Of a DNA stretch of 64,000 nt, positions 1-64,000 are shown one piece after another. Within the stretch, counting starts at the first letter, position 1. Every line of letters begins with the position of its first letter. The notes below the pieces were generated by a model that saw nothing but the letters and a program-made list of their open reading frames with translations, did not search any database and had not been told where the DNA came from. The stretch is from NCBI GenBank assembly GCA_046758125.1, contig JBHHZR010000003.1, positions 1,875 to 65,874 on the forward strand, given 5' to 3'. Made by a program: the position numbers and the translations under genes. Source of the DNA: Nitrosopumilus sp. (GTDB lineage: Archaea > Thermoproteota > Nitrososphaeria > Nitrososphaerales > Nitrosopumilaceae).

Positions 1-39
1 TCAACCTTAACTATGATGGTAATAGAAGAACAAGAAAAT

Positions 40-1191
40 CTATAATTTCTTTATAGCATCAATTACCTGATGCATTTCAGATTCAGTATTAAAAAAATGA
101 GGTGATACACGCACGATTTTCTTTTCTATGATTTCTCTGACAGCCAAAACAATATTTTGTTTTTCAAGTTTATCTACAATTTCCTGTGATTCAAATCCAT
201 CTATATTAAAAGACACAATACTAGTTCTGTGATTTGGATCATCTGGTCCATACAGGACAATATTTGGAATTTTTGATAATTCTTCTCTGAAAAGATTTGC
301 TAGATACTGATTTTTTTTATGAATATTTTTCATGCCAAAGTTTTGTAGATATTTTATAGAAGATTCTAGCCCAACCATTCCAACATAATTTCTAAAACCA
401 GTTTGAAACTTGTCTGGTAGATCTTTGAAAGTAATATTTGTATCATCATAAATTATTGCAGATTCACCGCCGATAGTGGTTGGTTCTAATAATTTACTTG
501 AATTTCTATTACAATAAAACAAACCAGTTCCCATAGGGCCACAAAGCCATTTAGAACCATTAAAGGACATAAAATTACAATGTATCTTAGATACATCAAT
601 TCCATCTATACATCCAACAGTTTGTGCACTATCAATAAAAAATGGTACTTGTTCTTGGAGTAGTTTTCCAATTTCTTCTACAGGTAAAATGGAACCAGTA
701 TTATACAATGCATGACTAATTGCAACTAATTTTGTACTATCATCAATAGAGGATTTTAGATCATCTAATTTGAAAAAACCGTTTTTGTCTATAGGGAGAT
801 TTTTAATTGATACTTTCTCTTTTAGTCTCATCCAAGGATAAAAATTTGAATGATGTTCATGTGTCATTCCACGAATTATAATATTGGAATTTGCATCGAA
901 AGATAGACCATTTGCTACAATATTGATTCCATTAGTGGTACTTTGAGTAAGAATGACTTCATCAGGTTGGCAACAGATAATTTCTGAGATTAATTTTCTT
1001 ACATTTCTTAGTTTTTCAGTCACAAATGGTTCTGAATCCTTAGAATCAGGACCAATTGAATTGTATGATATTAGAAATTCTTTCATGGCTTCAATGCTTT
1101 GAGTAGGCATCAAAGATACTGATGCGTTGTTTAGATAGATTTTATCTGAATTAGGAAAATCATCTGAGATATCTTTTGATGCTAAATTCAT
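40..1191 (-). CDS. Class-V PLP-dependent aminotransferase (cysteine desulfurase/SufS-like fold)
   Basis: Motifs YLNNAS, EHHSN, DSAQ and NGSKWLCGP (PLP Lys). The C-terminal catalytic Cys loop of SufS is absent. Confidence 0.8.
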   Translation of the reverse strand: MNLASKDISDDFPNSDKIYLNNASVSLMPTQSIEAMKEFLISYNSIGPDSKDSEPFVTEKLRNVRKLISEIICCQPDEVILTQSTTNGINIVANGLSFDANSNIIIRGMTHEHHSNFYPWMRLKEKVSIKNLPIDKNGFFKLDDLKSSIDDSTKLVAISHALYNTGSILPVEEIGKLLQEQVPFFIDSAQTVGCIDGIDVSKIHCNFMSFNGSKWLCGPMGTGLFYCNRNSSKLLEPTTIGGESAIIYDDTNITFKDLPDKFQTGFRNYVGMVGLESSIKYLQNFGMKNIHKKNQYLANLFREELSKIPNIVLYGPDDPNHRTSIVSFNIDGFESQEIVDKLEKQNIVLAVREIIEKKIVRVSPHFFNTESEMHQVIDAIKKL

Positions 1192-1214
1192 TATTATATC
1201 TGTTAAATGCTAAA

Positions 1215-1832
1215 ATGGTGTTGGATAAAAGTCCTGAGCAGTTTTTAGATAACGATTTAACACGTGTTCAAAATGAGTTTGAAAAAAACATACCAAGTAT
1301 AATATTATGTTCTGAACCTTTTCATAAAGCAGAGTTTCTAAACAAGCTAATCAATTCAATTAAGAATCCAATAATTTTTGTTGATATGGATTTACTTTAT
1401 ACTGGATATGTTGAATCTGGAATGTTACAGAAAAAAGATAATGTAACAATTTTTCATCCTAAAAGTACAAGTTGGAGTGAAAAATTTTCAGAAATCATTA
1501 CCAAGGTATCAAAAGAGAGAACTTTAGTGGTAGTTGATTCATTTAATGGAGTTTACAACATGTTTGATGATCTAGAATCTGCTCGATTCGTCAATTCGTG
1601 TATAATGCTACTATCATCTATTGGAAGAAATACTAATTCATCTCTTGTAATAACTGCAATGGTAAGAAAGAAGGAAAATGAAGAGTGGGTATTATCTCCA
1701 GGAGGAAAACAGATCATGAAATCACAAAAAACGATGACATATTTTCTTAAAAAAATTGAGAATAATCTTGTTCTCAGTACTAGTAATGATACGGATTTTA
1801 AGATTTTCACAATAGAACTTGATAATGATTGA
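1215..1832 (+). CDS. Hypothetical protein, degenerate RecA/RadB-like P-loop fold
   Basis: Probable ATG at 1215 (the ORF track start at 1176 overlaps the divergent gene). IIFVDMD and LVVVDSF strands resemble a RecA core; no intact Walker A. Confidence 0.55.
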   Translation: MVLDKSPEQFLDNDLTRVQNEFEKNIPSIILCSEPFHKAEFLNKLINSIKNPIIFVDMDLLYTGYVESGMLQKKDNVTIFHPKSTSWSEKFSEIITKVSKERTLVVVDSFNGVYNMFDDLESARFVNSCIMLLSSIGRNTNSSLVITAMVRKKENEEWVLSPGGKQIMKSQKTMTYFLKKIENNLVLSTSNDTDFKIFTIELDND

Positions 1833-1858
1833 TTTGAGCTAGATGCGATCTAAAATTC

Positions 1859-1892
1859 AAACGCCGTTATAAAATTTGAAACGCCGTTATAA
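1859..1892 (+). repeat. 14-bp perfect direct repeat (AAACGCCGTTATAA x2, 20-bp period) upstream of the ferredoxin gene
   Basis: Copies at 1859-1872 and 1879-1892, read directly. Confidence 0.9.
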
Positions 1893-1945
1893 CTTGATAT
1901 TTTTAGGCAAATTATATTAAGACCAAATTAAGAATTAATTTTGTT

Positions 1946-2245
1946 ATGCCAGTAGGAATTATTCCAGACATCGGTGAACAAATGTGTATAGGATGTGCAC
2001 TATGTGTAGAAATCTGTACTTCATTAGGACCAGATGTACTTAGAGTAAAACCAGTTGAAGGCTGGAAGAGAGGTAAAGCATTTGTATTTTATCCAGAAAG
2101 ATGTATTTCTGATGGTGCATGCATTGGTGTATGCCCAACAAAAGCAATCTTTTGGATGAGACCAATGGACTTTACTGTTGGACAACCAGTTCCACTCTAC
2201 AAGAACTCAGTCTTCGTAAAAGGTTGGACTGAATTAATCGATTAG
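1946..2245 (+). CDS. Dicluster-type 4Fe-4S ferredoxin
   Basis: CIGCALCVEIC and CISDGACIGVCP motifs; followed by a T-rich tract. Confidence 0.92.
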   Translation: MPVGIIPDIGEQMCIGCALCVEICTSLGPDVLRVKPVEGWKRGKAFVFYPERCISDGACIGVCPTKAIFWMRPMDFTVGQPVPLYKNSVFVKGWTELID

Positions 2246-2250
2246 ATTAG

Positions 2251-2279
2251 TTCATTTTTTACTTTCTTTTTCTTATTTT
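2251..2279 (+). terminator. Probable archaeal oligo-T terminator after the ferredoxin gene
   Basis: TTCATTTTTTACTTTCTTTTTCTTATTTT immediately after the stop codon. Confidence 0.5.
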
Positions 2280-3288
2280 AGATTTTAACAGCACCTGGTT
2301 TGCTTTGTTCAGAGGATTTGTTTGATTTGCCAAATTTCATGTATGCAACTATACCTAATAGCATTATTGCAGGAACTAATATTACAGCAACCAAAATTTC
2401 ATAATAGATATCAATTCTTTTTGCTGGCTGTATAACCACTTCAGATGTTGTAGATTTTTCTTGGTTATCATATACTATTGTATCAAATACAACTGTACGA
2501 AATATAGGATTATCAACAGGTTCTCTTGCAGCACTTGCTATTCCTGAAGTTCCACCACTTACAATATTTTGAAATCTAATCTCTATAGGTCCTGATTCTT
2601 CAAAGATAAAATTTCGATAATCTCCGCCAACTTGTGTCAAACCTGTATCTCTAAATACTTCTTTACCATTTTGAGTAATTATCATTTCGTATTTCATTTT
2701 ATCCAGATTAGAATTTGTAAAAGGATCATATGTCTGAAAAACAAATGCAGTCTTTTCAAAAGTTTTGATGACAGCTGGTTCCCATGAAAGATCAAATTCT
2801 ATTAATTGATCAGGTGTAAATTGTATGATTGGAAATGATTCAATCTTGGCACCAGAAGCATCATGAGGAAAATCAGGTATGTTCTCTCCTACATTTACAA
2901 TTCCTTCCATCCAAGGATGTATAATACAATAATATGAAAATGTGCCAACCTTTTCAAATTTGTAAGTCCATGAATCATTTGGCAAAAATCTCCCACTATC
3001 AAATATTCCGTCAGGTTTTCCAAAACCACCTTGTTTCTGACTCATCCATTCGAATCTACCAGTACCCTCTCCACTTGTAACAGTATGTGCTTCTCTATCG
3101 TTATTTTCCCATGTTATCGTATCCCCAACATTGATTTGAATTATTGGAGGATCATACCATACCTCTGCCGGAGTATTTAATTCAGGATTATATGCTCCAA
3201 ATGGAATTTCAACAATATATTCCTCTGCATGTACAACAGATACCGAGCCTAAAATAACTAATACCGAAAATAGTAATAGAAATTTCAC
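2278..3288 (-). CDS. Membrane-anchored blue-copper (plastocyanin/cupredoxin) domain protein
   Basis: Signal peptide, type-1 Cu ligands (EAHTV ... YYCIIHPWM), C-terminal TM helix. Confidence 0.85.
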   Translation of the reverse strand: MKFLLLFSVLVILGSVSVVHAEEYIVEIPFGAYNPELNTPAEVWYDPPIIQINVGDTITWENNDREAHTVTSGEGTGRFEWMSQKQGGFGKPDGIFDSGRFLPNDSWTYKFEKVGTFSYYCIIHPWMEGIVNVGENIPDFPHDASGAKIESFPIIQFTPDQLIEFDLSWEPAVIKTFEKTAFVFQTYDPFTNSNLDKMKYEMIITQNGKEVFRDTGLTQVGGDYRNFIFEESGPIEIRFQNIVSGGTSGIASAAREPVDNPIFRTVVFDTIVYDNQEKSTTSEVVIQPAKRIDIYYEILVAVILVPAIMLLGIVAYMKFGKSNKSSEQSKPGAVKI

Positions 3289-3435
3289 ATTGAAATTATG
3301 TAAATTTGTTAATTAAATGCTTTAGATTATTTCCATTTTTGCAAATAATTATCAATTTAAAGAATAATCTCAGGAATAATATACTCAGAAACACTAGAAG
3401 CCTTGATATTCATATAAAATAAACATAGAACAAAA

Positions 3436-5199
3436 ATGTCGATCTCATTTAATCTTGATAAAAAACTCATTTTTTTAGTATTGGTTGTGTCAGTTGTTGC
3501 TCTTTCAATAACAGGATATCTAAGCTTCAATTATGCAGATCAGATTTTAAAGCAAAGAGCAGGAGAACAGTTAGTTGGAGAATCGACAGTACGTGGAGAA
3601 ACTCTAAGATTACTTTTTGAATCACGAATTGAACAGAATAATATTCTTGCAAGTGATCCAATGATTCAACTTTTAGTTTCAGAAATGAATGATGTTCCTA
3701 CAGAGAAATTAAAAAACATTAAAGAAGATAATCGTAGAGATTTTTTAATTCAAGTTCAAGCATTTCAAGAATTAATTGGATTCTCAATAGGGTTTGAGGA
3801 TGTAAAAATAATTGGTACAAATGGAAAAGTTTTCTTTTCTCTTGTGGGAATAACAGATGAAGATTTTTTTGAGAGTTCATTATTTCAAAGAGGATTAAAA
3901 GAATCTTTCATTAAATTTGAACCTACAGAATCAGGTAAAAAAATGATTGTTGTATCTCCAGTGTTTGCTAATGACAGCAAAATAGGAGATGAACCAATAG
4001 GAGTAATTATTTCAAGAATGAGAACAGCAACAATTGATAGTGTTTTACTAGAAAGAAGTGGATTAGGAGAAACTGGAGAAGCATACATTGTCAGTGATCA
4101 GTCTTTGATGTTATCAGAATCTAGATTTATTGAAAATACAATATTCCAACAAAAAGTGGATACTCTAGGTGTTCAGAAATGCTTCAATGAAGGACAAGAA
4201 CATGTGGGAATTTATCCTGATTATAGAGGCATCTCAATTTTTGGATCTTCATATTGTGCAAAAGATTTAGGAATTGTTTTGCTTGTTGAAATTGATGAAG
4301 CAGAAGTAGAAAAACCAATTGATATACTAGAAGATAGAATTTTTCAAACGGGAATAGCAATCACTTTGGGAATGGCAATTGTTGCTTTTGTAATTTCAAA
4401 GTCACTTTCAAGACCTCTTATCAAATTAAGAGATGCAGCAAAAAATATTGAGAGTGGAAATTTTGAGGTCAGAACCAATATCAAAACAAGAGATGAAATT
4501 GGAGAATTATCTTATGCATTTGATTCAATGGCACAAAAACTACAAGATTCATTAATTGAGATCAAGGAAAAAGAAGAAGTTATCAAACAACAAGAAGAGA
4601 TTTTGTTGAAATTTTCTCAACATGTTCAAAATGATTGTGTAGGAGTAATTGATATGAAAGATTCTACTAAAATTTCAGAAAAATTATCAGATCAAAGTAT
4701 TACCAAAATGTATGAAATCTTTCTAAACTTTATGGCAAAAATTGTTCGTGAACACAATGGTGAAGTAATAAAAAATATTGGTGATGCTTTGATGTTTAGA
4801 TTTCCAAATGTTGATCCTAATGATTCTAAAGCAATAAAAAATGTTTTAGAATGTTGTTTGCTAATGATTGAATCGCATGATAAATTAAAAGAACAACTTA
4901 ATGCAGAAGATCTGCCTACAATAGATTATAAGATAAGTGCAACATATGGTTCTGTAAAAGTAGCTGAAAGTACTACTTCTAACATAGCTGATATTTTTGG
5001 ACCTACAGTTAATCGCTGTTTTAAGATCAATTCACTTTGTCCAGGAAATAGCGTAGTAGTTGGTATCAATTTGTATGAAATGGCAAAAGATTTTCCTGAA
5101 TACGAATTAATGCAGTTTTGTTCTATTGAAATGAAACAAAAATATGGTTACAGTATATTTGAGCTTAAAAGAAAAATTGTTAACTCCAAAAATGATTAA
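3436..5199 (+). CDS. Membrane sensor with Cache-like extracellular domain, HAMP and class III adenylate/guanylate cyclase domain
   Basis: Two TM helices; HAMP (SRPLIKL...DEIGELSYAFDSM); cyclase motifs IDMKDST, IKNIGDALM and DIFGPTVN. Confidence 0.85.
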   Translation: MSISFNLDKKLIFLVLVVSVVALSITGYLSFNYADQILKQRAGEQLVGESTVRGETLRLLFESRIEQNNILASDPMIQLLVSEMNDVPTEKLKNIKEDNRRDFLIQVQAFQELIGFSIGFEDVKIIGTNGKVFFSLVGITDEDFFESSLFQRGLKESFIKFEPTESGKKMIVVSPVFANDSKIGDEPIGVIISRMRTATIDSVLLERSGLGETGEAYIVSDQSLMLSESRFIENTIFQQKVDTLGVQKCFNEGQEHVGIYPDYRGISIFGSSYCAKDLGIVLLVEIDEAEVEKPIDILEDRIFQTGIAITLGMAIVAFVISKSLSRPLIKLRDAAKNIESGNFEVRTNIKTRDEIGELSYAFDSMAQKLQDSLIEIKEKEEVIKQQEEILLKFSQHVQNDCVGVIDMKDSTKISEKLSDQSITKMYEIFLNFMAKIVREHNGEVIKNIGDALMFRFPNVDPNDSKAIKNVLECCLLMIESHDKLKEQLNAEDLPTIDYKISATYGSVKVAESTTSNIADIFGPTVNRCFKINSLCPGNSVVVGINLYEMAKDFPEYELMQFCSIEMKQKYGYSIFELKRKIVNSKND

Positions 5200-6347
5200 T
5201 TTTTAGAAAATCTAAATTTTGATGTCCAACTACCTTTTTGTTTAGTTGTCTTTAATGAAAGGTTGTCTAGCATGGCATATGTAATTGTAAATCCATTTCC
5301 TACCATAGTAGCATCTTTTGGATAATTTTCTTTGTCAGGAACAAATTCATCTGCTAAATCTTTAATTTTTTTAGTTTTTAGATCAAATAGTCGTATTTTT
5401 TTTCCATTTTCAAGTTTAATGATTGCATCACCACTTAATCCTTGAATTGAATAGGTTTCAAAGAATCTAATTGAACCACCTTCTTTTAATTCAATTATAG
5501 AATCATAGGTAAGTTTTCCCCCATAAAACAAAACTTCACGTGCAGATATTGTTACATTATCTTCTACATTAAGTACAATTATTGTATCTGCATCAAGCGA
5601 GACAGTATTGACAACATTTTCAGCAACAATTTTTCCATTTGGAGCTGAAACATGTGTTCTATTTTCTTGAATCTGAAAAACACCAACTCTTCCATCTGGA
5701 TCCTCTACTCTATATTTTCTTCCAAAGATGTTTCCTACAATAATATTTCCATTATCTGCTATAATTGCAGCACCATTTTCAATTTTGTATTTATTTTCTA
5801 AAGCATCAAGAAATTTGAAATCTCCTTTAGTTAGATGTATGTTTGTTTGAAATTCTTGTGTCCATGATGGACTAGAGATATTTCCTTGCATGATTATTGG
5901 ACCATCATAAGTAAGACTTCCTGCCATAAAATTTCCTTTTATTGATAAAGCACCGTTTGCTTTTCTTTCTAGTTCAATTTCACCTAAAGTTTTTGATCCA
6001 AACAATCTTGTTGCCGTTGCATTTGATCTGTTCAAAGCAGCTGCCCATTCTTCTGCTGATTTCATTTCTTTTGAAAGTTGTTGGCCTAGGATCTGATTTT
6101 TTCTTCTAACATCAGCTTCAGAATCACCTGAATATACCCTAGAATTTTTTAGCTTTTCAATATCAGTTTCAGGATATTTTTTTCCAATCTTGAGATCCTC
6201 GTATGCTTGTTTAATTTTGATAAATTGTTCATTTTCACCACCACGATCTGAATGATATTGTAAGGCTAATCGTCTAAATGCATCTCGAATTTCTTTCTCA
6301 GTAGAATCTTCTAAAATTCCTAAAATATCATAATTACTTTCTACCAT
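5196..6347 (-). CDS. DnaJ (J-domain) protein with uncharacterised C-terminal domain
   Basis: NYDILG...EIRDAFRRLALQYHSDR...FIKIKQAYE J-domain; the HPD motif reads HSD. Confidence 0.8.
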   Translation of the reverse strand: MVESNYDILGILEDSTEKEIRDAFRRLALQYHSDRGGENEQFIKIKQAYEDLKIGKKYPETDIEKLKNSRVYSGDSEADVRRKNQILGQQLSKEMKSAEEWAAALNRSNATATRLFGSKTLGEIELERKANGALSIKGNFMAGSLTYDGPIIMQGNISSPSWTQEFQTNIHLTKGDFKFLDALENKYKIENGAAIIADNGNIIVGNIFGRKYRVEDPDGRVGVFQIQENRTHVSAPNGKIVAENVVNTVSLDADTIIVLNVEDNVTISAREVLFYGGKLTYDSIIELKEGGSIRFFETYSIQGLSGDAIIKLENGKKIRLFDLKTKKIKDLADEFVPDKENYPKDATMVGNGFTITYAMLDNLSLKTTKQKGSWTSKFRFSKN

Positions 6348-6449
6348 ATTTCCCCCAACAGTAATAATTTTTCATTCCTATACTTGTACATTATTACATC
6401 AATGAAATATCAAGGATATAGAATAAAAATGGAAAAAGTTCAGATTGAA

Positions 6450-6872
6450 CTATTTTACAACTAGTGTTGGGATCTTTGTTTTGTGCATGACATAATTTGA
6501 TGTACTTCCAAGAAATGTTTCTTTTGCACCACCCATTCCTCTTGCACCAATTACAATCATGTCATATTTCCCTTTTTGAGCAAATTTAACAATCTCAGAA
6601 CCAGTATGACCACCAGCAGTTTTGTACTTGAAAGTGATACCAGATCTTTGTGCTTTTTGCATTGCAGGGCCAATTGCTTTAGCAGCTTTATTTTGTGCAT
6701 CATCTCGCATTTTTTTGGTATATTTTATTCCTGCTGCTAAAGGTAAGTGAAATACATAAAATCCTGTAATTTCAGCACCGCTGCCTTTTGCAATATCAAT
6801 TGCTCTTTCTAATCCCCTGTTAGAATTTTTTGAACCATCAACAGGAACTAGAATTTTTTGGACATTTGCCAT
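6450..6872 (-). CDS. Universal stress protein (Usp)
   Basis: KILVPVDGS...DMIVIGARG...FLGSTS. Probable start at 6872 (track start 6890). Confidence 0.92.
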   Translation of the reverse strand: MANVQKILVPVDGSKNSNRGLERAIDIAKGSGAEITGFYVFHLPLAAGIKYTKKMRDDAQNKAAKAIGPAMQKAQRSGITFKYKTAGGHTGSEIVKFAQKGKYDMIVIGARGMGGAKETFLGSTSNYVMHKTKIPTLVVK

Positions 6873-6996
6873 ATTTGGAAGTTTAATCATTACAATATAA
6901 AAAGAGTCATCAATTTCCAGAGTTGAAATTCAAATTATAATCAGAATTGGAAATTATATCTTCAATTTTTATACAAAAAATTTATCAAATTAAGAA

Positions 6997-7851
6997 TTGT
7001 CAGTAATTAATATTTCAAAAAAACCAATTTCAATCATAAAAAATTCTACAATTTCTGATTGCATCAGAATGCTCTTAAACACTAAGATTAGTAGATTAGT
7101 TGTTATAGATGATGGAAAACATATTGGAATAATAACTGAAAAAGACATAGGATTGTTTTTGTTTTCAGAAACTACAAAACAAGGGCTTGATGATATTCTA
7201 ATTACTACTATTATGAAACCAATTGAATATGTAAACAAAGAGATCACTCCAGAAGAATCAGCTAAAATTATGATTGAAAAAGGAATTAGTTCCTTAGCTG
7301 TTGGAAAAAACGAACAAGTAGAAGCAATTTTTACTAAAAGTGATCTTGTAAAGTATCTTGTTGATAACTTTTCAGATAAAAAGAAAGTTGTTGATTTTAT
7401 GACTCATGACTATGAGTTTACTCATACTGCTGCTCCTTTGTATAAAGTTGTTAGAAAGATGTTAGAAAAGAAGATCTCTAGGATTATTGTAAAAAATCAA
7501 AATGAAGAACCAGTAGGAATAATATCATTTAGAAATTTGTTTAGGATCTCAATTGAGCTTGGAAGTGAGGAGGATTATTCTGGATTCAGTCTTTCTGAAA
7601 ATATTAGGCGTGGATTTCTATCAAAAGAAGGGTTTGGCAATATTTCATTAGCAAGAGACATTATGACAAAAGGACTAATCACGGTAAAATTTAATGATGA
7701 TTTAGTTGATGCATGTAAAATTCTCTTGGATAATAATGTTAGTGGCTTAGTAGTATTAGATGGAAATGAATCAATTGCGGGTATTATCAGTAAGACTGAC
7801 ATTATCAAAGCATTACAAGATAATATTTCTGAAGAAACAATAAATCAATGA
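6997..7851 (+). CDS. CBS-domain protein (four CBS repeats)
   Basis: Repeated VV..G...GIIT/S..D CBS motifs; TTG start. Confidence 0.85.
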   Translation: MSVINISKKPISIIKNSTISDCIRMLLNTKISRLVVIDDGKHIGIITEKDIGLFLFSETTKQGLDDILITTIMKPIEYVNKEITPEESAKIMIEKGISSLAVGKNEQVEAIFTKSDLVKYLVDNFSDKKKVVDFMTHDYEFTHTAAPLYKVVRKMLEKKISRIIVKNQNEEPVGIISFRNLFRISIELGSEEDYSGFSLSENIRRGFLSKEGFGNISLARDIMTKGLITVKFNDDLVDACKILLDNNVSGLVVLDGNESIAGIISKTDIIKALQDNISEETINQ

Positions 7852-7870
7852 CTAAATCATAATTACAATC

Positions 7871-8554
7871 ATGAAATGGCATTTTGATGATTTTATTTAT
7901 GGTGCAATTGATGGAGCTGTAACGACTTTTGCAATTGTTGCTGGTGTTGTTGGAGCTGGATTACCATCAGGAATAATTTTGATTCTAGGTTTTGCAAATT
8001 TGTTTGCAGACGGATTTTCAATGGCAGCAGCAAATTATCAGGCATCAAAGGCAAGAAATGAATTTGTTCAGATGAAAAGAAGACAAGAAGAATGGGAAAT
8101 TGATAATCTAGAGGAACAAGAGAGAGATGAAATAAGAGACATTTACAAAGAAAAAGGATTCAAAGATGAATTATTAGAAGAAGTAGTTAGAATTATCACA
8201 TCTAGAAGAAAGGTTTGGGTAGATACAATGATGAAAGAGGAATTAGGATTAATTGAAGATGAGAAAAATCCACTAGATAGTTCTTTTAGTACTTTTGTTG
8301 GTTTTAATTTGATTGGATTAATTCCATTAATACCATTTATGATTTTTATGATAATTGGTATTAAACCAAATTCAGAAGCATTTGTTTATTCTACAATATC
8401 AGTAAGTGCTGCATTCTTTCTAGTTGGAATGATCAAAGGAGAAATTGTTAAAAAATCAAAAATTCGTGCAGGGATCTATACACTTATCATAGGTGGAATT
8501 GCAGCAATTGTAGCGTATCTAGTAGGATATGGATTAAATTTTCTAGTTAGTTAG
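7871..8554 (+). CDS. VIT1/CCC1-family Fe/Mn transporter
   Basis: [18 protein letters not shown] and [14 protein letters not shown] motifs; Glu-rich cytoplasmic loop. Confidence 0.92.
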
Positions 8555-8565
8555 GAAAATAGTAT

Positions 8566-9861
8566 ATGTCTGAATTAAAGCGTCACATGGGACTTTTTCA
8601 TCTAACTATGTATGGTGTTGGATTAATTCTTGGTGCAGGGATCTATGTCTTAATTGGAGAAACTGCTGGATTTGCAGGAAATTCTATGTGGATTTCCTTT
8701 TTGTTAGGTGCAATTGTTGCAATATTTGCTGGATTAAGTTATGCTGAACTTTCAGCTTTGTTTCCAAAAGCAGCTGCAGAATACACTTTTGTAAAAAATG
8801 CATTTAAGAATAATTTTTTTGGTTTCATAATTGGTTGGTTAACAGCAATTACATCAATTATAGTTGCTGCAACTGTAGCTCTAGGATTTGGAGGATATCT
8901 TACTCAGTTTATTGAAATACCCATCACAGTTGGAGCAATTATTCTAATTGGAATTTTGTCGATAGTAAATTTTATTGGAATCAAAGAATCTGCTTGGGCA
9001 AATACCATTTTTGCAATAATTACTGCGGGGGGATTGATACTCATAATATTTTTAGGATTCTCAACAGAACCTGTTGAATCCATAGATTATTTTGAAATGC
9101 CAAATGGTATTACAGGAATAATTCTCGCATTTGTTTTGATATTTTTTGCATTTATTGGATTTGAAGATATGGCAAATGTTGCAGAAGAGGTTAGAAGGCC
9201 TCACAAAACGATTCCTAGAGCCATTATCTTATCAATAGTAATTACTGGAGTAATTTACATTCTAGTTTCATTATCTGTAATTCGAATTTTAAATTGGGAA
9301 GAATTAGCTGTTTCATCAGCCCCTCTTGCTGATGTTGCACATTCGGTTTTAGGAACAAATGGAAGCATTGCTTTATCACTAATTGCGCTTTTTGCAACCG
9401 CAAGTACTGTTTTGATTACATTGGTTGCGGGAGCACGAATCATGTATGGAATGGCAAAAAGTAACTCATTACCACAATTTTTAGGCAGAATTCATCCTAA
9501 AACAAAGACTCCATGGATTGCAGTAATTGGAATATTAGTTACTTCAGTAGGATTTGCTTTTGTTGGAGATATTGTAATTGTTGCAAATATCGTTGTTTTT
9601 GCTGTAGTTATTACATTTGCAGCAATTAATTTAGCAGTAATTGTTCTACGATATACAGAACCAGTTTTAGAGAGACCTTTTAGAGTTCCAGTAAATATTG
9701 GAAAGTTTCCAATATTACCGTTATTTGGATTTGGAACTACAGTCTATATGGCATTACAGTTTAAAATTGAAGTTGTACTTGTAGGTATAGCAATTATTGG
9801 GATTGGTATGGTTTTGTATGTAATTTTGAAAAAAAGAAATAATTTTATAGACTCTAGTTAA
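8566..9861 (+). CDS. APC-family amino acid permease
   Basis: GLILGAGIY TM1 and FAFIGFED TM6 motifs; about 12 hydrophobic segments. Confidence 0.92.
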   Translation: MSELKRHMGLFHLTMYGVGLILGAGIYVLIGETAGFAGNSMWISFLLGAIVAIFAGLSYAELSALFPKAAAEYTFVKNAFKNNFFGFIIGWLTAITSIIVAATVALGFGGYLTQFIEIPITVGAIILIGILSIVNFIGIKESAWANTIFAIITAGGLILIIFLGFSTEPVESIDYFEMPNGITGIILAFVLIFFAFIGFEDMANVAEEVRRPHKTIPRAIILSIVITGVIYILVSLSVIRILNWEELAVSSAPLADVAHSVLGTNGSIALSLIALFATASTVLITLVAGARIMYGMAKSNSLPQFLGRIHPKTKTPWIAVIGILVTSVGFAFVGDIVIVANIVVFAVVITFAAINLAVIVLRYTEPVLERPFRVPVNIGKFPILPLFGFGTTVYMALQFKIEVVLVGIAIIGIGMVLYVILKKRNNFIDSS

Positions 9862-10514
9862 TTTCTTTTAGATTTTGTTAGCGCAACAATTGCAATAGTA
9901 ATTCCTAGAATACCAACTCCAATTCCAATATATCCAACATTCATCTGTTGTTTACTTTCTTCAAGATTTGCTACTGTATCTTTTAATTCATTAATATCTT
10001 CGATTAATGCAGTATGACCATCAATCATTTGTTGTAGTGTAATATCTGATGGTTCAGGAAATTCTATGTAAGCACGTTCTGCAACTTTTGGAGGATGCAT
10101 TGATAGACTAATTGGAGTGTCTTTAATTGTTCCTAATATGTTTGCTTGATAAAACCCAGAAACAGTTGGATTGACAAATGCATGATACTTTCCTGGAAGA
10201 TTATGATCAGGAGAAATATGAAGTGTTATGCTTTCATCTTTGTATATTAGTTTTATCTTAACTGTTTCTTGTAATCCCTCAATTCCATTTTGAAACTTTT
10301 GAGATCCTGCACATTCGATTGGTTTAGTAATTTCAGGACATGAAAATAAGGGACTAACATAGAATTCAATTGCGTTTGTTTCTCCTGAAACAACTGGCTC
10401 ATTCATCCAACCAATTTCTACCCTATAATCTCCAACAGCGTCAATTGTATGTCCATATGCTACACCAATTAAGCCTGGAATAATTAACAAAACCAGTAAT
10501 AGATAAGATTTCAA
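9858..10514 (-). CDS. Exported, membrane-anchored hypothetical protein
   Basis: Signal peptide ending AYG-H, short coiled coil, C-terminal TM helix; TTG start. Confidence 0.65.
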   Translation of the reverse strand: MKSYLLLVLLIIPGLIGVAYGHTIDAVGDYRVEIGWMNEPVVSGETNAIEFYVSPLFSCPEITKPIECAGSQKFQNGIEGLQETVKIKLIYKDESITLHISPDHNLPGKYHAFVNPTVSGFYQANILGTIKDTPISLSMHPPKVAERAYIEFPEPSDITLQQMIDGHTALIEDINELKDTVANLEESKQQMNVGYIGIGVGILGITIAIVALTKSKRN

Positions 10515-10593
10515 TACTAAAAAAACTATAGTTTGTTTTTAAAAATGTTTTAGTAATTTCTGTAAATGAGTTTGAATTTTGATGTTTTACCAA

Positions 10594-12039
10594 TTATGCA
10601 TCTGCATACATTGAAACTTCCCAAGCTGTGGGAGTTTGTGCAAATGCAGTATATTCTTTGTATTTTAGTTCAGTATATTTACCAAGAAAATCTTTGGTGA
10701 AAACCTCTTCTAAGAATGCAGAATCACTTTGTAAAGAATCAAGTGCTCCTTTTAGTGATACTGGCAGAGATCCAATGTTATACTCATGTTTCTTTTCAGC
10801 AGTAAGTTTGTAGACATTTTCTTCAATTGGATCACCAGGATCAATTTTATTTTTAATTCCATCTAGTCCTGCTAATAATAATGCAGATTCTAAAAGATAG
10901 ATATTTGCAGTAGGATCAGGTACACGATATTCTAATCTTTTACTTTTTTCTTGATTTCTAGTGTACATTGGAACTCTGATTGCAGCAGATCTATTACCTA
11001 ATCCCCAACAAACATTGACAGGTGCTTCAAATCCTGGAACTAGACGTTTGTATGAATTTGTTGTAGGGTTTGATATTGCACAAAGAGCTGATGCATGACT
11101 CAAAATTCCACCAACATAATATCTTCCAGTTTGACTCATCTGAGCTACTTTATCATCTTGATCATACATTGCATTTGTATTTTCGTTCCACAAGCTCTGA
11201 TGAGTATGCATTGCAGATGCATTATCACCAAAAATTGGTTTTGGCATAAATGTTGCAACTTTATTTTTTCGTTTAGCTTTGACTTTGACTAAATTTTTCA
11301 CTCCAATTACATGATCAGCCATCTGGATCATTTCATCATATTCAAGATTAATTTCACATTGACCAGAAGTTGCGACTTCATGATGTTCTGCTTCTATTCT
11401 AATCCCAAAGAAATTATACAAATCATCACATACATCCTTTCTAAACCCCTCTAGAGTATCCTTAGGTTGAGATGGGTAATATCCTTCTTTCAAATTAATT
11501 GCAGTACTAACATTTCCTTTAGCCCAAGGTGATTCTTTAGATTCAATAGAATATCCCGAACCACCGTATGATTGGGTTGCAGCATATGGAGATGGATAAA
11601 CATTGATAGTATCAAAAACAAAAAATTCTATTTCAGGTCCCCAGTTTGTATGAGTTAATCCAAACTCTTTGAGCTTCTTTGATGCTTTATGTGCAATTCC
11701 TCTTGAATCCCTATTGTATCTTGAACTTTCATCAGTACTTCCATCATACAAATCACAGAAGATTCGAGCATTTCTTCTATTGCTAGGATCATAATCAGAT
11801 GGAAGAATTTTAAATGAGGTTGGGTCTGGCATCAAAATCATATCAGAGTGATTTACAGATTTGAATCCAACAATTGAGCTTGCATCCAATTTCTCAAGGC
11901 CGTTTACAAAACTGTTTTCATCAATTGCATAGCTTGGCATACCGACGTTATGCAGTTCACCGAAAATATCTACAAACCAAAAATCAATAAATGAAATTTT
12001 TTCAGCTTTTATGGTTTGTAGCACTTGTTCTGCGTTCAA
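10594..12039 (-). CDS. glnA: Glutamine synthetase type I paralogue (variant active-site loop)
   Basis: GPEIEFF, HHEVA.SGQCEI, FMPKP, NSYKRLVPGFEAP and RLEYRVPDP motifs. NASAMH replaces NGSGMH. Confidence 0.9.
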   Translation of the reverse strand: MNAEQVLQTIKAEKISFIDFWFVDIFGELHNVGMPSYAIDENSFVNGLEKLDASSIVGFKSVNHSDMILMPDPTSFKILPSDYDPSNRRNARIFCDLYDGSTDESSRYNRDSRGIAHKASKKLKEFGLTHTNWGPEIEFFVFDTINVYPSPYAATQSYGGSGYSIESKESPWAKGNVSTAINLKEGYYPSQPKDTLEGFRKDVCDDLYNFFGIRIEAEHHEVATSGQCEINLEYDEMIQMADHVIGVKNLVKVKAKRKNKVATFMPKPIFGDNASAMHTHQSLWNENTNAMYDQDDKVAQMSQTGRYYVGGILSHASALCAISNPTTNSYKRLVPGFEAPVNVCWGLGNRSAAIRVPMYTRNQEKSKRLEYRVPDPTANIYLLESALLLAGLDGIKNKIDPGDPIEENVYKLTAEKKHEYNIGSLPVSLKGALDSLQSDSAFLEEVFTKDFLGKYTELKYKEYTAFAQTPTAWEVSMYADA

Positions 12040-12119
12040 TTGATAATTTTAGAAAATCAATTTACTAATGTTATCATGTAAAGATAGATTTGACAAGATG
12101 GTCAGGTAAATTATGAAAA

Positions 12120-13466
12120 TTAACTGCTTTTTGATGTCTTGAGTGCATTTAATTCATCTTCAAAGAAGAATTTGTCACCAAATGCAGGTTTTAAATCATC
12201 TAACCAAATCGCATTTTCGTCGTATTTTGCAAAAAATGGTTCTTTAACCCAGTTTGGGTTTCGCCCCTGCAAAAATCTTAAAACAAGTAATTTTTGATCG
12301 TTAAATTCTGCAGTTCCAACAACCTGAACTTTTCCAGGGGTTGCTGACATACTAGGTCCGCGTACGGTTCTTGCCAACCCACTAACAGAAGAATATGCTT
12401 GGCTAAAGATTTCATATGCTTTGACTAAAGGAACTCCGAAATAATGCTGAGCGCCTGTGTCTCTTACAACAAACATGTAGTAGGGTATACAACCAAGTTG
12501 AACTTGTTTGGTCCACATTTTTGACCACATTTCTGCATCGTCATTAATATGAGCTAAAAGTGGAGATTGTGTTCTAATTTGAGCACCAGTTTTTCTAACT
12601 TCTTTAATTGCAGATTTTACGGCATTTGTTGACAGTTCATTAAGATGATTAAAGTGCGCCATAATTGCAAGGTGTAACCCGTTATCAGTTATTTTTCTAA
12701 AAATATCTAACATTTCTTGTGAGTCAGCATCTGTCAAAAATTTGTAAGGCCAATAAGAAAGAGCTTTTGTTCCAATTCTGATTGTTTTGAGGTTTGGAAG
12801 TTTAGATTCGATAAGAGCATCTATATATTTTGAGAAAATCTTTGCTTTCATAATCATAGGATCACCACCGGTAAATAAGATATCAGAAATTTCTGGATGT
12901 TCTGAAACATATTGTATTAGTTGTTCACCTTCTTGCATAGCAAATTTCATTTCATCCATTCCAACAAATTGTGGCCATCGAAAACAAAAACTACAATATG
13001 CATGACAAGTTTGACTTTGACTAGGGAAAAAGAGGCAGGTTTCTTTGTATTTATGTTGCATTCCATAAAGTTTAGTTCCATCTTTTAGTGTTGGAACATT
13101 TAGTTCCATTTGTCCAGCTGGATGTGGATTTAATTGTAAACGAATTTCATTTGCAACAGATGCAATTTCTTTTTTATCAGAATTATTTCTTAAAACAGAT
13201 TCCATTTTTTTGTAATGTTCTGGTTTTAACATTTCCTTTTGAGGAAAAGTCAATACATACATTGGATCAGTAGGTATGTTTTTCCAATCAATTAATTGTT
13301 CAACAACATAATTATTTGCTTTAAATGGCAAAACATTTCCTACAACTTCCATTTCAAATTGAGTTTCTTTTGAAATATTCTGGATTTGTGGGAGAGTGCG
13401 GAAATTTGATAATGTGTATGATTTTAATGATGGATTCTCATCCCAAACTGATTCTTGATAGGTCAT
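12120..13466 (-). CDS. kamA: KamA-family radical-SAM amino acid 2,3-aminomutase (possibly glutamate 2,3-aminomutase)
   Basis: CHAYCSFCFR (CxxxCxxC), LFTGGDP, RIGTK, PYYMF, and the PLP Lys in PGK. Confidence 0.85.
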   Translation of the reverse strand: MTYQESVWDENPSLKSYTLSNFRTLPQIQNISKETQFEMEVVGNVLPFKANNYVVEQLIDWKNIPTDPMYVLTFPQKEMLKPEHYKKMESVLRNNSDKKEIASVANEIRLQLNPHPAGQMELNVPTLKDGTKLYGMQHKYKETCLFFPSQSQTCHAYCSFCFRWPQFVGMDEMKFAMQEGEQLIQYVSEHPEISDILFTGGDPMIMKAKIFSKYIDALIESKLPNLKTIRIGTKALSYWPYKFLTDADSQEMLDIFRKITDNGLHLAIMAHFNHLNELSTNAVKSAIKEVRKTGAQIRTQSPLLAHINDDAEMWSKMWTKQVQLGCIPYYMFVVRDTGAQHYFGVPLVKAYEIFSQAYSSVSGLARTVRGPSMSATPGKVQVVGTAEFNDQKLLVLRFLQGRNPNWVKEPFFAKYDENAIWLDDLKPAFGDKFFFEDELNALKTSKSS

Positions 13467-13596
13467 TTAGTAAATAGTACTCAAACCCTTGTTAAAGGTT
13501 ACATGTTTCTTACGCATAAAATTTTTTGAATTTGATTAGAATATGGGTTAACCTTTGTATTCTAGAACATAATTTTGGTTAGAATAGTGATTAAAC

Positions 13597-15336
13597 ATGG
13601 CTGAAGAAGAATTATCACAAATTTCTGTAGGGGAGTTTGAGACTGTTTCTGAGCTTTTAGCATCATCTGAGTCACTTCAATTAGCATTTTTCATTATGAT
13701 TGTAGGAATAATTGGAATAGTTATTGGGTATAGAAAATTTTCATCGTGGGTAGGTTCACAAAAATTCTATTATCAAAGACCTCATTTTTCAAGATTTGTA
13801 CGTAGATCTGTTCTGCCATTTTTTGCTATTGCGTTAATTACTGCAATTAATGTTTACATTCAAACTGGTGAATTATTAGGAGAAGATTTATCGCTAGTTC
13901 AAGGAGAGGATATATCTCCTCAAGAAACATTTGCAAAGATTCTCAATACTTTTAATATTTTAGTAATTGGCTATACAATTTCACATCTGATTCCAATTGT
14001 TCTTACTAAACGTGATAAATCCATCTTAGAAAAAGAGGATTTTGAAGCATGGTTTGAGATGAGAGGATTTGTTGATGATAAAGATGATCTATTTCATAAG
14101 CTGTACAAGTGGGTTCCACCAAAAATTACTCCTGAAGATATTGAAGAAGAAAAATTCCAAGAAATGCTCAAGACTGAAAAAGGAACGCAATACTTGGAAC
14201 AATTTCGAACAACAAAAGGTAATCCAATTGGAGGATATGAGAAATTAGTTGAAAATCCATTTGAAGAATGGAAGAAATCAGAACGTACAAAATATGAAAA
14301 ATATTTCCAAAATTGTATTACTGGTGAAAATCAATCTGGTAGAAAACTAAGACTTGGTGCAAAACCTGATGAGATATTTCCAATTGATATATGGCGAGAA
14401 GAGAAAAGAGTGCATGGTTATGAACCAATAATTCCAAGTTCACGTCCTCCTGGATATGCAAAAAAGAAAAGAGAAGGTATTCCAAAGTCTGCAAAACAAA
14501 TACTTCCTATAGGAATTTTCATTGCAACAATTTTGGGAGTTGTTGCATGGTGGGGAGTAGATTTGATTGTTATTGCAACAGCCACAGGAGGATTTTCAAT
14601 TGGTTTAGGTTTGGCATTACAAGAAACTATGCAGAATTATTTTGCTTATATCATGATTAGAAAAGACAAAATTTTCGTTGAAGGGGATAGAGTACAACTT
14701 GAGACTGGTTATAATGGATATGTGCATAAAATCACGCCTAGAGTAACATACATCAGGGATGCATTATACGAATCAATTGCAGTAATTCCAACTAGACAAT
14801 TAGTTTCTGCACAGATAATCAATTACACCAAAGAAAACAAACTTGTTCCAGCAGTTGTTAAAGTTGGAGTTTCTTATCTAAATAATCCTAGACAAGTTGC
14901 ATCAATTTTGGTGAAAGTTGGTAAGCGAGGAATGAAAGAGATTGTTGATGTAAAGGGCAGACATCTAGTAAGACAAAATAGATGTCCATATCTAAATCAA
15001 AATAAACCAAGTTGTGGTTGCGATAAAGAACTCCATGTAGAAATATCACAACCTGTTGTTAGATTTAATGATTTTAATGATTCATCACTTGATTTTTCAA
15101 TGTGGGTATATGTCAGAGATTATGGTGCTCAATTCAAAACAAAAACTGATTTGAGGATGATAATGTATGAAGAATTCAAGAAATATGATATTAGAATTCC
15201 ATGGCCAATTCGAACTGTCTATCAAGGAGATGAGAAGAAAGAATTTGAAGAGATTAGTCAATTAGATCCAGATAGAAATAAGGTAATTGAGGACTATGGT
15301 CTTGGGGATCTTGGACGTGGAGAAGGAGACGATTAG
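13597..15336 (+). CDS. mscS: MscS-family mechanosensitive channel with large insertions
   Basis: GLGLALQETMQNYFAYI...GDRVQL...GYVHKI...IPTRQLV...INYT MscS core; FNDFNDSSLDF C-terminal domain. Confidence 0.85.
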   Translation: MAEEELSQISVGEFETVSELLASSESLQLAFFIMIVGIIGIVIGYRKFSSWVGSQKFYYQRPHFSRFVRRSVLPFFAIALITAINVYIQTGELLGEDLSLVQGEDISPQETFAKILNTFNILVIGYTISHLIPIVLTKRDKSILEKEDFEAWFEMRGFVDDKDDLFHKLYKWVPPKITPEDIEEEKFQEMLKTEKGTQYLEQFRTTKGNPIGGYEKLVENPFEEWKKSERTKYEKYFQNCITGENQSGRKLRLGAKPDEIFPIDIWREEKRVHGYEPIIPSSRPPGYAKKKREGIPKSAKQILPIGIFIATILGVVAWWGVDLIVIATATGGFSIGLGLALQETMQNYFAYIMIRKDKIFVEGDRVQLETGYNGYVHKITPRVTYIRDALYESIAVIPTRQLVSAQIINYTKENKLVPAVVKVGVSYLNNPRQVASILVKVGKRGMKEIVDVKGRHLVRQNRCPYLNQNKPSCGCDKELHVEISQPVVRFNDFNDSSLDFSMWVYVRDYGAQFKTKTDLRMIMYEEFKKYDIRIPWPIRTVYQGDEKKEFEEISQLDPDRNKVIEDYGLGDLGRGEGDD

Positions 15337-15381
15337 TTTTATTTTTCTCAAAACTTAAGAATCCCATTAAATCACATTTTC

Positions 15382-16263
15382 TTGTTGAGTAAGATATCAG
15401 TAATTTCAGGAAAAGCTTCAGAAGATTTAGCAAGAAAGTTATCTAGAAAGATAAAGGCTAATCTCGTAAAATCAGAAATTAGAGTTTTTGCTGATGGAGA
15501 AAGTAAAATTACTCTAAAGGGAAGTTTATCAAAAAGGAAATGTGTTGTTGTACAGTCAATTTATCCTCCAGTAGATACAAATTTAGTTCAAGCATTATCA
15601 CTAATTTCAAAAGCTAAAGAAAAATCATCAGAAGTAATTGCAGTCATTCCATATATTGGGTATGCAAGACAAGACAGAGAATTTTTACCAGGAGAGATTA
15701 TTACGATGAAGGTTCTTGGCAAGTTGTTCAAAGGAGTTGGTGCATCAAAAATTCTTGCTGTTGACATTCACAGTATGATTGGCTTCAAACATTTCACTAT
15801 CAAAACAAAAAATGTAACTGCAATTCCGGATCTAGTGAAATATTTCAAGAAATTGAGCCTGAAAAATCCCCTTGTTGTATCTCCTGATCAGGGTGGAAAG
15901 GATAGAGCAAAAGAATTCGCAAAGGAATTTGGGTTAGAGTATATTGCTCTACAGAAAAAGAGAGATAGAAGAACTGGTAAAGTCAAAATTAAAACAAAAA
16001 ACGCAGATGAGGTTGTAAATAGAGATTTAATTTTAGTTGATGATATGATAAGTACTGGAGGGAGTATTATCAAAGCAACACAATTTCTTAAAAAACAAAA
16101 ATGTAAGAGAGTTTTTGTTGCATGTACACATGCCCTTTTAATGAATAATGCAGAAAAGAAAATTAGAAAAGCAGGTGTTTCAAGAATTATTAGTGCAAAT
16201 ACAATTCCAGGTAAAACATCAATTGTAGATGTTTCAAATACAATTGCAAAGGCAATAATATAA
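15382..16263 (+). CDS. prs: Ribose-phosphate pyrophosphokinase
   Basis: FADGES, PYIGYARQDR, VSPDQGG and LVDDMISTGGS motifs. Confidence 0.96.
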   Translation: MLSKISVISGKASEDLARKLSRKIKANLVKSEIRVFADGESKITLKGSLSKRKCVVVQSIYPPVDTNLVQALSLISKAKEKSSEVIAVIPYIGYARQDREFLPGEIITMKVLGKLFKGVGASKILAVDIHSMIGFKHFTIKTKNVTAIPDLVKYFKKLSLKNPLVVSPDQGGKDRAKEFAKEFGLEYIALQKKRDRRTGKVKIKTKNADEVVNRDLILVDDMISTGGSIIKATQFLKKQKCKRVFVACTHALLMNNAEKKIRKAGVSRIISANTIPGKTSIVDVSNTIAKAII

Positions 16264-17210
16264 TGCCAGAAAGTTTCTTTATTTTATCTAAAGATTATCT
16301 ACAATTAGCAATAGACGAGATAATTGCAGTATCAAAAATGTATGATAGATTTTCTAAAGTAAAAGTAATTTTTAATTTGGTAATAGTTCAATCAAAAACA
16401 AATTGGGAAACAATTGCAAAACGTGCTACATTTGTGAGAACTGCTGGCCAAATTTTAAGAAAAATGTCAGGATTATTCGTAGATGAAGAAAAATTTGAAA
16501 TACTAAAAAATGCCAATACTTTTGTTTGTAGAATTATTAATTTATCATCTAATCAATTTAACATTCCAGAATTAGAAAGTTCTATGGGGGATATGATTTC
16601 AAAATTCTCAAAAGCTAAAGTAAAAATTAAAAATCCAGACATCATCGTTTATCTAATTTTTACTGATAAAGAAAATTTCTTTGGTTTCTCAAAAAAAACA
16701 AAAAGTTCAAAGAGACCAAAAAAACTCAAAAATCATCCTAATGAATTAGATTGGAAGTTATCTAGAATTATGCTTAATTTGATAGGATTAAAAAAAGGAG
16801 AAATTGTTTGTGACCCATTTTGTGGTACAGGAACCACACTTTTAGAGGCGGAATCAATGGGGATTCATGGTATTGGAATTGATTTTAATGAGAAAATGTG
16901 TGAAATGTCAAAGGAAAATCTCAAAGCAAATGGTTTCAAATCAGATGTTTTAGAAGATGATTTTCATAAATTATCTGAAATTTCTGGAAAATTTGATGGA
17001 ATTGTGACTGATATACCATATGGAAGAAACTCTAAAACTAGAAAAGAACCAAAAGAAACTCTGAAAGAATTTTTTTCAATTATTCCTAAAAAGAAGAGAT
17101 TTGCAATAATGTTCAAAAAAGAACTTGGAAATGATTTGAAATTAAAAGGATTAAAAAAATATGAAATCTATAGGCATAAAAGCTTGACAAGGACAATTTT
17201 GATCAAATGA
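16263..17210 (+). CDS. trm11: THUMP + SAM methyltransferase, Trm11/TrmG10-like tRNA m2G10 methyltransferase
   Basis: [13 protein letters not shown] motif I and IVTDIPYG motif IV; THUMP-like N-terminus. Confidence 0.75.
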
Positions 17211-18106
17211 AACTTGTATTCTTAGGAACATCAGCAGCTCAACCTACCGAAAATAGAGGATTGTCTTGTATTTGTTTAGAGAGAGAAGGAGAGATCTTGA
17301 TGTTTGATGCAGGAGAGTCTTCACAAATTTCCTATATGAAATCAGGTTTAGGATGGAACAAAAAAATGAAAATATTTGTCACTCATCTACATGGAGATCA
17401 TTGTGTAGGTATTCTAGGATTATTACAAACAATGTCTATGCAAAAGAGAACTGAAACTTTAGAAATCTTTGGTCCAAGTGGAATTGATGAGTTCATTGGT
17501 GCGAACATCAAAATATTAAATTTTGGATTGTCATTTCCTGTTTTAATTACTACTGTTAAAGAAGGAAAAATATTTGAAGAAAAAAAATATTCCATATATG
17601 CATGCAAAGCAAATCATTCAATTATTACATTCTCATATCTATTTGAAGAAAAAGATAAGCCAGGAAGATTTAATGTAGAAAAAGCTAAAGAATTAGGCAT
17701 ACCTGAAGGAGAATTGTGGAATAAATTACAAAATGGGAATGAAATTACAATTAATGAAAAAATAATAAAACCAGAACAGGTATTAGGTGAAAAACGTCCT
17801 GGTATAAAGATAGGTATTTCAGGTGATACAATACCTACTGCAGAATTACAAAAATTTTTTGAAGAATGTGATTATCTTGTATTTGATTCTACATTTTTAG
17901 ATGAAGAAAGACAGAAAGCACAAGACACATGTCATTCTACTGCAAAACAAGCTGCAACTTTAGGGAAAAATGCACGAGTCAAAAATTTAGTTTTGACGCA
18001 TTTTTCAGCTAGATACAAAGATGAAATTAAACATTTGAAGGAAGCAGAAGAGGTTCATAATTCAGTGATAACTGCAAGAGATCTATTAGAAATAGAAATT
18101 AAATGA
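17207..18106 (+). CDS. rnz: Ribonuclease Z (tRNA 3' endonuclease)
   Basis: [16 protein letters not shown], exosite GIPEG...GE, SGDT and LTHFSARY motifs. Confidence 0.95.
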
Positions 18107-18828
18107 TGTTTGAATCAATCAAAGATCAGATTAAAGACGCTAAAAAAATTGTATTTGTAACAGGGGCAGGAATGTCACAAGAAAGTGGAATTCCTACATT
18201 TAGAGGCAAAGATGGATTATGGAGAAATTATGATGCGATGAAATTAGCTACAATTGATGCGTTTTATGATAATCCAAAATTGGTGTGGGAATGGTATAAT
18301 GAAAGAAGAAGTAACATTTTTTCAGTAGAACCAAATCAAGGACATAAGGCAGTTGCGGAACTTGAGAAATATACCAAAGTTGTGGTTTTAACACAGAATA
18401 TCGATGGTCTTCATCAAAAAGCAGGCAGTTCAGAAGTGTTAGAATTACACGGAAGCATAGTCAAAATCAAGTGTTCAGTTTGTAATTTTAGAGAGGAAAT
18501 AATGACGGAGTTTTCTGAAATTCCACCTCTTTGTAAGTGTGGAAATATACTCAGACCAGATGTGGTTTGGTTTGGAGAATCTTTACCACAAGATGTATTG
18601 CAAAAAGCTATGGTTTATGCAGGTCAATGTGATTTAATGGTGATTGCTGGTACATCACTAGTTGTATCCCCAGCAAATACACTGCCAATCTATGCAAAAC
18701 AAAATGATGCAGTTTTAGTAGAAATTAATCCAAAAGAAACTGAGATGTCTTCAGAAATGGATCTAGTTGTAAGGAATACTAGTGCAATTGCCTTGCCTGA
18801 GTTTGTTTCATTGTTTAAAGAATATTAA
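18103..18828 (+). CDS. cobB: Sir2-family NAD-dependent protein deacylase
   Basis: [28 protein letters not shown], CxxC...CxC and RPDVVWFGE motifs. Confidence 0.95.
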
Positions 18829-19560
18829 TTATTGTGTAAATACACCATTGATTTTTGAACCAGAATCATCACCTGGATTAAATACGGATGATGTAACTGT
18901 GCCATAATCTTCATGTTCGATAATCATATCTACATAGTAAGGAATACCAGTAGCATCATTTACAGTAGTTTCAAACATTGATGTAAAAAAAGTTCCCGAA
19001 AAAATTTCTTTTTGTTCAGTTCTGATCACAACATTAACACTTTTTGTTTTTCCGCTTGAATCAGAATATTGAAGTAAAATATTATCATCAGATTGTTGTT
19101 TGGTAGATAAGGATAATGTTTCATATGTTATTGGGGAAGTACTTTGATCTGATGTTGGATTATTTACAGTTTGTGTAGTAGAGGGTTTAGAATTTTGAGA
19201 ACTTGAACCGCCTGTAAAAATATTTTGTATTGATTCAAGAGGATTAAAATTAGAAACTTCTTCGGTGATTACTTTTTGAGATGATTCTTTTGCTTCAATA
19301 ATTTCATTAGAAATTGTATCTCCAGCTTCACTTATTTCATTAGTTATTGCATTGTTTGTTTTGTCTACAATTTTATCTATTGATTCATCAATTCTTTGCT
19401 CTACAGAATCTGAGGCTTTTGAACCTAAATCAGCTACATCGTCCTTTAATGAATCAAGTACAGTAGCAGAAGTGGTTGGAAATAAAGTATCAATTTCATT
19501 TGAGAATATCATGCCTCCTAAGATTACAATGCCGATAATTATACCTAATTTTATGAACAT
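18829..19560 (-). CDS. Membrane-anchored hypothetical protein
   Basis: N-terminal TM helix from the ATG at 19560, acidic helical stalk, Ser/Thr linker, beta-rich C-terminal domain. Confidence 0.65.
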   Translation of the reverse strand: MFIKLGIIIGIVILGGMIFSNEIDTLFPTTSATVLDSLKDDVADLGSKASDSVEQRIDESIDKIVDKTNNAITNEISEAGDTISNEIIEAKESSQKVITEEVSNFNPLESIQNIFTGGSSSQNSKPSTTQTVNNPTSDQSTSPITYETLSLSTKQQSDDNILLQYSDSSGKTKSVNVVIRTEQKEIFSGTFFTSMFETTVNDATGIPYYVDMIIEHEDYGTVTSSVFNPGDDSGSKINGVFTQ

Positions 19561-19633
19561 TTGATAATAATTCAAAAAAATGGATTTTAGATTCAAACTT
19601 AAAAAAATATTCAAAATGATTGAATTTTCTTAG

Positions 19634-20041
19634 CTAAGTTTCATCATCTCTAAAAATCATCCAATTGATGATCCTATCAATATTAGACGAATTAAGAATC
19701 ACCTTTATTGGTCCTAAGGGGGATTCTTCTGCTTCCTCACAAATTGCTATTTTTCCAGCAAAAGCTGCTTGTTTGTTTAGATAAAACCATGTAGTATTAT
19801 TTTCTACATTTTTTTCAAGGTTACGTCTATAGGTTTTTTGAGATTGTTTGGATTGAATTATTTCATAAATCTTTTCCAAAGAATTCAAATCATTAGATAT
19901 TGCACCAACTGAATAATTTTTAATTTCAATATTTGATTCTGGAAAAATATTTGCAATTGCTATTTTGATTTTATTTGGATCCTCAGAAGAGTTTATTGAA
20001 CATAGCATTTCTATTTTACAATCAATATTTGGAATTTTCAT
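19634..20041 (-). CDS. UPF0201/DUF54-family RNA-binding-like protein
   Basis: SEDPNKIKIAIANIFP and LNKQAAFAG motifs; ATGA overlap with the upstream gene at 20038-20041. Confidence 0.75.
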   Translation of the reverse strand: MKIPNIDCKIEMLCSINSSEDPNKIKIAIANIFPESNIEIKNYSVGAISNDLNSLEKIYEIIQSKQSQKTYRRNLEKNVENNTTWFYLNKQAAFAGKIAICEEAEESPLGPIKVILNSSNIDRIINWMIFRDDET

Positions 20042-20589
20042 TCTATCCAACTTTGAATAATTTTGTATGCAGATTCAATTAATTCATCTTTTGTCAAACC
20101 AGTATTTGATATTGCATCATCAGATAATGCAATTGGATTACTAATACCAACACCTAATTCACGACTATCTCTTTCTTTAAAGTGATCTTTTGTTTGAGGA
20201 TCATCTGATCTGCCTCTTTTTTGCAAAAAATCAAACCTTGTATCAGTTGATGCATGAATCGCAAGAAGTTTAACATTACCAAATTTTCTAAGTACTTGTA
20301 TCTCATCTATAGATCTTAATCCATCAACTAATATCACATCTGATGAAGAGGATTCTATTTTTGGCTTGATCAATTCTGCTACTGCACCAGGTCCATTTTT
20401 TTCTCTAAGCTCAAGCATTAGTTTTCCAAGATTTTCTCTGGTTGGTTCTAGATTTCTTTTTGTTGCTTCTTCTCTAACTGCATTTCCCATATTGATAATT
20501 TGATATCCTCTTGGTTTCAATCCTTCAGCAATTGTGGATTTTCCAGCACCAGGCATTCCTGTCAAGCATACAATTAGTTTTTTCAACAT
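20038..20589 (-). CDS. P-loop kinase, archaeal dephospho-CoA kinase-like (UPF0200)
   Basis: TGMPGAGKS Walker A, VDGLRS and RGRSDD motifs. Confidence 0.8.
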   Translation of the reverse strand: MLKKLIVCLTGMPGAGKSTIAEGLKPRGYQIINMGNAVREEATKRNLEPTRENLGKLMLELREKNGPGAVAELIKPKIESSSSDVILVDGLRSIDEIQVLRKFGNVKLLAIHASTDTRFDFLQKRGRSDDPQTKDHFKERDSRELGVGISNPIALSDDAISNTGLTKDELIESAYKIIQSWIE

Positions 20590-20657
20590 ATACCAAAACT
20601 GAAGCTGGTCTATGAAGCTACCGGAAATTATTATAAAGATACATCAAAGACTGTTGT

Positions 20658-21200
20658 ATGCGAACTTTTGTAGCAATTGAAATTTCAAATGATGATATAA
20701 TTAATTCCATTAAAAAATTTCAATCCGAGATCAACATTAATGCAAAACCAGTTGAAGTTAAAAATCTTCATTTTACATTACAGTTTTTAGATGAGATTTC
20801 AGAAGATATTTCTCAAAAAGTAATTCAAGCTCTTCGTACAATTGAATTTTCAAGTTTTGCTGTTTATTTAAGAGGAGTAGGTGCATTTCCAAAAGCTAAA
20901 TTTCCTAGAGTAATTTGGATTGGAACTGATGAACAAGGAGGAAATATGCTAATTCAGCTATCGAAAAAAGTTGAAAAAGTACTTGAACCATTAGGATTTT
21001 TTTCAGATAAACCATTCAAACCTCATATCACAGTATTTAGGATTAAAAAGAAGATAGGAGATATAACAAAAGAATTGGAGAAACAAAAGACAAGAGATTT
21101 TGGAATGCAAAGAGTTACTGCAATAAAATTAAAAAAAAGTGATCTTACATCAGATGGACCAATCTATTCTGATTTAGAGGAGGTTAAAGCAAGAAAATGA
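20658..21200 (+). CDS. thpR: RNA 2',3'-cyclic phosphodiesterase (2H family)
   Basis: Two HxT motifs (LHFTL, PHITV); MRTFVAI start. Confidence 0.93.
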   Translation: MRTFVAIEISNDDIINSIKKFQSEININAKPVEVKNLHFTLQFLDEISEDISQKVIQALRTIEFSSFAVYLRGVGAFPKAKFPRVIWIGTDEQGGNMLIQLSKKVEKVLEPLGFFSDKPFKPHITVFRIKKKIGDITKELEKQKTRDFGMQRVTAIKLKKSDLTSDGPIYSDLEEVKARK

Positions 21201-22528
21201 AAAAAATAATTTCCAAAGTTTCAAAAACTGTTATCCCATCAAAAATAATGGAAAAATCGAAAAAACAAACTAGTGAATTAGCATTTCAGCTAGTAGAGAA
21301 AGAAGTTAAGAAATTTCCAGAAGTGGTAGGGTTAGAATTTGGTGGTTCATTTGCAAAAGGGACTTGGTTATCAAAAGATGCAGACGTAGATATTTTTCTA
21401 AGATTCAAAAAATCTACATCAGAAGAAAAATTTGAAAAAATCTCTAAGAAAATTGGTTTTGAATCATTAAAGAAATACAATCCATATGTTAGATATTCAG
21501 AGCATCCATATGTTGAAGCAAAAATTAAAAATACTAAGATTAACGTTGTGCCATTTTATGATGTAAAAATTGGAAAGTGGAAAAGTGCTGCAGATAGATC
21601 TCCATTTCATACTAAATTTATGAAAAAATCGTTAACATCAAAAATGAGAAATGAGGTTAGAATATTGAAAACATTTCTTAAATCTAATAGAATTTACGGA
21701 GCAGAAATTGCAAAGCAAGGTTTTAGTGGTTATGTTTCAGAAGTTTTGATTCTACACTATAGAAGTTTTGAAAATGTTATCAAGTCAATATCAAAAATTA
21801 GTGAGAATGAGGTTATTGGGAAAACTTCAAAGAAGTTTGAAACATCAATTGTAATAATAGATCCAATTGATAAGAATAGAAATTTAGCTGCCGCAATTTC
21901 TGATGAAAATCTTGGAAAATTCATCCTTGCAGCTAGAGCTTTTAAGGAAAATCCTAGTTCAGCTTTCTTTAAAAATAAAAAATCCAAAGCATCAAAGAAA
22001 TATTCTAAAAATTTGTTAGTGATAAAATTTGAATTCAAAATTAGGAGTCCAGATATAATTTGGGGACAAATTAAGAGGGCGACTTCGTCTTTAGTGACTC
22101 AATTAGAGTTAGGAGGGTTCAACGTGTTAAGAAGTAAATCTTATACAGATCAACAAAAAGATGCCTACCTCTTTTTTCTATTGGAATCTACAAAGATTTC
22201 AAGTATTTATCAGAAGAATGGACCCGAATTTTTTAGAGAAAATAGTTCCAAAGGTTTTATTTCTAAAAATCGTAGGAATTTAGAATTAATATGGATTGGA
22301 AATAATAAAAAAATAATTTCGCTAGAAAAAAGAAAACATACAGATGTAGTCAAATTTATGACAGGATTTTTGAAGAAGAATCTTCAAACTGGCATTCCAA
22401 AAGGTCTTCAAAATGATTTCAAACGTGGTTTCAAAGTTTCAGTTGGAAACAAAAACTTATGCAAATCAATTAAAGAGGAAGCCGATGAATTGATTTCAAC
22501 AGATGGCACATTCCTTTATTTCAATTAA
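21197..22528 (+). CDS. cca: Archaeal class I CCA-adding enzyme
   Basis: GGSFAKGTWL..DADVDIF, EHPYV, DRSPFH, GFSGYVSE and IIDPID motifs. Confidence 0.94.
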   Translation: MKKIISKVSKTVIPSKIMEKSKKQTSELAFQLVEKEVKKFPEVVGLEFGGSFAKGTWLSKDADVDIFLRFKKSTSEEKFEKISKKIGFESLKKYNPYVRYSEHPYVEAKIKNTKINVVPFYDVKIGKWKSAADRSPFHTKFMKKSLTSKMRNEVRILKTFLKSNRIYGAEIAKQGFSGYVSEVLILHYRSFENVIKSISKISENEVIGKTSKKFETSIVIIDPIDKNRNLAAAISDENLGKFILAARAFKENPSSAFFKNKKSKASKKYSKNLLVIKFEFKIRSPDIIWGQIKRATSSLVTQLELGGFNVLRSKSYTDQQKDAYLFFLLESTKISSIYQKNGPEFFRENSSKGFISKNRRNLELIWIGNNKKIISLEKRKHTDVVKFMTGFLKKNLQTGIPKGLQNDFKRGFKVSVGNKNLCKSIKEEADELISTDGTFLYFN

Positions 22529-23264
22529 GAAATTTAATAATAAACCATATTCAGTAATTCTTGGATATCCAAAAGCTACTACTCGTCAAATAGAATCAAG
22601 AATAAATGAGTTAGAGAAATTGAAAATAAATTCAATTTCACTGGTAGGTCCTACTACACTTGGAAAGTTAGCAATTTTAGGTAAAGGATACGTTGGAGTG
22701 GTGGTTCTTGCAAAAAGAGGTGCCAAACAAGTAGCACTAAAAATTAGAAGAATGGATTCGCAAAGAAAAGAAATGAAAAAGGAAGCAGATTTGTTAAAAA
22801 TAGTAAATTCAGTCAATGTTGGACCAAGAATGATTCAAGCTAGTAAAAATTTTTTAGTTATGGAATATCTTGAGGGAGAGAAAATTGGTGAGTGGATACA
22901 AATGTTAAAAGGAGTAGGTAGTGCAAAAAAATTAAAATCTATAATTAGAAATATTTTAGAAGATTGTTATAGATTGGATCAAATAGGTTTTGATCATGGT
23001 GAATTAAGCAATATTTCTAAACATATTATTGTAGGAAAAACAAAATCCAGTCTCATTGATTTTGAAAGTTCTAGCACTAAAAGAAGACCATCAAATGTAA
23101 CATCGATTACGCAAGCAATTTTTATTGGTTCAGGTATTACAAAAAAAGTTCAAAAAATTTACAAAAATCCTTCTAAAGAAAAAATCATCAAAGCTTTGAA
23201 AAATTATAAACATGAAAAAACACGAGCAAGTTTTGAAGAGTTACTGAAAATTCTAAAATTATAA
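22503..23264 (+). CDS. RIO-like Ser/Thr protein kinase
   Basis: LGKGYVGVV, ALKI, HGEL and LIDFE motifs. Confidence 0.8.
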   Translation: MAHSFISIKKFNNKPYSVILGYPKATTRQIESRINELEKLKINSISLVGPTTLGKLAILGKGYVGVVVLAKRGAKQVALKIRRMDSQRKEMKKEADLLKIVNSVNVGPRMIQASKNFLVMEYLEGEKIGEWIQMLKGVGSAKKLKSIIRNILEDCYRLDQIGFDHGELSNISKHIIVGKTKSSLIDFESSSTKRRPSNVTSITQAIFIGSGITKKVQKIYKNPSKEKIIKALKNYKHEKTRASFEELLKILKL

Positions 23265-23338
23265 TGGGACCGGCAGGATTTGAACCTGCGACCACTAGTC
23301 CCCCAGACTAGTATCATACCAAGCTAGACGACGATCCC
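23265..23338 (-). tRNA. tRNA-Pro (anticodon GGG), CCA not encoded
   Basis: Reverse complement folds as a cloverleaf: acceptor GGGATCG/CGGTCCC, anticodon arm CTAGT-CTGGGGG-ACTAG, T-arm GCAGG-TTCAAAT-CCTGC, discriminator A followed by TT. Confidence 0.95.
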
Positions 23339-23394
23339 TCTTCTCAAATGCACAAAATGAAATTATTAAATCGTCGTATTAACTTAGATAATTT

Positions 23395-23610
23395 ATGAAG
23401 ATTTGTAGTATTTGTCATAAGATCTCTGGAACTGATCAAGATCATATTGATTGTATTCAAAAAAGAAGAATTGAACTTGAAGATGATGATCTTAAGAATA
23501 AACTTCCAGAAAAATTAGATTTAGCAAAAAATCCTCAAGATTTAGGTGTAGAAGTAAGAGCTATTTTAGAACATTTAACGAAAGAGAAAGATAAGACAGA
23601 AAAATTTTAG
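23395..23610 (+). CDS. Small hypothetical protein with CxxC...HxxC motif
   Basis: CSIC...HIDC; 71-aa ORF filling the intergenic gap. Confidence 0.65.
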   Translation: MKICSICHKISGTDQDHIDCIQKRRIELEDDDLKNKLPEKLDLAKNPQDLGVEVRAILEHLTKEKDKTEKF

Positions 23611-23629
23611 TTGTTTTGATATTTTTGAT

Positions 23630-24370
23630 TTATCGTTCTTGTGTTGTAGGTCTTATCAAAACTTCATTGACATTTACATGAGGTGGAGATTCAACTGCAA
23701 ATAGAATTGCGTTTGCAATATCTTCTGCTTGTAATGCTTCCATTTTCTTTGCATTTTCAACGAATGCCTTTAGAGATTCATCAGTAATTGTGTCATTTAG
23801 TTCTGTTGCAACAACCCCAGGTTCAATGCTAGTTACTCGAATATTAGAACGAACACTAAATTCTTGTCTCAATCCCTCACTAAATGCTGCAACTGCATGT
23901 TTTGTTGCACAATAAACACTACCAGCTGGAAAAACAATTCTTCCAGCTACAGATGAGAGATTTACAATATGACCAGATTTTTTTTCTTTCATATGAGAAA
24001 TAACCGAGGCTGTTGAATACAAAACGCCTTTGATGTTAACATCAACCATTTTATCCCATTCATCCACTTTGAGATTTTTGAAAAAACTAAGAGGCATTAG
24101 ACCTGCATTATTTACAAGTATATCAATTGAGCCCCATTTCTCTAAAACTGCTTTTGCAAAATTTTCACATTCTGTTTTTTGTGTAACATCTAATTTTTGA
24201 TAGAATACATCTCCATTATCAGCAGAGATCTTTTTTGCAAGTTCTTCTAATCTATCAACTCTTCTGGCACCTATAGCAACTTTAGCACCTGCTTTTGACA
24301 GTGCTAAGGCAGTAGCAAATCCTATACCACTGCTTGCTCCAGTAATTATTGCCACTTTATCTTTAATCAT
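23630..24370 (-). CDS. SDR oxidoreductase (YdfG/YoxD-like)
   Basis: TGASSGIG, NNAG and YCATK motifs. Confidence 0.93.
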   Translation of the reverse strand: MIKDKVAIITGASSGIGFATALALSKAGAKVAIGARRVDRLEELAKKISADNGDVFYQKLDVTQKTECENFAKAVLEKWGSIDILVNNAGLMPLSFFKNLKVDEWDKMVDVNIKGVLYSTASVISHMKEKKSGHIVNLSSVAGRIVFPAGSVYCATKHAVAAFSEGLRQEFSVRSNIRVTSIEPGVVATELNDTITDESLKAFVENAKKMEALQAEDIANAILFAVESPPHVNVNEVLIRPTTQER

Positions 24371-24475
24371 CTAGAACGCATGTGATTTCAACATCGTAAA
24401 AATGTTTAGACATTCAAAAGTTAAAGAAAAAATACTGGCAACTTTATTAAAAGAAAAATAGTAAATTAAGAAGTA

Positions 24476-24697
24476 ATGAGGTCGGAAAAATGTGCATATT
24501 GCGGAGATCTGACAGATTTACCATTTCAATGTAATTATTGTAAAGATCCATTTTGTGCAGAACATAGACTTCCAGAAGAACATAGATGTGTAAAGCTAAG
24601 TCAAATTAGGGCAAAAAGATTTGGTGAAAAAAAAGTCATACGTGATGGTGGACGAAACAAGCCAAATTTTTTCAAACGTATGTTTGGAAGATTTTAA
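24476..24697 (+). CDS. AN1-type zinc finger protein
   Basis: CAYC...FQCNYCKDPFCAEHRLPEEHRC. Confidence 0.85.
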   Translation: MRSEKCAYCGDLTDLPFQCNYCKDPFCAEHRLPEEHRCVKLSQIRAKRFGEKKVIRDGGRNKPNFFKRMFGRF

Positions 24698-24698
24698 A

Positions 24699-24983
24699 TC
24701 AATAAGGACTCTTTTCAGGAGAAATTTTTGCACGTTTTCCTTGATAGATTAATGCAATAGCTAGTGCAAACATTACCATTGCTGTTAATGGAAAATTTTG
24801 TGGGGCAGGTAAGATAAACCAATAGTAAACTCCAAAGCCGATACATACTGTTGCTTGAGTCCATAGTTTAATCCATTTTGGCGCTTTGACTAATCTACTA
24901 ATTGCCTCAACGATAAAGATTCCAATTACTGGATAAATTGTGTAAAATAGAAAATCGATTACATCAACGCCTGTATGAGACAT
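24699..24983 (-). CDS. Small membrane protein
   Basis: Three hydrophobic segments in 94 aa. Confidence 0.65.
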   Translation of the reverse strand: MSHTGVDVIDFLFYTIYPVIGIFIVEAISRLVKAPKWIKLWTQATVCIGFGVYYWFILPAPQNFPLTAMVMFALAIALIYQGKRAKISPEKSPY

Positions 24984-25014
24984 AATATGAAAATAAAATA
25001 GGCATAATTTCTAT

Positions 25015-25572
25015 CTAATCTTCCCATCTAACCTTAGTTGCGACATTTTTAGCAATTAAGGCCTGAGCATTTTCATATGGGATTGTAGCTATATCTTCGG
25101 TTTTGAAGGGGCCGTATTTTTCAAGATCAGCACCAACAATCTCATCTACTTCATTAAGAAATCTAATGACAATTTTTTTTGTTTTATGATTTTGAGATAG
25201 TGATTCAAGAAATTTTGATTTTCCATTGATTGTTGCTGAAAGAATCATTTCTGTTCTTTCTCTTTGTTCTTCATGCGAATCTAAAATGAATTTTTCCTCG
25301 TCTAGAAGATTTTCCATTTCTAAATTAGTTGAATTTGAAATTTTATCTAATCTGATATTAATCAATAATGATGTTAACTCAGTTGTCATTTCTATCAAAG
25401 CATTTTTGATTTTATTTTCTATACCATCAAATTCTTGTTTCTTTAAATTTCCAATAAAATCAGAGAGATTTCTATAAAAGTTTGGATCAATCTCCATTAT
25501 GGAATCACTTTCAGTTTCTCGTAAAACTGTATGATGTAATGAGTTGATATCGATTTGATTTGATTCTGACAT
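25015..25572 (-). CDS. GINS complex subunit
   Basis: Helical A-domain (FYRNL...IRLDKI...EEKFI) plus B-domain IVGADLEKYGPFKTEDIATIPYENAQALI. Confidence 0.82.
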   Translation of the reverse strand: MSESNQIDINSLHHTVLRETESDSIMEIDPNFYRNLSDFIGNLKKQEFDGIENKIKNALIEMTTELTSLLINIRLDKISNSTNLEMENLLDEEKFILDSHEEQRERTEMILSATINGKSKFLESLSQNHKTKKIVIRFLNEVDEIVGADLEKYGPFKTEDIATIPYENAQALIAKNVATKVRWED

Positions 25573-25626
25573 TTCTTACCTAATCCTTAAATGCTGGATG
25601 TATTTGTGTTTGATTGAAGTACAAAA

Positions 25627-27087
25627 TTGCCCTATAAAGTTAGTCATGGAAAAGCGATCCAAGTAACATACTCACCAGATGAAGTTTTTGCAAGAATTCA
25701 GCATGAGGGAATTCAATTTATTGATCTACAATTTACAGGTCTTACAGGTCGTTTTCATCATACTACAATTTCAGCAAATACATTTACTCCTGAACAAATG
25801 CGGGATGGATTACCTAAACTAGATGGGTCATCAATTATTGGTTTTACTAGCATTGATGATTCAGATCTACTTTTAAAACCAGATCCAAATACATTTGCAA
25901 TTATTCCATGGATGACAGAAAACAAAACAGCCAGACTGCTTTGTGATGTTTATTGGGGAGAAAATAGAGGAAGATTATCAAGAGATCCTAGAGGAATTGC
26001 TCAAAAAGCAGAAGAATACACCAAATCTCAGGGATTTGATTTTAGTAATTGGGGTCCTGAGGTAGAATTCTTTGTTTTTGATAAAGTGTTTTGGGATGTT
26101 TTAACACCATACAAAGGACAATCTTATGCAATTGAATCAAAAGAAGCACCATGGAATCATGATGGTGATGGATATCCAATGGGATTACAAGAAGGATATT
26201 ATCCTAGTACACCACATGATACTCTTACACCATATAGAAATGAGTGTGTAAACATTCTCAACAAAAATTTTGGAATCTTGTGTGATAATCATCATCACGA
26301 GGTTGCAACTGCAGGACAATGTGAGATTGATATTAGATATGATCTTATGACTAATGCGGCAGATGCTGCACAAACTTACAAATATGTTATTAGAAACGTT
26401 GCAAAGAAATTTGGAAAAGTTGCAACAATGATGCCTAAACCAATAGCAATGGACTCAGGTTCTGGGATGCATGTTAATGTTAGTTTATGGAAAGGAAAAG
26501 ATAATGCATTTTATGATCCAGATGATGAGATTGAATTAAGTCAAATTGGCAGATATTTCTGTGGTGGAATTATTAATCATGCAAAAGCATTATCTGCAAT
26601 TTGTAATCCTACAACTAACTCATATCATAGATTAGTACCTGGATATGAAGCTCCAGCATACATTGCATGGAGCTCAGGAAATCGTTCAGCTATAGTAAGA
26701 GTTCCAAAACATCTTACAGGAAAAGAGTATTCACATCTAAAACGACTTGAATTTAGAGCACCTGATCCTTCATCAAATCCATATCTTGTTTTTGCATCTG
26801 TAACAGCTGCGGGAATGGATGGAATAAAAAAGAAGATGGATCCTGGGGATCAGGTACGTGATGATATCTTTAAGATGACTAGATCCGATAGGGCAAAAAG
26901 AGGTATAGGCGTTCTTCCAAAAAGTCTTGGGGAAGCATTAGATGAATTAGAAAGTGATAGAAAATTCCTTAGCCCAATTTATACAAGTGATGTTATAGAT
27001 AAAATTATAGAATTAGAAAGAAGAGATCAACGTGAGATATCTATTAGACCACATCCTCACGAGTTTTATCTTTACTTTGATGTTTAG
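25627..27087 (+). CDS. glnA: Glutamine synthetase type I
   Basis: LDGSS, GPEVEFF, HHEVATAGQCEI, GSGMH, NSYHRLVPGYEAP and RLEFRAPDP motifs; TTG start. Confidence 0.95.
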   Translation: MPYKVSHGKAIQVTYSPDEVFARIQHEGIQFIDLQFTGLTGRFHHTTISANTFTPEQMRDGLPKLDGSSIIGFTSIDDSDLLLKPDPNTFAIIPWMTENKTARLLCDVYWGENRGRLSRDPRGIAQKAEEYTKSQGFDFSNWGPEVEFFVFDKVFWDVLTPYKGQSYAIESKEAPWNHDGDGYPMGLQEGYYPSTPHDTLTPYRNECVNILNKNFGILCDNHHHEVATAGQCEIDIRYDLMTNAADAAQTYKYVIRNVAKKFGKVATMMPKPIAMDSGSGMHVNVSLWKGKDNAFYDPDDEIELSQIGRYFCGGIINHAKALSAICNPTTNSYHRLVPGYEAPAYIAWSSGNRSAIVRVPKHLTGKEYSHLKRLEFRAPDPSSNPYLVFASVTAAGMDGIKKKMDPGDQVRDDIFKMTRSDRAKRGIGVLPKSLGEALDELESDRKFLSPIYTSDVIDKIIELERRDQREISIRPHPHEFYLYFDV

Positions 27088-27362
27088 ACTCTTCCAGTAA
27101 ATTGGAAGATAAAGTGTAATGAGATAGTTATTAGAGCAAATCCTCCTCCAAGAAAAATTATTCTTTTATTTTCAGATGTAGCAGCTTTGTATAATAAAAC
27201 TCCACCAGCAAGACCTACAAACAAAACTATAACTCCTAAAATTACATTGTCAAAACTTTGGTGAGTAATAATTGGATAAAAAAATCCAGAAAGTAATGCA
27301 AAAAATGCAACTAGGTAAATGTATTTGAACCCAGTGAGCATTCTGGAGGATGTTTTATTCAA
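27084..27362 (-). CDS. Small membrane protein
   Basis: Three hydrophobic segments. Confidence 0.6.
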   Translation of the reverse strand: MNKTSSRMLTGFKYIYLVAFFALLSGFFYPIITHQSFDNVILGVIVLFVGLAGGVLLYKAATSENKRIIFLGGGFALITISLHFIFQFTGRV

Positions 27363-27415
27363 TGTTGTTCGTAAATATAGTTATCAAATAAACTTTTGAA
27401 AAATTTCAAAATAAT

Positions 27416-29131
27416 TTACATCATTCCGCCCATGTCAGGCATTCCACCCATTCCAGGTGGCATTCCACCCATTCCAGGTGGCATTCCACCCATTCCAGGT
27501 GGCATGCCTCCTTCTCCTCCACCAGGTGGGCCACCTGCAGATTTTTGGGTAGCAATCACATCATCAATTCTAAGAATCATACATGCAGCTTCAGAAGATG
27601 CAGAGACAACCTGAAGTTTAACTGCAAGGGGTTCAATAATATCACTTGATTTCATATTAGCAATCTTTCCTTTCATTACATCAATTCCAGTCCATTTTTC
27701 TCCTTTCTGTTGTTTTGAACGAAGAAGTGTTAGTGTGTCAATTGGATCCATTCCAGCATTTTCAGCTAACGTTAGTGGAATTGATTCTAAAGCATCAGCA
27801 AATTTTTCTGCAGCTAACTGTTCTCGTCCTTCCAGAGATTTTGCCCATCCTCTAAGTTTTGTTGCAGCATATGTCTCAGGAGCACCTCCACCTGCAACGA
27901 TTTCAGGTTTTTCGATTACGTCTTTTACAACCATTAATGCATCATGAACAGAACGTTCAACTTCATCTACTACTCTTTGTGAACCACCTCGAAGTAGAAG
28001 TGTAACAGATTTTGGATGTTTACATCCTTCTACAAATACCCATTTATCTTCTTCAATTTTTCTTTCTTCAACAAGATCTGCACTACCTAGATCTTTCTCG
28101 AAAAGATCATCAAGATTTGTAACTATTCTAGCACCTGTTGCTTTTGCAAGTTTAGTAAGATCACTTTCTTTTATTCGTCTAACTGCAATAATTCCAGCTT
28201 TTGCTAGATAGTGTTGTGCCATATCATCAACTCCTTTTTGACATAAAACTACATTTGCGCCAGAACCAATAACTTTGTCAACCATTGTTTTTAACATACG
28301 ATTCTCTTCATCTAGGAATGATTTCATTTGTTGAGGATTTGAAATGTTAATTTTTGCATCAGTTTCAGTCTTACTGATTTCTAATGCGGTGTTAATTAAT
28401 GCAATTTTTGCTTCAGTAATTTTTCTAGGCATGCCTCCATGAACAATCTCTTTGTCAAGAACAATGCCTTGAATAATCATCGAGTCTTTGATAGAACCTC
28501 CAGCCTTCTTTTCTACTTTGATATCATCAATATCAACATCATAACTTTCAGCATCTTTTTCTGAAACAGCTAAAACAGATTTTACAACAATTTCTGCAAG
28601 TTGATCAGAATCTTTTCTAACAAGTTTAGTTTGCATTGATGTCTTTGCAATTTTAGTTAGAATGTTTTTGTCATTTGCAGAAATATTGTCTGCAATACTT
28701 TGAAGAAATTGTTTTGCTTTCTTTCCAGCTTTTCTATAACCATCAACAATAATTGTTGGATGAACATCTTGATCAATTAATGATTCAGCATTTTCTAGTA
28801 ATGCACCAGCCAAAACAACTGCTGAAGTTGTACCATCACCAACTTCATTATCTGTAGTTTTTGAAATTTCAACAAGCATTTTTGCGGCTGGATGTTGAAC
28901 ATCAATTTCTTTTAGAATAGTAGCACCATCATTTGTAATAGTAACATCACCTAAAGAATCAACTAACATCTTATCCATACCTCGCGGACCTAGGCTAGTA
29001 TGAACAATTTCAGCTATAATTTTAGATGCAGCAATGTTATTCTTTTGTGCATCTCTACCCTTAGTTTCTGAACCACCCTCCTTTAGTAATACAACTGGCA
29101 TATTTCCTTTCGAAGTAGCTTGCATGCCCAT
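27416..29131 (-). CDS. ths: Thermosome (group II chaperonin) subunit
   Basis: [28 protein letters not shown] and LRIDD motifs; GGM tail. Confidence 0.97.
27440..27502 (-). repeat. Three exact 21-bp tandem repeats encoding (PPGMGGM)3 in the chaperonin tail
   Basis: CATTCCACCCATTCCAGGTGG at 27440, 27461 and 27482. Confidence 0.95.
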
Positions 29132-29232
29132 AGATGCAAAAACTCTAGATTCCCCTTTTATACCTTCCAGATCAGAATATGAAAGATTGTGGTATCGGTG
29201 TTTTTAAATTGGGAAAATCAAGTTGCAAGATA

Positions 29233-30555
29233 ATGGCCAAGTCACAAAATAAAGAATCTTACAATAAAATTTTTACAAAATTAAAGGATCACCATAAATG
29301 GTTTGAAAATTCAATTCCATTAATTGCGAGTGAGAATGTACCTAGCCCTGCCGTGAGAGAAGCAATAATCTCAGATTTTGGTAATAGATATGCTGAAGGT
29401 TGGCCTGGTGAAAGGGTGTATGCAGGTTGTATCTACATTGATGATGTAGAGTTTGAATGTATGAAATTAGCCAAGAAACTCTACAAAGCAAAGTTTGCTG
29501 ATGTGAGACCAATTTCTGGAGTTGTTGCAAATCTTGCCATATATTCAGCTTACTCAAATCCCGGTGATGTAATGTTAGCACCTTCTATTCCAGCTGGAGG
29601 TCACATCTCACACGGTAAAAAAGAACATTCAGGAACTGCAGGATTAGTTCATGGATTAGAAATAGAGTTCTATCCATTTGATGCAGAAGAGATGACAATT
29701 AATGTTGAGAAGACAAAACAGAAAGTCAAGGAATTAAAGAAAAGTGATCGTCTTCCAAAGATAGCAATGTTTGGGGGCTCATTATTCTTATTTCCACATC
29801 CTGTCAAAGAACTAGCAGATTTTCTAAAGAGTTATGGTATGCATATTAACTATGATGCAGCTCATGTTGCAGGATTAATTGCAGGTGGAAAATTCCAAGA
29901 TCCTCTACGTGAAGGTGTAGATACTATGACTATGAGTACTCACAAGACTTTGTTTGGACCTCAGGGGGGATTGGTTTTAGGTTCTAAAGAACATGAAGAA
30001 CCTATCAAGAAAGCAACATTTCCTGGTCTTACAAGCAGTCATCATATTAATAACATGGCAGGAAAAGCAGTTGCTTTTGCAGAAGCTTTAGAATTTGGAA
30101 AAGACTATGCTGTTCAGGTAATAAAAAATGCAAAATCACTTGCAGAGGCATTAAGTGATGTAGGTTTCAAAATATTAGGAGAAAGTAGAGGATTTACACA
30201 ATCACATCAGATTGCAGTTAATGTCTTAGATTATTCTGATGGTGGAAAGGTTGAAGCAGATTTGGAAAAAGCTAACATTATTGTAAACAGACAGCTTATT
30301 CCTGGAGACATCAAAGCAGGAAGAAATTATTTTCATCCTGGTGGAATCAGATTAGGAGTTTCTGAAATTACAAGACTTGGAATGAAGAAAAATGAAATGC
30401 AAGAAATTGCATCTCTCATAAAACAAGTTGTAATTGATAAAAAAGATTCAAAGAAGCTAGTTTCAAAAGTTAAGGTTTTTAGAAAAAACTATCAAAAAGT
30501 AAAATTCTGTTTTGATAACAAATTAGGTGCCTACGAATACGTCAAATTGAGATGA
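29233..30555 (+). CDS. glyA: Serine hydroxymethyltransferase
   Basis: LIASEN, RYAEG, GGHISH, DAAHVAGL, STHKT (PLP Lys) and GIRLG motifs. Probable ATG at 29233. Confidence 0.95.
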   Translation: MAKSQNKESYNKIFTKLKDHHKWFENSIPLIASENVPSPAVREAIISDFGNRYAEGWPGERVYAGCIYIDDVEFECMKLAKKLYKAKFADVRPISGVVANLAIYSAYSNPGDVMLAPSIPAGGHISHGKKEHSGTAGLVHGLEIEFYPFDAEEMTINVEKTKQKVKELKKSDRLPKIAMFGGSLFLFPHPVKELADFLKSYGMHINYDAAHVAGLIAGGKFQDPLREGVDTMTMSTHKTLFGPQGGLVLGSKEHEEPIKKATFPGLTSSHHINNMAGKAVAFAEALEFGKDYAVQVIKNAKSLAEALSDVGFKILGESRGFTQSHQIAVNVLDYSDGGKVEADLEKANIIVNRQLIPGDIKAGRNYFHPGGIRLGVSEITRLGMKKNEMQEIASLIKQVVIDKKDSKKLVSKVKVFRKNYQKVKFCFDNKLGAYEYVKLR

Positions 30556-30556
30556 T

Positions 30557-33500
30557 TTAGGCGTAATCAGTAAGGAGTGATTGATCTCCTTGACTCTTTC
30601 CAAAAACTAATTCAATTTCATCAGAGAGAGCATAAATTCTTCCTCTTTGATATTCACCGACATCATATTTGTCAACAAGTCTTTTTGCAAGTTTAAGATA
30701 TTTTTCTACTGAACCTCTTGAAATTGTAGGAATCAGTTTATGTCCACAGATACATGTTTGAATAAGTGGCATACGACGAAATGATTTTCCACAACCAGTA
30801 CATCTAAAATTTTGTCTTGCATATGCTCTTAGATTTCCCATAATATCTGGAACAAGATGTGTTGAGATAACATTTGAAACAATTTCTGAAGTATCTACTA
30901 CGTTAATTAATTCAGCATTTCTAATTTGCATATCAAATTTGTCAAGCATAGAACCCAAAGTAGAGTATGCACTACGTGATTTTGAAGTTGTAAGTGATGA
31001 AGTTGAATGTGTAAAGAAGTAATCATAAAATTGTTTTTCAGTATCAAGTCGAGATTTGATAATTTCTACAGATTTTACATCTGATGCTTTTATATGCTTA
31101 AGTGTTGATTTAAAGAATTCTAAAGGAAATGATTTCACTACTTCAAGATTGTGAGCTTGTGGTTGAGATTCATGTGGCAAAACAAGAGGTTGAACAAGTA
31201 AAGGAGCATCCATAAGTCCACCAATTCTATCAGAAAGAAATTGTCTTGAGAAATTTAGTAAACTATCCATTAGAAGCATTATAGAATCAGCGTCACCATC
31301 AGCATCTCTTCTTTTTGCAGAGTGCCAGTTTGGTGTTCCAAAACAAACATGTGTTTCTGCATAACCAATTATTCGTCCTACTATTCCAACAGATGTATGT
31401 GGAGCTAGACCAATTATCAAATGACCAATTAATTCTTCAGAAGAACTTACATTGTAAAATGGAGATTTTCCATAAAATTTGACTAAAAGAGTATCTATGT
31501 ACTTACAGGTAGAAACTAGATACTTTCCACTATCATATGGAATTATCACATCTTGCATACGAAGCTCAACTATTTGATCTAGGTTTTCAAGAGGTTTTCC
31601 GTCGATGTCATGAGAATATCCAAGCTCCTTTAACTTCTCTATTGAAGTTCCAATCCAAGATGGTTTGAATTGTGTTAAAGGAGAATTTGTTGCATCAAAC
31701 CTAACAGTTCCATCTTTGAAAACTGTTAAACCAAAGTTTTGACGTACAAGTCCTTTTTCAATAGGTTCTGCAATTTTATCTTGATTAATTAACTCCTTAA
31801 CTCCTTTAAGTGGTTCTTGTGCACGTAAACCCATTTTTTCTTGAGCTGAAAGTAATCTTGCTTTTAATGGAAATTCTTTATGTGAATGTGATGGGGCTTT
31901 ACGTTTACATTTTTCACAGTATGGTTCGTTATGAAATTCTCTACAGTTTGAACATCTGTATGTAACTGTTGTTTTTGTATCACAGTTTGAACATTTTATT
32001 CCGATAGAAGGTTCATTGCATTGATTACAATGTCGATTAATTATGTTCGTAAAGAAGTGCTCGTTTCTAGATGCTTTTAGAAGATCTCTAGTAGGTCCTC
32101 CTTTGTCACTTATTGGAAATAATACATGGGTTGGAGGTTTCATTTGTCTAGGAGCTGCTTTTTCCGGTCTTCCTATTCGAACACCAACAGATGTTGAGAA
32201 TTTATTTCTAATTTGAATTCCAGATGATTTTGTTAAAATTTGAGGAACTGATAAATCATTGATTGATGGTTTTTCTCTAAATAATAAATTAAAGAAAATT
32301 TTTGCCTCAAGGTTTTCGAGTATTATAGTTCCATTAACAATTTTATGAGGCACTCCAAGCTTTTCAAGAATGTTTTTGGTTTTTATTTTATATTCAATTG
32401 ATATTTCATTTACTTTTGTTGGTTCCAAAAGTTGTGCAAGTTCTTCTGAAGAAATTTTATCCCAGAAATATAGATAGTGTGGGTGAAGTGGGATTTGAAA
32501 GTCAAGGGAAATTTTTAATGCTTCATCTATTGTTGGGACTTTAGTTAGGAATTGTTTCAGATATTGGTTATTTGGATCATATTTCTGAATTTTTTGTTTT
32601 AGTTCTTCTATCCAAAATCCTTCTACATATCCTGATGGTATAAGTTGAGCGTTGTTTTCAAGAAAATCTCCAAATGAAATTAAGATGTCACCAAGATGTA
32701 AGATTTTTTCAATTTGGTTTTTAATTTGTAATCCATGTTTTACATCTCTAATCTTTACAACATTACCATTTTTCAAACGAACTACCGGAGTATCTATGGA
32801 ATCAACAAATGCTACAGTTGCCCCTTTTCCTGGAATATCAATTTTGATTTGTGTTCCTACTGTGATAGTATGATCAAGAATTTCAGCAATTACTGGATGA
32901 AATCCAACTGATGCAAATCCTGTATTACATGCTCTTCCATATCTTAATCGAAACCCACCTAGTTTTTTAGGCATGGATAATACTGATCTTCCTGTAATTA
33001 CCTCACGCATTCTTTTGGCAGCTGCGTCTTCTTCATTTTCTCCTGTTTGAACTGCACCTTTCAGATCATTGAGCCACTCCCATCCATCTAAATTGTATAG
33101 CTCAATTCTTTTGAGTAATTTTTTGGATCTTCCAATCAATCCATCATTTAGAACACGTAAAGCCCCCCCTCTAACTCTGTCAGTTTTAATACGAGTCATA
33201 GATTTGTGATTTACAACTTCAAATGGATCTGTGTCTACTCCATCTAATTCAACAGGTAGATTAGAAATTACATGTTCAATATCTTCATCTAAGATGTGGA
33301 ACTGAAAGCTACTAGCCTCTCTTTCATAGATTCTTAATTCTTCAACAAATCTTCCTGTTTCATCATCAAAAGAATTAGTTTGATATTTTGATAGACCAAC
33401 TGCCTTTCTAACATGATCTGCGATTAACATTGTTACTGCAGATTCTGTTCCTCCTGCTGAACGCATTGGTCCTGCAATTGATACTGAAAGATATTCAGTT

Positions 33501-33934
33501 CCATCTTTATTTTTCTTAATCTTTACTTCACTAATTCCTTGTAATGGTGCAATTGTCACTCCTTCTGTAACAATTGCTAATCCTACACGGACTGCAAGAT
33601 CTAATTTTTCTTCTAAAGAAGCATCTGGAAGAGAATATTTTCCAAGAGCAATTTCTTTTGATAAAATTAAAGCTGAAAGTTCTTTTCCATTTATTTTTAA
33701 AAGTTCTCTTAATGGTTCAGCAATATCAATCTCGTGCATTTTTGCAACTCGATCTGCTAGATCAAATGCAATTTTTGGTTCAATAATTCCTGAAGAATCC
33801 ACTAAACTAGATTTTGCATTAGCTGCTTTTTCAAAAATTGAATATGTTTCAGTTGAGAGATTAGAGTAATAATCAAGATAATAATCTGGCATCTTAATAC
33901 CACTAATTCTAGAAATTGCATCATTTTCAGACAT
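30557..33934 (-). CDS. polC: DNA polymerase D large subunit (DP2)
   Basis: AGPMRSAGGT, FRLRYGR, FKDGTVRFDATN, catalytic KRRDADGD and C-terminal Zn modules; no intein. Confidence 0.97.
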   Translation of the reverse strand: MSENDAISRISGIKMPDYYLDYYSNLSTETYSIFEKAANAKSSLVDSSGIIEPKIAFDLADRVAKMHEIDIAEPLRELLKINGKELSALILSKEIALGKYSLPDASLEEKLDLAVRVGLAIVTEGVTIAPLQGISEVKIKKNKDGTEYLSVSIAGPMRSAGGTESAVTMLIADHVRKAVGLSKYQTNSFDDETGRFVEELRIYEREASSFQFHILDEDIEHVISNLPVELDGVDTDPFEVVNHKSMTRIKTDRVRGGALRVLNDGLIGRSKKLLKRIELYNLDGWEWLNDLKGAVQTGENEEDAAAKRMREVITGRSVLSMPKKLGGFRLRYGRACNTGFASVGFHPVIAEILDHTITVGTQIKIDIPGKGATVAFVDSIDTPVVRLKNGNVVKIRDVKHGLQIKNQIEKILHLGDILISFGDFLENNAQLIPSGYVEGFWIEELKQKIQKYDPNNQYLKQFLTKVPTIDEALKISLDFQIPLHPHYLYFWDKISSEELAQLLEPTKVNEISIEYKIKTKNILEKLGVPHKIVNGTIILENLEAKIFFNLLFREKPSINDLSVPQILTKSSGIQIRNKFSTSVGVRIGRPEKAAPRQMKPPTHVLFPISDKGGPTRDLLKASRNEHFFTNIINRHCNQCNEPSIGIKCSNCDTKTTVTYRCSNCREFHNEPYCEKCKRKAPSHSHKEFPLKARLLSAQEKMGLRAQEPLKGVKELINQDKIAEPIEKGLVRQNFGLTVFKDGTVRFDATNSPLTQFKPSWIGTSIEKLKELGYSHDIDGKPLENLDQIVELRMQDVIIPYDSGKYLVSTCKYIDTLLVKFYGKSPFYNVSSSEELIGHLIIGLAPHTSVGIVGRIIGYAETHVCFGTPNWHSAKRRDADGDADSIMLLMDSLLNFSRQFLSDRIGGLMDAPLLVQPLVLPHESQPQAHNLEVVKSFPLEFFKSTLKHIKASDVKSVEIIKSRLDTEKQFYDYFFTHSTSSLTTSKSRSAYSTLGSMLDKFDMQIRNAELINVVDTSEIVSNVISTHLVPDIMGNLRAYARQNFRCTGCGKSFRRMPLIQTCICGHKLIPTISRGSVEKYLKLAKRLVDKYDVGEYQRGRIYALSDEIELVFGKSQGDQSLLTDYA

Positions 33935-33946
33935 AATACAGTTCTA

Positions 33947-34699
33947 TTACTTGCTTCTTTGAATTGCTTTTGCTATTTCTTGGAGTTTTTTGAGACTCCC
34001 ACCTTTTTCAAGAAATGTTCCTATAACTAATGCATCAGCTCCTGCTTTAACAAGACTTTGCGCAATTTTCACATCTTTAATGCCTCCACCAACGATCAGA
34101 AATCCATTAAATGCATGTCTGACTGTTTTTATCATTTCTGGAGTGACGTTTGTTTTTGCGCCAGAGCCTGCTTCTAGATACACAAATCTCATTCCTAGAA
34201 ATTGTGCTGCAAGAGCATATGCTGCAGCAATTTTTGGTTTTTCAAAAGGAATTCCACGTGCTGAGCCTACAAACCAAGCTGAGGTTCCATCGCCTATTAC
34301 TAAGTAAGCAGTTGGAAGTGGTTCTAAACCAAATTTCAGTACACTTGGAGCTCCTAATGCTTGGGCTTGTGAGATAAAGTAAGGATTCTCTGAATTCATT
34401 AATGAACTAAAGAGGATTGCATCAGCATCAGGTACAACACCTGTTACGTTTCCAGGAAATAAGATTATTGGAATTTTAATGTGTTTTTTTATACCTTTTA
34501 CAACTTGAGCCATCTCAATTTGATCAGTAGCAGATGAACCTCCAACTAAGATTGCAGAAGCGCCCATCTTTTCAACATCTTTGGCAAGCTTACTTGATGC
34601 ATCCAAATTTGATACTTCAGAATCAATTAATATGAATAACAATGCGTCTTTCTTTTTTAATTCAGATTTTAGGAATGATTCTACTTTATTTCCAGCCAT
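33947..34699 (-). CDS. Geranylgeranylglyceryl phosphate synthase (group II)
   Basis: LVGGS, ILFPG, YLEAGSGA and IVGGGI motifs. Probable ATG at 34699. Confidence 0.92.
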   Translation of the reverse strand: MAGNKVESFLKSELKKKDALLFILIDSEVSNLDASSKLAKDVEKMGASAILVGGSSATDQIEMAQVVKGIKKHIKIPIILFPGNVTGVVPDADAILFSSLMNSENPYFISQAQALGAPSVLKFGLEPLPTAYLVIGDGTSAWFVGSARGIPFEKPKIAAAYALAAQFLGMRFVYLEAGSGAKTNVTPEMIKTVRHAFNGFLIVGGGIKDVKIAQSLVKAGADALVIGTFLEKGGSLKKLQEIAKAIQRSK

Positions 34700-34764
34700 A
34701 AAGGAGGTTTGCAAATGACTCTTTAAAGTTTAATTGGAATGTCAGTATACAGATTTGTATAGCT

Positions 34765-35127
34765 ATGGCAGACATTAAAGGATCTAATTTTAACAACATT
34801 ATACGTCAAATTATCAAAAAATCACTATTTACAGAGCGACAAATTGAAATTATTTTAAATCAGAAGGATCTTTTAGAATCCAAGTTTTTAATCACAAGAG
34901 GTGCCTATTACAGGCAAGTTGGACAGTCTAAAGAGAAATTAATTGCATTATTTTATTCAATCATACTTTTACGTGGTTTAGGCATACTTCTACCTGATGA
35001 TATTGATGTGATAACAAAACTTTCAGAGCAGATTAGTGTGATAAATGAAGGTGATGTTTTTCCTGAAAGAGAACAAGAAGTCATTAGTGTGATAGATAGG
35101 TTTGTTCGTCAGGCTTGTAGTATGTGA
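34765..35127 (+). CDS. Conserved hypothetical protein (possible HTH)
   Basis: SLFTERQIEI...ITRGAYYRQV; divergent from the GGGPS gene. Confidence 0.65.
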   Translation: MADIKGSNFNNIIRQIIKKSLFTERQIEIILNQKDLLESKFLITRGAYYRQVGQSKEKLIALFYSIILLRGLGILLPDDIDVITKLSEQISVINEGDVFPEREQEVISVIDRFVRQACSM

Positions 35128-35249
35128 TATTGATGGTGATAACAACCAAAACAATCTCATTTTGATTGTGATGATGATGTGAGTTTGTTAATCTAAAATG
35201 TGAAATAATGTTGTTCTATCACGATAAATCACAATATTAGTGTTAATTT

Positions 35250-35858
35250 GTGATGTTAGTAGAAATTCCTGATCCTGAAGTGATTTTAGGTGTGATCATT
35301 GCATTTTTGGTGGGTTTAGGTGCGTTGTATGGATTCTATAAAGTACGACCATTCATCAAATCTAGGAGGGAGATGGTTAATGCATCTCAAAGTGAGCGTT
35401 TGGAGTACTATGAAAGACAGTTAATTGACATGAAAATACGCCTAGATGCCTTAGAAATTCAAGGAGTTGAGCATAAATCAGAGGATCCTAACTTAGAATT
35501 AAAACAATATTTAGAGAAATTAGTAAAAAATGAGGCTCAGGAAAAACAAGTTGAGGAAGTTGTTAGTGGGCCAGAAATTGTGCCTGAAAAACCAGTTTCA
35601 ACACCAAATGTCTCAAACATGGATCATACAAACCCAACTGATAATGTGTTGCAATTAATCACAAACAAAGCTATGACATCACGTGACATACAAATCACAT
35701 TGAAGAGAAGTAGAGAACATACATCACGTTTAATGAAGAAATTATTTGAAGATGGTTTTGTTGAAAGAAATACAGAAACTAAACCATACATTTATTCAAT
35801 TACTGAAAAAGGAAAAGCAAAGATTGATGAGATCCAATCAAGTCCCACAATTGTATAA
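35250..35858 (+). CDS. Membrane-anchored protein with coiled coil and C-terminal winged-HTH (MarR-like)
   Basis: N-terminal TM helix; TSRDIQITLKRSREHTSRLMKKLFEDGFVER...YSITEKG. Confidence 0.75.
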   Translation: MMLVEIPDPEVILGVIIAFLVGLGALYGFYKVRPFIKSRREMVNASQSERLEYYERQLIDMKIRLDALEIQGVEHKSEDPNLELKQYLEKLVKNEAQEKQVEEVVSGPEIVPEKPVSTPNVSNMDHTNPTDNVLQLITNKAMTSRDIQITLKRSREHTSRLMKKLFEDGFVERNTETKPYIYSITEKGKAKIDEIQSSPTIV

Positions 35859-35990
35859 GGAATTTTCCAAGTTTTTTGAAATTTAGTTTATGTTATTTTT
35901 ACAGGAGTTTTACCAAAAATGGGTTATTTTATAATAATTTAATAATTATAGAATATAATAAATTATATATATTATTAATTTATAATCATA

Positions 35991-36155
35991 ATGTTGTCTG
36001 TACAGGAAAATGAGGTTTTAGTAAAAATCACTTCGGCAGGGACAATCTCTATTCCTAAACAATTTAGAAAGTATATGGATATACAAAAAGGTGAATATGT
36101 CAAGTTGATTTTAGGTAATGGAAGGTTAATTGTTAGAAAAGTCACCATTACTTGA
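35991..36155 (+). CDS. AbrB/MazE/SpoVT-family DNA-binding microprotein (54 aa, absent from the ORF track)
   Basis: My translation: MLSVQENEVLVKITSAGTISIPKQFRKYMDIQKGEYVKLILGNGRLIVRKVTIT, matching the swapped-hairpin G.I.IPK..R....I..G pattern. Confidence 0.85.
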   Translation: MLSVQENEVLVKITSAGTISIPKQFRKYMDIQKGEYVKLILGNGRLIVRKVTIT

Positions 36156-36161
36156 TGGTAA

Positions 36162-36548
36162 TTACGGTTGTTTTTGGCCTATTTTGATAGTTTGATACGT
36201 CCATTCACGTCCAGTTCTTGCTCTGTCTATCCTGCCTTTTGATGAAAATCGGGACAAATAGGTGGATATTATACTGAGTTTTATTGGTTCATTGAATTCA
36301 TCCTCATATTTTTCAAGAATGTTTGTGGAGGTAAACTTGCCCATAGGAAAGAATTTGTCCACAATATACCATACTTTAGAACCTGTTGAATCCATGTTTG
36401 TGGTTTCTTGTTCTTCTTCAATATTCATCAAATCCATCATTTCAAATATTTTGAGAACTTTGTCCCTGGTGACATTACCCTCTAATTTGATGTCATAACG
36501 TGCACCGTCTTGATCTTCCATATCTATTCGAATACGTTTTTTTGCCAT
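36162..36548 (-). CDS. Hypothetical protein with C-terminal winged-helix-like domain
   Basis: FTSTNILEKYEDEFNEPIKLSIISTYLSR...GRIDRARTGREWTY resembles a wHTH recognition helix and wing. Confidence 0.65.
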   Translation of the reverse strand: MAKKRIRIDMEDQDGARYDIKLEGNVTRDKVLKIFEMMDLMNIEEEQETTNMDSTGSKVWYIVDKFFPMGKFTSTNILEKYEDEFNEPIKLSIISTYLSRFSSKGRIDRARTGREWTYQTIKIGQKQP

Positions 36549-36678
36549 CTTTGAGATCTTGAGGATCTGACGTTAACAGTTCAATTGATCCAGTAATGTT
36601 TGTTAACTAAATGGTTTGTTAACATTGACTGCCTAAGCCATGCCTAACTAATTTTTTGTTGTTAACAATTCACTCATA

Positions 36679-36960
36679 AAATCCCCTTTAAATTAGGATA
36701 TTTTATGCCTAGAGTGGAAATAAAGGGGATAAATTTACTATATTCACAACGTTAACATCCATCTTAACGCCTAGAGTGGAAATAAAGGGGATAAAACAGG
36801 TTATTTGGGAAATTTCTTAACAGGAAATTAACATTTTGTTAACTTTTAGGTTAGGAATTAGCTATCTCACACACCAACATTTCCACTAGTATTTTTTAAA
36901 AATTTTTTTAAGAAAGAAAAAACTAACTAAAAATAATTAATTACAAACTAAACTAGAGTT
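36679..36960. other. Probable chromosomal replication origin (oriC) with ORB elements
   Basis: Two identical 27-mers GCCTAGAGTGGAAATAAAGGGGATAAA (36707-36733, 36769-36795) resembling the ORB consensus (..AGTGGAAA..GGGG). Also an inverted G-string ATCCCCTTTA (36681-36690), an inverted mini-ORB TTTCCACTAG (36880-36889) and an AT-rich tract, directly upstream of cdc6. Confidence 0.85.
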
Positions 36961-37033
36961 AGTATTCTATTCTATACTCTCGTAAATTAGATATGGTTAT
37001 GATAAAATTGAGCGGAAACATAGGTGTGTGAGT

Positions 37034-38236
37034 ATGTCTGACCCAATAGATCGATTACTTGATGCGTCAGAATCAGGAAAATCAATTATTAAAAACAGAA
37101 ACATTTTACATTTTACATATATTCCTAACATCATACTACACAGAAACTCTGAACAGGAACAAGTCACTCAATCACTATTACCAATTCTAAAACAATCAAG
37201 ACCTTCTAACCTTCTAGTTTATGGAAAGCCTGGAACTGGTAAAACTTTAGTTGTTAAAAAAGTAATATCAAAAATTCAAGAAAGAGTTGAAAAATCAAAC
37301 TTTCCAATTAAACTTGTATATTCAAATTCTAAAGAAGAGACAACTCTCTATGGTCTTTTGGTGAACCTAGGAAGGCAATTAGGCCTAAATGAAAAGGAAT
37401 TACCTACAACTGGGCTTGCAATAAGCGAAGTCTTCAAAAGACTCCTCAATAGAATAGATGAAGGAAAACTTAATGCAATTTTTGTAATTGATGAAATTGA
37501 TTATCTAGCACAATTAGTTTCTAAAACTGGGAAGGATATTCTCTATCAACTTACAAGAGCAAATGAACGTCTTCAAAATGGCTCCCTTACTTTAGTGGGC
37601 ATATCCAACGATCTCACATTTAAAGAAAAACTAGACCCTAGAGTAATTAGCAGTCTTGGGGAGGAGGAGATTGTCTTTACAAATTATAATGTTGAACAAA
37701 TCAAAAAAATTCTTGAAGAACGAATCCACGAGGCTTTTGTTGGAGGATCTGTTGAAGAACCTGCCCTAAACCTATGTGCAGCTCTAGCTGGTGGAGAACA
37801 CGGTGATGCTCGTAGAGCAATCGACTTAATTCGTGTGGCTGGTGAGATTGCTGAACGACAACAATCCGACAAAGTCACAGAAAACCATGTTAGAGAAGCC
37901 TCTCAAAAAATTGAAGAAAACAAGGAAGAAACATCACTCAAATCATATCCCCTTCATGAGAAATTAGTAATTCTTGCTATTATGAAGGCAAGTGGTTCAT
38001 CCACAGGAGAAATCTATTCTTCATACAAAAATCTCTGTAAAACTGTTGGGCGAGATGAGCTGACCCAAAGAAGAATAACTCAAATGTTAAGTGAAATAGA
38101 ACTATCTGGAATTATTACTGGAAGACTTGTCCACCAAGGAATTCATGGAAGGACCAAGAAATACAAACTTACAGTCTCACCAGAGACTGTAAAAAAAACC
38201 TTCAAAGATGATCTAACTTTGCAAGATATTGTTTGA
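37034..38236 (+). CDS. cdc6: Orc1/Cdc6 replication initiator
   Basis: Walker A GKPGTGKT, Walker B IDEID, GDARRAIDL sensor, C-terminal wHTH. Confidence 0.97.
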   Translation: MSDPIDRLLDASESGKSIIKNRNILHFTYIPNIILHRNSEQEQVTQSLLPILKQSRPSNLLVYGKPGTGKTLVVKKVISKIQERVEKSNFPIKLVYSNSKEETTLYGLLVNLGRQLGLNEKELPTTGLAISEVFKRLLNRIDEGKLNAIFVIDEIDYLAQLVSKTGKDILYQLTRANERLQNGSLTLVGISNDLTFKEKLDPRVISSLGEEEIVFTNYNVEQIKKILEERIHEAFVGGSVEEPALNLCAALAGGEHGDARRAIDLIRVAGEIAERQQSDKVTENHVREASQKIEENKEETSLKSYPLHEKLVILAIMKASGSSTGEIYSSYKNLCKTVGRDELTQRRITQMLSEIELSGIITGRLVHQGIHGRTKKYKLTVSPETVKKTFKDDLTLQDIV

Positions 38237-39658
38237 ATCTAAATTATAATTTTCATGGTATACTTTGAATGTCTTTAAATTCACCATTAATGCAATTCCC
38301 GGATTTGGGGTCATACCAACACTTGCCTGAAATGGTGTTTGTTTTTGCCATGAGCCAGAGTTAACCAATAAAATTCCCTTATACATATCCAATTCTGCCC
38401 TATGAACATGGCCCACATGAAAGATATCTGGAACACTTTCAATCACTAAAAGATCCTCCATCTCAGGCGCTATAGGGGTTTGACTTCCATAAATTGGACT
38501 TAGGTGCCTTGCCCTCAAAAGATGCTTCATTACGTTTGTTGGTTTATCATAACTTAGACCAGGAGTTGTTTTTACAATATCATCAATACTTTGTCCATGA
38601 AACATCATCACCTTAACACCATTTAATGAAACTACTGCTGGGTTTCCAACCATTATCACATTTTCTCTTTCCCACAAACTTGAATTGTATTTTTCTGGAA
38701 TTGCAGGCTGCGGAAGAGCTCTTCTTCCAGGATCATGATTTCCAGGCATTATTATGACCTTCACATTTTTAGGAATTTTATCAATCAATTCTTCCATCTT
38801 CTTTAATTGTTCTTCAATTGTTTGCCAAACTAACTCTTTATCCTGATTTGGATAAATTCCAACTCCGTCGATCACATCGCCCCCAATTAGAACAAAACGA
38901 ATTTTTCGAGCAACTGAATCAGGACTTGATAGCCATGAAACAAATTCTGTAAATTCCTCTTCCATGAAATATTTGCTTCCAATATGCAGATCTGAAAGAA
39001 ATACCGCAAATGCTTCAGATTCTGATTTGTTGACAGCCTGATCTGGAATATCAGGCAAAATCAAATCTTTAATTATAAATCCAGAATTCTTTCCCAAACT
39101 TACTCTTGCCATAACAAATTGATCAGTTAGGAGAGCGCCCGCTGTCTTTTGTAACTCATTATCAAAAACAATTCCTTCAAATGTACCTGATGGATCCTCC
39201 AAAACTAATTTTGTGATGTTTCTTTCAACATTTCTTGTCGTGACAAGACCACACAAATATACATCATCTTCTGACTTTGCAGTTTTCACAGAAGCTATAG
39301 ATTTGAGCATTCTTGATTCTGGTCTATCTGAAATAATTCGTTTGAGTTTGTTAAAACGGCTAGAAAATAAGGCATTATATCCTTTTACTCCCTCACCTGT
39401 TGTTATCTTGTTGGTAGGATCAAATAATACCTCAATTTCACTTTGCAGTGTTGGATCTTCTTTAATCCCAAGATATGTCTCTAAATCATCTTGATTAATT
39501 TGAAATAATTTTTGTCTGGTCTTTTCCCTTACTATTTCCCTTATGATCTTCTCTAATTTCTTAACATCTACATTTTCTAATATCTTAAAAGCGTCTGGAT
39601 GAATTTGAAATCCTTTGTTTAATGCATAATCTAAAGCTAAAGATAACTCCTTATTCAT
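38213..39658 (-). CDS. polB: DNA polymerase D small subunit (DP1)
   Basis: OB fold plus calcineurin-like motifs SDLHIG, GDVIDG, PGNHD, FHG and GHVH. Confidence 0.96.
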   Translation of the reverse strand: MNKELSLALDYALNKGFQIHPDAFKILENVDVKKLEKIIREIVREKTRQKLFQINQDDLETYLGIKEDPTLQSEIEVLFDPTNKITTGEGVKGYNALFSSRFNKLKRIISDRPESRMLKSIASVKTAKSEDDVYLCGLVTTRNVERNITKLVLEDPSGTFEGIVFDNELQKTAGALLTDQFVMARVSLGKNSGFIIKDLILPDIPDQAVNKSESEAFAVFLSDLHIGSKYFMEEEFTEFVSWLSSPDSVARKIRFVLIGGDVIDGVGIYPNQDKELVWQTIEEQLKKMEELIDKIPKNVKVIIMPGNHDPGRRALPQPAIPEKYNSSLWERENVIMVGNPAVVSLNGVKVMMFHGQSIDDIVKTTPGLSYDKPTNVMKHLLRARHLSPIYGSQTPIAPEMEDLLVIESVPDIFHVGHVHRAELDMYKGILLVNSGSWQKQTPFQASVGMTPNPGIALMVNLKTFKVYHENYNLDSNNILQS

Positions 39659-39736
39659 ATCAAAAAATATTCTCTGGTTTAATTAAATCTGCGCCTAACA
39701 CCTAACCCTCAAATATCGTTTACAAATAATGGTAAT

Positions 39737-40273
39737 GTGAATAAATTCAGAATAGCTACATTTTTTATTTTCTTAGCAATCTTCGCAGGAGCATATCAAA
39801 TTGGTTCAATGTCTACAGTTAGTGAAGAAGACGCACAAGATTTCATGTCTGAATTTGAAGAACTAGTATTAGATATTGATGCATTTGGAATCTTTATTCA
39901 TAACACAACTATTGCATTACCAATGTTTATTCCAGGATTTGGAGTAGCATGGGGAATTTTTTCAGCCTGGTCTACGGGATTTGCTTTTGCTTCAATATCT
40001 ACTACCACTCCCATTCTAGGAAATATTCCGCCACTTGCAATTCTTTTTCTCTCCCCATTTGGATTAATGGAACTTACTGCTTATTCATTGGGCATCTCTA
40101 GAAGTTTTATCCTCATTCGAGCAGTGAGCAAAAAAATTAATCTTATTCCATTTATCAAACCAACAGTAATAGAAATTGGAATTGTTGTAGCTCTTCTATT
40201 AGCAGGAGGATATCTTGAACACTATATGATTGAATTAGCTCAAGAGAAAGGCCTTTCAATGCCTGGATTCTAA
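39737..40273 (+). CDS. SpoIIM-family membrane protein
   Basis: IFIHN...PFGLMELTAY...AGGYLE pattern; multiple TM helices. Confidence 0.75.
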   Translation: MNKFRIATFFIFLAIFAGAYQIGSMSTVSEEDAQDFMSEFEELVLDIDAFGIFIHNTTIALPMFIPGFGVAWGIFSAWSTGFAFASISTTTPILGNIPPLAILFLSPFGLMELTAYSLGISRSFILIRAVSKKINLIPFIKPTVIEIGIVVALLLAGGYLEHYMIELAQEKGLSMPGF

Positions 40274-40340
40274 TTTTTAGGATTACCCATGGATTTGCCT
40301 AATCAGTCTAAAATAATTTAGTAGCAAATTATAAACCAAA

Positions 40341-41276
40341 TTGAAGGACACCTCTATTGTGAAAGTAGTCATTCCATTACTAGCTTTACTTGTTATTTCA
40401 TCAGGATATTTCATCAATGAAGCATTTGCAGAAATTTCTGAAAATCAAGCATTTCTTTTAGAGGGTTCTGGATTTGCAGTAACTGAAGAATCAATCAAAT
40501 TATCTGAAATTGATCTAGGTTTATCTTCTCAAAACCAACGTGGAAGTACAATTAACTTTCTAACCGAAGATGGATTTATCACATTAAATGATGAAGAATT
40601 TGTAATCTCTAATTTAGAAGGGAAATTTTTACGTGAAGGCCGTTATATCAGAATTAATGGAGATATTGAAAGCTCAGGTGGATTTGATACTACAATTAGC
40701 TTCTTTGGAAGACTAGTTGAAGAAAGCAAAGATGCGTCAGTATATGGTTTTACAGGTAGACTAACAACATCTGATGATACTTACAAAATAATTTACACAA
40801 CAAAACTATCTACTCTTTCTAAAATTGATGTAACATCTACAACATCTGAAGAATCAGATAATCTAACAGTTCATATTCTTAGAGGTTCATCGTCTATTGG
40901 AATTTCAGAAAATTATATTGGCACAGGCAGCGTACAAAATACATCAGACCCAACTAGATTAAGATATTTCTCACAAGATAGAATTACAGTAGAACCAGGA
41001 ACCACTATTACAATAGTTAACGATGATGTTGTGTCTCATAATATTATCAGTGGAAAAGAAAACTATAATGATCGTAATAATCCATTTACACCAGATGGAC
41101 GAATTTCAACAGGGGATATTGCTCCAGGTAAATCAATTAACATAACATTTGATGATATGGGATTTTATAGACTGTTTGATCAAGACTATACATGGATGAG
41201 AATCGTGGCATATGTTTTCCCAAATACTGATAGTTTAATTTTTGGTAATACAGGACCAAATCAACAAGGTAACTAA
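40341..41276 (+). CDS. Exported protein with C-terminal cupredoxin-like domain lacking full Cu ligands
   Basis: Signal peptide; ITVEPGTTITIVNDDVVSHNI...IAPGKS.NITF...FDQDYTWM. Confidence 0.7.
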   Translation: MKDTSIVKVVIPLLALLVISSGYFINEAFAEISENQAFLLEGSGFAVTEESIKLSEIDLGLSSQNQRGSTINFLTEDGFITLNDEEFVISNLEGKFLREGRYIRINGDIESSGGFDTTISFFGRLVEESKDASVYGFTGRLTTSDDTYKIIYTTKLSTLSKIDVTSTTSEESDNLTVHILRGSSSIGISENYIGTGSVQNTSDPTRLRYFSQDRITVEPGTTITIVNDDVVSHNIISGKENYNDRNNPFTPDGRISTGDIAPGKSINITFDDMGFYRLFDQDYTWMRIVAYVFPNTDSLIFGNTGPNQQGN

Positions 41277-41989
41277 CGTTCCCATTGCCATCTATAATTC
41301 ATGTATGAATCTAAACTTGTTTGATTAAATACCATTACGGATAAATCAGAAAATTCTCTTCCTTCTAATTCCTTTACAGTTCCCACAAAACTAGTTTCAT
41401 TTTCAGTTGTAATTGACTCAAAAACATGTACTTTCAATTTATCAGTATCAAAATTATGTTTACGAAGATAAACAGCAATTTCTGAGGGCATAAAATGTTT
41501 GTCTGGTTGTTTTGGCCAAGGTCTTGGAACTAAAATAACACTAAACCCATCAATCAATGCCTTTTGTAATTCCAATTTTTTGTCTTCAATAGGAGTTGTG
41601 ACATGCATTGTAATTATTTTAGATTTGTCCAAAGGAACTTTAGCTCTTGATGCAGCAACTTGAATTGAACTGATACCAGGTACAATTTCAACTTCTCCAA
41701 AAATTTCTATTAATCTATCTACAACTTCTGATTCTGAAAAATTCACATCTCCAGTAAATGGAATTACCAATGTTTTATTTTCAAGTTTTGGAAGAATTTT
41801 CTGATAAGCTTCTTCTTGATCACTCATAGTAATTTCATAAACTTCCTTTCCTTCAAGCAAATCTTTTATTGTTTTTAGCGTGTATTTGTAACCAATTACA
41901 ATATCACAATTCTCAATGATCTCTTTTACGATCTCTGTTACATATTTTGAAGAACCAGGCCCAACACCTACAGCGAAAACTTTTCCCAA
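41273..41989 (-). CDS. cbiE: Precorrin-6Y/cobalt-precorrin-7 methyltransferase
   Basis: VGVGPGS, TGDVNFS and VPGISSIQVAASR motifs. Probable TTG start at 41989. Confidence 0.85.
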   Translation of the reverse strand: MGKVFAVGVGPGSSKYVTEIVKEIIENCDIVIGYKYTLKTIKDLLEGKEVYEITMSDQEEAYQKILPKLENKTLVIPFTGDVNFSESEVVDRLIEIFGEVEIVPGISSIQVAASRAKVPLDKSKIITMHVTTPIEDKKLELQKALIDGFSVILVPRPWPKQPDKHFMPSEIAVYLRKHNFDTDKLKVHVFESITTENETSFVGTVKELEGREFSDLSVMVFNQTSLDSYMNYRWQWER

Positions 41990-41991
41990 TT

Positions 41992-42483
41992 TTACTTCGT
42001 AAATGTTTGTCTGTCCTTGATATATTGTACAAAAGGCTTCCAATCCACTTTCATGTATTTTGTAGGCTCTTTTACAGGATATTTTACCCAATCTTGAGCA
42101 ATTGCATATTGAAACTTCTCCCCTTTCCCATCCTTTTCATATTCTAACAATAAAGCACTTCCCCAATCATTATCTTCATAACTAATGTTGAAAATATCAT
42201 CAAATGCTAATTCAATATTTTTTTTATTTTCTAAATCTAGCATAAGTTGTTTTTCATCATATCCATCATGAGTAATCATCGTATTTTTTGATTTGACAAA
42301 ATTAATTACTTGTCTTTGAGTGATAGCCTTCCACCAATTCATCTTAGCTTCTGTTTTATGTATAAATGACAAATGTTTATCAGTTAAGATTAACATGCCT
42401 TCTCTTCCACCAATCGAAAGAAATTTTTTAGATTCTCTCCACACTGAAACTAGATGAGCTTGAATTTTTTCATCAGGTTGCAT
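41992..42483 (-). CDS. Hypothetical protein (possible PH-like fold)
   Basis: EGMLILTDKHLSF and IELAFDDIFNI strands. Confidence 0.6.
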   Translation of the reverse strand: MQPDEKIQAHLVSVWRESKKFLSIGGREGMLILTDKHLSFIHKTEAKMNWWKAITQRQVINFVKSKNTMITHDGYDEKQLMLDLENKKNIELAFDDIFNISYEDNDWGSALLLEYEKDGKGEKFQYAIAQDWVKYPVKEPTKYMKVDWKPFVQYIKDRQTFTK

Positions 42484-42543
42484 ATCGTTGATTTCCGTGA
42501 CTTTGTTAAAAACTAATACAATTGGCTTTTATGTCCCTTTTTT

Positions 42544-44064
42544 TTGAAGACATTATTGTATAGAATATTTCTTGTAATGGTAATATCATTATTTTTTACT
42601 AGTCTTGGAAATCAAACATTTGCTCAATCTGAAAACTTGGTAGTTCTAGAAACAAATCTTGGAAATATTGTAATAGAATTTTTCCCTGAAGATGCACCAA
42701 ACCATGTTGATAATTTCATCAAGTTAGCTGAATCTGGATTTTATGACGGAACACTCTTTCATAGAATAATTCCGGGATTTATGATTCAGGGAGGTGATCC
42801 AAATACGATCAGTGGTGATCCAAATACTTGGGGAATTGGTGGTACATCAGAAAGAGTCAATGCTGAATTTAACACAATTAAACATAATCGTGGAGTTGTT
42901 TCAATGGCAAGATCAGCTGATCCAAACAGTGCTGGTTCTCAATTTTTTATTGTTCATAAAGATTCTAACTTCCTTGATGAGCAGTATACAGTGTTTGGTA
43001 GAATTGTAACTGAAGAAAGTTTTGAAACACTTGATAAGATTGCATCAGTTGAAACAGATGATAAAGATAGACCCACAAACCCTGATCAGGTAAGAATTAC
43101 AAAAGCATCAGTAGTTAATCGTTCTGAAGTTTCAAATCTTCTAGAATTATCAGAACCTGAACGTACATTATCAACCTCTAATTCTCCTATTGGAAATCAA
43201 AAATTTGAAAGTACAGAACTTAATGTTGCATTTAGTGCCCCTGAAGGTTGGTTATTACAACAACCAGATAAAACAGGAGAAAATTCTCCTGATGTTGTTG
43301 CAGTAGGGCCAAAAGTGGGAGTTATGAATCCAGTAATTTCATTAACAGTTCAGCAGACTAATCAAAGAACTCTTGATGATCTTATTTCAGAAAAAGCGGC
43401 AACATTAAAAGAAGTAATAGACTCAGGAAATTTGAATATTCTTTTACAAAAAAAGATAACTGTAAATGGAAATCAAGCCTATGAAACTAATGCAGAAGGA
43501 TACTTTTCATCTAACGGCCAAAACTTCAACATAAAATTCAAAGAAATTATGATTTATGACAATGAAAGATTCTATACACTTGCATACAGTAATAGTTTAA
43601 CTGATTTTGATTCTCAACTTCCAAGATTTGAAGAAACACTTGATTCGTTTGAAATATTGTCCAAAGACACGTCAAATCCTATTACTGATAAAGAAGACGG
43701 AGGATGCCTCATTGCAACTGCAACATTTGGTTCTGAACTTGCACCACAGGTACAGCAACTCAGAGAACTTCGAGATAACACCATACTATCAACTGAATCT
43801 GGAACTGCATTTATGGCTGGATTCAATCAATTCTACTACTCTTTTTCACCCGCAGTAGCTGATCTAGAACGTGAACAGCCAATCTTCAAAGAAGTTATGA
43901 AAGTAACACTAACTCCAATGCTATCATCATTGTCTTTGTTAAATTATGTAGATATTGATTCTGAACAAGAGATGCTTGGATATGGGATCTCCTTAATTAT
44001 ACTAAATATTGGAATGTATTTTGTAGCGCCTGCAATAATCATCTATAAAATTAGAAAAATCTAA
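42544..44064 (+). CDS. Exported cyclophilin-type peptidyl-prolyl isomerase with PsbP-like middle domain and CFI-box-type C-terminal domain
   Basis: FHRIIPGFMIQGGDP, SMARS and GSQFFI motifs; GGCLIATATFGSELAPQVQQLRELRD plus a C-terminal TM helix. Confidence 0.88.
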   Translation: MKTLLYRIFLVMVISLFFTSLGNQTFAQSENLVVLETNLGNIVIEFFPEDAPNHVDNFIKLAESGFYDGTLFHRIIPGFMIQGGDPNTISGDPNTWGIGGTSERVNAEFNTIKHNRGVVSMARSADPNSAGSQFFIVHKDSNFLDEQYTVFGRIVTEESFETLDKIASVETDDKDRPTNPDQVRITKASVVNRSEVSNLLELSEPERTLSTSNSPIGNQKFESTELNVAFSAPEGWLLQQPDKTGENSPDVVAVGPKVGVMNPVISLTVQQTNQRTLDDLISEKAATLKEVIDSGNLNILLQKKITVNGNQAYETNAEGYFSSNGQNFNIKFKEIMIYDNERFYTLAYSNSLTDFDSQLPRFEETLDSFEILSKDTSNPITDKEDGGCLIATATFGSELAPQVQQLRELRDNTILSTESGTAFMAGFNQFYYSFSPAVADLEREQPIFKEVMKVTLTPMLSSLSLLNYVDIDSEQEMLGYGISLIILNIGMYFVAPAIIIYKIRKI

Positions 44065-44240
44065 GACTGATTTGATTTTTTGAAAGTATGATGAACATAC
44101 ATCATCACAACTATTCCAATTGCAATTACAATAATTATTGTAACATTGTTTGTAAGATTTATTCGAAAAAAATCTAATAAAAAAATTATAACTAACGATA
44201 ATGCTCCAATTAAGAGAATTCTATCTCTAAAAACACTCAA
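44061..44240 (-). CDS. Two-TM small membrane protein (59 aa, absent from the ORF track)
   Basis: TTG-start ORF MSVFRDRILLIGALSLVIIFLLDFFRINLTNNVTIIIVIAIGIVVMMYVHHTFKKSNQS; 4-bp convergent stop overlap like neighbouring genes. Confidence 0.55.
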   Translation of the reverse strand: MSVFRDRILLIGALSLVIIFLLDFFRINLTNNVTIIIVIAIGIVVMMYVHHTFKKSNQS

Positions 44241-44292
44241 TTTTTTCCATTTTTTTATTTCAAAAAATATTTGATATAATGATTTTTCCTAA

Positions 44293-45651
44293 TTACCAAA
44301 CATCGTCTACTTCATCAAGTACCTTGTATTCTTTCTCGGTTTCACGTTTCATCAATTTCAATCTAGAAATATCTCTATCGAAAAACAAATCTATTGTCCA
44401 ATCAAGCAACACTCTGAATTTTTTTTCAAAAGTTGAAATTTTTGAAAGATAGACATTTCTCCAAATCAACCATGCCCAAAATCCAGAGATATTCATTCCC
44501 AAAAATGTAGCAATGCCTGATCTCTTACCAATTATTGCCATTTGTCCTTTTGAATGGTACTCAAATTTTTCTTTTTCAGATTTTGTAATCAATGCTGCCA
44601 AATTTTTAGCTGCAATTTTTGCTTGAGCTTCTGCAATTTGTGCAGTAGGAGCAAATGGTCTTTTTGTTTCAGGATCTAAAAACAGTGCACAATCCCCAAT
44701 TGCAAAAACTCCAGGAAAATCTTGAACTTCTAGATAATCATTGATGATTACTTTTCCTTTATCTGTCTTGAACATTGTTCTCTTGATTGTATTAACAGGA
44801 GTTACACCTGCAGTCCAAATCAAAGTCTTTGTTCTAATTACATCAATTATCGATTCATCTATTGGATCTTTTGGATTCTGATCTATTGATTTTGTTGTTA
44901 CCTCATGTCCATCAAAACTAGTTATTGCAGTCTTTAATCTAATATCAATTCCCCTATCTGTCATTTTCTCTTTTGCAAATCCTGCTAATTTTTCATTAAA
45001 ACCTGGTAAGATCATTGGTAATGCTTCTATTACAACAACTCTGAGATCTTCTTTGCGAATAGTTGGATAGTGCTTTCGTGCATCCAAAAGAAGATCCATT
45101 AATTCTCCTGCAGTTTCAATTCCTGCAAATCCCCCCCCTGCTACTACAAAGTTAAGAAAACTTTTTCGAAGAATTGGATTAGTCTCATTTTCTGCTTGTT
45201 CAAGCATATCAATTATTCTATTTCTTAAAACTACAGCATCATTGAGAGTTTTCATTGTATATGCATTTTTTTCAACATCTGCCATTCCAAAGAAGTTCGT
45301 CTCACTACCAAGTGCAATTACCAAAAAATCATAATGAATTGAAATACCTCGTTTATCTCCAGTTCCCCATAAAGTTACTATCTTTCCATGAGGATCGATA
45401 TTTTTGATTCTTCCTTCATAGAACTTTGTTTTTTTACATATTGTTCTGATAGGCAAAACTATGTGTCTGGTTTCAATCATTCCAGATGCTACTTGCGGCA
45501 ACATCGGAGTAAATAGTAAAAAATTATCTTCACTTACCATAACTAATTCCATTTCGGGATCATTTCCAAACTTTGCCTCTAATTGTCTGGCACATTCTAC
45601 TCCAGCAAAGCCTCCCCCCAAGATCACAATTTTTTTCTTGTTTCTAGCCAA
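44293..45651 (-). CDS. ndh: Type II NADH dehydrogenase-like FAD oxidoreductase
   Basis: GGGFAG twice, FTPMLPQVASG, IGDCA and HSKGQMAIIG motifs. Probable TTG at 45651. Confidence 0.85.
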   Translation of the reverse strand: MARNKKKIVILGGGFAGVECARQLEAKFGNDPEMELVMVSEDNFLLFTPMLPQVASGMIETRHIVLPIRTICKKTKFYEGRIKNIDPHGKIVTLWGTGDKRGISIHYDFLVIALGSETNFFGMADVEKNAYTMKTLNDAVVLRNRIIDMLEQAENETNPILRKSFLNFVVAGGGFAGIETAGELMDLLLDARKHYPTIRKEDLRVVVIEALPMILPGFNEKLAGFAKEKMTDRGIDIRLKTAITSFDGHEVTTKSIDQNPKDPIDESIIDVIRTKTLIWTAGVTPVNTIKRTMFKTDKGKVIINDYLEVQDFPGVFAIGDCALFLDPETKRPFAPTAQIAEAQAKIAAKNLAALITKSEKEKFEYHSKGQMAIIGKRSGIATFLGMNISGFWAWLIWRNVYLSKISTFEKKFRVLLDWTIDLFFDRDISRLKLMKRETEKEYKVLDEVDDVW

Positions 45652-45716
45652 TTGTGTCCTTCCCACAAAATGGTTGAATATATGCTATGAGATAATTTCA
45701 CAAATTTTGAGAATTA

Positions 45717-46385
45717 TTAGGTTCTCAGAATATCCGAATGCAAGATATCATATGCTCTTGCAGCATCTTTCTCATTAAGAATAATTGTGATATTATCTTG
45801 GCTGAAAAATGCATTTACCAGTTCAATTCCATTAACATGAAGTACCTCAGCAACATAAGAAACAACATCTGATTGATTCTGAGAATTTGGTATCAAGATT
45901 CGAATTTTTGCTAAACCTGTACTAAACATTTCATCTTTGTTTGAAATATTATTGAAGATCTGTCTAATGTCTTCCATATCTTCAGCAAGGAATCTAAAAG
46001 AATCAGATAATCTAAAAAACTCATAATTGCTAGTTACCTTCGAGAATTTATCTAGAATTGCCATAGGATCCATCTCATCTGAATCCTTTGTTGAAAATTT
46101 AATATCCATGATTCCATCAGTTAGTGCTAATCGTGCATTTTTCAAAACTGATTCTTCTTTAACTTCTTGCTTGTTATCAAATGAATCTGCATATCTTTTG
46201 ATTGCAACTACTACCGTATTGAGATTCACAGAGTTTCCTAGAATCTTTTCAATCTTTGGTTGAATCTTTACAGCTAATGCTGTATAGTTTATCAAATCCA
46301 TCTTCATACAATCATAAATTGAACGATTTCTGGTGATAATCTCCCTCACAACTTCAGGTACAGATACACTTGAAACTCTCATCAA
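45717..46385 (-). CDS. ACT-domain protein
   Basis: N-terminal LINYTALA helical domain; C-terminal ACT-like VVSYVAEVLHVNGIELV. Confidence 0.75.
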   Translation of the reverse strand: MMRVSSVSVPEVVREIITRNRSIYDCMKMDLINYTALAVKIQPKIEKILGNSVNLNTVVVAIKRYADSFDNKQEVKEESVLKNARLALTDGIMDIKFSTKDSDEMDPMAILDKFSKVTSNYEFFRLSDSFRFLAEDMEDIRQIFNNISNKDEMFSTGLAKIRILIPNSQNQSDVVSYVAEVLHVNGIELVNAFFSQDNITIILNEKDAARAYDILHSDILRT

Positions 46386-46480
46386 GATTATTATAATATG
46401 TCACTTATAATAGGATTATGTAAGAAATCAATGAATATATAATAATCTTTATATAATGTCATACACATTACATACTATAG

Positions 46481-46984
46481 GTGAATATGACAATGTTCTT
46501 TGATAGCGAATTTGATAGAATCTTCAAAAAAATGTCAAGCTCTTTTTTTAACATAGATGACATGTTTGAGGAATTCAAAAGCGATTCTGGTTCTGGTCCA
46601 TATTATTACGGTTATACAATGACTGTTGGTCCAGACGGAAAACCTGTAGTAAAGGAGTATGGAAATGTCAAACCAGGCCTTCCACAAAAAACTTCTGATG
46701 CAAGAGAACCAGTTGTAGATACAATTGTTGATGAAAAAGAAAAGGTAGTAAAACTCATAGCTGAAATGCCAGGAGTTGAAAAGACCGATGTCAAAATTGT
46801 TGTAGACAACAAAACTGTAGATATTTCTGCAGAACATGATGACAAAAAATATCATGCAAAAGTTCCTGTAACCCATAAAGTTGATGAGAACTCTGCAAAG
46901 GCTTCTTACAAAAATGGAATTTTAGAAGTTGTCTTCAAACAAGTTGAAGAAAAACCAACTGGAAAAACGGTGGAGGTTGAATAA
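46481..46984 (+). CDS. hsp20: Small heat-shock protein (Hsp20)
   Basis: AEMPGVEK and ASYKNGILEV alpha-crystallin motifs. Confidence 0.93.
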   Translation: MNMTMFFDSEFDRIFKKMSSSFFNIDDMFEEFKSDSGSGPYYYGYTMTVGPDGKPVVKEYGNVKPGLPQKTSDAREPVVDTIVDEKEKVVKLIAEMPGVEKTDVKIVVDNKTVDISAEHDDKKYHAKVPVTHKVDENSAKASYKNGILEVVFKQVEEKPTGKTVEVE

Positions 46985-47012
46985 ACCCCACATTAATTTT
47001 TGAGGTGAAAAA

Positions 47013-49151
47013 ATGAGTGAAATAGTTTTAAAAATTGAGGAAATTCCACAACAACACGTTGGAAGAGGAAGAGCTATTGTTGATCCTAAAATCATTGAAG
47101 AACAAAAATGGAATACAGGACAAATATTAGAATTAACATATAACAAAAAAACCCACGTAAAACTTTGGCCAGGTGTACCTGAAGAATATGGAGCAGGTAT
47201 TATCAAAATTGATGGAATTACAAGACAAAATATTGGAGCAGGAATTGGCGACAAGATTTCATTAAAATCAGTTGAAGCTGTAGAAGCTGAACAAATTGTT
47301 TTATCTCCAACTGAAAAGATTGCAGCCGAAGGATTACAAGAATACATGATTTACAATTATCTTAATCATGTCTTTACAACAGGAGATTCAATTTCTCTAA
47401 ACACACAGATGGGAGGTAGAGTTCAGTTTATTGTAACTAGTACCAAGCCATCAAAACCAGTAATTGTTACTGAAAAAACATTTTTCAAACTTGGTTCTAT
47501 GACCAAAGCAGTTGATTCATCTTATCCAAGAATCACATATGATGAACTTGGAGGTCTCAAAAATGAGGTTCAAAAAATCCGTGAGATGGTAGAATTACCT
47601 ATGAGACATCCAGAGTTGTTTGACAAAATAGGAGTAGAGGCTCCAAAAGGTGTCTTATTGTATGGTCCACCTGGAACAGGAAAGACATTGCTTGCAAAAG
47701 CAGTTGCAGGAGAGACTAATGCACACTTTACTTCGCTTAGTGGTCCTGAAATTATGGGTAAATACTATGGAGAAAGCGAAGAGAAAATCAGAGAAATTTT
47801 CAAACAAGCTGAAGAAAACTCACCAAGTATCATATTCATTGATGAGATTGATTCTATTGCTCCAAAAAGAGATGAGGTTTCAGGAGAAGTAGAAAAGAGA
47901 ATTGTTTCTCAACTCTTAACATTAATGGATGGAATGAAGTCTAGAGGAAAAGTTGTAGTAATTGCAGCAACTAACAGACCCGATTCAATTGATCCTGCAC
48001 TTCGAAGACCAGGTAGATTTGATAGAGAAATTGAAATTGGAATTCCTGATGAGGAAGGAAGATTTGAGATTCTTTCAATTCATACACGTGGAATGCCAAT
48101 TGATGAAAAAGTAGATCTTAAACAAATTTCAAAGACTACACATGGATTTGTAGGAGCAGATCTTGAAGTATTATCCAAAGAAGCTGCAATGAGATCTCTT
48201 CGTAGAATTCTTCCTGAGATTGATCTTGATGAAGACAAAATTTCTTCAGAAATTCTTCAAAAGATCCAAATTTCTAGTGAAGACTTTAGAGATGCATTAA
48301 AAGAAGTTAGACCAAGTGCACTGCGAGAAGTTCAAGTTCAAATCCCAAATGTCAGTTGGGATGATGTTGGAGGTCTTGATGAATTAAAAGAAGAACTTCG
48401 TGAGGCAGTTGAATGGCCTATTAAATACAAAGAAGCATTTGATTATGTTAATGTAGACACTCCAAAAGGAATTTTGCTTCATGGTCCACCTGGAACTGGC
48501 AAAACACTAATTGCAAAAGCATTAGCAAAAATGACTGAATCTAATTTTATTAGCATTAAAGGTCCTGAACTTCTTTCAAAATGGGTTGGTGAATCAGAAA
48601 AAGGAGTTAGAGAAATTTTTAGAAAAGCACGACAAGCAGCACCATGTATTATCTTCTTAGATGAAGTCGATGCACTTGTTCCACGAAGAGGCAGTGGTTC
48701 TGAATCACATGTTACAGAAAATGTCGTATCTCAAATTCTAACTGAGATTGATGGACTTGAAGAACTACATAATGTATTGATAATTGGTGCAACTAACCGA
48801 TTGGATATAGTAGATGAGGCGTTATTAAGACCAGGCAGATTTGATAGAATAATCGAAGTTCCAAACCCTGATTCCAAAGGAAGACAACATATCTTTGAGA
48901 TTCATACCAAAAAGAAACCACTTGCAAGTGATGTAAACATTGCAAAACTTGTAGAATTAACAGATGGTTTCAGCGGTGCCGAAATTGCAGCAATTGCAAA
49001 CAGAGCAGCAATAACGTCTCTAAAAAGATACGTTAGTGGAAAATCTCAAAACGTTAAAGATATCAAGATAAAACAACAAGATCTAATTGATGCAATAGAT
49101 AAGGTAAAACCTAGAAAAAAAGAACAACCTCTAGCTCAATCCATAAAATAG
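47013..49151 (+). CDS. cdc48: CDC48/VAT-family AAA+ ATPase
   Basis: N-domain plus two AAA modules (GPPGTGKT twice, LRRPGRFDR). Confidence 0.96.
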
Positions 49152-49181
49152 TCTAAATACTAAGGAAAATGATACAAAACA

Positions 49182-49400
49182 ATGAAACTCTATCTTGACT
49201 TTGATCCATGCCAGGAATGCAATACCATGATGGCAGAACTAAGCAGCCCTGAGATGCTGTTTGCAGATGAAAAAACTAGAGCAGATGAATCTGCAAAATT
49301 TCTTAGACATCTAACGTATAATCATAACGAAGTAGTTCAAGCTGTTATGGATGATCTTCCAAAACAAAAAAGAGATCAAGAACCTGATTTCTACAAGTAA
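49182..49400 (+). CDS. Small hypothetical protein (CxxC...H...H)
   Basis: 72-aa ORF co-oriented after cdc48. Confidence 0.65.
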   Translation: MKLYLDFDPCQECNTMMAELSSPEMLFADEKTRADESAKFLRHLTYNHNEVVQAVMDDLPKQKRDQEPDFYK

Positions 49401-49476
49401 TTTTCTTTTCCATTCTTAAAAATTAGTAATCATATTCATATACGAAATTGTCTTAATGTTCTTAGGAAATTATAAA

Positions 49477-49911
49477 ATGAAATATTATCTTGTTTTTGGT
49501 TTAGTGACAATTCTTCTTACAACTAGTTTACAGTCTAGTTTTGGAGTTGAAACAGAACAAGAACCGCAACCACCAGAAATTCCAGAACCCTCCCCAGAAC
49601 CAGAACCAATTAGAAAATCTACACCTGAACCTGTACCTGATCCATTTCCAGGTGAGACTGAATCTGAAAAAATAAAACGATTAACTGAAGAAATTGACAA
49701 AGTAAAACAAGAAAACACAAATCTTCAAGGACAAATATCAACTCTAAAAAATGATAAATTAAGATTAGAATCTGAAATATCAAAACTCAATGAAACTATT
49801 GAAAGTCTTAAAGAAATTACAATGGAACAAATTCGAGTAATTATGGATCTAGTAAATCAGCTTAAGGATGTATTATTTGAAAAAATATTTTCTCCTACAA
49901 TTAACTTGTAG
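49477..49911 (+). CDS. Exported protein with Pro/Glu linker and coiled coil
   Basis: Signal peptide from the ATG at 49477 (track start 49456), PEPSPEPEP linker, heptad repeats. Confidence 0.65.
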   Translation: MKYYLVFGLVTILLTTSLQSSFGVETEQEPQPPEIPEPSPEPEPIRKSTPEPVPDPFPGETESEKIKRLTEEIDKVKQENTNLQGQISTLKNDKLRLESEISKLNETIESLKEITMEQIRVIMDLVNQLKDVLFEKIFSPTINL

Positions 49912-49927
49912 GATTTTTTTGCACATT

Positions 49928-50848
49928 CTACTCAATTAGCTTTAATGTTTTCTTAATCAAAACTGCTCTATTTCTTATTGTAACATCGCTTACTCCAGAT
50001 TCTACTGAAAACTTCTTTTGGCTGATCTTTTCACCATTCATTATACATGAAATATACAATGAAGCCGCAGCTTGTGCTACAGGGTGTTTTCCAGCAGTAA
50101 TTTGCTCTTTTTCACAGCGTTCTAGAATTTTAAATGCATCTCGTTTGCTTTTTTCTTTCAAATTCATATTGTTTGAAATTTTTGAGATAAACGAAGCAGT
50201 ATCGTATTGATTAAGATTTAATCCAAGCTTTTTGATTATGGTTCTCAAATCTCGGGAAAGTATTCTTCTTTCTACATTTCCAGCATCTGCGATATCATCT
50301 AATGTTCTTGGAATGTTGTTCTCTCTACATGCTGCATACAATGATGCTGAGACCAACGATGCCATTGTTCTTCCTCTAGTTAGTTTTGCACTAACTGTTT
50401 TTCTATAGATATACGCAGCATTCTCTACAACATTATCTGGGATTCCTAACTTTGTTTTCATTGCATGAAGTAAAGTAAAGGCTTTGCTTAAAGTAGCAGT
50501 TTTTCTTGATTTGCTTCTCTGATCCCATGTTCGTAGTCTATTGAATTCATATTTTGTTTTGCTAGATAATGCCTTTCCAGTAGAATCTTTATTGGTTCCA
50601 ATTACAGTTGATAATCCCTTATCATGCATTGTTAATGACGTAGCAGGACCTGTTCTTGTCAACTTCATAAAGTCTTCCTGAGTGTAACCGTTGCTTTCAT
50701 ATGATGTATCAGCTATGTTTTGCACTAGAATAAGCCCGCATCCACCACAAACAATTTCTCCTCTTTCAGAATCTGTAATTGCAGGATAGGTTTTGCAAGT
50801 ATCTAGTTGACACTTGACATCATAATCACTTGAATAATTTTCTACCAC
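49928..50848 (-). CDS. tfb: Transcription initiation factor IIB paralogue
   Basis: Zn ribbon, cyclin repeats (LTRGRTM...ASLYAACR), VTIRNR. Confidence 0.92.
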   Translation of the reverse strand: MVENYSSDYDVKCQLDTCKTYPAITDSERGEIVCGGCGLILVQNIADTSYESNGYTQEDFMKLTRTGPATSLTMHDKGLSTVIGTNKDSTGKALSSKTKYEFNRLRTWDQRSKSRKTATLSKAFTLLHAMKTKLGIPDNVVENAAYIYRKTVSAKLTRGRTMASLVSASLYAACRENNIPRTLDDIADAGNVERRILSRDLRTIIKKLGLNLNQYDTASFISKISNNMNLKEKSKRDAFKILERCEKEQITAGKHPVAQAAASLYISCIMNGEKISQKKFSVESGVSDVTIRNRAVLIKKTLKLIE

Positions 50849-51026
50849 TGTTACATAACAATAGTGATTTTAAAATAAAAATAATTTGTTTCAGGTAATT
50901 TTGTAATCAAAATAAAACTTTACAAACAAAAAATTCCTCAATTTTTCTAAAAATCTAATTCTTGTTTGTAATACAACACACATTGTAATAAATGTTAAAA
51001 ATCAAAAATAGATTTTTTTAAGAAAA

Positions 51027-51218
51027 TTATTTCTTAATTGATTCCAAAGAATGTCCACGATTTGTAATCATTTGAGTAACTGCTTCTACAGTATAATCAA
51101 TTCCATGTTCTTCTTCAAAATGGTCTCTTAATTTTTCAATCAATCCTAAAGTTTTTTCTTCATCTAGAGTATAATCACACTCAAAACCATAGTCTTCACA
51201 TCTTAGTTTAAGGGTCAT
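51027..51218 (-). CDS. DUF1059-like small metal-binding protein
   Basis: LRCEDYGFEC...HFEEEHG. Probable ATG at 51218. Confidence 0.75.
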   Translation of the reverse strand: MTLKLRCEDYGFECDYTLDEEKTLGLIEKLRDHFEEEHGIDYTVEAVTQMITNRGHSLESIKK

Positions 51219-51349
51219 TTGGTTTGAGGACAAAATTGAACCTATAAAAACCATATACCTACTTATCACAGAATTAAAGAATTAGGCACACATTAATTCA
51301 AAATCTTTCCAAATAGCTCTAATAACGTCTATTGATGTTTATGATATAG

Positions 51350-51730
51350 ATGAAAGGTTTAGAATTTGTTTTCCTTGCAGTAGGATCAGTACTTGGGGCA
51401 TTTTTAAGATACAAAATTACTGAATCGCCTTTACTTTTCAACACATTACCTCTGAATGTTTTAATTGCCAATGTTATTGGAGCATTTATTCTCGGTGCAT
51501 TTGTAGTAGTATCACAACAATGGAATCTTGATGGAAGGTATTCTCTTTTTGCTGCTGTTGGATTCTGTGGTTCACTTACTACAATGTCTTCATTTGCACT
51601 TGATTCAAGTAATCTTCTAGATACTAATCATTATGGAGCTCTTGGAATTAATATTGTTGCAAATGTTGGATTGTCTATTGCAGCATTAATTGGAGGAAAA
51701 TCCTTAATGAGCATGATTATCAATAATTAA
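51350..51730 (+). CDS. crcB: Fluoride efflux channel (Fluc/CrcB)
   Basis: GAFLRY, ANVIG and GFCGSLTTMSSF motifs. Confidence 0.93.
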   Translation: MKGLEFVFLAVGSVLGAFLRYKITESPLLFNTLPLNVLIANVIGAFILGAFVVVSQQWNLDGRYSLFAAVGFCGSLTTMSSFALDSSNLLDTNHYGALGINIVANVGLSIAALIGGKSLMSMIINN

Positions 51731-51736
51731 TAAGAA

Positions 51737-51967
51737 ATGGTCTATTCTTACCAAGTTATAAAATTTCAAACAATTTCCTTTGTACAGGGAACACACTGGT
51801 CTCAATCAGTAGGTGATAAAGGAATTCTTTACAAATCACTCAAAGATCCATTCTCAAAACTTATCATTCAATCTTCAAATGGTTCAAAAAAACTCTATCA
51901 TGTTCCAAAAGACAGAACAGTAATTGTATCTAATGATACTGTTCACTTTTTAGGCGAATTAGCTTAA
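51737..51967 (+). CDS. Small hypothetical protein
   Basis: 76-aa ORF 6 bp after crcB. Confidence 0.6.
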   Translation: MVYSYQVIKFQTISFVQGTHWSQSVGDKGILYKSLKDPFSKLIIQSSNGSKKLYHVPKDRTVIVSNDTVHFLGELA

Positions 51968-51968
51968 A

Positions 51969-52241
51969 CTATTTGAAAAATTGATCAACCTGATCTCTAT
52001 ATCTTAGAGCAATTTTCCCAAAATCTGCAAAATCTTCCACAGTTGGATTTTGCATTCTCATTGCATATTGATTGACAAATACAGATAATGCACTACCAAT
52101 AATTAGATTGTAAACACCATCAGCTATATTTTTTGAGTAAGGAAATGCAACTTTGATGAAAGGAAGATATGATTCTGTCTGAGAAATCATCAATTTAATG
52201 TGTTTTTCAACATAATCTTCAACATCGGATGGAATTGCCAT
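51969..52241 (-). CDS. Small hypothetical protein
   Basis: 90-aa helical ORF filling the gap. Confidence 0.6.
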   Translation of the reverse strand: MAIPSDVEDYVEKHIKLMISQTESYLPFIKVAFPYSKNIADGVYNLIIGSALSVFVNQYAMRMQNPTVEDFADFGKIALRYRDQVDQFFK

Positions 52242-52361
52242 GATTTTATTTAGATTGATTTCTTATAAACATGTAATTCTTATGCGATCTAATCCTAATT
52301 TTGATTACCAATAATGAGATTCATCTTAATGGTTTTTTAAAAAAAACTGTTCAGTAATAAC

Positions 52362-52841
52362 ATGGCAACAAAAAAACTTGCAAAAAAAAGTTCTGCTGTC
52401 AATCCATTTCTTACATCAAATTGGTTTGATATTGATAGATCAATTGAAAACTTTAGGAAAGAAATGGAAAAAGCATTCTCATCTTTTCCAGAAATATCTA
52501 TGCCAAAAATGCCTAAATCATCTTGTGATGTAATTGATGAGGGAAAACAATTCAGAGTAAAAATGAATGTTCCTGGAATCAAGAAAAAGGAGATAAAGCT
52601 AGATGTGACTGAAAATTCTGTAGATATTTCTGCAGAACATAAGGAAGAATCTGAAGAGAAAAAGAAGAACTATCTTAAAAAAGAACGTAGTCAAGTTTCG
52701 TATTTTAGAACATTACCTCTTTCTGAAAAGGTAGTTGCATCTAAGGTAAAGGCAAAACTTACTGATGGAGTTTTAGATATTACTCTACCAAAAACAAAAC
52801 CTACAAAGATTCAAAAAAAGAAATCTATATCCGTACAGTAA
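52362..52841 (+). CDS. hsp20: Small heat-shock protein (Hsp20)
   Basis: NVPGIKK, YLKKER and AKLTDGVLDITLPK motifs; C-terminal IxV motif. Confidence 0.93.
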   Translation: MATKKLAKKSSAVNPFLTSNWFDIDRSIENFRKEMEKAFSSFPEISMPKMPKSSCDVIDEGKQFRVKMNVPGIKKKEIKLDVTENSVDISAEHKEESEEKKKNYLKKERSQVSYFRTLPLSEKVVASKVKAKLTDGVLDITLPKTKPTKIQKKKSISVQ

Positions 52842-52848
52842 CTTTTTT

Positions 52849-53058
52849 TTATCTTATAATCTGAGCTAGGTATCTTTCTTTTCCCTTTCTACTTCTAGGT
52901 AGACATCTTAGCTGTCTATTACAACAAGGACAAGTAATACCTTCGTATTCTACAAATATTTCACAATAATTACATCTCTTTTGTCCAGCTGCATATCTGC
53001 CGATCTGTGTTGGTTTTAGAGCCTTGTATTCTTTACACTTGCCTATACAATAAGTCAT
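52849..53058 (-). CDS. Cys-rich zinc-ribbon microprotein
   Basis: CIGKC...CNYC...CPCC. Confidence 0.7.
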   Translation of the reverse strand: MTYCIGKCKEYKALKPTQIGRYAAGQKRCNYCEIFVEYEGITCPCCNRQLRCLPRSRKGKERYLAQIIR

Positions 53059-53164
53059 CAGGAATCAGTAAAATTATCCAAAGATAAAACCTTTGATTGC
53101 AGTGCACTACGTTTTCAAATTTTTAATGAAATTGAATTTATAATACTAGCTCTGCTTTTTATTA

Positions 53165-53464
53165 TTGCTTGAATTAGACAAGAAAATATTTGGTAATATT
53201 ACAACAAAAGAAATTATTGGTGCCGAACCACCAGAGATTCCTGACACAAAAAATATTCTTGAAAAAGAGCTCGTAACTTTACTTGTACAACTAAAATCAC
53301 AACCAAAAGAAAATCTTGTAAATCTTCTAGAACAACAAAAAATTGCTGAAAAACATGTCAATAGTAGACCAGGTGCGATGGCTTTAGCTCAAAACAAAAT
53401 TGAACTATTCAATAAATATAATAAAAAATACATTCAAAAAATTAACGAAAAGCTAGAATCTTAG
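53165..53464 (+). CDS. Hypothetical protein
   Basis: 99-aa ORF, TTG start, 4-bp convergent overlap. Confidence 0.6.
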   Translation: MLELDKKIFGNITTKEIIGAEPPEIPDTKNILEKELVTLLVQLKSQPKENLVNLLEQQKIAEKHVNSRPGAMALAQNKIELFNKYNKKYIQKINEKLES

Positions 53465-54411
53465 AGTCTTTTCTTTTTTGCACGTTTTTTAGTAGATTTT
53501 TGATTTCTTCTAATTATTAGCGAAATTATTGCGCCTGCAGGAATTCCTATTATGGTTCCAAGACTTACATATGGTGCAATAAAGAAATCACCAATCCAAA
53601 TCCCTCCATCTGTAGTTAATTCCATAAATGTTCTTGGCCTAAGAATTACTGAAACTGTTTGTGCATCTTCTTTTTTTACCCCGACATCATCTGTGTATGT
53701 TACAATAATTTCAAATGGAAGCTTATACTCTGTATTTACTTCTTCAGCTGGTGTAATGATTCTTGATGTTATTCCAACAGGAGTATCTTTTTCTATTTTT
53801 GAAAATGTATGTAATGTTTCTCCCCTAAATTCGATATCTTTTGGTGGAACTATCTTTATGTTAACATTTGAAATGTCGATATCTTGTGATATTACTTGAA
53901 CCTCAATTGGAAACTCTGCATTAGCAAAAATTGATTCAGGCGTTTTTGTATAAATTGTCACACTTGGATCTTCTTTTATTGTAATTGGAATTGCAATATC
54001 ATGAAAAAATGGAGCTTGTGGCGTTTCATTATTTGCAACAAGAATATGAGAATATTTTATATTCAAAAAATGAATTCCAGGATTTGCGTCATTTGTAATA
54101 TACAAATTAATATTTTCACCGTACGATCCACTTTGTGCAAGTTTATCTATGACAATGTTATCTGATGGTTCTATAACTAATCCTGGAATATCTGATAACG
54201 AAAATCCAAATGAAATATCTTGTTTGTCTTCCCATCCATTATTTTTTATCAGAAATGAAACAACACTTTCTCTTCCAACTATAATTTCATCCGGATATGT
54301 GATCTCAATATCCATCCCACCTTCTAGATTCTGAGTAATTGTTTCAGCATAGACATTTGGTAATAATACATAGAGTCCAACTAGTAAAGGAATCATCCAA
54401 AGAATTCTCAT
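53461..54411 (-). CDS. Exported protein with two Ig/CARDB-like domains and C-terminal TM anchor
   Basis: Signal peptide, beta-strand pattern (LPFEIIVTYTD), TM helix and basic tail. Confidence 0.7.
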   Translation of the reverse strand: MRILWMIPLLVGLYVLLPNVYAETITQNLEGGMDIEITYPDEIIVGRESVVSFLIKNNGWEDKQDISFGFSLSDIPGLVIEPSDNIVIDKLAQSGSYGENINLYITNDANPGIHFLNIKYSHILVANNETPQAPFFHDIAIPITIKEDPSVTIYTKTPESIFANAEFPIEVQVISQDIDISNVNIKIVPPKDIEFRGETLHTFSKIEKDTPVGITSRIITPAEEVNTEYKLPFEIIVTYTDDVGVKKEDAQTVSVILRPRTFMELTTDGGIWIGDFFIAPYVSLGTIIGIPAGAIISLIIRRNQKSTKKRAKKKRL

Positions 54412-54541
54412 GATTCTTATCTTGAATTACCCCCATAATGACTATTCTATGTTATTGTTAGGCTCAAATTCGGTTAAAAATCTGAAGAAAAAAAGTTGTT
54501 GATTCATAAATACGATACAACGCAGGATTCTAGAATCGTAT

Positions 54542-55447
54542 ATGGTAAGTAAAACAAAAGAACTGTGTCCAAGATGTGCACAGGGAAAATTAGTTACTGA
54601 TAATGAGTCAGGAGAGATGTTCTGCTCCAAATGTGGGTTCGTAATGACTGAAAAATTACAGGAATCAGGACCAGAATGGAGATCCTTTACTCAAGATGAA
54701 CATGGAGATAGAGCAAGAGCTGGCGCACCAACATCACTAACAATGCATGATATGGGTCTTGCAACAGTCATTAATCCTGTTAACAAGGATGCATCTGGAA
54801 GACCACTTACTGCTTCAATGAAAAGTACCATTGAAAGACTCAGAACTTGGGATAGCAGAAGTCAAGTTCATGAACCAGTTGATAGAAACTTTAGACAAGC
54901 ATTTAGTGAATTAAACAGACTAAAAGATAAACTTGCAATCTCTGATGCTGTGATTGAGAAAGCAGCTTACATTTACAGAAAAGCACTTGACAAAGGTCTT
55001 GTAAGAGGTCGTTCTATTTCAGCTTTGATGGCATCTGCACTTTATGCTGCTTGTCGCGATACTGAAACACCAAGAAATCTAAAAGATGTAGAACAAGCAG
55101 CAAATATCAAAAGAAAAGATATTGCAAGGTGTTACAGATTATTAGTTAAAGAACTTGATTTGAAGATGCCAGTAACTGATTCAATTCAATGTGTTGCAAG
55201 AATTGCAAGCAGAATTGGAATTGCTGAAAAAACAAAAAGATATGCAGTTAAAGTACTAAAACAAGCACAAGAAAATGAAGTATCAGCTGGAAAAGATCCA
55301 ATGGGATTAGCTGCTGCTGCACTATACCTATCTTGTGTTAGAAATGGTGAGGACAAAACTCAACGTGATATTGCCGAAGCTGCAAACGTTACTGAAGTAA
55401 CTATTAGAAATAGATACAAAGGTCTCAAGGATTCATTAGATCTATAA
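54542..55447 (+). CDS. tfb: Transcription initiation factor IIB (canonical-type)
   Basis: CPRC...CSKC ribbon, GPEWRSF, LVRGRS, GKDPMGLAAA and TEVTIRNRY motifs. Confidence 0.96.
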   Translation: MVSKTKELCPRCAQGKLVTDNESGEMFCSKCGFVMTEKLQESGPEWRSFTQDEHGDRARAGAPTSLTMHDMGLATVINPVNKDASGRPLTASMKSTIERLRTWDSRSQVHEPVDRNFRQAFSELNRLKDKLAISDAVIEKAAYIYRKALDKGLVRGRSISALMASALYAACRDTETPRNLKDVEQAANIKRKDIARCYRLLVKELDLKMPVTDSIQCVARIASRIGIAEKTKRYAVKVLKQAQENEVSAGKDPMGLAAAALYLSCVRNGEDKTQRDIAEAANVTEVTIRNRYKGLKDSLDL

Positions 55448-56896
55448 TCTATCCTTTTGAGAATCTTCAGATTTTTTTGTAACAAATCCACCATCAACTG
55501 AATCTGTAATAGAATCGTCTATTTTTTCACTTTCCCCAGAATCTCCTTTTGAATCATCTGGCGGCTTGACAAATCCACCTTCAACTGATTCAGGAGGAGG
55601 AATTCTTTTTGCTCTACCTAATCCAATAGTTGTAATAATTACCGAGGATAAAATGATGAAGAATATGATTTGTGGATACGCTTCTGAATTTGGTAAACCC
55701 ATAGTGACTGGATAAGTAGCAAGCACCGCTGCTGCTAATCCTCTAGGAATCATTGAGTTTGTTACTGCTCTATCTAATCTTGAAAATCTCTTTGTGAGTG
55801 TTATCTTTACAACAATTGCTCTTCCAAAGAAGACAGCAATAGTAATCAAAATACCAAAAATGACATATTCTATTTGTCCAACACTTGCCATCAATCCAAC
55901 AAACACAAAGAAGAAAGATCTAACCAAAAATGTCAGTTGATTATGTGTAGGATCATCTATCTCAATTTTTGGTAGCTTAAATCTAAGTATCCGTGAAAGA
56001 TGCTTTTTGTTTCCTAACATTAAACCAAATACTAATGCAGTTAAAGCTCCAGATTCTCCAAATGAGTTTGCCAAGAAGAACAAAACAAACAAAATTCCTA
56101 GTGTAAGCATGTAAGCATGTTGAGCATTTCCAAGTTTTGTTGAAACATACATCCAAGGAATTCCAACACCGAATCCAAGAATCAATCCTACGATTACTGC
56201 TCTTCCAATAGTTTGTTCTAATGTTTGAAAATCAAAATGACCTATGAGTATTGCTTCAAATAATATGAATGCAATAATGGTAGCCAAAATATCTGTAAGT
56301 GCTGATTCAAAACTAAGCATTGATTTAGTCTCTTCTGAAATTTTGACATTTCTAACAAGACCAAAAACAATTGCTGAGCTACTTCCACCAACAATTGCAC
56401 CTAGCAAAATACTTTCTAACCAAAGCCAATCTAATACATAATGAGCAGCAACAGCAATGATAACAACTGATAAAATAAATCCAAGAATTGCTATTGTAAC
56501 TGAAAAATGTGCAGTTTTTATAATATGTTTAATGTCTAGATTCAATCCTCCATCAAACATGATAATTATTAACGCAAGTGCTGCAAAATATGGAACCACC
56601 TGTATAACTGCATCAGGTCCAATTATTCCTAGAACAGGTCCAATAATTACTCCAAGAACCATTAAAAATGCAACATCTGGAATTCCTGTTTTTTTAAAGA
56701 ATGCTTCTCCTGCAACTCCTAGAAAAATCGTTACTCCTGCTGCAAGTAATACAACATGAGCTGCTGCAATTGGTCCCTCTTGAGTAGATAATGTTCCAAT
56801 AGAATTCTGTAATTCTGTAATTTTATCTAAGAACCAACTTGAATCAAAATCAGATAATTGAAGTACATCAATACCTTGTCCTTTAATCAGACTCAT
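55442..56896 (-). CDS. CPA1-family cation/proton antiporter (NhaP-like)
   Basis: IPDVAFLMVLGVIIGP, MFDGGLNL, FESALTD and PRGLAAAVLA motifs. Start at 56896 or 56920. Confidence 0.88.
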   Translation of the reverse strand: MSLIKGQGIDVLQLSDFDSSWFLDKITELQNSIGTLSTQEGPIAAAHVVLLAAGVTIFLGVAGEAFFKKTGIPDVAFLMVLGVIIGPVLGIIGPDAVIQVVPYFAALALIIIMFDGGLNLDIKHIIKTAHFSVTIAILGFILSVVIIAVAAHYVLDWLWLESILLGAIVGGSSSAIVFGLVRNVKISEETKSMLSFESALTDILATIIAFILFEAILIGHFDFQTLEQTIGRAVIVGLILGFGVGIPWMYVSTKLGNAQHAYMLTLGILFVLFFLANSFGESGALTALVFGLMLGNKKHLSRILRFKLPKIEIDDPTHNQLTFLVRSFFFVFVGLMASVGQIEYVIFGILITIAVFFGRAIVVKITLTKRFSRLDRAVTNSMIPRGLAAAVLATYPVTMGLPNSEAYPQIIFFIILSSVIITTIGLGRAKRIPPPESVEGGFVKPPDDSKGDSGESEKIDDSITDSVDGGFVTKKSEDSQKDRL

Positions 56897-57016
56897 AATT
56901 GAAAAAATTACCGAATTCATTGACTGGATGTAAACACATATGGATAAAAATTAAACTAGATTTGTTTGCATTTTTTAGGCTCCACCGTTAATTTTTAGAT
57001 ACACATTAAATCCGCC

Positions 57017-57577
57017 ATGATAATACCCCATTACTTGAGTGCAACAGAAACATTACGTGAAGATCATAAACAAATTAAGCGCCTAGAGAAGGTTATCATA
57101 AAGTGTTACACAGAACTTTATGCCGGAAAAAATATTCCTTTATCTGATATAGATAAAATTACGTTGGTTATAGAGGAATTTTTAGATTCTATTCATTATT
57201 CAAGAGAAGAAGATTCCTATTTCCCTTGCGTTGTTAGCTATGATCATCTCAAAGAAGAAATCCATAAACTGCTAGTTGAACATGAATTTTCTAGAAATAT
57301 ATCAATACAAATCAAAAAACATCTCAAAAGATGGAAAGAAGGAGAAGATGCAAGAGAACCAGTTGCTAGATTTCTAAGAACATATTCAATATATCTTATA
57401 GATCATATGAATAAAGAAGAAAACTTTTTTGATAAAGCTGAATCAGAAGTTCTTTCAAAAGAGGAAGAATATGATATGTATGAACAATTTAAATCAGTTA
57501 TGACAATTTCAAAAAAATTAGAAGATATGATCAAAGAAATTGAATATCTAGAAAATCAACCTTGGTTTAAAAATTAA
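57017..57577 (+). CDS. Hemerythrin/HHE cation-binding domain protein
   Basis: EDH...HYSREE...EH...HMNKEE pattern. An alternative TTG start lies at 57035. Confidence 0.85.
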   Translation: MIIPHYLSATETLREDHKQIKRLEKVIIKCYTELYAGKNIPLSDIDKITLVIEEFLDSIHYSREEDSYFPCVVSYDHLKEEIHKLLVEHEFSRNISIQIKKHLKRWKEGEDAREPVARFLRTYSIYLIDHMNKEENFFDKAESEVLSKEEEYDMYEQFKSVMTISKKLEDMIKEIEYLENQPWFKN

Positions 57578-57614
57578 CGTAAGCTCTTTATGGGCTGTTT
57601 AGATATTTTTACTT

Positions 57615-58130
57615 ATGAAACCTTTTATTCTTTGGATGACTGGTCTTCCTTGTTCAGGAAAGACTACCATCGTAAAAGATCTGCAAAAAGACATTCCAAA
57701 TTTGGCAATGCTTGATGGTGATGAATTAAGAGAATGGTTCTCTCCAAAAGATTTTTCAAAAGCAGGACGTGATGAACACAACAAAAAAGTTGCTCATTTA
57801 GCTAAGCTTTTGTTAAAACATGGCGTTCCAAGCGTTGTATCTCTAGTTTCTCCATATATTGAGAATAGAAAAAATGCTAGAGAGATTATTGATGCAGGTG
57901 ATCAGTTTGCAGAATGTTATGTAAAATGCTCACTTGAAAAATGCGAGGAAAGAGATGTCAAAGGTATGTACGCCAAGGCGAGAAAAGGAGAAATTAAAGG
58001 ATTTACAGGAATCGATGATCCTTATGAACCTCCAGAAGATGCAGATTTGGTAATTGATACAGAAAATGAACCCCTTTCTGAAAGTGCAAATAAAGTTAAG
58101 GATTTTCTTAAAGGAAGAAACCTACTCTAA
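57615..58130 (+). CDS. cysC: Adenylylsulfate kinase
   Basis: TGLPCSGKTT, LDGD, RDVKGMYAKAR and FTGIDDPYE motifs. Confidence 0.93.
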   Translation: MKPFILWMTGLPCSGKTTIVKDLQKDIPNLAMLDGDELREWFSPKDFSKAGRDEHNKKVAHLAKLLLKHGVPSVVSLVSPYIENRKNAREIIDAGDQFAECYVKCSLEKCEERDVKGMYAKARKGEIKGFTGIDDPYEPPEDADLVIDTENEPLSESANKVKDFLKGRNLL

Positions 58131-58937
58131 TTTTTTAAATTCTTCAACTATTTTTTCATGAACTAATCCATTTGTTACTAGGATTCCGTTTTGGTGATGA
58201 ACTTCTTTGTTATTGTATGTGATATCATTTCCTAACATGTCTGTCATTTTTCCTTCAGCTTCTGAAATAATACAATAAGATGCAGCCGAATCCCATTCCT
58301 TCATTTTGTTTGTAGTTGTGATATATGCTTCAGCTTCACCTGAGCTAATTTTTCCAACTTTTAATGAACTTCCTATACTTGTAAAATCTTCAATACCTAA
58401 TTTTTTGATAAATGATTTTTCTTTATCTGACAGGTGATGTCTTGAACCCACAGTTCTACATTTTGAAAGTTCTGCAACTTTAGTCACAGAGATTCTTTTC
58501 CATTCATTATTTGAGTATCTAAATGCCCCACTACCTTTTTGTGCAACAAACAAAGTTTTTTCCGTAGGCCAATTAATTACTCCAAGTATTGGTTTCTTGT
58601 TTTGTACCAATGCAATCATTACTGTAAATTCCCCTGTCTTATTAATAAAATCAGAAGTCCCATCAAGTGGATCTACAATCCATATTACATTCTCTGATAA
58701 TCTACTATGATCGTCTTTATCTTCTTCTGACAAAATTGTATGTTTTGTTTTTGATAGAATCTCTTTGATGATCTCATTACTTTTGAGATCTGCATCTGTA
58801 ATAGGAGAATCATCATCTTTTTTTGATGCCTCAAAATTCCCCTGATAAATCTCTAAGATTGCATTTCCAGCATATATTGCAGCCTGAATAGCAACATCTA
58901 ACTCAGGAATTTTATCAGATATGGGTATGTCTTTCAA
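58122..58937 (-). CDS. cysQ: 3'(2'),5'-bisphosphate nucleotidase
   Basis: PITDAD, LSEE, WIVDPLDGT and EWDSAA motifs. Confidence 0.92.
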   Translation of the reverse strand: MKDIPISDKIPELDVAIQAAIYAGNAILEIYQGNFEASKKDDDSPITDADLKSNEIIKEILSKTKHTILSEEDKDDHSRLSENVIWIVDPLDGTSDFINKTGEFTVMIALVQNKKPILGVINWPTEKTLFVAQKGSGAFRYSNNEWKRISVTKVAELSKCRTVGSRHHLSDKEKSFIKKLGIEDFTSIGSSLKVGKISSGEAEAYITTTNKMKEWDSAASYCIISEAEGKMTDMLGNDITYNNKEVHHQNGILVTNGLVHEKIVEEFKKLE

Positions 58938-58947
58938 TTGAGATTTC

Positions 58948-59163
58948 CTAAGTTGTAAGTTCTGGTTTTAGCGTCCAAACAACTCCTAGAACAATAAATG
59001 GAATTGACATAACTCCAATTATAGTAAGATAGATGTTAAATTGAGATTGTGAAACATCTGGATTATTAATTATCCAAGGTAGCGGTAAAGAGATGATTAT
59101 CCAAATAATTCCTATTAATATTATCAATTTAGCTTTTGTCTTTCTGTCTCTCATTACCATCAA
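58948..59163 (-). CDS. Small two-TM membrane protein
   Basis: Two hydrophobic segments. Confidence 0.6.
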   Translation of the reverse strand: MMVMRDRKTKAKLIILIGIIWIIISLPLPWIINNPDVSQSQFNIYLTIIGVMSIPFIVLGVVWTLKPELTT

Positions 59164-59194
59164 TTCTCCAAAGTTATATTAAATTCATGTGAAT

Positions 59195-59938
59195 TCATTT
59201 TATTGATTCTCCTCCATCTACTGCTAACACTGCACCTGTAATCCAAGAAGCATCATCTGATGCAAAATACATTACAGCTTTTGCTACTTCTTCAGGTTGA
59301 CCAATTCTACCTATTGGGTGATCATTATTCATAAATTCTATGTCTTTCTGAGTTTTCATAAATGGTTTTGTCATGTCCGTATCTACCACTCCAGGGCAAA
59401 TACAGTTAACCCTAATCTTATCTTTAGCATATTCTAATGCCCAACATTTTGTTAATAGAATTAAAGCAGCTTTTGCTGCAGAATATGCATCAGCATTAAA
59501 ATCTTGATATGCTTTTAATCCTGCATCAGATGAAATGTTAATTATCGAACCCATAGTTTTTTGTAGATAAGGAATTGCTTCTTTTGTAACTCTAAACTGT
59601 CCTGTGAGATTTACATCTAAAACTTCATTCCAATCACTTTCACCAATTTCATGTAATGGTTTGATCTTTGGAAAAATTCCAGCATTGTTTACAAGAATAT
59701 CTAATCTACCAAATTTTTCAATTAATTTTTTTACAACATTTTTTACATCATCTTTATTTCTAATATCAGCAACAATCCCAATTGCATTGTTAATCTCCGA
59801 AGCTGATTTTTCCAATCTCGTTGGTTCTTTTGCAGTTATCACAACTGTTGCTCCATTTTCTGACAAAATTTTAGCTATGGCATATCCTATCCCTCGACTT
59901 CCCCCAGTTACTAATGCAACTTTTCCAGATAATCTCAA
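59195..59938 (-). CDS. SDR oxidoreductase (FabG-like)
   Basis: TGGSRGIG, NNAG, YSAAK and VDGG motifs. Confidence 0.93.
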   Translation of the reverse strand: MRLSGKVALVTGGSRGIGYAIAKILSENGATVVITAKEPTRLEKSASEINNAIGIVADIRNKDDVKNVVKKLIEKFGRLDILVNNAGIFPKIKPLHEIGESDWNEVLDVNLTGQFRVTKEAIPYLQKTMGSIINISSDAGLKAYQDFNADAYSAAKAALILLTKCWALEYAKDKIRVNCICPGVVDTDMTKPFMKTQKDIEFMNNDHPIGRIGQPEEVAKAVMYFASDDASWITGAVLAVDGGESIK

Positions 59939-60074
59939 TAGTTTTTACATCAAAATTCGTAATTTATAGATCCATGAATCCAAATATGGGAATAAAATAT
60001 TTCATAAAATTTCATATAATCTTGTAAAAAATCATATGAAATGTTAAATAGTTAAAGTTACTATAATAATTAAT

Positions 60075-60201
60075 GCCGAAGGATATAATTCCTATCGACT
60101 AAGACTGCGTAGCCCCGCAGAACGAAAAAGGCAATCAGACGTTTTTACGATCTGACAACGAGAGGAAATCTCTCAGAGTTCTGCGATAAGGGGGTTACGC
60201 C
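60075..60201 (+). ncRNA. Putative structured non-coding RNA (three-way junction), family not recognised
   Basis: About 48% GC by my count in an AT-rich intergenic gap; nested complementary stems; TTAAATAG box at about -31 to -24; T-tract at the 3' end. Strand is inferred from the promoter and terminator. Confidence 0.65.
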
Positions 60202-60203
60202 TT

Positions 60204-60638
60204 TTAATTTTCTAAAATATCCACTGATACCGAACCTCGGATATTTCCATTAGGATTAATAATAATTGAAATTTCTTGCATCTCAGAAATCTGAATAATT
60301 TTCTCTCCTTCATATTCCCATGTAAAATATTCAGAAATTCCAGTTTGATGTGATGTACTCTGAAGCTTAAAATCTTCAGAAAAATCAAAATCTGTTCCTT
60401 TCAATGTTACTGATAAAATCTCTGGACTACTTCCATTTGGAACAAATCTAAACAAATATTCTCCTTTATCAACAGTAAATACACCAGTATAAACTCCATT
60501 AGTATACAAATCAGGATCTGCTAGAGTTGCATGAAAAATAACATTAGAATTATTTTTCTCAGATGGTTCTAAAAAAAAACCTACTACAAGAATTCCAATA
60601 ATTATAATTATAGGAATTATTACAATTTTTTTATTCAT
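60204..60638 (-). CDS. Membrane-anchored hypothetical protein
   Basis: MNKK plus hydrophobic anchor, then a beta-rich domain. Probable ATG at 60638. Confidence 0.65.
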   Translation of the reverse strand: MNKKIVIIPIIIIIGILVVGFFLEPSEKNNSNVIFHATLADPDLYTNGVYTGVFTVDKGEYLFRFVPNGSSPEILSVTLKGTDFDFSEDFKLQSTSHQTGISEYFTWEYEGEKIIQISEMQEISIIINPNGNIRGSVSVDILEN

Positions 60639-60701
60639 TAAACCAAATTCCAAATTCCATTATAAAAATAAATTTCTAATTTAATTAAAAACTATATCAA
60701 A

Positions 60702-61253
60702 TCATTTCTCTCTAATTTTTCTAGTAAGAATCTCTAATTTTTTTAAATATTCCAATATCCATGGATCATTGATTAAATCCATTATATCTTCCATTTTAAA
60801 CATTTTTGGAGTTGTAATTCCTTCTTCAAAATCATAAAGTTTTATGAGTCTATTTCTAACATTTTCAGATTCTATATTTTTGTTATGTGCAAAATTATGC
60901 GCAAAATCATTTCGAATTTCTCTTATCTCATTAAGTTTTTGTTGAATTTTTACTCTTGTATTTTCATCAATTTGATTTTTAAAATCAACATGATATTTCA
61001 TTATTCTAGACAACCAAACAATTTTTGTTCCAAACGATGCAGTTCTATCTTCATCAAATACTGTTTTTGCCCATAATGGAAAATCATTTTTATCCCGTAA
61101 AAACAAATCTGAAATAATTACAGTAAGTGTAGAATCCAAAACTGATACATAGCTTAAAAAATTACCTCGAATTCTATTAACCAAATTCACATATTCTTTA
61201 TCTGTAAGTTCTTTTGATTGCTCAGGCAAATCAAAACCAAAGGGTTCACTCAT
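60702..61253 (-). CDS. Hypothetical protein with HEPN-like RxxxxH motif
   Basis: All-helical; IRNDFAH. Confidence 0.6.
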   Translation of the reverse strand: MSEPFGFDLPEQSKELTDKEYVNLVNRIRGNFLSYVSVLDSTLTVIISDLFLRDKNDFPLWAKTVFDEDRTASFGTKIVWLSRIMKYHVDFKNQIDENTRVKIQQKLNEIREIRNDFAHNFAHNKNIESENVRNRLIKLYDFEEGITTPKMFKMEDIMDLINDPWILEYLKKLEILTRKIREK

Positions 61254-61311
61254 AAATTTATGCCTAAAAAAATACTTAAATAGATTTTTTTTACCCGATT
61301 AAGTTACTAAA

Positions 61312-61416
61312 ATGATAAAATGCCCACTTTGCGGAGAATTATTGAATGATGAATCTCTTCTACAATCTCATATACAAAAAATTCATCCTCAAAGGAAATC
61401 TGTTCCTAACATTTAG
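61312..61416 (+). CDS. C2H2 zinc-finger microprotein (34 aa, absent from the ORF track)
   Basis: MIKCPLCGELLNDESLLQSHIQKIHPQRKSVPNI = C-x2-C-x12-H-x4-H. Confidence 0.65.
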   Translation: MIKCPLCGELLNDESLLQSHIQKIHPQRKSVPNI

Positions 61417-61493
61417 TCTTGTTAGTAAAATTTTATGTGCTGTAAACCAATCTTTACACAGGAAATTAAGTACATATTCTAAAATCGAACTCA

Positions 61494-62132
61494 ATGTCTA
61501 ACTTACATAATAAGTGGTCAAAACAACCACAACCAAGTATTTCTGAAAAAATTAATGATACTATCAAGCCTAAAGGTCCATTAAAACCAAGGGTTCAAAA
61601 TGCAATTAAAAAATTACAATTACAAATTCAAAAATTAGATTCTATGTTAACAAATCTAAGAGAACGTGATGCAAAACTATTTGAAAGAATTGTAGAGGCA
61701 ACACAAAAACATGATATACAAACTAGTAAAGTTCTTGGCAATGAATTAGCAGAGATAAGAAAAGTCACAAAAATTTTGAGTAGTGCTAGAATAGCATTAG
61801 AACAAATTGAACTACGCTTAACTACCGCCAGTGATCTTGGAGATACTGTTGTTGCAATTATGCCAACAATGGGTTTGATGAAGAATCTAAAATCATCCCT
61901 TGGAAAAATTATGCCTGGAGCTGAACAAGAAATTAGTCAAATGGCAGAAATGCTAGGAGGCTTTATGACAGAAAGTTTCTCAGGAGATGCAACATTTGGA
62001 ATTGATGAAACCACAAATGCAGAATCTGAGAAAATCCTAAAAGAGGCTGCTGCTGTTGCAGAAAACTCTACTGGTCAAATGTTTCCTTCAGTTCCAACAG
62101 AAACTCAGGAAACAACTGCCAAATTTCTCTAA
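61494..62132 (+). CDS. cdvB: ESCRT-III (Snf7/CdvB-family) paralogue
   Basis: Snf7 helical core: ERDAKLFERIV...LGNELAEIRK...LEQIELRLTT. Confidence 0.88.
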   Translation: MSNLHNKWSKQPQPSISEKINDTIKPKGPLKPRVQNAIKKLQLQIQKLDSMLTNLRERDAKLFERIVEATQKHDIQTSKVLGNELAEIRKVTKILSSARIALEQIELRLTTASDLGDTVVAIMPTMGLMKNLKSSLGKIMPGAEQEISQMAEMLGGFMTESFSGDATFGIDETTNAESEKILKEAAAVAENSTGQMFPSVPTETQETTAKFL

Positions 62133-62141
62133 TTCTAAATT

Positions 62142-62645
62142 TTAATCTTCTAAAGATTCTCTAGATTCTTTAATTCTTTTTACTCGATTACCTTCATCAT
62201 CAATAATAGTATCAATACCTGATAGTTTACTCCTTAAAGTATTGATAATTGAACCAACTTCATCAGCTTCATTTTCCACTTGTTTTCTTTTACTTTCAAG
62301 TTCCTTTATTCCTCTATTTTCTTCATCAATATACTCACTAACTTTTTGAAGTTTTTCTTTCAGATTTTTAATATCAACTGATTCCTTTTCAATGTCTTTT
62401 TCAAGCAAAGTTCTCTTATCTTTTAGATTCTTAATCATTATCCCAACAGAATCTATCGCTTCTTCTAATTTAGCTCGTTTTCCCATTAATTCTCCTATTC
62501 CAATTTCACTTCCAGAACTAACTGAAGAAGACTCTTCGGGTTCAATTGTTGACATTGGTTCTTCAAATTCTTCTATCTCTTCACTCTCTTCGATTCTTTC
62601 TTCTTCCATTTCTCCTCCCTTATCTTTTCTGAATTTATCAAACAT
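62142..62645 (-). CDS. Coiled-coil hypothetical protein
   Basis: Acidic N-terminus and a long heptad repeat region. Confidence 0.7.
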   Translation of the reverse strand: MFDKFRKDKGGEMEEERIEESEEIEEFEEPMSTIEPEESSSVSSGSEIGIGELMGKRAKLEEAIDSVGIMIKNLKDKRTLLEKDIEKESVDIKNLKEKLQKVSEYIDEENRGIKELESKRKQVENEADEVGSIINTLRSKLSGIDTIIDDEGNRVKRIKESRESLED

Positions 62646-62738
62646 CTTATGATTTTCTTATCTAACTAGGAATAAAAAGTTATTATGAATCTCAAATCTG
62701 ACTATGAATAATATACTATCAATAAGAAAAAATGATGA

Positions 62739-63427
62739 TTATCTCACCAATACTGAATTCTTGAATTCTTGGTTAGAACTAATTAGTTTTTCTGAATTTA
62801 TGGTCAATTCTCCAAATTGTAGAATTTTGATATTTTTACCAATCTCAGAATTTTTTAGACCAGAATTTATCATATAGATAGAAAATACATTTTGCTCATC
62901 TGTTTCAGCAACTTTTCCATAAAATATGACTCTGTAATTAAGACCCTCCCCTAAGGCATTTCCATACATTACTACATGGGATCCATTGGATTTTCCGCTT
63001 AATTCTAGATCAAATTGTTTTTCTCTGAGGGTTAAAATGCCGTTTGTAGAAATTTTCCACAGATCCTCCCCAACCTTAGATGCTTTACCATCAAAGAGAA
63101 CAATTCCTGAATTGTATACTTTAGCATTTACATATACCCATCCAGATGTATGACCTTCAAAGGAAGCATTCTCTGTAAATCTTTATCTGAAATATTATAT
63201 GGCAATGCATATTGTCTGACTTGGAGTTTTCCATTAACAATTTTTTCAGTAAGAATTGCTCGAAGTCTCTCTTTTTCGGAATTTTTTTCAGTGTGTGTTT
63301 CATTTTGTACCGCTTTGTCTTGATCTTCATTCATGTCTGCAAATGAATAGGTCACAGATAATGGTGAAGCTCCAAGCATCAATAAGATTACAATTACTCC
63401 AGTAGTTCTGTATTGGAGTTTTACCAT
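62739..63427 (-). pseudogene. Frameshifted exported-protein gene (ORFs 63128-63427 and 62739-62969 are one gene)
   Basis: A second frame is open from about 63182 through FEGHTSGWVYVNAKV...HVV into MYGNALGEG. One added base near 63164 joins both into about 229 aa. Confidence 0.75.
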
Positions 63428-63673
63428 ATCCTGACTTGCTGAAATGATAGTTTAGGAACGGCAAGAAATCATCCTGTTCCTTAAATACTAAATTTCTTAA
63501 AATTTTACTAAAAAACCCCAAAATCATGTTATTTTTGTAAAAATTTTCAAATTGATAGTTTTTTGAGAAAAATACTCTTTTTCAAATCAACTCTCTAGGA
63601 ACAAAATTTCTAGGCATTTTTCTCCCCGCATCAATTTTATGCAAATTTCTAGCATTTTTCTAGATGAAATACC

Positions 63674-63696
63674 TGTTCCGCTTTGTGTTCCGCTTT
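63674..63696 (+). repeat. 11-bp direct repeat TGTTCCGCTTT x2 (12-bp period) upstream of the wHTH gene
   Basis: Copies at 63674-63684 and 63686-63696. Confidence 0.85.
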
Positions 63697-63743
63697 AGAG
63701 TTTCAAAATGTCCCTCATTAACCAAAGTGTCGTATACTAGGAC

Positions 63744-64000
63744 ATGTCAAAGCAACAATACAGGTCCGAAATGGGCATAATGGGTGATATCTTAGACGTT
63801 ACCGCCGATGGTGGTCGTAATGGAATCATTGTATCTGCAATCTCTCGCAAAGCCAACCTATCTCACTATGCAGTACTAGACAAATGTGAGAAACTGGTAG
63901 AAGCAGGCTTGGTCGAATCCGTCAAAAACGACAGAAATAGAGTCTTTTTGATTACTGAAAAAGGACTCCAGTTCTTTCAAGAATTCAAAAGATTCCAGGG
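63744..64000 (+). CDS. Winged-HTH transcriptional regulator (runs off the window end; absent from the ORF track)
   Basis: MSKQQYRSEMGIMGDILDV...AISRKANLSHYAVLDKCEKLVEAGLV...FLITEKGLQF; the YRS...I..DIL...ITEKG pattern is typical of archaeal wHTH proteins. Confidence 0.85.
   Translation, partial: MSKQQYRSEMGIMGDILDVTADGGRNGIIVSAISRKANLSHYAVLDKCEKLVEAGLVESVKNDRNRVFLITEKGLQFFQEFKRFQ

What the first reader, a model, noticed from the sequence alone, without database searches (positions are those of the whole stretch)
36572..36843. Six GTTAAC palindromes interleaved with the ORBs
Seen: GTTAAC at 36572, 36602, 36618, 36661, 36751 and 36838, several as TTGTTAAC, plus near-matches CTTAAC/ATTAAC at about 36763, 36816 and 36827. 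A rough expectation at 30% GC is about 0.1 per 270 bp. One lies between the two ORBs and one beyond them. The ORB consensus does not explain this motif. Inference: a second class of origin element (protein-binding or methylation sites, analogous to GATC at E. coli oriC).
Basis: partly seen in the sequence, partly recalled or inferred. Interest (0 to 1): 0.62.

Follow-up and report, generated by a model that had tools for sequence, protein, structure and literature searches.

The report
Second box array in archaeal origin
The six GTTAAC palindromes are real and belong to about ten conserved TTAAC-core boxes woven between the initiator-binding sites of a Nitrosopumilus replication origin, most likely docking sites for a second, undescribed origin protein and not methylation sites.

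Summary
Six GTTAAC lie in 272 bp, against 206 in the whole 1.44-Mb genome. No other 300-bp window holds more than two.

The palindrome is not the real unit. The unit is a box with core TTAAC, fuller form (T)GTT[A/C]AC(A). About ten copies flank ORB1, ORB2 and ORB3 of the orc1/cdc6-adjacent oriC.

The box cores are 97% conserved in 22 congeners, against 74% for the other intergenic columns. Arrays recur in nearly all 54 Nitrosopumilaceae sampled. In deeper lineages the same positions carry TTCAC/GTGAAC, which is not a palindrome.

This, the conserved ATTAAC and CTTAAC copies, and the lack of genome-wide GTTAAC avoidance argue against methylation.

Where rearrangements separate the neighbouring gene from the origin (13 genomes), the boxes stay with the ORBs.

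The best candidate reader is the divergently encoded 128-aa winged-helix protein:
- it is syntenic with orc1 across the order and in much of the phylum;
- box arrays are absent near orc1 in the ten genomes examined that lack it;
- residue 93 of its recognition helix tracks the box's variable base.

A phylogenetically independent test of that last link has no power.

The parts
36162..36548 (-). Gene for a 128-aa winged-helix protein (P0001), divergent from orc1/cdc6. It is the candidate reader of the boxes.
   Evidence: ORF. AF2 model: N-terminal beta-hairpin plus helix, then a winged helix-turn-helix with recognition helix 91-103. Foldseek finds MecI/BlaI, ArsR, Fur-DBD and other winged-helix proteins. 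Weak Penicillinase_R and CopY matches. Divergent from orc1 in 54/54 family genomes. Single copy in 139/161 order genomes and 201/301 phylum genomes.
36555..36590 (.). Three GATC sites (36555-36558, 36564-36567, 36587-36590) between the P0001 start codon and the first boxes.
   Evidence: Read. Conserved in the genus alignment. Across 54 family genomes the mean is 2.06 GATC in the first 60 bp upstream of the gene, against 0.24 per 60 bp elsewhere in the gap. A Dam-like D12 methylase is encoded in the genome.
36572..36577 (.). Box S1, ACGTTAACAG.
   Evidence: 95-100% conserved per base in 22 congeners.
36602..36607 (.). Box S2, TTTGTTAACT.
   Evidence: With S3 it forms a 16-bp direct repeat of GTTTGTTAAC.
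36618..36623 (.). Box S3, TTTGTTAACA (8-bp palindrome TGTTAACA).
36661..36666 (.). Box S4, TTGTTAACAA. It reads ATTAACA in 18 of 22 congeners.
36707..36729 (+). ORB1 (GCCTAGAGTGGAAATAAAGGGGA).
   Evidence: 32-nt direct repeat D1. 93% conserved.
36743..36748 (+). TTCACA box, the variant that dominates in deep-branching relatives. It reads TTAACA in some congeners.
36751..36756 (.). Box S5, ACGTTAACAT, between ORB1 and ORB2.
36763..36768 (+). Box S6, CTTAACG, abutting the 5' edge of ORB2.
   Evidence: A TTAAC box directly 5' of an ORB also occurs in families f4, f9 and f15.
36770..36791 (+). ORB2.
36816..36821 (+). Box S7, CTTAACA.
36827..36832 (+). Box S8, ATTAACA, 11 bp from S7 and from S9.
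36838..36843 (.). Box S9, TTGTTAACT. With S8 it forms the inverted pair TTAACA-N-TGTTAA.
36866..36889 (-). ORB3, inverted (CTCACACACCAACATTTCCACTAG).
   Evidence: Inverted repeats I1, I18 and I19. 95% conserved.
36890..36960 (.). AT-rich stretch (likely unwinding element and orc1 promoter). It includes the nearly invariant block CTAACTAAAAATAATTAATTACAAACTAAACTA.
37011..37032 (+). ORB4, the inverted partner of ORB3, ending just before the orc1 ATG.
   Evidence: Inverted repeat I1, 22 nt, 82% complementary. Conserved.
37034..38236 (+). orc1/cdc6 initiator gene.
   Evidence: Pfam Cdc6_lid, Cdc6_C and AAA domains. The ATG at 37034 is conserved in the genus alignment.

Best explanation
The 479-bp gap between the winged-helix gene (36162-36548, minus strand) and orc1/cdc6 (37034-38236) is the chromosomal replication origin of a Nitrosopumilus species. 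It has two direct ORBs, plus an inverted ORB pair around an AT-rich stretch.

The six GTTAAC palindromes are the most visible members of an array of about ten short boxes. The core is TTAAC and the fuller form is (T)GTT[A/C]AC(A). The boxes sit before ORB1 (S1-S4), between ORB1 and ORB2 (TTCACA, S5, S6) and between ORB2 and ORB3 (S7-S9, 11 bp apart). GTTAAC is a palindrome only because the box GTT[A/C]AC happens to be self-complementary when the variable base is A.

Shown here:
- the boxes are selected cis-elements of the origin;
- they are unique in the genome in their density;
- they keep fixed positions across the genus and recur as arrays across the family;
- they travel with the ORBs.

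Inferred:
- They are docking sites for a sequence-specific protein other than Orc1/Cdc6.
- The best candidate reader is the neighbouring 128-aa winged-helix protein. Its recognition helix (LS-x-ISTYLSR, residues 91-103) would read one box per monomer. Residue 93 would select the variable base: Thr with TTCAC, Ile/Val/Leu/Ala with TTAAC.
- Copies bound one helical turn apart, next to Orc1 on the ORBs, would build a higher-order complex on the ORB-bearing side of the origin. That complex would modulate Orc1 loading or origin firing.
- Boxes S1-S3, 24-75 bp upstream of the protein's own start codon, would also give autoregulation where gene and origin abut.

Whether it activates or restrains initiation is not known.
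For: Enrichment and uniqueness:
- Six GTTAAC against 0.04 expected, and no other 300-bp window in the genome has more than 2.
- The TTAAC pentamer starts 15 times in 300 bp, against a next-best of 6 anywhere in the genome.
- The TTAAC family is the top word at every k in an unbiased scan.

Conservation:
- Box cores are 97% identical in 22 congeners, against 74% for other intergenic columns. None of 10,000 random placements reach this.
- Clusters are present upstream of orc1 in nearly all of 54 genomes of 24 genera.
- In families f4, f9 and f15, five to eight GTTAAC occur even where the region is 44-51% GC.

The box is not a palindrome as such:
- The logo is T-G-TTAAC-A, with G at only 59%.
- ATTAACA and CTTAACA copies are conserved as such.
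- TTCAC/GTGAAC occupies the same positions around the ORBs in families f2, f5, f6, f7, f10, f13, f14 and f19 and outside the order.

Origin element, not a gene operator:
- In 13 genomes where the winged-helix gene is separated from the origin, orc1-upstream keeps 12-19 TTAAC counts together with ORBs.
- In those genomes that were also sampled, the gene's own upstream has 1-6.

The candidate reader:
- It has a winged helix-turn-helix fold.
- It is distantly like BlaI/MecI/CopY, a family whose operators are TACAnnTGTA (PMC7253601 abstract).
- It is divergent from orc1 in 54/54 family genomes, in order-level relatives and in 13/20 sampled genomes outside the order.
- Box arrays reach 9-13 per 400 bp near orc1 where the protein exists. 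They reach only 2-7 in ten genomes that lack it but keep an orc1 orthologue.
- Residue 93 is Thr in TTCAC lineages and I/V/L/A in TTAAC lineages. Counts are Thr 1/20/20 and non-Thr 67/2/5 for TTAAC-rich, TTCAC-rich and mixed.
- A second, independent switch occurs inside family f34.
- Of 128 alignment columns, only 56 and 93 satisfy both contrasts.
Against: - No binding data exist.
- The independent-pairs test on the protein tree finds only 5-6 independent changes at residue 93. Box type goes the same way in about 2 of them, the other way in about 0.6, and is unchanged in about 2.6 (median p = 1).
- There are exceptions: M93 with TTCAC boxes (G205), V93 with TTCAC (G114), A93 with TTCAC-dominant boxes (G234), and family f12, where both V and T forms have mixed boxes.
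- TTAAC and TTCAC boxes coexist in several lineages, and in this window (36743). Specificity may therefore be relaxed at that base and not switched.
- Synteny of the gene with the origin, and the co-absence in MAGs (18 of the 20 genomes re-checked that lack it also lack a detectable orc1), could partly reflect assembly gaps at the origin.
- The protein's matches to BlaI/MecI/CopY models are below the curated cut-offs.
- Box counts in AT-rich DNA have a background of about 2-6 per 700 bp.
Confidence: 0.55

Rival explanations
1. The boxes are protein-binding origin elements, but the reader is some other conserved DNA-binding protein that is not encoded next to the origin. On this view the winged-helix neighbour has a different job, for example as a transcription factor or a replication or segregation accessory without box specificity.
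For: - All the evidence that the boxes are selected origin elements applies equally.
- The covariation with residue 93 is not significant once phylogeny is taken into account, and it has exceptions.
- In family f9 and part of f15 the gene is not next to the boxes.
Against: - No other candidate emerged.
- Box arrays are missing near orc1 in the lineages sampled that lack the winged-helix protein.
- Only two of 128 columns satisfy both contrasts between box types, and one of them sits at the start of the recognition helix.
Confidence: 0.2
2. The boxes are extra binding sites for Orc1/Cdc6. The reader would be either the main initiator in a second binding mode or a paralogue, like the C2 and C3 sites of Sulfolobus origins.
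For: - Composite origins with sites for several Orc1/Cdc6 paralogues are established in Sulfolobus (my own knowledge; reviewed in PMC4010727).
- S6 directly abuts ORB2.
- The genome has a second Orc1/Cdc6-like gene at contig C25:3-707.
Against: - The box (TGTTAACA) has no resemblance to the ORB core (CCAGTGGAAA).
- The paralogue is found in only 17 of 161 genomes of the order. It is absent from many genomes that keep the array, such as G052, G074, G018 and G043.
- Genomes that keep an orc1 orthologue but lack the winged-helix protein have no box array, and three of them show ORB cores upstream of orc1.
Confidence: 0.12
3. The GTTAAC sites are methylation targets (an HpaI-type m6A methylase) that time or sequester the origin, as GATC and SeqA do at E. 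coli oriC.
For: - The motif is a palindrome of the kind type II methylases read.
- The genome encodes a beta-class N6/N4 DNA methylase of unknown specificity (C11:40299-40958, DPPF motif).
Against: - Four of the ten boxes are not GTTAAC (TTCACA, two CTTAAC, ATTAAC), yet they are just as conserved.
- S4 is ATTAACA in 18 of 22 congeners.
- Deep relatives carry the non-palindromic TTCAC/GTGAAC at the same places.
- GTTAAC is not avoided genome-wide: O/E is 0.88, rank 23 of 64 palindromic hexamers.
- The metaepigenome study read here reports AGCT methylation in its two Thaumarchaeota MAGs and GATC through its archaeal MAGs, and does not list GTTAAC among their motifs (bioRxiv 10.1101/2021.05.08.442635).
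Confidence: 0.05
4. The boxes are only transcriptional operators or promoter elements for the divergent gene pair (autoregulation of the winged-helix gene and/or control of orc1), with no role in replication.
For: - S1-S3 lie 24-75 bp upstream of the winged-helix gene's start codon.
- The protein's closest sequence relatives, BlaI/MecI/CopY, are autoregulated repressors.
Against: - When the gene is moved away from the origin, its upstream loses the boxes while the ORB region keeps them.
- Six of the ten boxes lie 190-290 bp upstream of orc1, among the ORBs and not over a promoter.
- The array is the single densest cluster in the genome, so there is no regulon of similar arrays.
Confidence: 0.07

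Closest known systems
Archaeal ORB-type oriC next to orc1/cdc6 (Pyrococcus oriC, Sulfolobus oriC1, the N. maritimus origin mapped by marker frequency; review PMC4010727)
   Same: It lies next to orc1/cdc6. It has repeated ORBs with a G-string, an inverted ORB pair around an AT-rich stretch, and is a single origin.
   Different: The reviews I could read describe ORBs and mini-ORBs only. They mention no TTAAC/TTCAC box array interleaved with the ORBs. The primary N. maritimus mapping paper (Pelve et al. 2013) is not in the library, so I could not check it.
Composite Sulfolobus origins: C2/C3 sites for Orc1-2 and Orc1-3, and WhiP at oriC3
   Same: A second class of short sequence-specific sites lies inside an origin and is read by a winged-helix-containing protein encoded next to the origin.
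   Different: In Sulfolobus the extra readers are Orc1/Cdc6 paralogues or a Cdt1-like initiator. Here the only paralogue is patchy (17/161 genomes). The candidate is a 128-aa single winged-helix protein with no AAA+ domain.
Accessory sites at bacterial oriC (GATC/SeqA, IHF, Fis, CtrA boxes at Caulobacter Cori, Spo0A boxes in Bacillus)
   Same: Short, multi-copy, non-initiator motifs are interleaved with initiator boxes. They are conserved at orthologous origins and presumably modulate initiation.
   Different: The domain of life and the proteins differ. The methylation variant of this idea is disfavoured here.
BlaI/MecI/CopY winged-helix repressors (Pfam Penicillinase_R; operator TACAnnTGTA)
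   Same: This is the best sequence and fold relative of the candidate reader. The half-site ends in ACA, as the TT[A/C]ACA box does.
   Different: Scores are below the curated cut-offs. The extra domain is N-terminal (a beta-hairpin plus helix), not the C-terminal dimerisation and sensor domain. The target is an array of about ten single boxes at an origin, not a dyad operator.
Plasmid and phage iterons
   Same: Multiple phased copies of one short motif lie beside an AT-rich region and next to the gene of the protein that may read them.
   Different: The boxes are 6-8 bp in mixed orientation, not 17-22-bp direct repeats. They coexist with a separate initiator system (Orc1 and ORBs).

Membership tests
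Archaeal ORB-type chromosomal origin | Lies beside an orc1/cdc6 gene | tested here: met
   orc1/cdc6 is at 37034-38236, with Cdc6_lid, Cdc6_C and AAA domains.
Archaeal ORB-type chromosomal origin | Repeated ORBs, including an inverted pair flanking an AT-rich unwinding region | tested here: met
   ORB1 and ORB2 are direct repeats. ORB3 and ORB4 are inverted around 36890-36960. They are conserved in 22 congeners.
Archaeal ORB-type chromosomal origin | Replication initiates there in vivo | not testable with these tools
   This is known only by analogy. Marker-frequency analysis mapped a single origin in the N. maritimus chromosome (PMC4010727); that it lies beside cdc6 is my own recollection of the primary paper.
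Methylation-site cluster at an origin (GATC/SeqA type) | All functional copies carry the exact methylase target | tested here: not met
   Conserved ATTAAC, CTTAAC and TTCACA copies are present. Relatives carry TTCAC/GTGAAC at the same positions.
Methylation-site cluster at an origin (GATC/SeqA type) | A cognate methylase of that specificity is encoded | tested here: inconclusive
   One Dam-like D12 enzyme and one beta-class N6/N4 enzyme are present. Their specificity cannot be read from sequence.
Restriction-modification target (HpaI type) | Genome-wide avoidance of the site | tested here: not met
   O/E is 0.88, rank 23 of 64 palindromic hexamers.
Orc1/Cdc6 paralogue sites (Sulfolobus C2/C3 type) | A paralogue initiator co-conserved with the sites | tested here: not met
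   The paralogue is present in 17 of 161 order genomes, while the boxes are near-universal.
BlaI/MecI/CopY (Penicillinase_R), for the candidate reader protein | Score above the Pfam or NCBIfam curated cut-off | tested here: not met
   The window's protein scores 15.6 bits against a cut-off of 22.6. Seventeen of 25 relatives match at E<=0.05, the best at 1e-7. CopY_TcrY matches are far below its 122-bit cut-off.
BlaI/MecI/CopY (Penicillinase_R), for the candidate reader protein | Winged helix-turn-helix DNA-binding fold | tested here: met
   The AF2 model has pLDDT of about 90 over residues 55-120. Foldseek hits include MecI (1sd7, 1okr, 2d45).
BlaI/MecI/CopY (Penicillinase_R), for the candidate reader protein | C-terminal dimerisation or signal-sensing domain | tested here: not met
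   The winged helix is C-terminal. The extra domain is an N-terminal beta-hairpin plus helix.
Iterons | Direct repeats of about 17-22 bp bound by the replicon's own initiator | tested here: not met
   The boxes are 6-8 bp in mixed orientation. The initiator system is Orc1 with ORBs.

The most novel reading that the evidence does not exclude
Thermoproteota ancestrally had a two-layer origin. Besides Orc1/Cdc6 on ORBs, a small winged-helix 'origin box protein' encoded at the edge of oriC reads an array of TT[A/C]ACA boxes interleaved with the ORBs.

The pair would be retained in ammonia-oxidising archaea and in many other lineages of the phylum, and lost in about a third of them. Its specificity would be set largely by one recognition-helix residue: Thr for TTCAC, an aliphatic residue for TTAAC. 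It would be a missing regulator, co-loader or origin marker of archaeal replication initiation.
Probability: 0.35. Interest if true: 0.8.

Novelty: new variant of a known kind. Interest (0 to 1): 0.64.

Why it matters
Replication control in ammonia-oxidising archaea, among the most abundant microbes in the ocean and in soil, is almost unstudied. Archaeal origins are generally described as ORBs plus Orc1/Cdc6.

Here there is a second, equally conserved layer of cis-elements. It comes with a named candidate protein and a single-residue specificity prediction. That turns the question of what else acts at an archaeal origin into a set of simple binding experiments.

If the protein and box pair is as widespread as the phylum survey suggests (201 of 301 genomes), it would be a general and overlooked component of initiation in a major archaeal phylum. 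It would also be a practical signature for locating origins in metagenome-assembled genomes.

Tried and rejected
- **Second Orc1/Cdc6 paralogue as reader.** Rejected because its distribution is patchy (17/161).
- **Methylation.** I looked for DNA methylases, site avoidance and published methylomes. Nothing points to GTTAAC.
- **THUMP-domain hit in the window.** The PF01555 hit at window 16335-16916 looks, from its sequence, like a THUMP-type RNA methyltransferase. I did not count it as a DNA methylase.
- **Regulon search.** No other locus in the genome has a comparable cluster of TTAAC, TTAACA or TT[A/C]ACA.
- **Independent-contrast test of residue 93 against box type.** There are too few independent changes, so the test is not significant. 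The raw 2x3 table must therefore not be read as a probability.
- **Co-absence of the protein and orc1.** Of the 20 genomes re-checked that lack the protein, 18 also lack a detectable orc1. This probably reflects unassembled origin regions and is not informative.
- **Bacterial promoter scan.** I did not use the sigma-70 scan, because it does not apply to archaea.
- **Primary N. maritimus origin paper.** Pelve et al. 2013 is not in the library. Full-text searches for GTTAAC with Thaumarchaeota, and for Nitrosopumilus with ORB, found no description of these boxes.
- **PDB sequence search with the protein profile.** It gave only marginal winged-helix hits.

Full report
**Observation**

GTTAAC occurs at 36572, 36602, 36618, 36661, 36751 and 36838, as reported. 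The near-matches are CTTAAC at 36763 and 36816 and ATTAAC at 36827.

The window lies in a 1.44-Mb, 33%-GC genome of a Nitrosopumilus species; source names on close homologues say so. The genome holds 206 GTTAAC in all, so 0.04 are expected in 272 bp. No other 300-bp window has more than two. With a crude non-coding background of 0.23 per kb the expectation is still 0.06.

A word scan that was not told what to look for ranks the TTAAC family first at k = 5, 6, 7 and 8. Corrected P values run from 7e-7 to 4e-13, ahead of the ORB words. For the pentamer, the origin has 15 starts per 300 bp against a genome-wide runner-up of 6.

**Setting**

The sites lie in the 479-bp gap between a minus-strand 128-aa ORF (36162-36548) and orc1/cdc6 (37034-38236).

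The gap has the anatomy of an archaeal origin:
- two direct ORBs (36707-36729 and 36770-36791);
- an inverted ORB at 36866-36889;
- an AT-rich stretch;
- a fourth ORB at 37011-37032, the inverted partner of the third, ending at the orc1 start.

**What the motif really is**

I aligned the upstream regions of 22 congeners. Five of the six GTTAAC sites are conserved in position as GTTAAC. The sixth (36661) is ATTAACA in 18 of 22. The CTTAAC, CTTAAC and ATTAAC near-matches, and a TTCACA at 36743, are conserved as such.

The TTAAC cores are 97% identical, against 74% for the other intergenic columns and 89-95% for the ORBs. None of 10,000 random placements of nine pentamers reaches that value.

A logo from 992 oriented sites in 76 origins reads T-G-TTAAC-A. 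The flanking G reaches only 59%. The unit is therefore a TTAAC-core box with about ten copies, and GTTAAC is its self-complementary form.

S7, S8 and S9 are 11 bp apart, S5 and S6 are 12 bp apart, and S2 and S3 are 16 bp apart.

**Depth of conservation**

Among 54 genomes of 24 genera of the family, nearly all have the cluster upstream of orc1: 0-8 perfect GTTAAC and 4-13 TTAAC pentamers.

In the order, families f4, f9 and f15 have the same kind of array. They carry five to eight GTTAAC even where the region is 44-51% GC.

Families f2, f5, f6, f7, f10, f13, f14 and f19 carry TTCAC/GTGAAC boxes at the same places around the ORBs. Typical arrangements are GTGAA-N3-GTGAAC next to the neighbouring gene and TTCAC-N5-TTCAC before and after the ORBs. 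Some lineages mix both forms. The box is thus TT[A/C]AC, and its palindromic look in Nitrosopumilus is incidental.

**Methylation**

Several points weigh against it:
- the conserved non-GTTAAC copies;
- the non-palindromic form in relatives;
- GTTAAC is not avoided (O/E 0.88, rank 23 of 64 palindromic hexamers);
- the metaepigenome study I could read reports AGCT methylation in its two Thaumarchaeota MAGs and GATC through its archaeal MAGs, and does not list GTTAAC among their motifs.

The genome does encode a Dam-like enzyme and one beta-class N6/N4 enzyme of unknown specificity. Methylation therefore cannot be excluded outright. I put it at about 0.05.

**Origin element or gene operator?**

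Two sets of natural rearrangements answer this. In family f9 about 3 kb separates the 128-aa gene from the ORBs where both lie on one contig. In part of f15 the gene and orc1 are on different contigs.

In all 13 such genomes, the 700 bp upstream of orc1 keep 12-19 TTAAC counts next to the ORBs. In those genomes that were also sampled, the gene's own upstream region has only 1-6, which is background. The boxes belong to the origin.

**Who reads them?**

*Orc1/Cdc6.* The box does not resemble the ORB core. A second Orc1/Cdc6-like gene exists (contig C25). It is present in only 17 of 161 genomes of the order and is absent from many that keep the array.

*The neighbouring 128-aa protein.* This is the best candidate.
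- Its model shows an N-terminal beta-hairpin plus helix, followed by a confident winged helix-turn-helix with recognition helix 91-103.
- Its fold and sequence relatives are MecI/BlaI/CopY-type and other winged-helix DNA binders, though below the curated family cut-offs. That family's operators are TACAnnTGTA, loosely like TT[A/C]ACA.
- The gene is divergent from orc1 in 54 of 54 family genomes.
- It is single-copy in 139 of 161 genomes of the order and 201 of 301 of the phylum.
- It still faces orc1 across a 580-830-bp gap in 13 of 20 genomes sampled outside the order. There the gaps contain 9-13 boxes per 400 bp.
- Ten genomes that lack the protein but keep an orc1 orthologue reach only 2-7 boxes per 400 bp.

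*Covariation with residue 93.* Residue 93, at the start of the recognition helix, is Thr in TTCAC lineages and Ile/Val/Leu/Ala in TTAAC lineages. Inside family f34 one genus has Ala93 and TTAAC-rich origins, while two others have Thr93 and TTCAC boxes. Only columns 56 and 93 of 128 satisfy both contrasts.

**Limits of that case**

The covariation rests on about two independent co-switches. A paired test on the tree has no power, with median p = 1. There are exceptions (G205, G114, G234 and family f12). Both box types coexist in many origins, including this one.

Of the 20 genomes re-checked that lack the protein, 18 also lack a detectable orc1. That co-absence probably reflects unassembled origins.

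The direction of the effect on initiation is unknown.

**Novelty**

The reviews and full-text searches available describe ORBs and mini-ORBs, and a single mapped origin in N. maritimus. They do not describe these boxes or the protein. The primary mapping paper could not be read.

Earlier notes of this scan, from other genomes, reached a similar reading. I recorded my own reading before seeing them, and I re-derived and tested each point here.

Accessory site arrays at origins are a known kind of thing. Examples are the Sulfolobus C2/C3 sites, WhiP, and bacterial SeqA, IHF or CtrA sites. This one is a new variant with an undescribed candidate reader.

**Tools**

Transcription starts and read-level evidence were therefore not obtained.

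Noticed in passing
window 36555-36590: Three GATC sites within 36 bp, just upstream of the winged-helix gene's start. They are conserved in most genera of the family: mean 2.06 in the first 60 bp, against 0.24 per 60 bp elsewhere in the gap. Several genera have a further cluster of 4-6 GATC. The genome encodes a Dam-like D12 methylase (C36:11239-11967), and GATC is under-represented (O/E 0.66). This is a closer analogue of GATC at E. coli oriC than GTTAAC is.
   Followed up: partly
genome contig C25:3-707 (outside the window): A second, divergent Orc1/Cdc6-like gene (28% identical to the main one), cut by the contig end. Homologues occur in only 17 of 161 genomes of the order and are 40-63% identical to it, which suggests a mobile or integrated element.
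   Followed up: partly
window 36924-36956: A nearly invariant 33-bp block, CTAACTAAAAATAATTAATTACAAACTAAACTA, inside the AT-rich stretch. It is conserved across 22 congeners more strictly than an unwinding element would need. It may be the orc1 promoter (TATA-like AATAATTAATTA) or another protein site.
   Followed up: no
window 37011-37032: ORB4 ends two bases before the orc1 ATG and pairs as an inverted repeat with ORB3 across the AT-rich stretch. Orc1 bound there would sit on its own 5' leader, which suggests autoregulation.
   Followed up: no
window 36624-36646: A conserved TTGACTGCCTA...GCCTA stretch follows box S3. GCCTA/GCCTG is also the 5' edge of ORB1 and ORB2, so these may be ORB half-remnants or a further element.
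   Followed up: no
genome contig C19: 14171/14193, 21943/21966, 24437/24460: Three pairs of GTTAAC spaced 22-23 bp apart within 10 kb of one contig, in non-coding DNA by a crude ORF mask. Fewer than one such close pair is expected genome-wide. Their flanks are unlike the origin boxes, and no tRNA lies there.
   Followed up: partly
window 35991-36155: A 54-aa AbrB/MazE-type (SpoVT/AbrB-fold) ORF lies tail-to-tail with the winged-helix gene (Pfam MazE_antitoxin, E = 1.4e-9). No partner toxin gene was looked for.
   Followed up: no
window 16335-16916: The PF01555 (N6_N4_Mtase) hit here sits in a 315-aa protein with a D-I-P-Y motif that looks like a THUMP-type RNA methyltransferase. I did not count it as a DNA methylase.
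   Followed up: no

What the first reader, a model, noticed from the sequence alone, without database searches (positions are those of the whole stretch)
60044..60210. Unannotated structured RNA gene candidate (three-way junction)
Seen: 60 G/C in 126 nt (60075-60200) in an AT-rich gap. GCGTAGCCCC (60107-116) pairs with GGGGTTACGC (60191-200, one G-U) and GCAGAAC (60117-123) pairs with GTTCTGC (60178-184). Internal hairpins are TCAGA-CGT-TTTT-ACG-A-TCTGA (60135-155) and GAGAG-GAAAT-CTCTC (60160-174), with a 5' hairpin AGGA/TCCT. A purine-rich BRE-like stretch and TTAAATAG lie at -31 to -24 from G60075, and CTTTT closes the last stem. CCTATCG (60091-97) could pair alternatively with CGATAAGG (60184-191), hinting at a switch. 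It does not match the tRNA, 5S, SRP, C/D-box or riboswitch consensuses I know. Inference: an independently transcribed, possibly undescribed ncRNA.
Basis: partly seen in the sequence, partly recalled or inferred. Interest (0 to 1): 0.78.

Follow-up and report, generated by a model that had tools for sequence, protein, structure and literature searches.

The report
New structured small RNA of ammonia-oxidizing archaea
The flagged stretch is a real gene, with its own promoter, for a roughly 130-base folded RNA that is conserved in two to three copies per genome across marine ammonia-oxidizing archaea (Nitrosopumilaceae), matches no catalogued RNA family, and begins with a tiny nine-codon reading frame that appears to be kept open by selection.

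Summary
Window 60073-60205 (+) is one member of a large RNA family. I collected 174 further copies from Nitrosopumilaceae genomes and metagenomes.

- **Structure:** on 100 distinct sequences the five-helix fold (5' hairpin P1, long closing helix P2a/P2b with a 3'-side bulge, arms P3 and P4) is 95% paired. Register-shifted controls give 33-52%. Twenty of 35 pairs show compensatory changes.
- **Transcription unit:** every copy has a TTAAATA box 21 nt before the first base and a T-run after the last stem.
- **Strand:** 228 G-U pairs fix the + strand.
- **Copies:** the copies sit at 3-4 conserved, unrelated chromosomal sites, and the downstream gene usually converges. This rules out a leader or riboswitch.
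- **Expression:** metatranscriptome contigs cover the RNA but not its promoter.
- **Known families:** Rfam 15, ARAGORN and literature searches find nothing.
- **New:** all 143 unique copies start with ATG/GTG (or TTG 3 nt in) and reach an in-frame TAA/TAG/TGA after 8-9 codons. The only indel in this stretch is 3 nt. The peptide is not conserved.

Function is unknown. My best guess is a trans-acting RNA whose folding is coupled to ribosome loading at a leaderless mini-ORF.

The parts
60036..60051 (+). Archaeal promoter: an A-rich BRE-like stretch followed by the TATA box TTAAATAG (60044-60051).
   Evidence: TTAAATA (rarely ATAAATA) is present at the same distance in all 75 genome copies. The spacing to the first transcribed base matches that of leaderless protein genes in this window.
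60073..60205 (+). The RNA itself (about 133 nt). The ends are predicted, not mapped.
   Evidence: Covariance-model hit of 139.9 bits, E=3e-34, covering the full model. Minimum free energy z=-4.8. It is the only copy in the 64-kb window.
60073..60102 (+). Leaderless mini-ORF: ATG CCG AAG GAT ATA ATT CCT ATC GAC TAA (MPKDIIPID*).
   Evidence: 143 of 143 unique family members keep a start codon, 8-9 sense codons and an in-frame TAA, TAG or TGA. Frame 0 never has an internal stop, while stops come and go in the other two frames. The only indel is 3 nt. The peptide is not conserved.
60077..60097 (+). P1, the variable 5' hairpin (CGAAGGA / TCCT-A-TCG, loop TATAAT).
   Evidence: Four of the 5 modelled pairs show compensatory changes and 96.6% of cells are paired. 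The sequence is paralogue-specific.
60103..60106 (+). Linker between the stop codon and P2 (GACT).
   Evidence: Its length is 3 or 4 nt in 100 of 100 aligned copies and its sequence is free.
60107..60116 (+). P2a, 5' strand (GCGTAGCCCC). It pairs with 60191-60200.
   Evidence: Seven of 10 pairs are compensatory. The terminal G-C and the third pair (G-C) are invariant and the second pair (C-G) is kept in 97 of 100 copies.
60117..60123 (+). P2b, 5' strand (GCAGAAC). It pairs with 60178-60184.
   Evidence: 99.7% of cells are paired and 3 pairs are compensatory once divergent members are added.
60124..60134 (+). J1, the junction strand GAAAAAGGCAA. Its core AAAGG is near-invariant.
   Evidence: Its length is 11 nt in 100 of 100 copies. 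The first base is free, and AAAGG is kept in the 175 copies found, though both search patterns required it.
60135..60155 (+). P3 arm (TCAGACGT-TTTT-ACG-A-TCTGA).
   Evidence: The base pairs U-A, C-G and A-U are near-invariant. The upper stem covaries (5 pairs) and the loop varies in length and sequence.
60156..60159 (+). J2, the junction strand CAAC.
   Evidence: Always 4 nt, A/C-rich and variable in sequence.
60160..60174 (+). P4 hairpin GAGAG-GAAAT-CTCTC.
   Evidence: The sequence is nearly invariant. The closing pair switches G-C to A-U in 9 copies. 99.4% of cells are paired.
60175..60177 (+). J3, the junction strand AGA.
   Evidence: Always 3 nt and variable in sequence.
60178..60184 (+). 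P2b, 3' strand (GTTCTGC).
   Evidence: See the P2b 5' strand.
60185..60190 (+). One-sided bulge GATAAG between P2b and P2a.
   Evidence: 5-9 nt, A/U-rich and variable in sequence.
60191..60200 (+). P2a, 3' strand (GGGGTTACGC).
   Evidence: See the P2a 5' strand. G60112-U60195 is a wobble pair that exists only on the + strand.
60201..60211 (+). Unpaired C, then the T-runs TTTT-AA-TTTT, a likely archaeal oligo-T terminator.
   Evidence: A C followed by a T-rich run follows the last stem in all copies. The stop codon of the convergent 144-aa gene (60204-60206, minus strand) lies inside it.
59195..59938 (-). Divergent upstream neighbour: a short-chain dehydrogenase. It marks the synteny and is not part of the RNA.
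   Evidence: Pfam adh_short_C2, 1e-72. It flanks paralogue A in 29 loci.
60204..60638 (-). Convergent downstream neighbour: a membrane-anchored 144-aa protein with no Pfam family. It marks the synteny.
   Evidence: Its 3' end abuts the RNA terminator in most of the 32 loci that carry it. It has 2409 relatives, and the few that carry a source name are called hypothetical protein.

Best explanation
**What it is (shown).** This is a stand-alone gene for a roughly 130-nt structured RNA. It founds a family restricted, as far as sampled, to Nitrosopumilaceae (Nitrosopumilus, Nitrosarchaeum, Nitrosomaritimum and pelagic single-cell genomes).

Each copy has:
- its own TATA promoter;
- a 5' purine 21 nt downstream of it;
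- a variable 5' hairpin (P1);
- a 17-bp closing helix broken by a one-sided bulge (P2a/P2b);
- a three-way junction whose strand lengths are fixed at 11, 4 and 3 nt;
- a variable arm (P3), a nearly invariant hairpin (P4, loop GAAAU) and a T-run.

Genomes carry two to three paralogues at conserved, functionally unrelated sites. The window holds paralogue A.

**How it most likely works (inferred).**
1. The invariant junction, P4 and the G-C clamp at the foot of P2a form a compact module that binds a partner, either a protein or another RNA. The RNA therefore acts in trans. It does not act on a downstream gene, because in most loci the downstream gene converges.
2. The transcript starts with AUG at the same distance from the TATA box as the leaderless mRNAs of this genome. 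Ribosomes probably load on it and read an 8-9 codon frame.
3. That frame ends 3-4 nt before P2a. A ribosome reaching the stop codon must therefore melt the foot of the closing helix. Translation of the mini-ORF and the folded, partner-binding state would then be mutually exclusive. This would make the RNA's activity depend on how busy the translation apparatus is.

**How likely.**
- Real, transcribed, structured, undescribed RNA family: about 0.95.
- Acts in trans rather than in cis: about 0.8.
- The mini-ORF is maintained by selection, meaning it is read by ribosomes: about 0.5.
- The specific folding/translation coupling: about 0.25.
For: **Structure.**
- On 100 distinct copies, 95.2% of cells are paired, against 33-52% when partners are slid by 1-3 columns.
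- Twenty of 35 pairs have compensatory changes, with at least one in each of the five helices.
- 0 of 500 shuffles reach any of the five measures. The MAFFT alignment, which was not fitted to the structure, shows the same picture.

**Strand.** 228 G-U cells would be A-C mismatches on the other strand.

**Own transcription unit.**
- The TATA box and T-run are conserved in all 75 genome copies.
- The TATA-to-ATG spacing equals that of the SDR, thermosome and other leaderless genes of the window.
- In metatranscriptome X39, depth is 0 over the promoter region and 112-515 over the RNA. DNA runs cover the promoter region at roughly a fifth to two-fifths of core depth (X46) or about a twentieth (X47).

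**Acts in trans.**
- Four paralogue contexts were found, and the nearest downstream gene converges in most loci of each.
- The neighbours are functionally incoherent: SDR, inositol phosphatase, DUF1246/DUF1297, a flavoprotein and an MFS transporter.

**Compact core.** The junction strands are 11, 4 and 3 nt in 100 of 100 copies, while P3, the bulge and the linker vary in length.

**Mini-ORF.**
- Among 143 unique RNAs the start is ATG in 136, GTG in 2, and TTG one codon in for 5.
- The stop is TAA in 92, TAG in 46 and TGA in 5, and never a sense codon.
- The frame has only 9 or 8 codons.
- Frame 0 has no internal stop in 70 unique ORF sequences. About 4.2 stop-creating changes are expected over 128 inferred substitutions. 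Frames +1 and +2 gain or lose stops on 18 and 11 tree edges.
- The only indel in the first 30 nt is 3 nt. The 3-4 nt linker right after the stop splits 51/49 between two lengths.
Against: - No transcript ends are mapped. All RNA data are assembled contigs, without strand information, and they break where paralogues diverge.
- Abundance cannot be stated, because the depth of the shared core is inflated by collapse of strains and paralogues.
- The peptide is not conserved: 62 unique 30-nt ORF sequences plus 8 of 27 nt give 61 different peptides. Variation shows no third-position excess (mean column entropy 0.66, 0.84 and 0.74 for codon positions 1, 2 and 3).
- Much of the variation in the ORF is explained by compensatory changes in hairpin P1.
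- One paralogue lacks AUG at the 5' end and would need TTG.
- U-A-R after P1 could be an RNA motif rather than a stop codon.
- No partner is known and no target complementarity was found.
- The first two bases of P1 and the stop-to-helix spacing could reflect a purely structural ruler.
Confidence: 0.45

Rival explanations
1. A purely non-coding structured RNA, such as a ribonucleoprotein scaffold or regulator. The AUG...UAR frame would be a by-product. AUG would reflect the start-site preference of the promoter. UAR would be a single-stranded recognition motif. The fixed 30-nt length would be a structural ruler.
For: - P1 is maintained by compensatory changes.
- There is no amino-acid conservation and no codon periodicity.
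- Paralogue E starts with ACA.
- Frame +2 is also open in 38 of 62 sequences.
Against: - All three stop codons, and only stop codons, occur at the fixed position in 143 unique copies. GTG replaces ATG.
- There are zero frame-0 stops, against about 4 expected.
- The loop varies in sequence yet never changes length except by 3 nt. Every other unpaired, non-junction segment shows 1-nt indels.
- The promoter geometry is identical to that of leaderless mRNAs.
Confidence: 0.35
2. A 3'-end or antisense module for the convergent neighbour. The stable helix and T-runs would terminate or stabilise the mRNA of the gene on the other strand. Alternatively, the small RNA would pair with that mRNA's 3' UTR.
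For: - The stop codon of the 144-aa gene lies inside the RNA's T-run in most of the 32 paralogue-A loci that carry it.
- In most paralogue-B and E loci the next gene also converges, within 34-64 nt.
- The minus strand has a T5 run (the complement of GAAAAAGG) about 75 nt into the RNA gene.
Against: - The same core is conserved next to four unrelated genes.
- 228 G-U pairs work only on the + strand.
- The RNA has its own conserved promoter.
- Invariant junction bases and P4 are not needed for a terminator.
Confidence: 0.07
3. A ligand-sensing three-way junction, riboswitch-like, combined with leader-peptide attenuation. It would control read-through past the T-run, with antisense transcription into the convergent gene.
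For: - A highly conserved junction with fixed strand lengths is typical of aptamers.
- The layout of short ORF, long helix and U-run resembles attenuators.
Against: - Most loci have no co-directional downstream gene.
- The convergent genes share no pathway.
- The only candidate alternative pairing is not conserved.
- There is no match to any riboswitch model.
Confidence: 0.06
4. A gene for a micropeptide. The 8-9 residue product would be the functional molecule, and the three-way junction would be a stabilising 3' UTR.
For: The frame is conserved and the promoter is strong. Most peptides end in Asp or Glu.
Against: - 61 peptides arise from 70 ORF sequences and no residue other than Met is conserved across paralogues.
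- The RNA core is far more conserved than the ORF.
Confidence: 0.04
5. A self-cleaving or otherwise catalytic RNA built on a three-way junction.
For: It has a three-way junction with invariant junction bases.
Against: - There is no hit to the hammerhead, twister-sister, hairpin, hatchet or pistol models at E<=10.
- The junction strands (GAAAAAGGCAA / CAAC / AGA) lack the hammerhead CUGAUGA...GAAA core.
- Contig breaks that looked like a cleavage site are assembly artefacts.
Confidence: 0.03

Closest known systems
Lineage-specific structured small RNAs of marine microbes with unknown function (Tan1 of marine group II Euryarchaeota; Yfr103 of picocyanobacteria; PMC5069720)
   Same: - A stand-alone gene with its own promoter.
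- A conserved secondary structure.
- Restricted to one lineage.
- Seen in marine metatranscriptomes.
- Several paralogues per genome (Yfr103 has seven).
- No known function.
   Different: - There is no sequence or structural similarity.
- It is half the size (about 130 nt, against 229-328 nt).
- The paralogues share a core but carry different 5' hairpins.
- It starts with a frame-conserved mini-ORF.
Leader-peptide transcription attenuators of bacteria (trpL, hisL, pheL type; own knowledge)
   Same: A very short ORF at the 5' end of a short transcript, followed within a few bases by a long G+C-rich helix and a U-run. The position of the ribosome would decide whether the helix can form.
   Different: - There is no operon downstream.
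- There are no runs of regulatory codons.
- There is no conserved anti-terminator pairing.
- It is archaeal and leaderless.
- It carries a conserved three-way junction that an attenuator does not need.
tmRNA and dual-function small RNAs (SgrS/SgrT, RNAIII/hld, SR1/SR1P; own knowledge)
   Same: One small, stable, highly structured RNA that also carries a short reading frame.
   Different: - **tmRNA:** its ORF is internal and has no start codon. Its ends form a tRNA-like acceptor arm. ARAGORN finds none here.
- **Dual-function sRNAs:** they encode conserved peptides of 26 residues or more. Here the peptide is 8-9 residues and not conserved.
Three-way-junction riboswitch aptamers (purine, TPP classes; own knowledge)
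   Same: A closing helix plus two arms, junction strands of fixed length with near-invariant bases, and one arm free to vary.
   Different: - There is no regulated gene in cis.
- There is no model match.
- The closing helix is 17 bp and ends the transcript.
Y RNAs (own knowledge)
   Same: About 100 nt, with a long terminal stem interrupted by a bulge, a multi-branched interior and a 3' U-tail. They are stable partners of a protein.
   Different: - Here the 5' end is not part of the terminal stem.
- Whether a Ro60/TROVE protein exists in these genomes was not tested.
- There is no Rfam hit.

Membership tests
Any Rfam 15 family (4227 models) | A covariance-model score at or near the family threshold. 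| tested here: not met
   The whole window at gathering thresholds gives only tRNA-Pro at 23265-23338. 59940-60260 at E<=10 gives zero matches. Fifteen other family members at E<=10 give only one isolated, far-below-threshold match under the RNA (TLS-PK6, on the opposite strand in L077) and none that recurs.
tRNA / tmRNA | A cloverleaf or a tRNA-like domain with an acceptor stem formed by the 5' and 3' ends. | tested here: not met
   ARAGORN finds nothing here. The 5' end lies in a separate hairpin, not in the terminal helix.
C/D-box sRNA | A C box (RUGAUGA) near the 5' end and a D box (CUGA) near the 3' end forming a kink-turn, in an RNA of 50-70 nt. | tested here: not met
   Paralogue A has no RUGAUGA. 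The only CUGA (60152-60155) is Watson-Crick paired inside P3.
H/ACA sRNA | A hairpin with a pseudouridylation pocket and an ACA box 3 nt from the 3' end. | tested here: not met
   The 3' end is ...ACGCC-UUUU. There is no two-sided internal loop, since the bulge is one-sided.
Riboswitch / cis-regulatory leader | A conserved aptamer directly upstream of, and co-directional with, the gene it controls. | tested here: not met
   The nearest downstream gene is on the opposite strand in most loci of each of the four paralogue contexts.
Leader-peptide attenuator | A short ORF. | tested here: inconclusive
   The frame is conserved in 143 of 143 copies, but translation is not shown.
Leader-peptide attenuator | Mutually exclusive terminator and anti-terminator pairings, with a controlled operon downstream. 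| tested here: not met
   The candidate alternative pairing is at chance level. There is no downstream operon.
Hammerhead and other small self-cleaving ribozymes | Conserved catalytic core sequences in the junction. | tested here: not met
   There are no model hits. The junction strands are GAAAAAGGCAA, CAAC and AGA.
5S rRNA | A three-way junction with helices I-V and loops A-E, in an RNA of about 120 nt. | tested here: not met
   There is no RF00001 hit at E<=10. P4 is a simple 5-bp hairpin.
Mobile-element or viral RNA (omega-RNA, retron, phage sRNA) | Association with a transposase, reverse transcriptase or viral genes, and variable genomic location. | tested here: not met
   The copies sit at syntenic chromosomal sites. 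A loose pattern found 2 chance hits in 2.9 million viral contigs, and neither matched the model.
Y RNA | A Ro60 (TROVE) partner protein encoded in the genome. | not tested
   Only 64 kb of this genome is at hand, and there is no genome-wide protein search for this organism.

The most novel reading that the evidence does not exclude
This would be a new class of archaeal RNA in which a translated, leaderless mini-ORF is hard-wired to a conserved three-way-junction module, 3-4 nt upstream of it. A ribosome finishing the ORF would have to open the module. The RNA would then work as a ribosome-gated switch, or sensor of translational capacity, in organisms that have no known small-RNA regulators, no tmRNA and no genetic system.
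Probability: 0.2. Interest if true: 0.9.

Novelty: categorically new. Interest (0 to 1): 0.72.

Why it matters
Nitrosopumilaceae are among the most numerous microbes in the ocean and carry out the first step of nitrification. Almost nothing is known about RNA-based regulation in them, and they cannot yet be manipulated genetically.

This finding gives a concrete, testable handle:
- an RNA with about 20 covarying base pairs;
- a near-invariant junction;
- two to three paralogues per genome;
- signals in many marine metatranscriptomes.

A covariance model can now annotate it in every genome and quantify it in existing metatranscriptomes.

If the mini-ORF is read by ribosomes, it would also be one of the shortest conserved reading frames known in Archaea. 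It would be an unusual case where the frame is under selection but the peptide is not.

"Categorically new" here means that no known RNA family or mechanism can be assigned. Whether the mechanism itself is new remains open.

Tried and rejected
It is present here but sits at chance level across 72 sequences.
2. **A second copy in the window.** The model's only other hit (27362-27397, 10 bits, E=2.8) is spurious. The G+C-rich island next to it (27397-27616) is the Gly-Gly-Met repeat tail of the thermosome gene on the minus strand.
3. **Contig starts as a processing site.** Contig starts at L011:2944-2947, just after the stop codon, looked like a processing or cleavage site. DNA runs show the same breaks, with several different upstream sequences. 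They are therefore branch points of the assembly graph where paralogues diverge.
4. **The 10-25x depth excess of the RNA over neighbouring genes in metatranscriptome X39.** DNA runs show a similar excess, because the conserved core collapses strains and paralogues. I therefore claim only 'transcribed', not 'highly abundant'.
5. **Mutual-information scan for pseudoknots or loop-loop contacts.** The top non-helix pairs all lie within P1 and track paralogue identity. No tertiary pair emerged.
6. **Protein search with the downstream neighbour to reach distant genera.** The 120 hits listed were all at least 74% identical. The family's outer taxonomic limit is therefore not established.
7. **Supplement of the Red Sea TSS study.** The stored file is cut before the Thaumarchaeota table.
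8. **Literature.** Six searches, including literal sequence strings, found no description.
9. **Coding for a conserved peptide.** This is rejected, because there is no residue conservation and no third-position bias.
Full report
**1. Checking the observation.** The sequence is as described.
- 60075-60200 holds 60 G/C in 126 nt. The gap upstream is 18% GC and the window 32%.
- The minimum-free-energy fold of the + strand is the same three-way junction preceded by a 5' hairpin. It scores -47.3 kcal/mol, z = -4.8, and 0 of 200 shuffles fold as well.
- The minus strand folds about as well in this one sequence. The strand had to be settled by comparison with other copies.

**2. It is one member of a large family.**
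- Metagenome contigs laid on 59900-60300 showed that 60040-60235 is far more widely conserved than the protein genes on either side.
Of these, 78 are family members. They come from Nitrosopumilaceae MAGs and single-cell genomes: Nitrosopumilus, Nitrosarchaeum, Nitrosomaritimum and pelagic marine group I. A few bins are labelled otherwise. The remaining 41 lack the rest of the motif.
- A second pattern deliberately excluded the canonical first junction base. It found 96 more copies in metagenomes, and all of them match the covariance model at 94-143 bits.
- A loose pattern found nothing real in 2.9 million viral contigs.
- The window holds a single copy.

**3. Structure.** The helix layout was first tested on a plain MAFFT alignment of 75 copies, not fitted to any structure. 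There, 94.2% of cells are paired, against 35-50% with slid partners, and 13 pairs have double changes.

On a model-based alignment of 100 distinct sequences:
- 95.2% of cells are paired, against 33-52% with slid partners.
- Twenty of 35 pairs have compensatory changes.
- Every helix has at least one compensatory pair.
- No shuffle out of 500 reaches the observed values.
- 228 cells are G-U or U-G, which would be mismatches on the other strand. The RNA is therefore on the + strand.

The junction strands are 11, 4 and 3 nt in all 100 sequences. The P3 arm (18-21 nt), the one-sided bulge (5-9 nt), the linker (3 or 4 nt) and the 3' strand of P2a (9-12 nt) vary in length.

The near-invariant parts are:
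- AAAGG in J1;
- the three basal pairs of P3;
- almost all of P4, including its GAAAU loop;
- P2b;
- the G-C/C-G/G-C foot of P2a with the unpaired C after it.

This is the signature of a compact, specifically recognised module. A mutual-information scan found no further contact.

**4. An independent transcription unit that does not act on a downstream gene.**
- All 75 genome copies have TTAAATA (rarely ATAAATA), followed 21 nt later by a purine. It is A in nearly all and G in a few. A T-rich run directly follows the last stem.
- The protein genes of this window (SDR, the 144-aa gene, thermosome and others) have their TATA box at the same distance from their start codons. This genome therefore uses leaderless mRNAs, and the RNA's promoter is built the same way.
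- The copies fall into paralogue groups defined by the 5' hairpin, each with its own conserved neighbours:
  - **A (this window):** between a divergent short-chain dehydrogenase and a convergent 144-aa membrane-anchored protein. That protein's stop codon lies inside the RNA's T-run.
  - **B:** between a small zinc-ribbon-like ORF and a convergent DUF1246/DUF1297 protein followed by a flavoprotein. From my own knowledge, these are the PurP and UbiX families.
  - **C (Nitrosarchaeum):** near an MFS transporter.
  - **E (pelagic cells):** next to a convergent 325-aa protein.
- They share no pathway.
- Several genomes hold two copies on different contigs or 650 kb apart (OX638319.1: L008 and L078). 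Across bins, Nitrosarchaeum shows A, B and C.
- A cis-acting leader, a riboswitch and a mobile element are therefore excluded.

**5. Transcription.** No RNA run exists for this very organism. Its DNA is in three hydrothermal-vent metagenomes.
- For the pelagic paralogue at L011, many marine metatranscriptomes hold the sequence.
- In run X39, depth is 0 over the 125 nt upstream. It rises to 112-515 over the RNA and falls to 0 after it.
- In DNA runs the upstream region is covered at roughly a fifth to two-fifths of core depth in X46 and about a twentieth in X47.
- So the RNA is transcribed from about the predicted start.
- I do not claim high abundance. The conserved core collapses strains and paralogues in assembled contigs and is inflated in DNA too.
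- Contig starts just after the stop codon are assembly branch points, not processing sites.

**6. The mini-ORF.** The first 30 nt read ATG CCG AAG GAT ATA ATT CCT ATC GAC TAA.

Among 143 unique family members:
- The first codon is ATG in 136 and GTG in 2.
- In five copies (paralogue E and one other) ACA or GCT is followed by TTG. TTG is a start codon that this genome uses for its SDR and glutamine synthetase genes.
- The codon at the fixed end position is TAA in 92, TAG in 46 and TGA in 5, and never anything else.
- The frame has 9 codons, or 8 in paralogue C. There is no other length.

In 70 unique ORF sequences, frame 0 never contains an internal stop. About 4.2 stop-creating changes are expected among 128 inferred substitutions (Poisson P about 0.015). 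Frames +1 and +2 gain or lose stops on 18 and 11 branches.

The hairpin loop inside the ORF varies freely in sequence, yet its length changes only once, by 3 nt. The linker immediately after the stop splits 51/49 between 3 and 4 nt.

Against a conventional coding gene:
- Seventy ORF sequences give 61 peptides.
- No residue but Met is shared across paralogues.
- Variation is not concentrated at third positions.
- Much of the variation is compensatory change in P1.

My reading is that the frame may be under selection while the peptide is not, as with many regulatory upstream ORFs. I put this at about 0.5.

**7. Mechanism (inference).**
- The conserved junction module is most likely a binding site for a protein or RNA partner acting in trans.
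- The transcript begins with AUG in a leaderless-mRNA context, so ribosomes probably load on it.
- The stop codon sits 3-4 nt before the invariant G-C foot of P2a. From general knowledge, a ribosome covers about 10 nt beyond the A-site codon. It would therefore have to open that foot to reach the stop.
- Translation and the folded state would then exclude each other.
- This is geometry, not evidence of function. I give the specific coupling model about 0.25.

**8. Comparison with known systems.**
- No Rfam 15 family matches at E<=10, either here or at the RNA in 15 other members.
- ARAGORN finds no tRNA or tmRNA.
- The defining features of several classes were checked and not met. These are C/D and H/ACA sRNAs, riboswitches, attenuators, small ribozymes, 5S rRNA and mobile-element RNAs (see the membership table).
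- In kind, it resembles other lineage-specific structured RNAs of marine microbes with unknown function, such as Tan1 and Yfr103 (PMC5069720).
- In layout, it resembles a leader-peptide attenuator without an operon.
- Six literature searches, including literal sequence strings, found no description. Subscription-only papers were not searchable.

**9. Verdict.**
- It is a new RNA family.
- Its function is unknown.
- Its frame-conserved leaderless mini-ORF is unusual and testable.

Noticed in passing
L011:2946-3041, run X44: One metatranscriptome contig (depth 5) follows the RNA up to ...CGCCA. It then continues with 72 untemplated, A-rich letters (GGAAAAAAGAATAAAAACAAAATAAAAACA...). From my own knowledge, the archaeal exosome adds tails of this kind. 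It would place a 3' end at the foot of P2a. It could also explain why oligo-dT libraries hold this RNA.
   Followed up: partly
window 60201-60212: The last codons and the stop of the convergent 144-aa gene (GAA AAT TAA on the minus strand) are encoded by the RNA's own T-run terminator. The two transcripts must overlap tail to tail. This arrangement is kept in most of the 32 loci that carry the gene.
   Followed up: partly
window 27397-27616: This is the strongest G+C island of the window (61%). It is not an RNA. It encodes the C-terminal (GGMPP) repeat tail of the thermosome gene on the minus strand.
   Followed up: yes
window 60702-61253 (-): A 183-aa ORF with no Pfam family lies between the 144-aa gene and the Snf7-like gene. 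It is present in only some genomes (5 of the paralogue-A loci). In the others the Snf7-like gene follows directly.
   Followed up: no
window 57615-58937 and 61494-62645: The neighbourhood holds three further items: an adenylylsulfate-kinase-like ORF (named by eye from its sequence), an inositol-monophosphatase-family gene, and a weak Snf7 (ESCRT-III-like) gene followed by a convergent coiled-coil ORF. None has an evident link to the RNA.
   Followed up: no
run X30, contig laid on window 60032-60123: A named (coded) organism carries a paralogue-A copy whose junction reads AGUAAAGGAC-UCAG instead of GAAAAAGGCAAUCAG. It is one base shorter than any copy in my alignments. The family is therefore wider than my two patterns could capture.
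   Followed up: partly
window 59195-59938 and 25627-27087: By longest-ORF reading, the SDR and glutamine synthetase genes appear to start with TTG directly at the leaderless position. This is relevant to whether TTG can start the mini-ORF of paralogue E.
   Followed up: no
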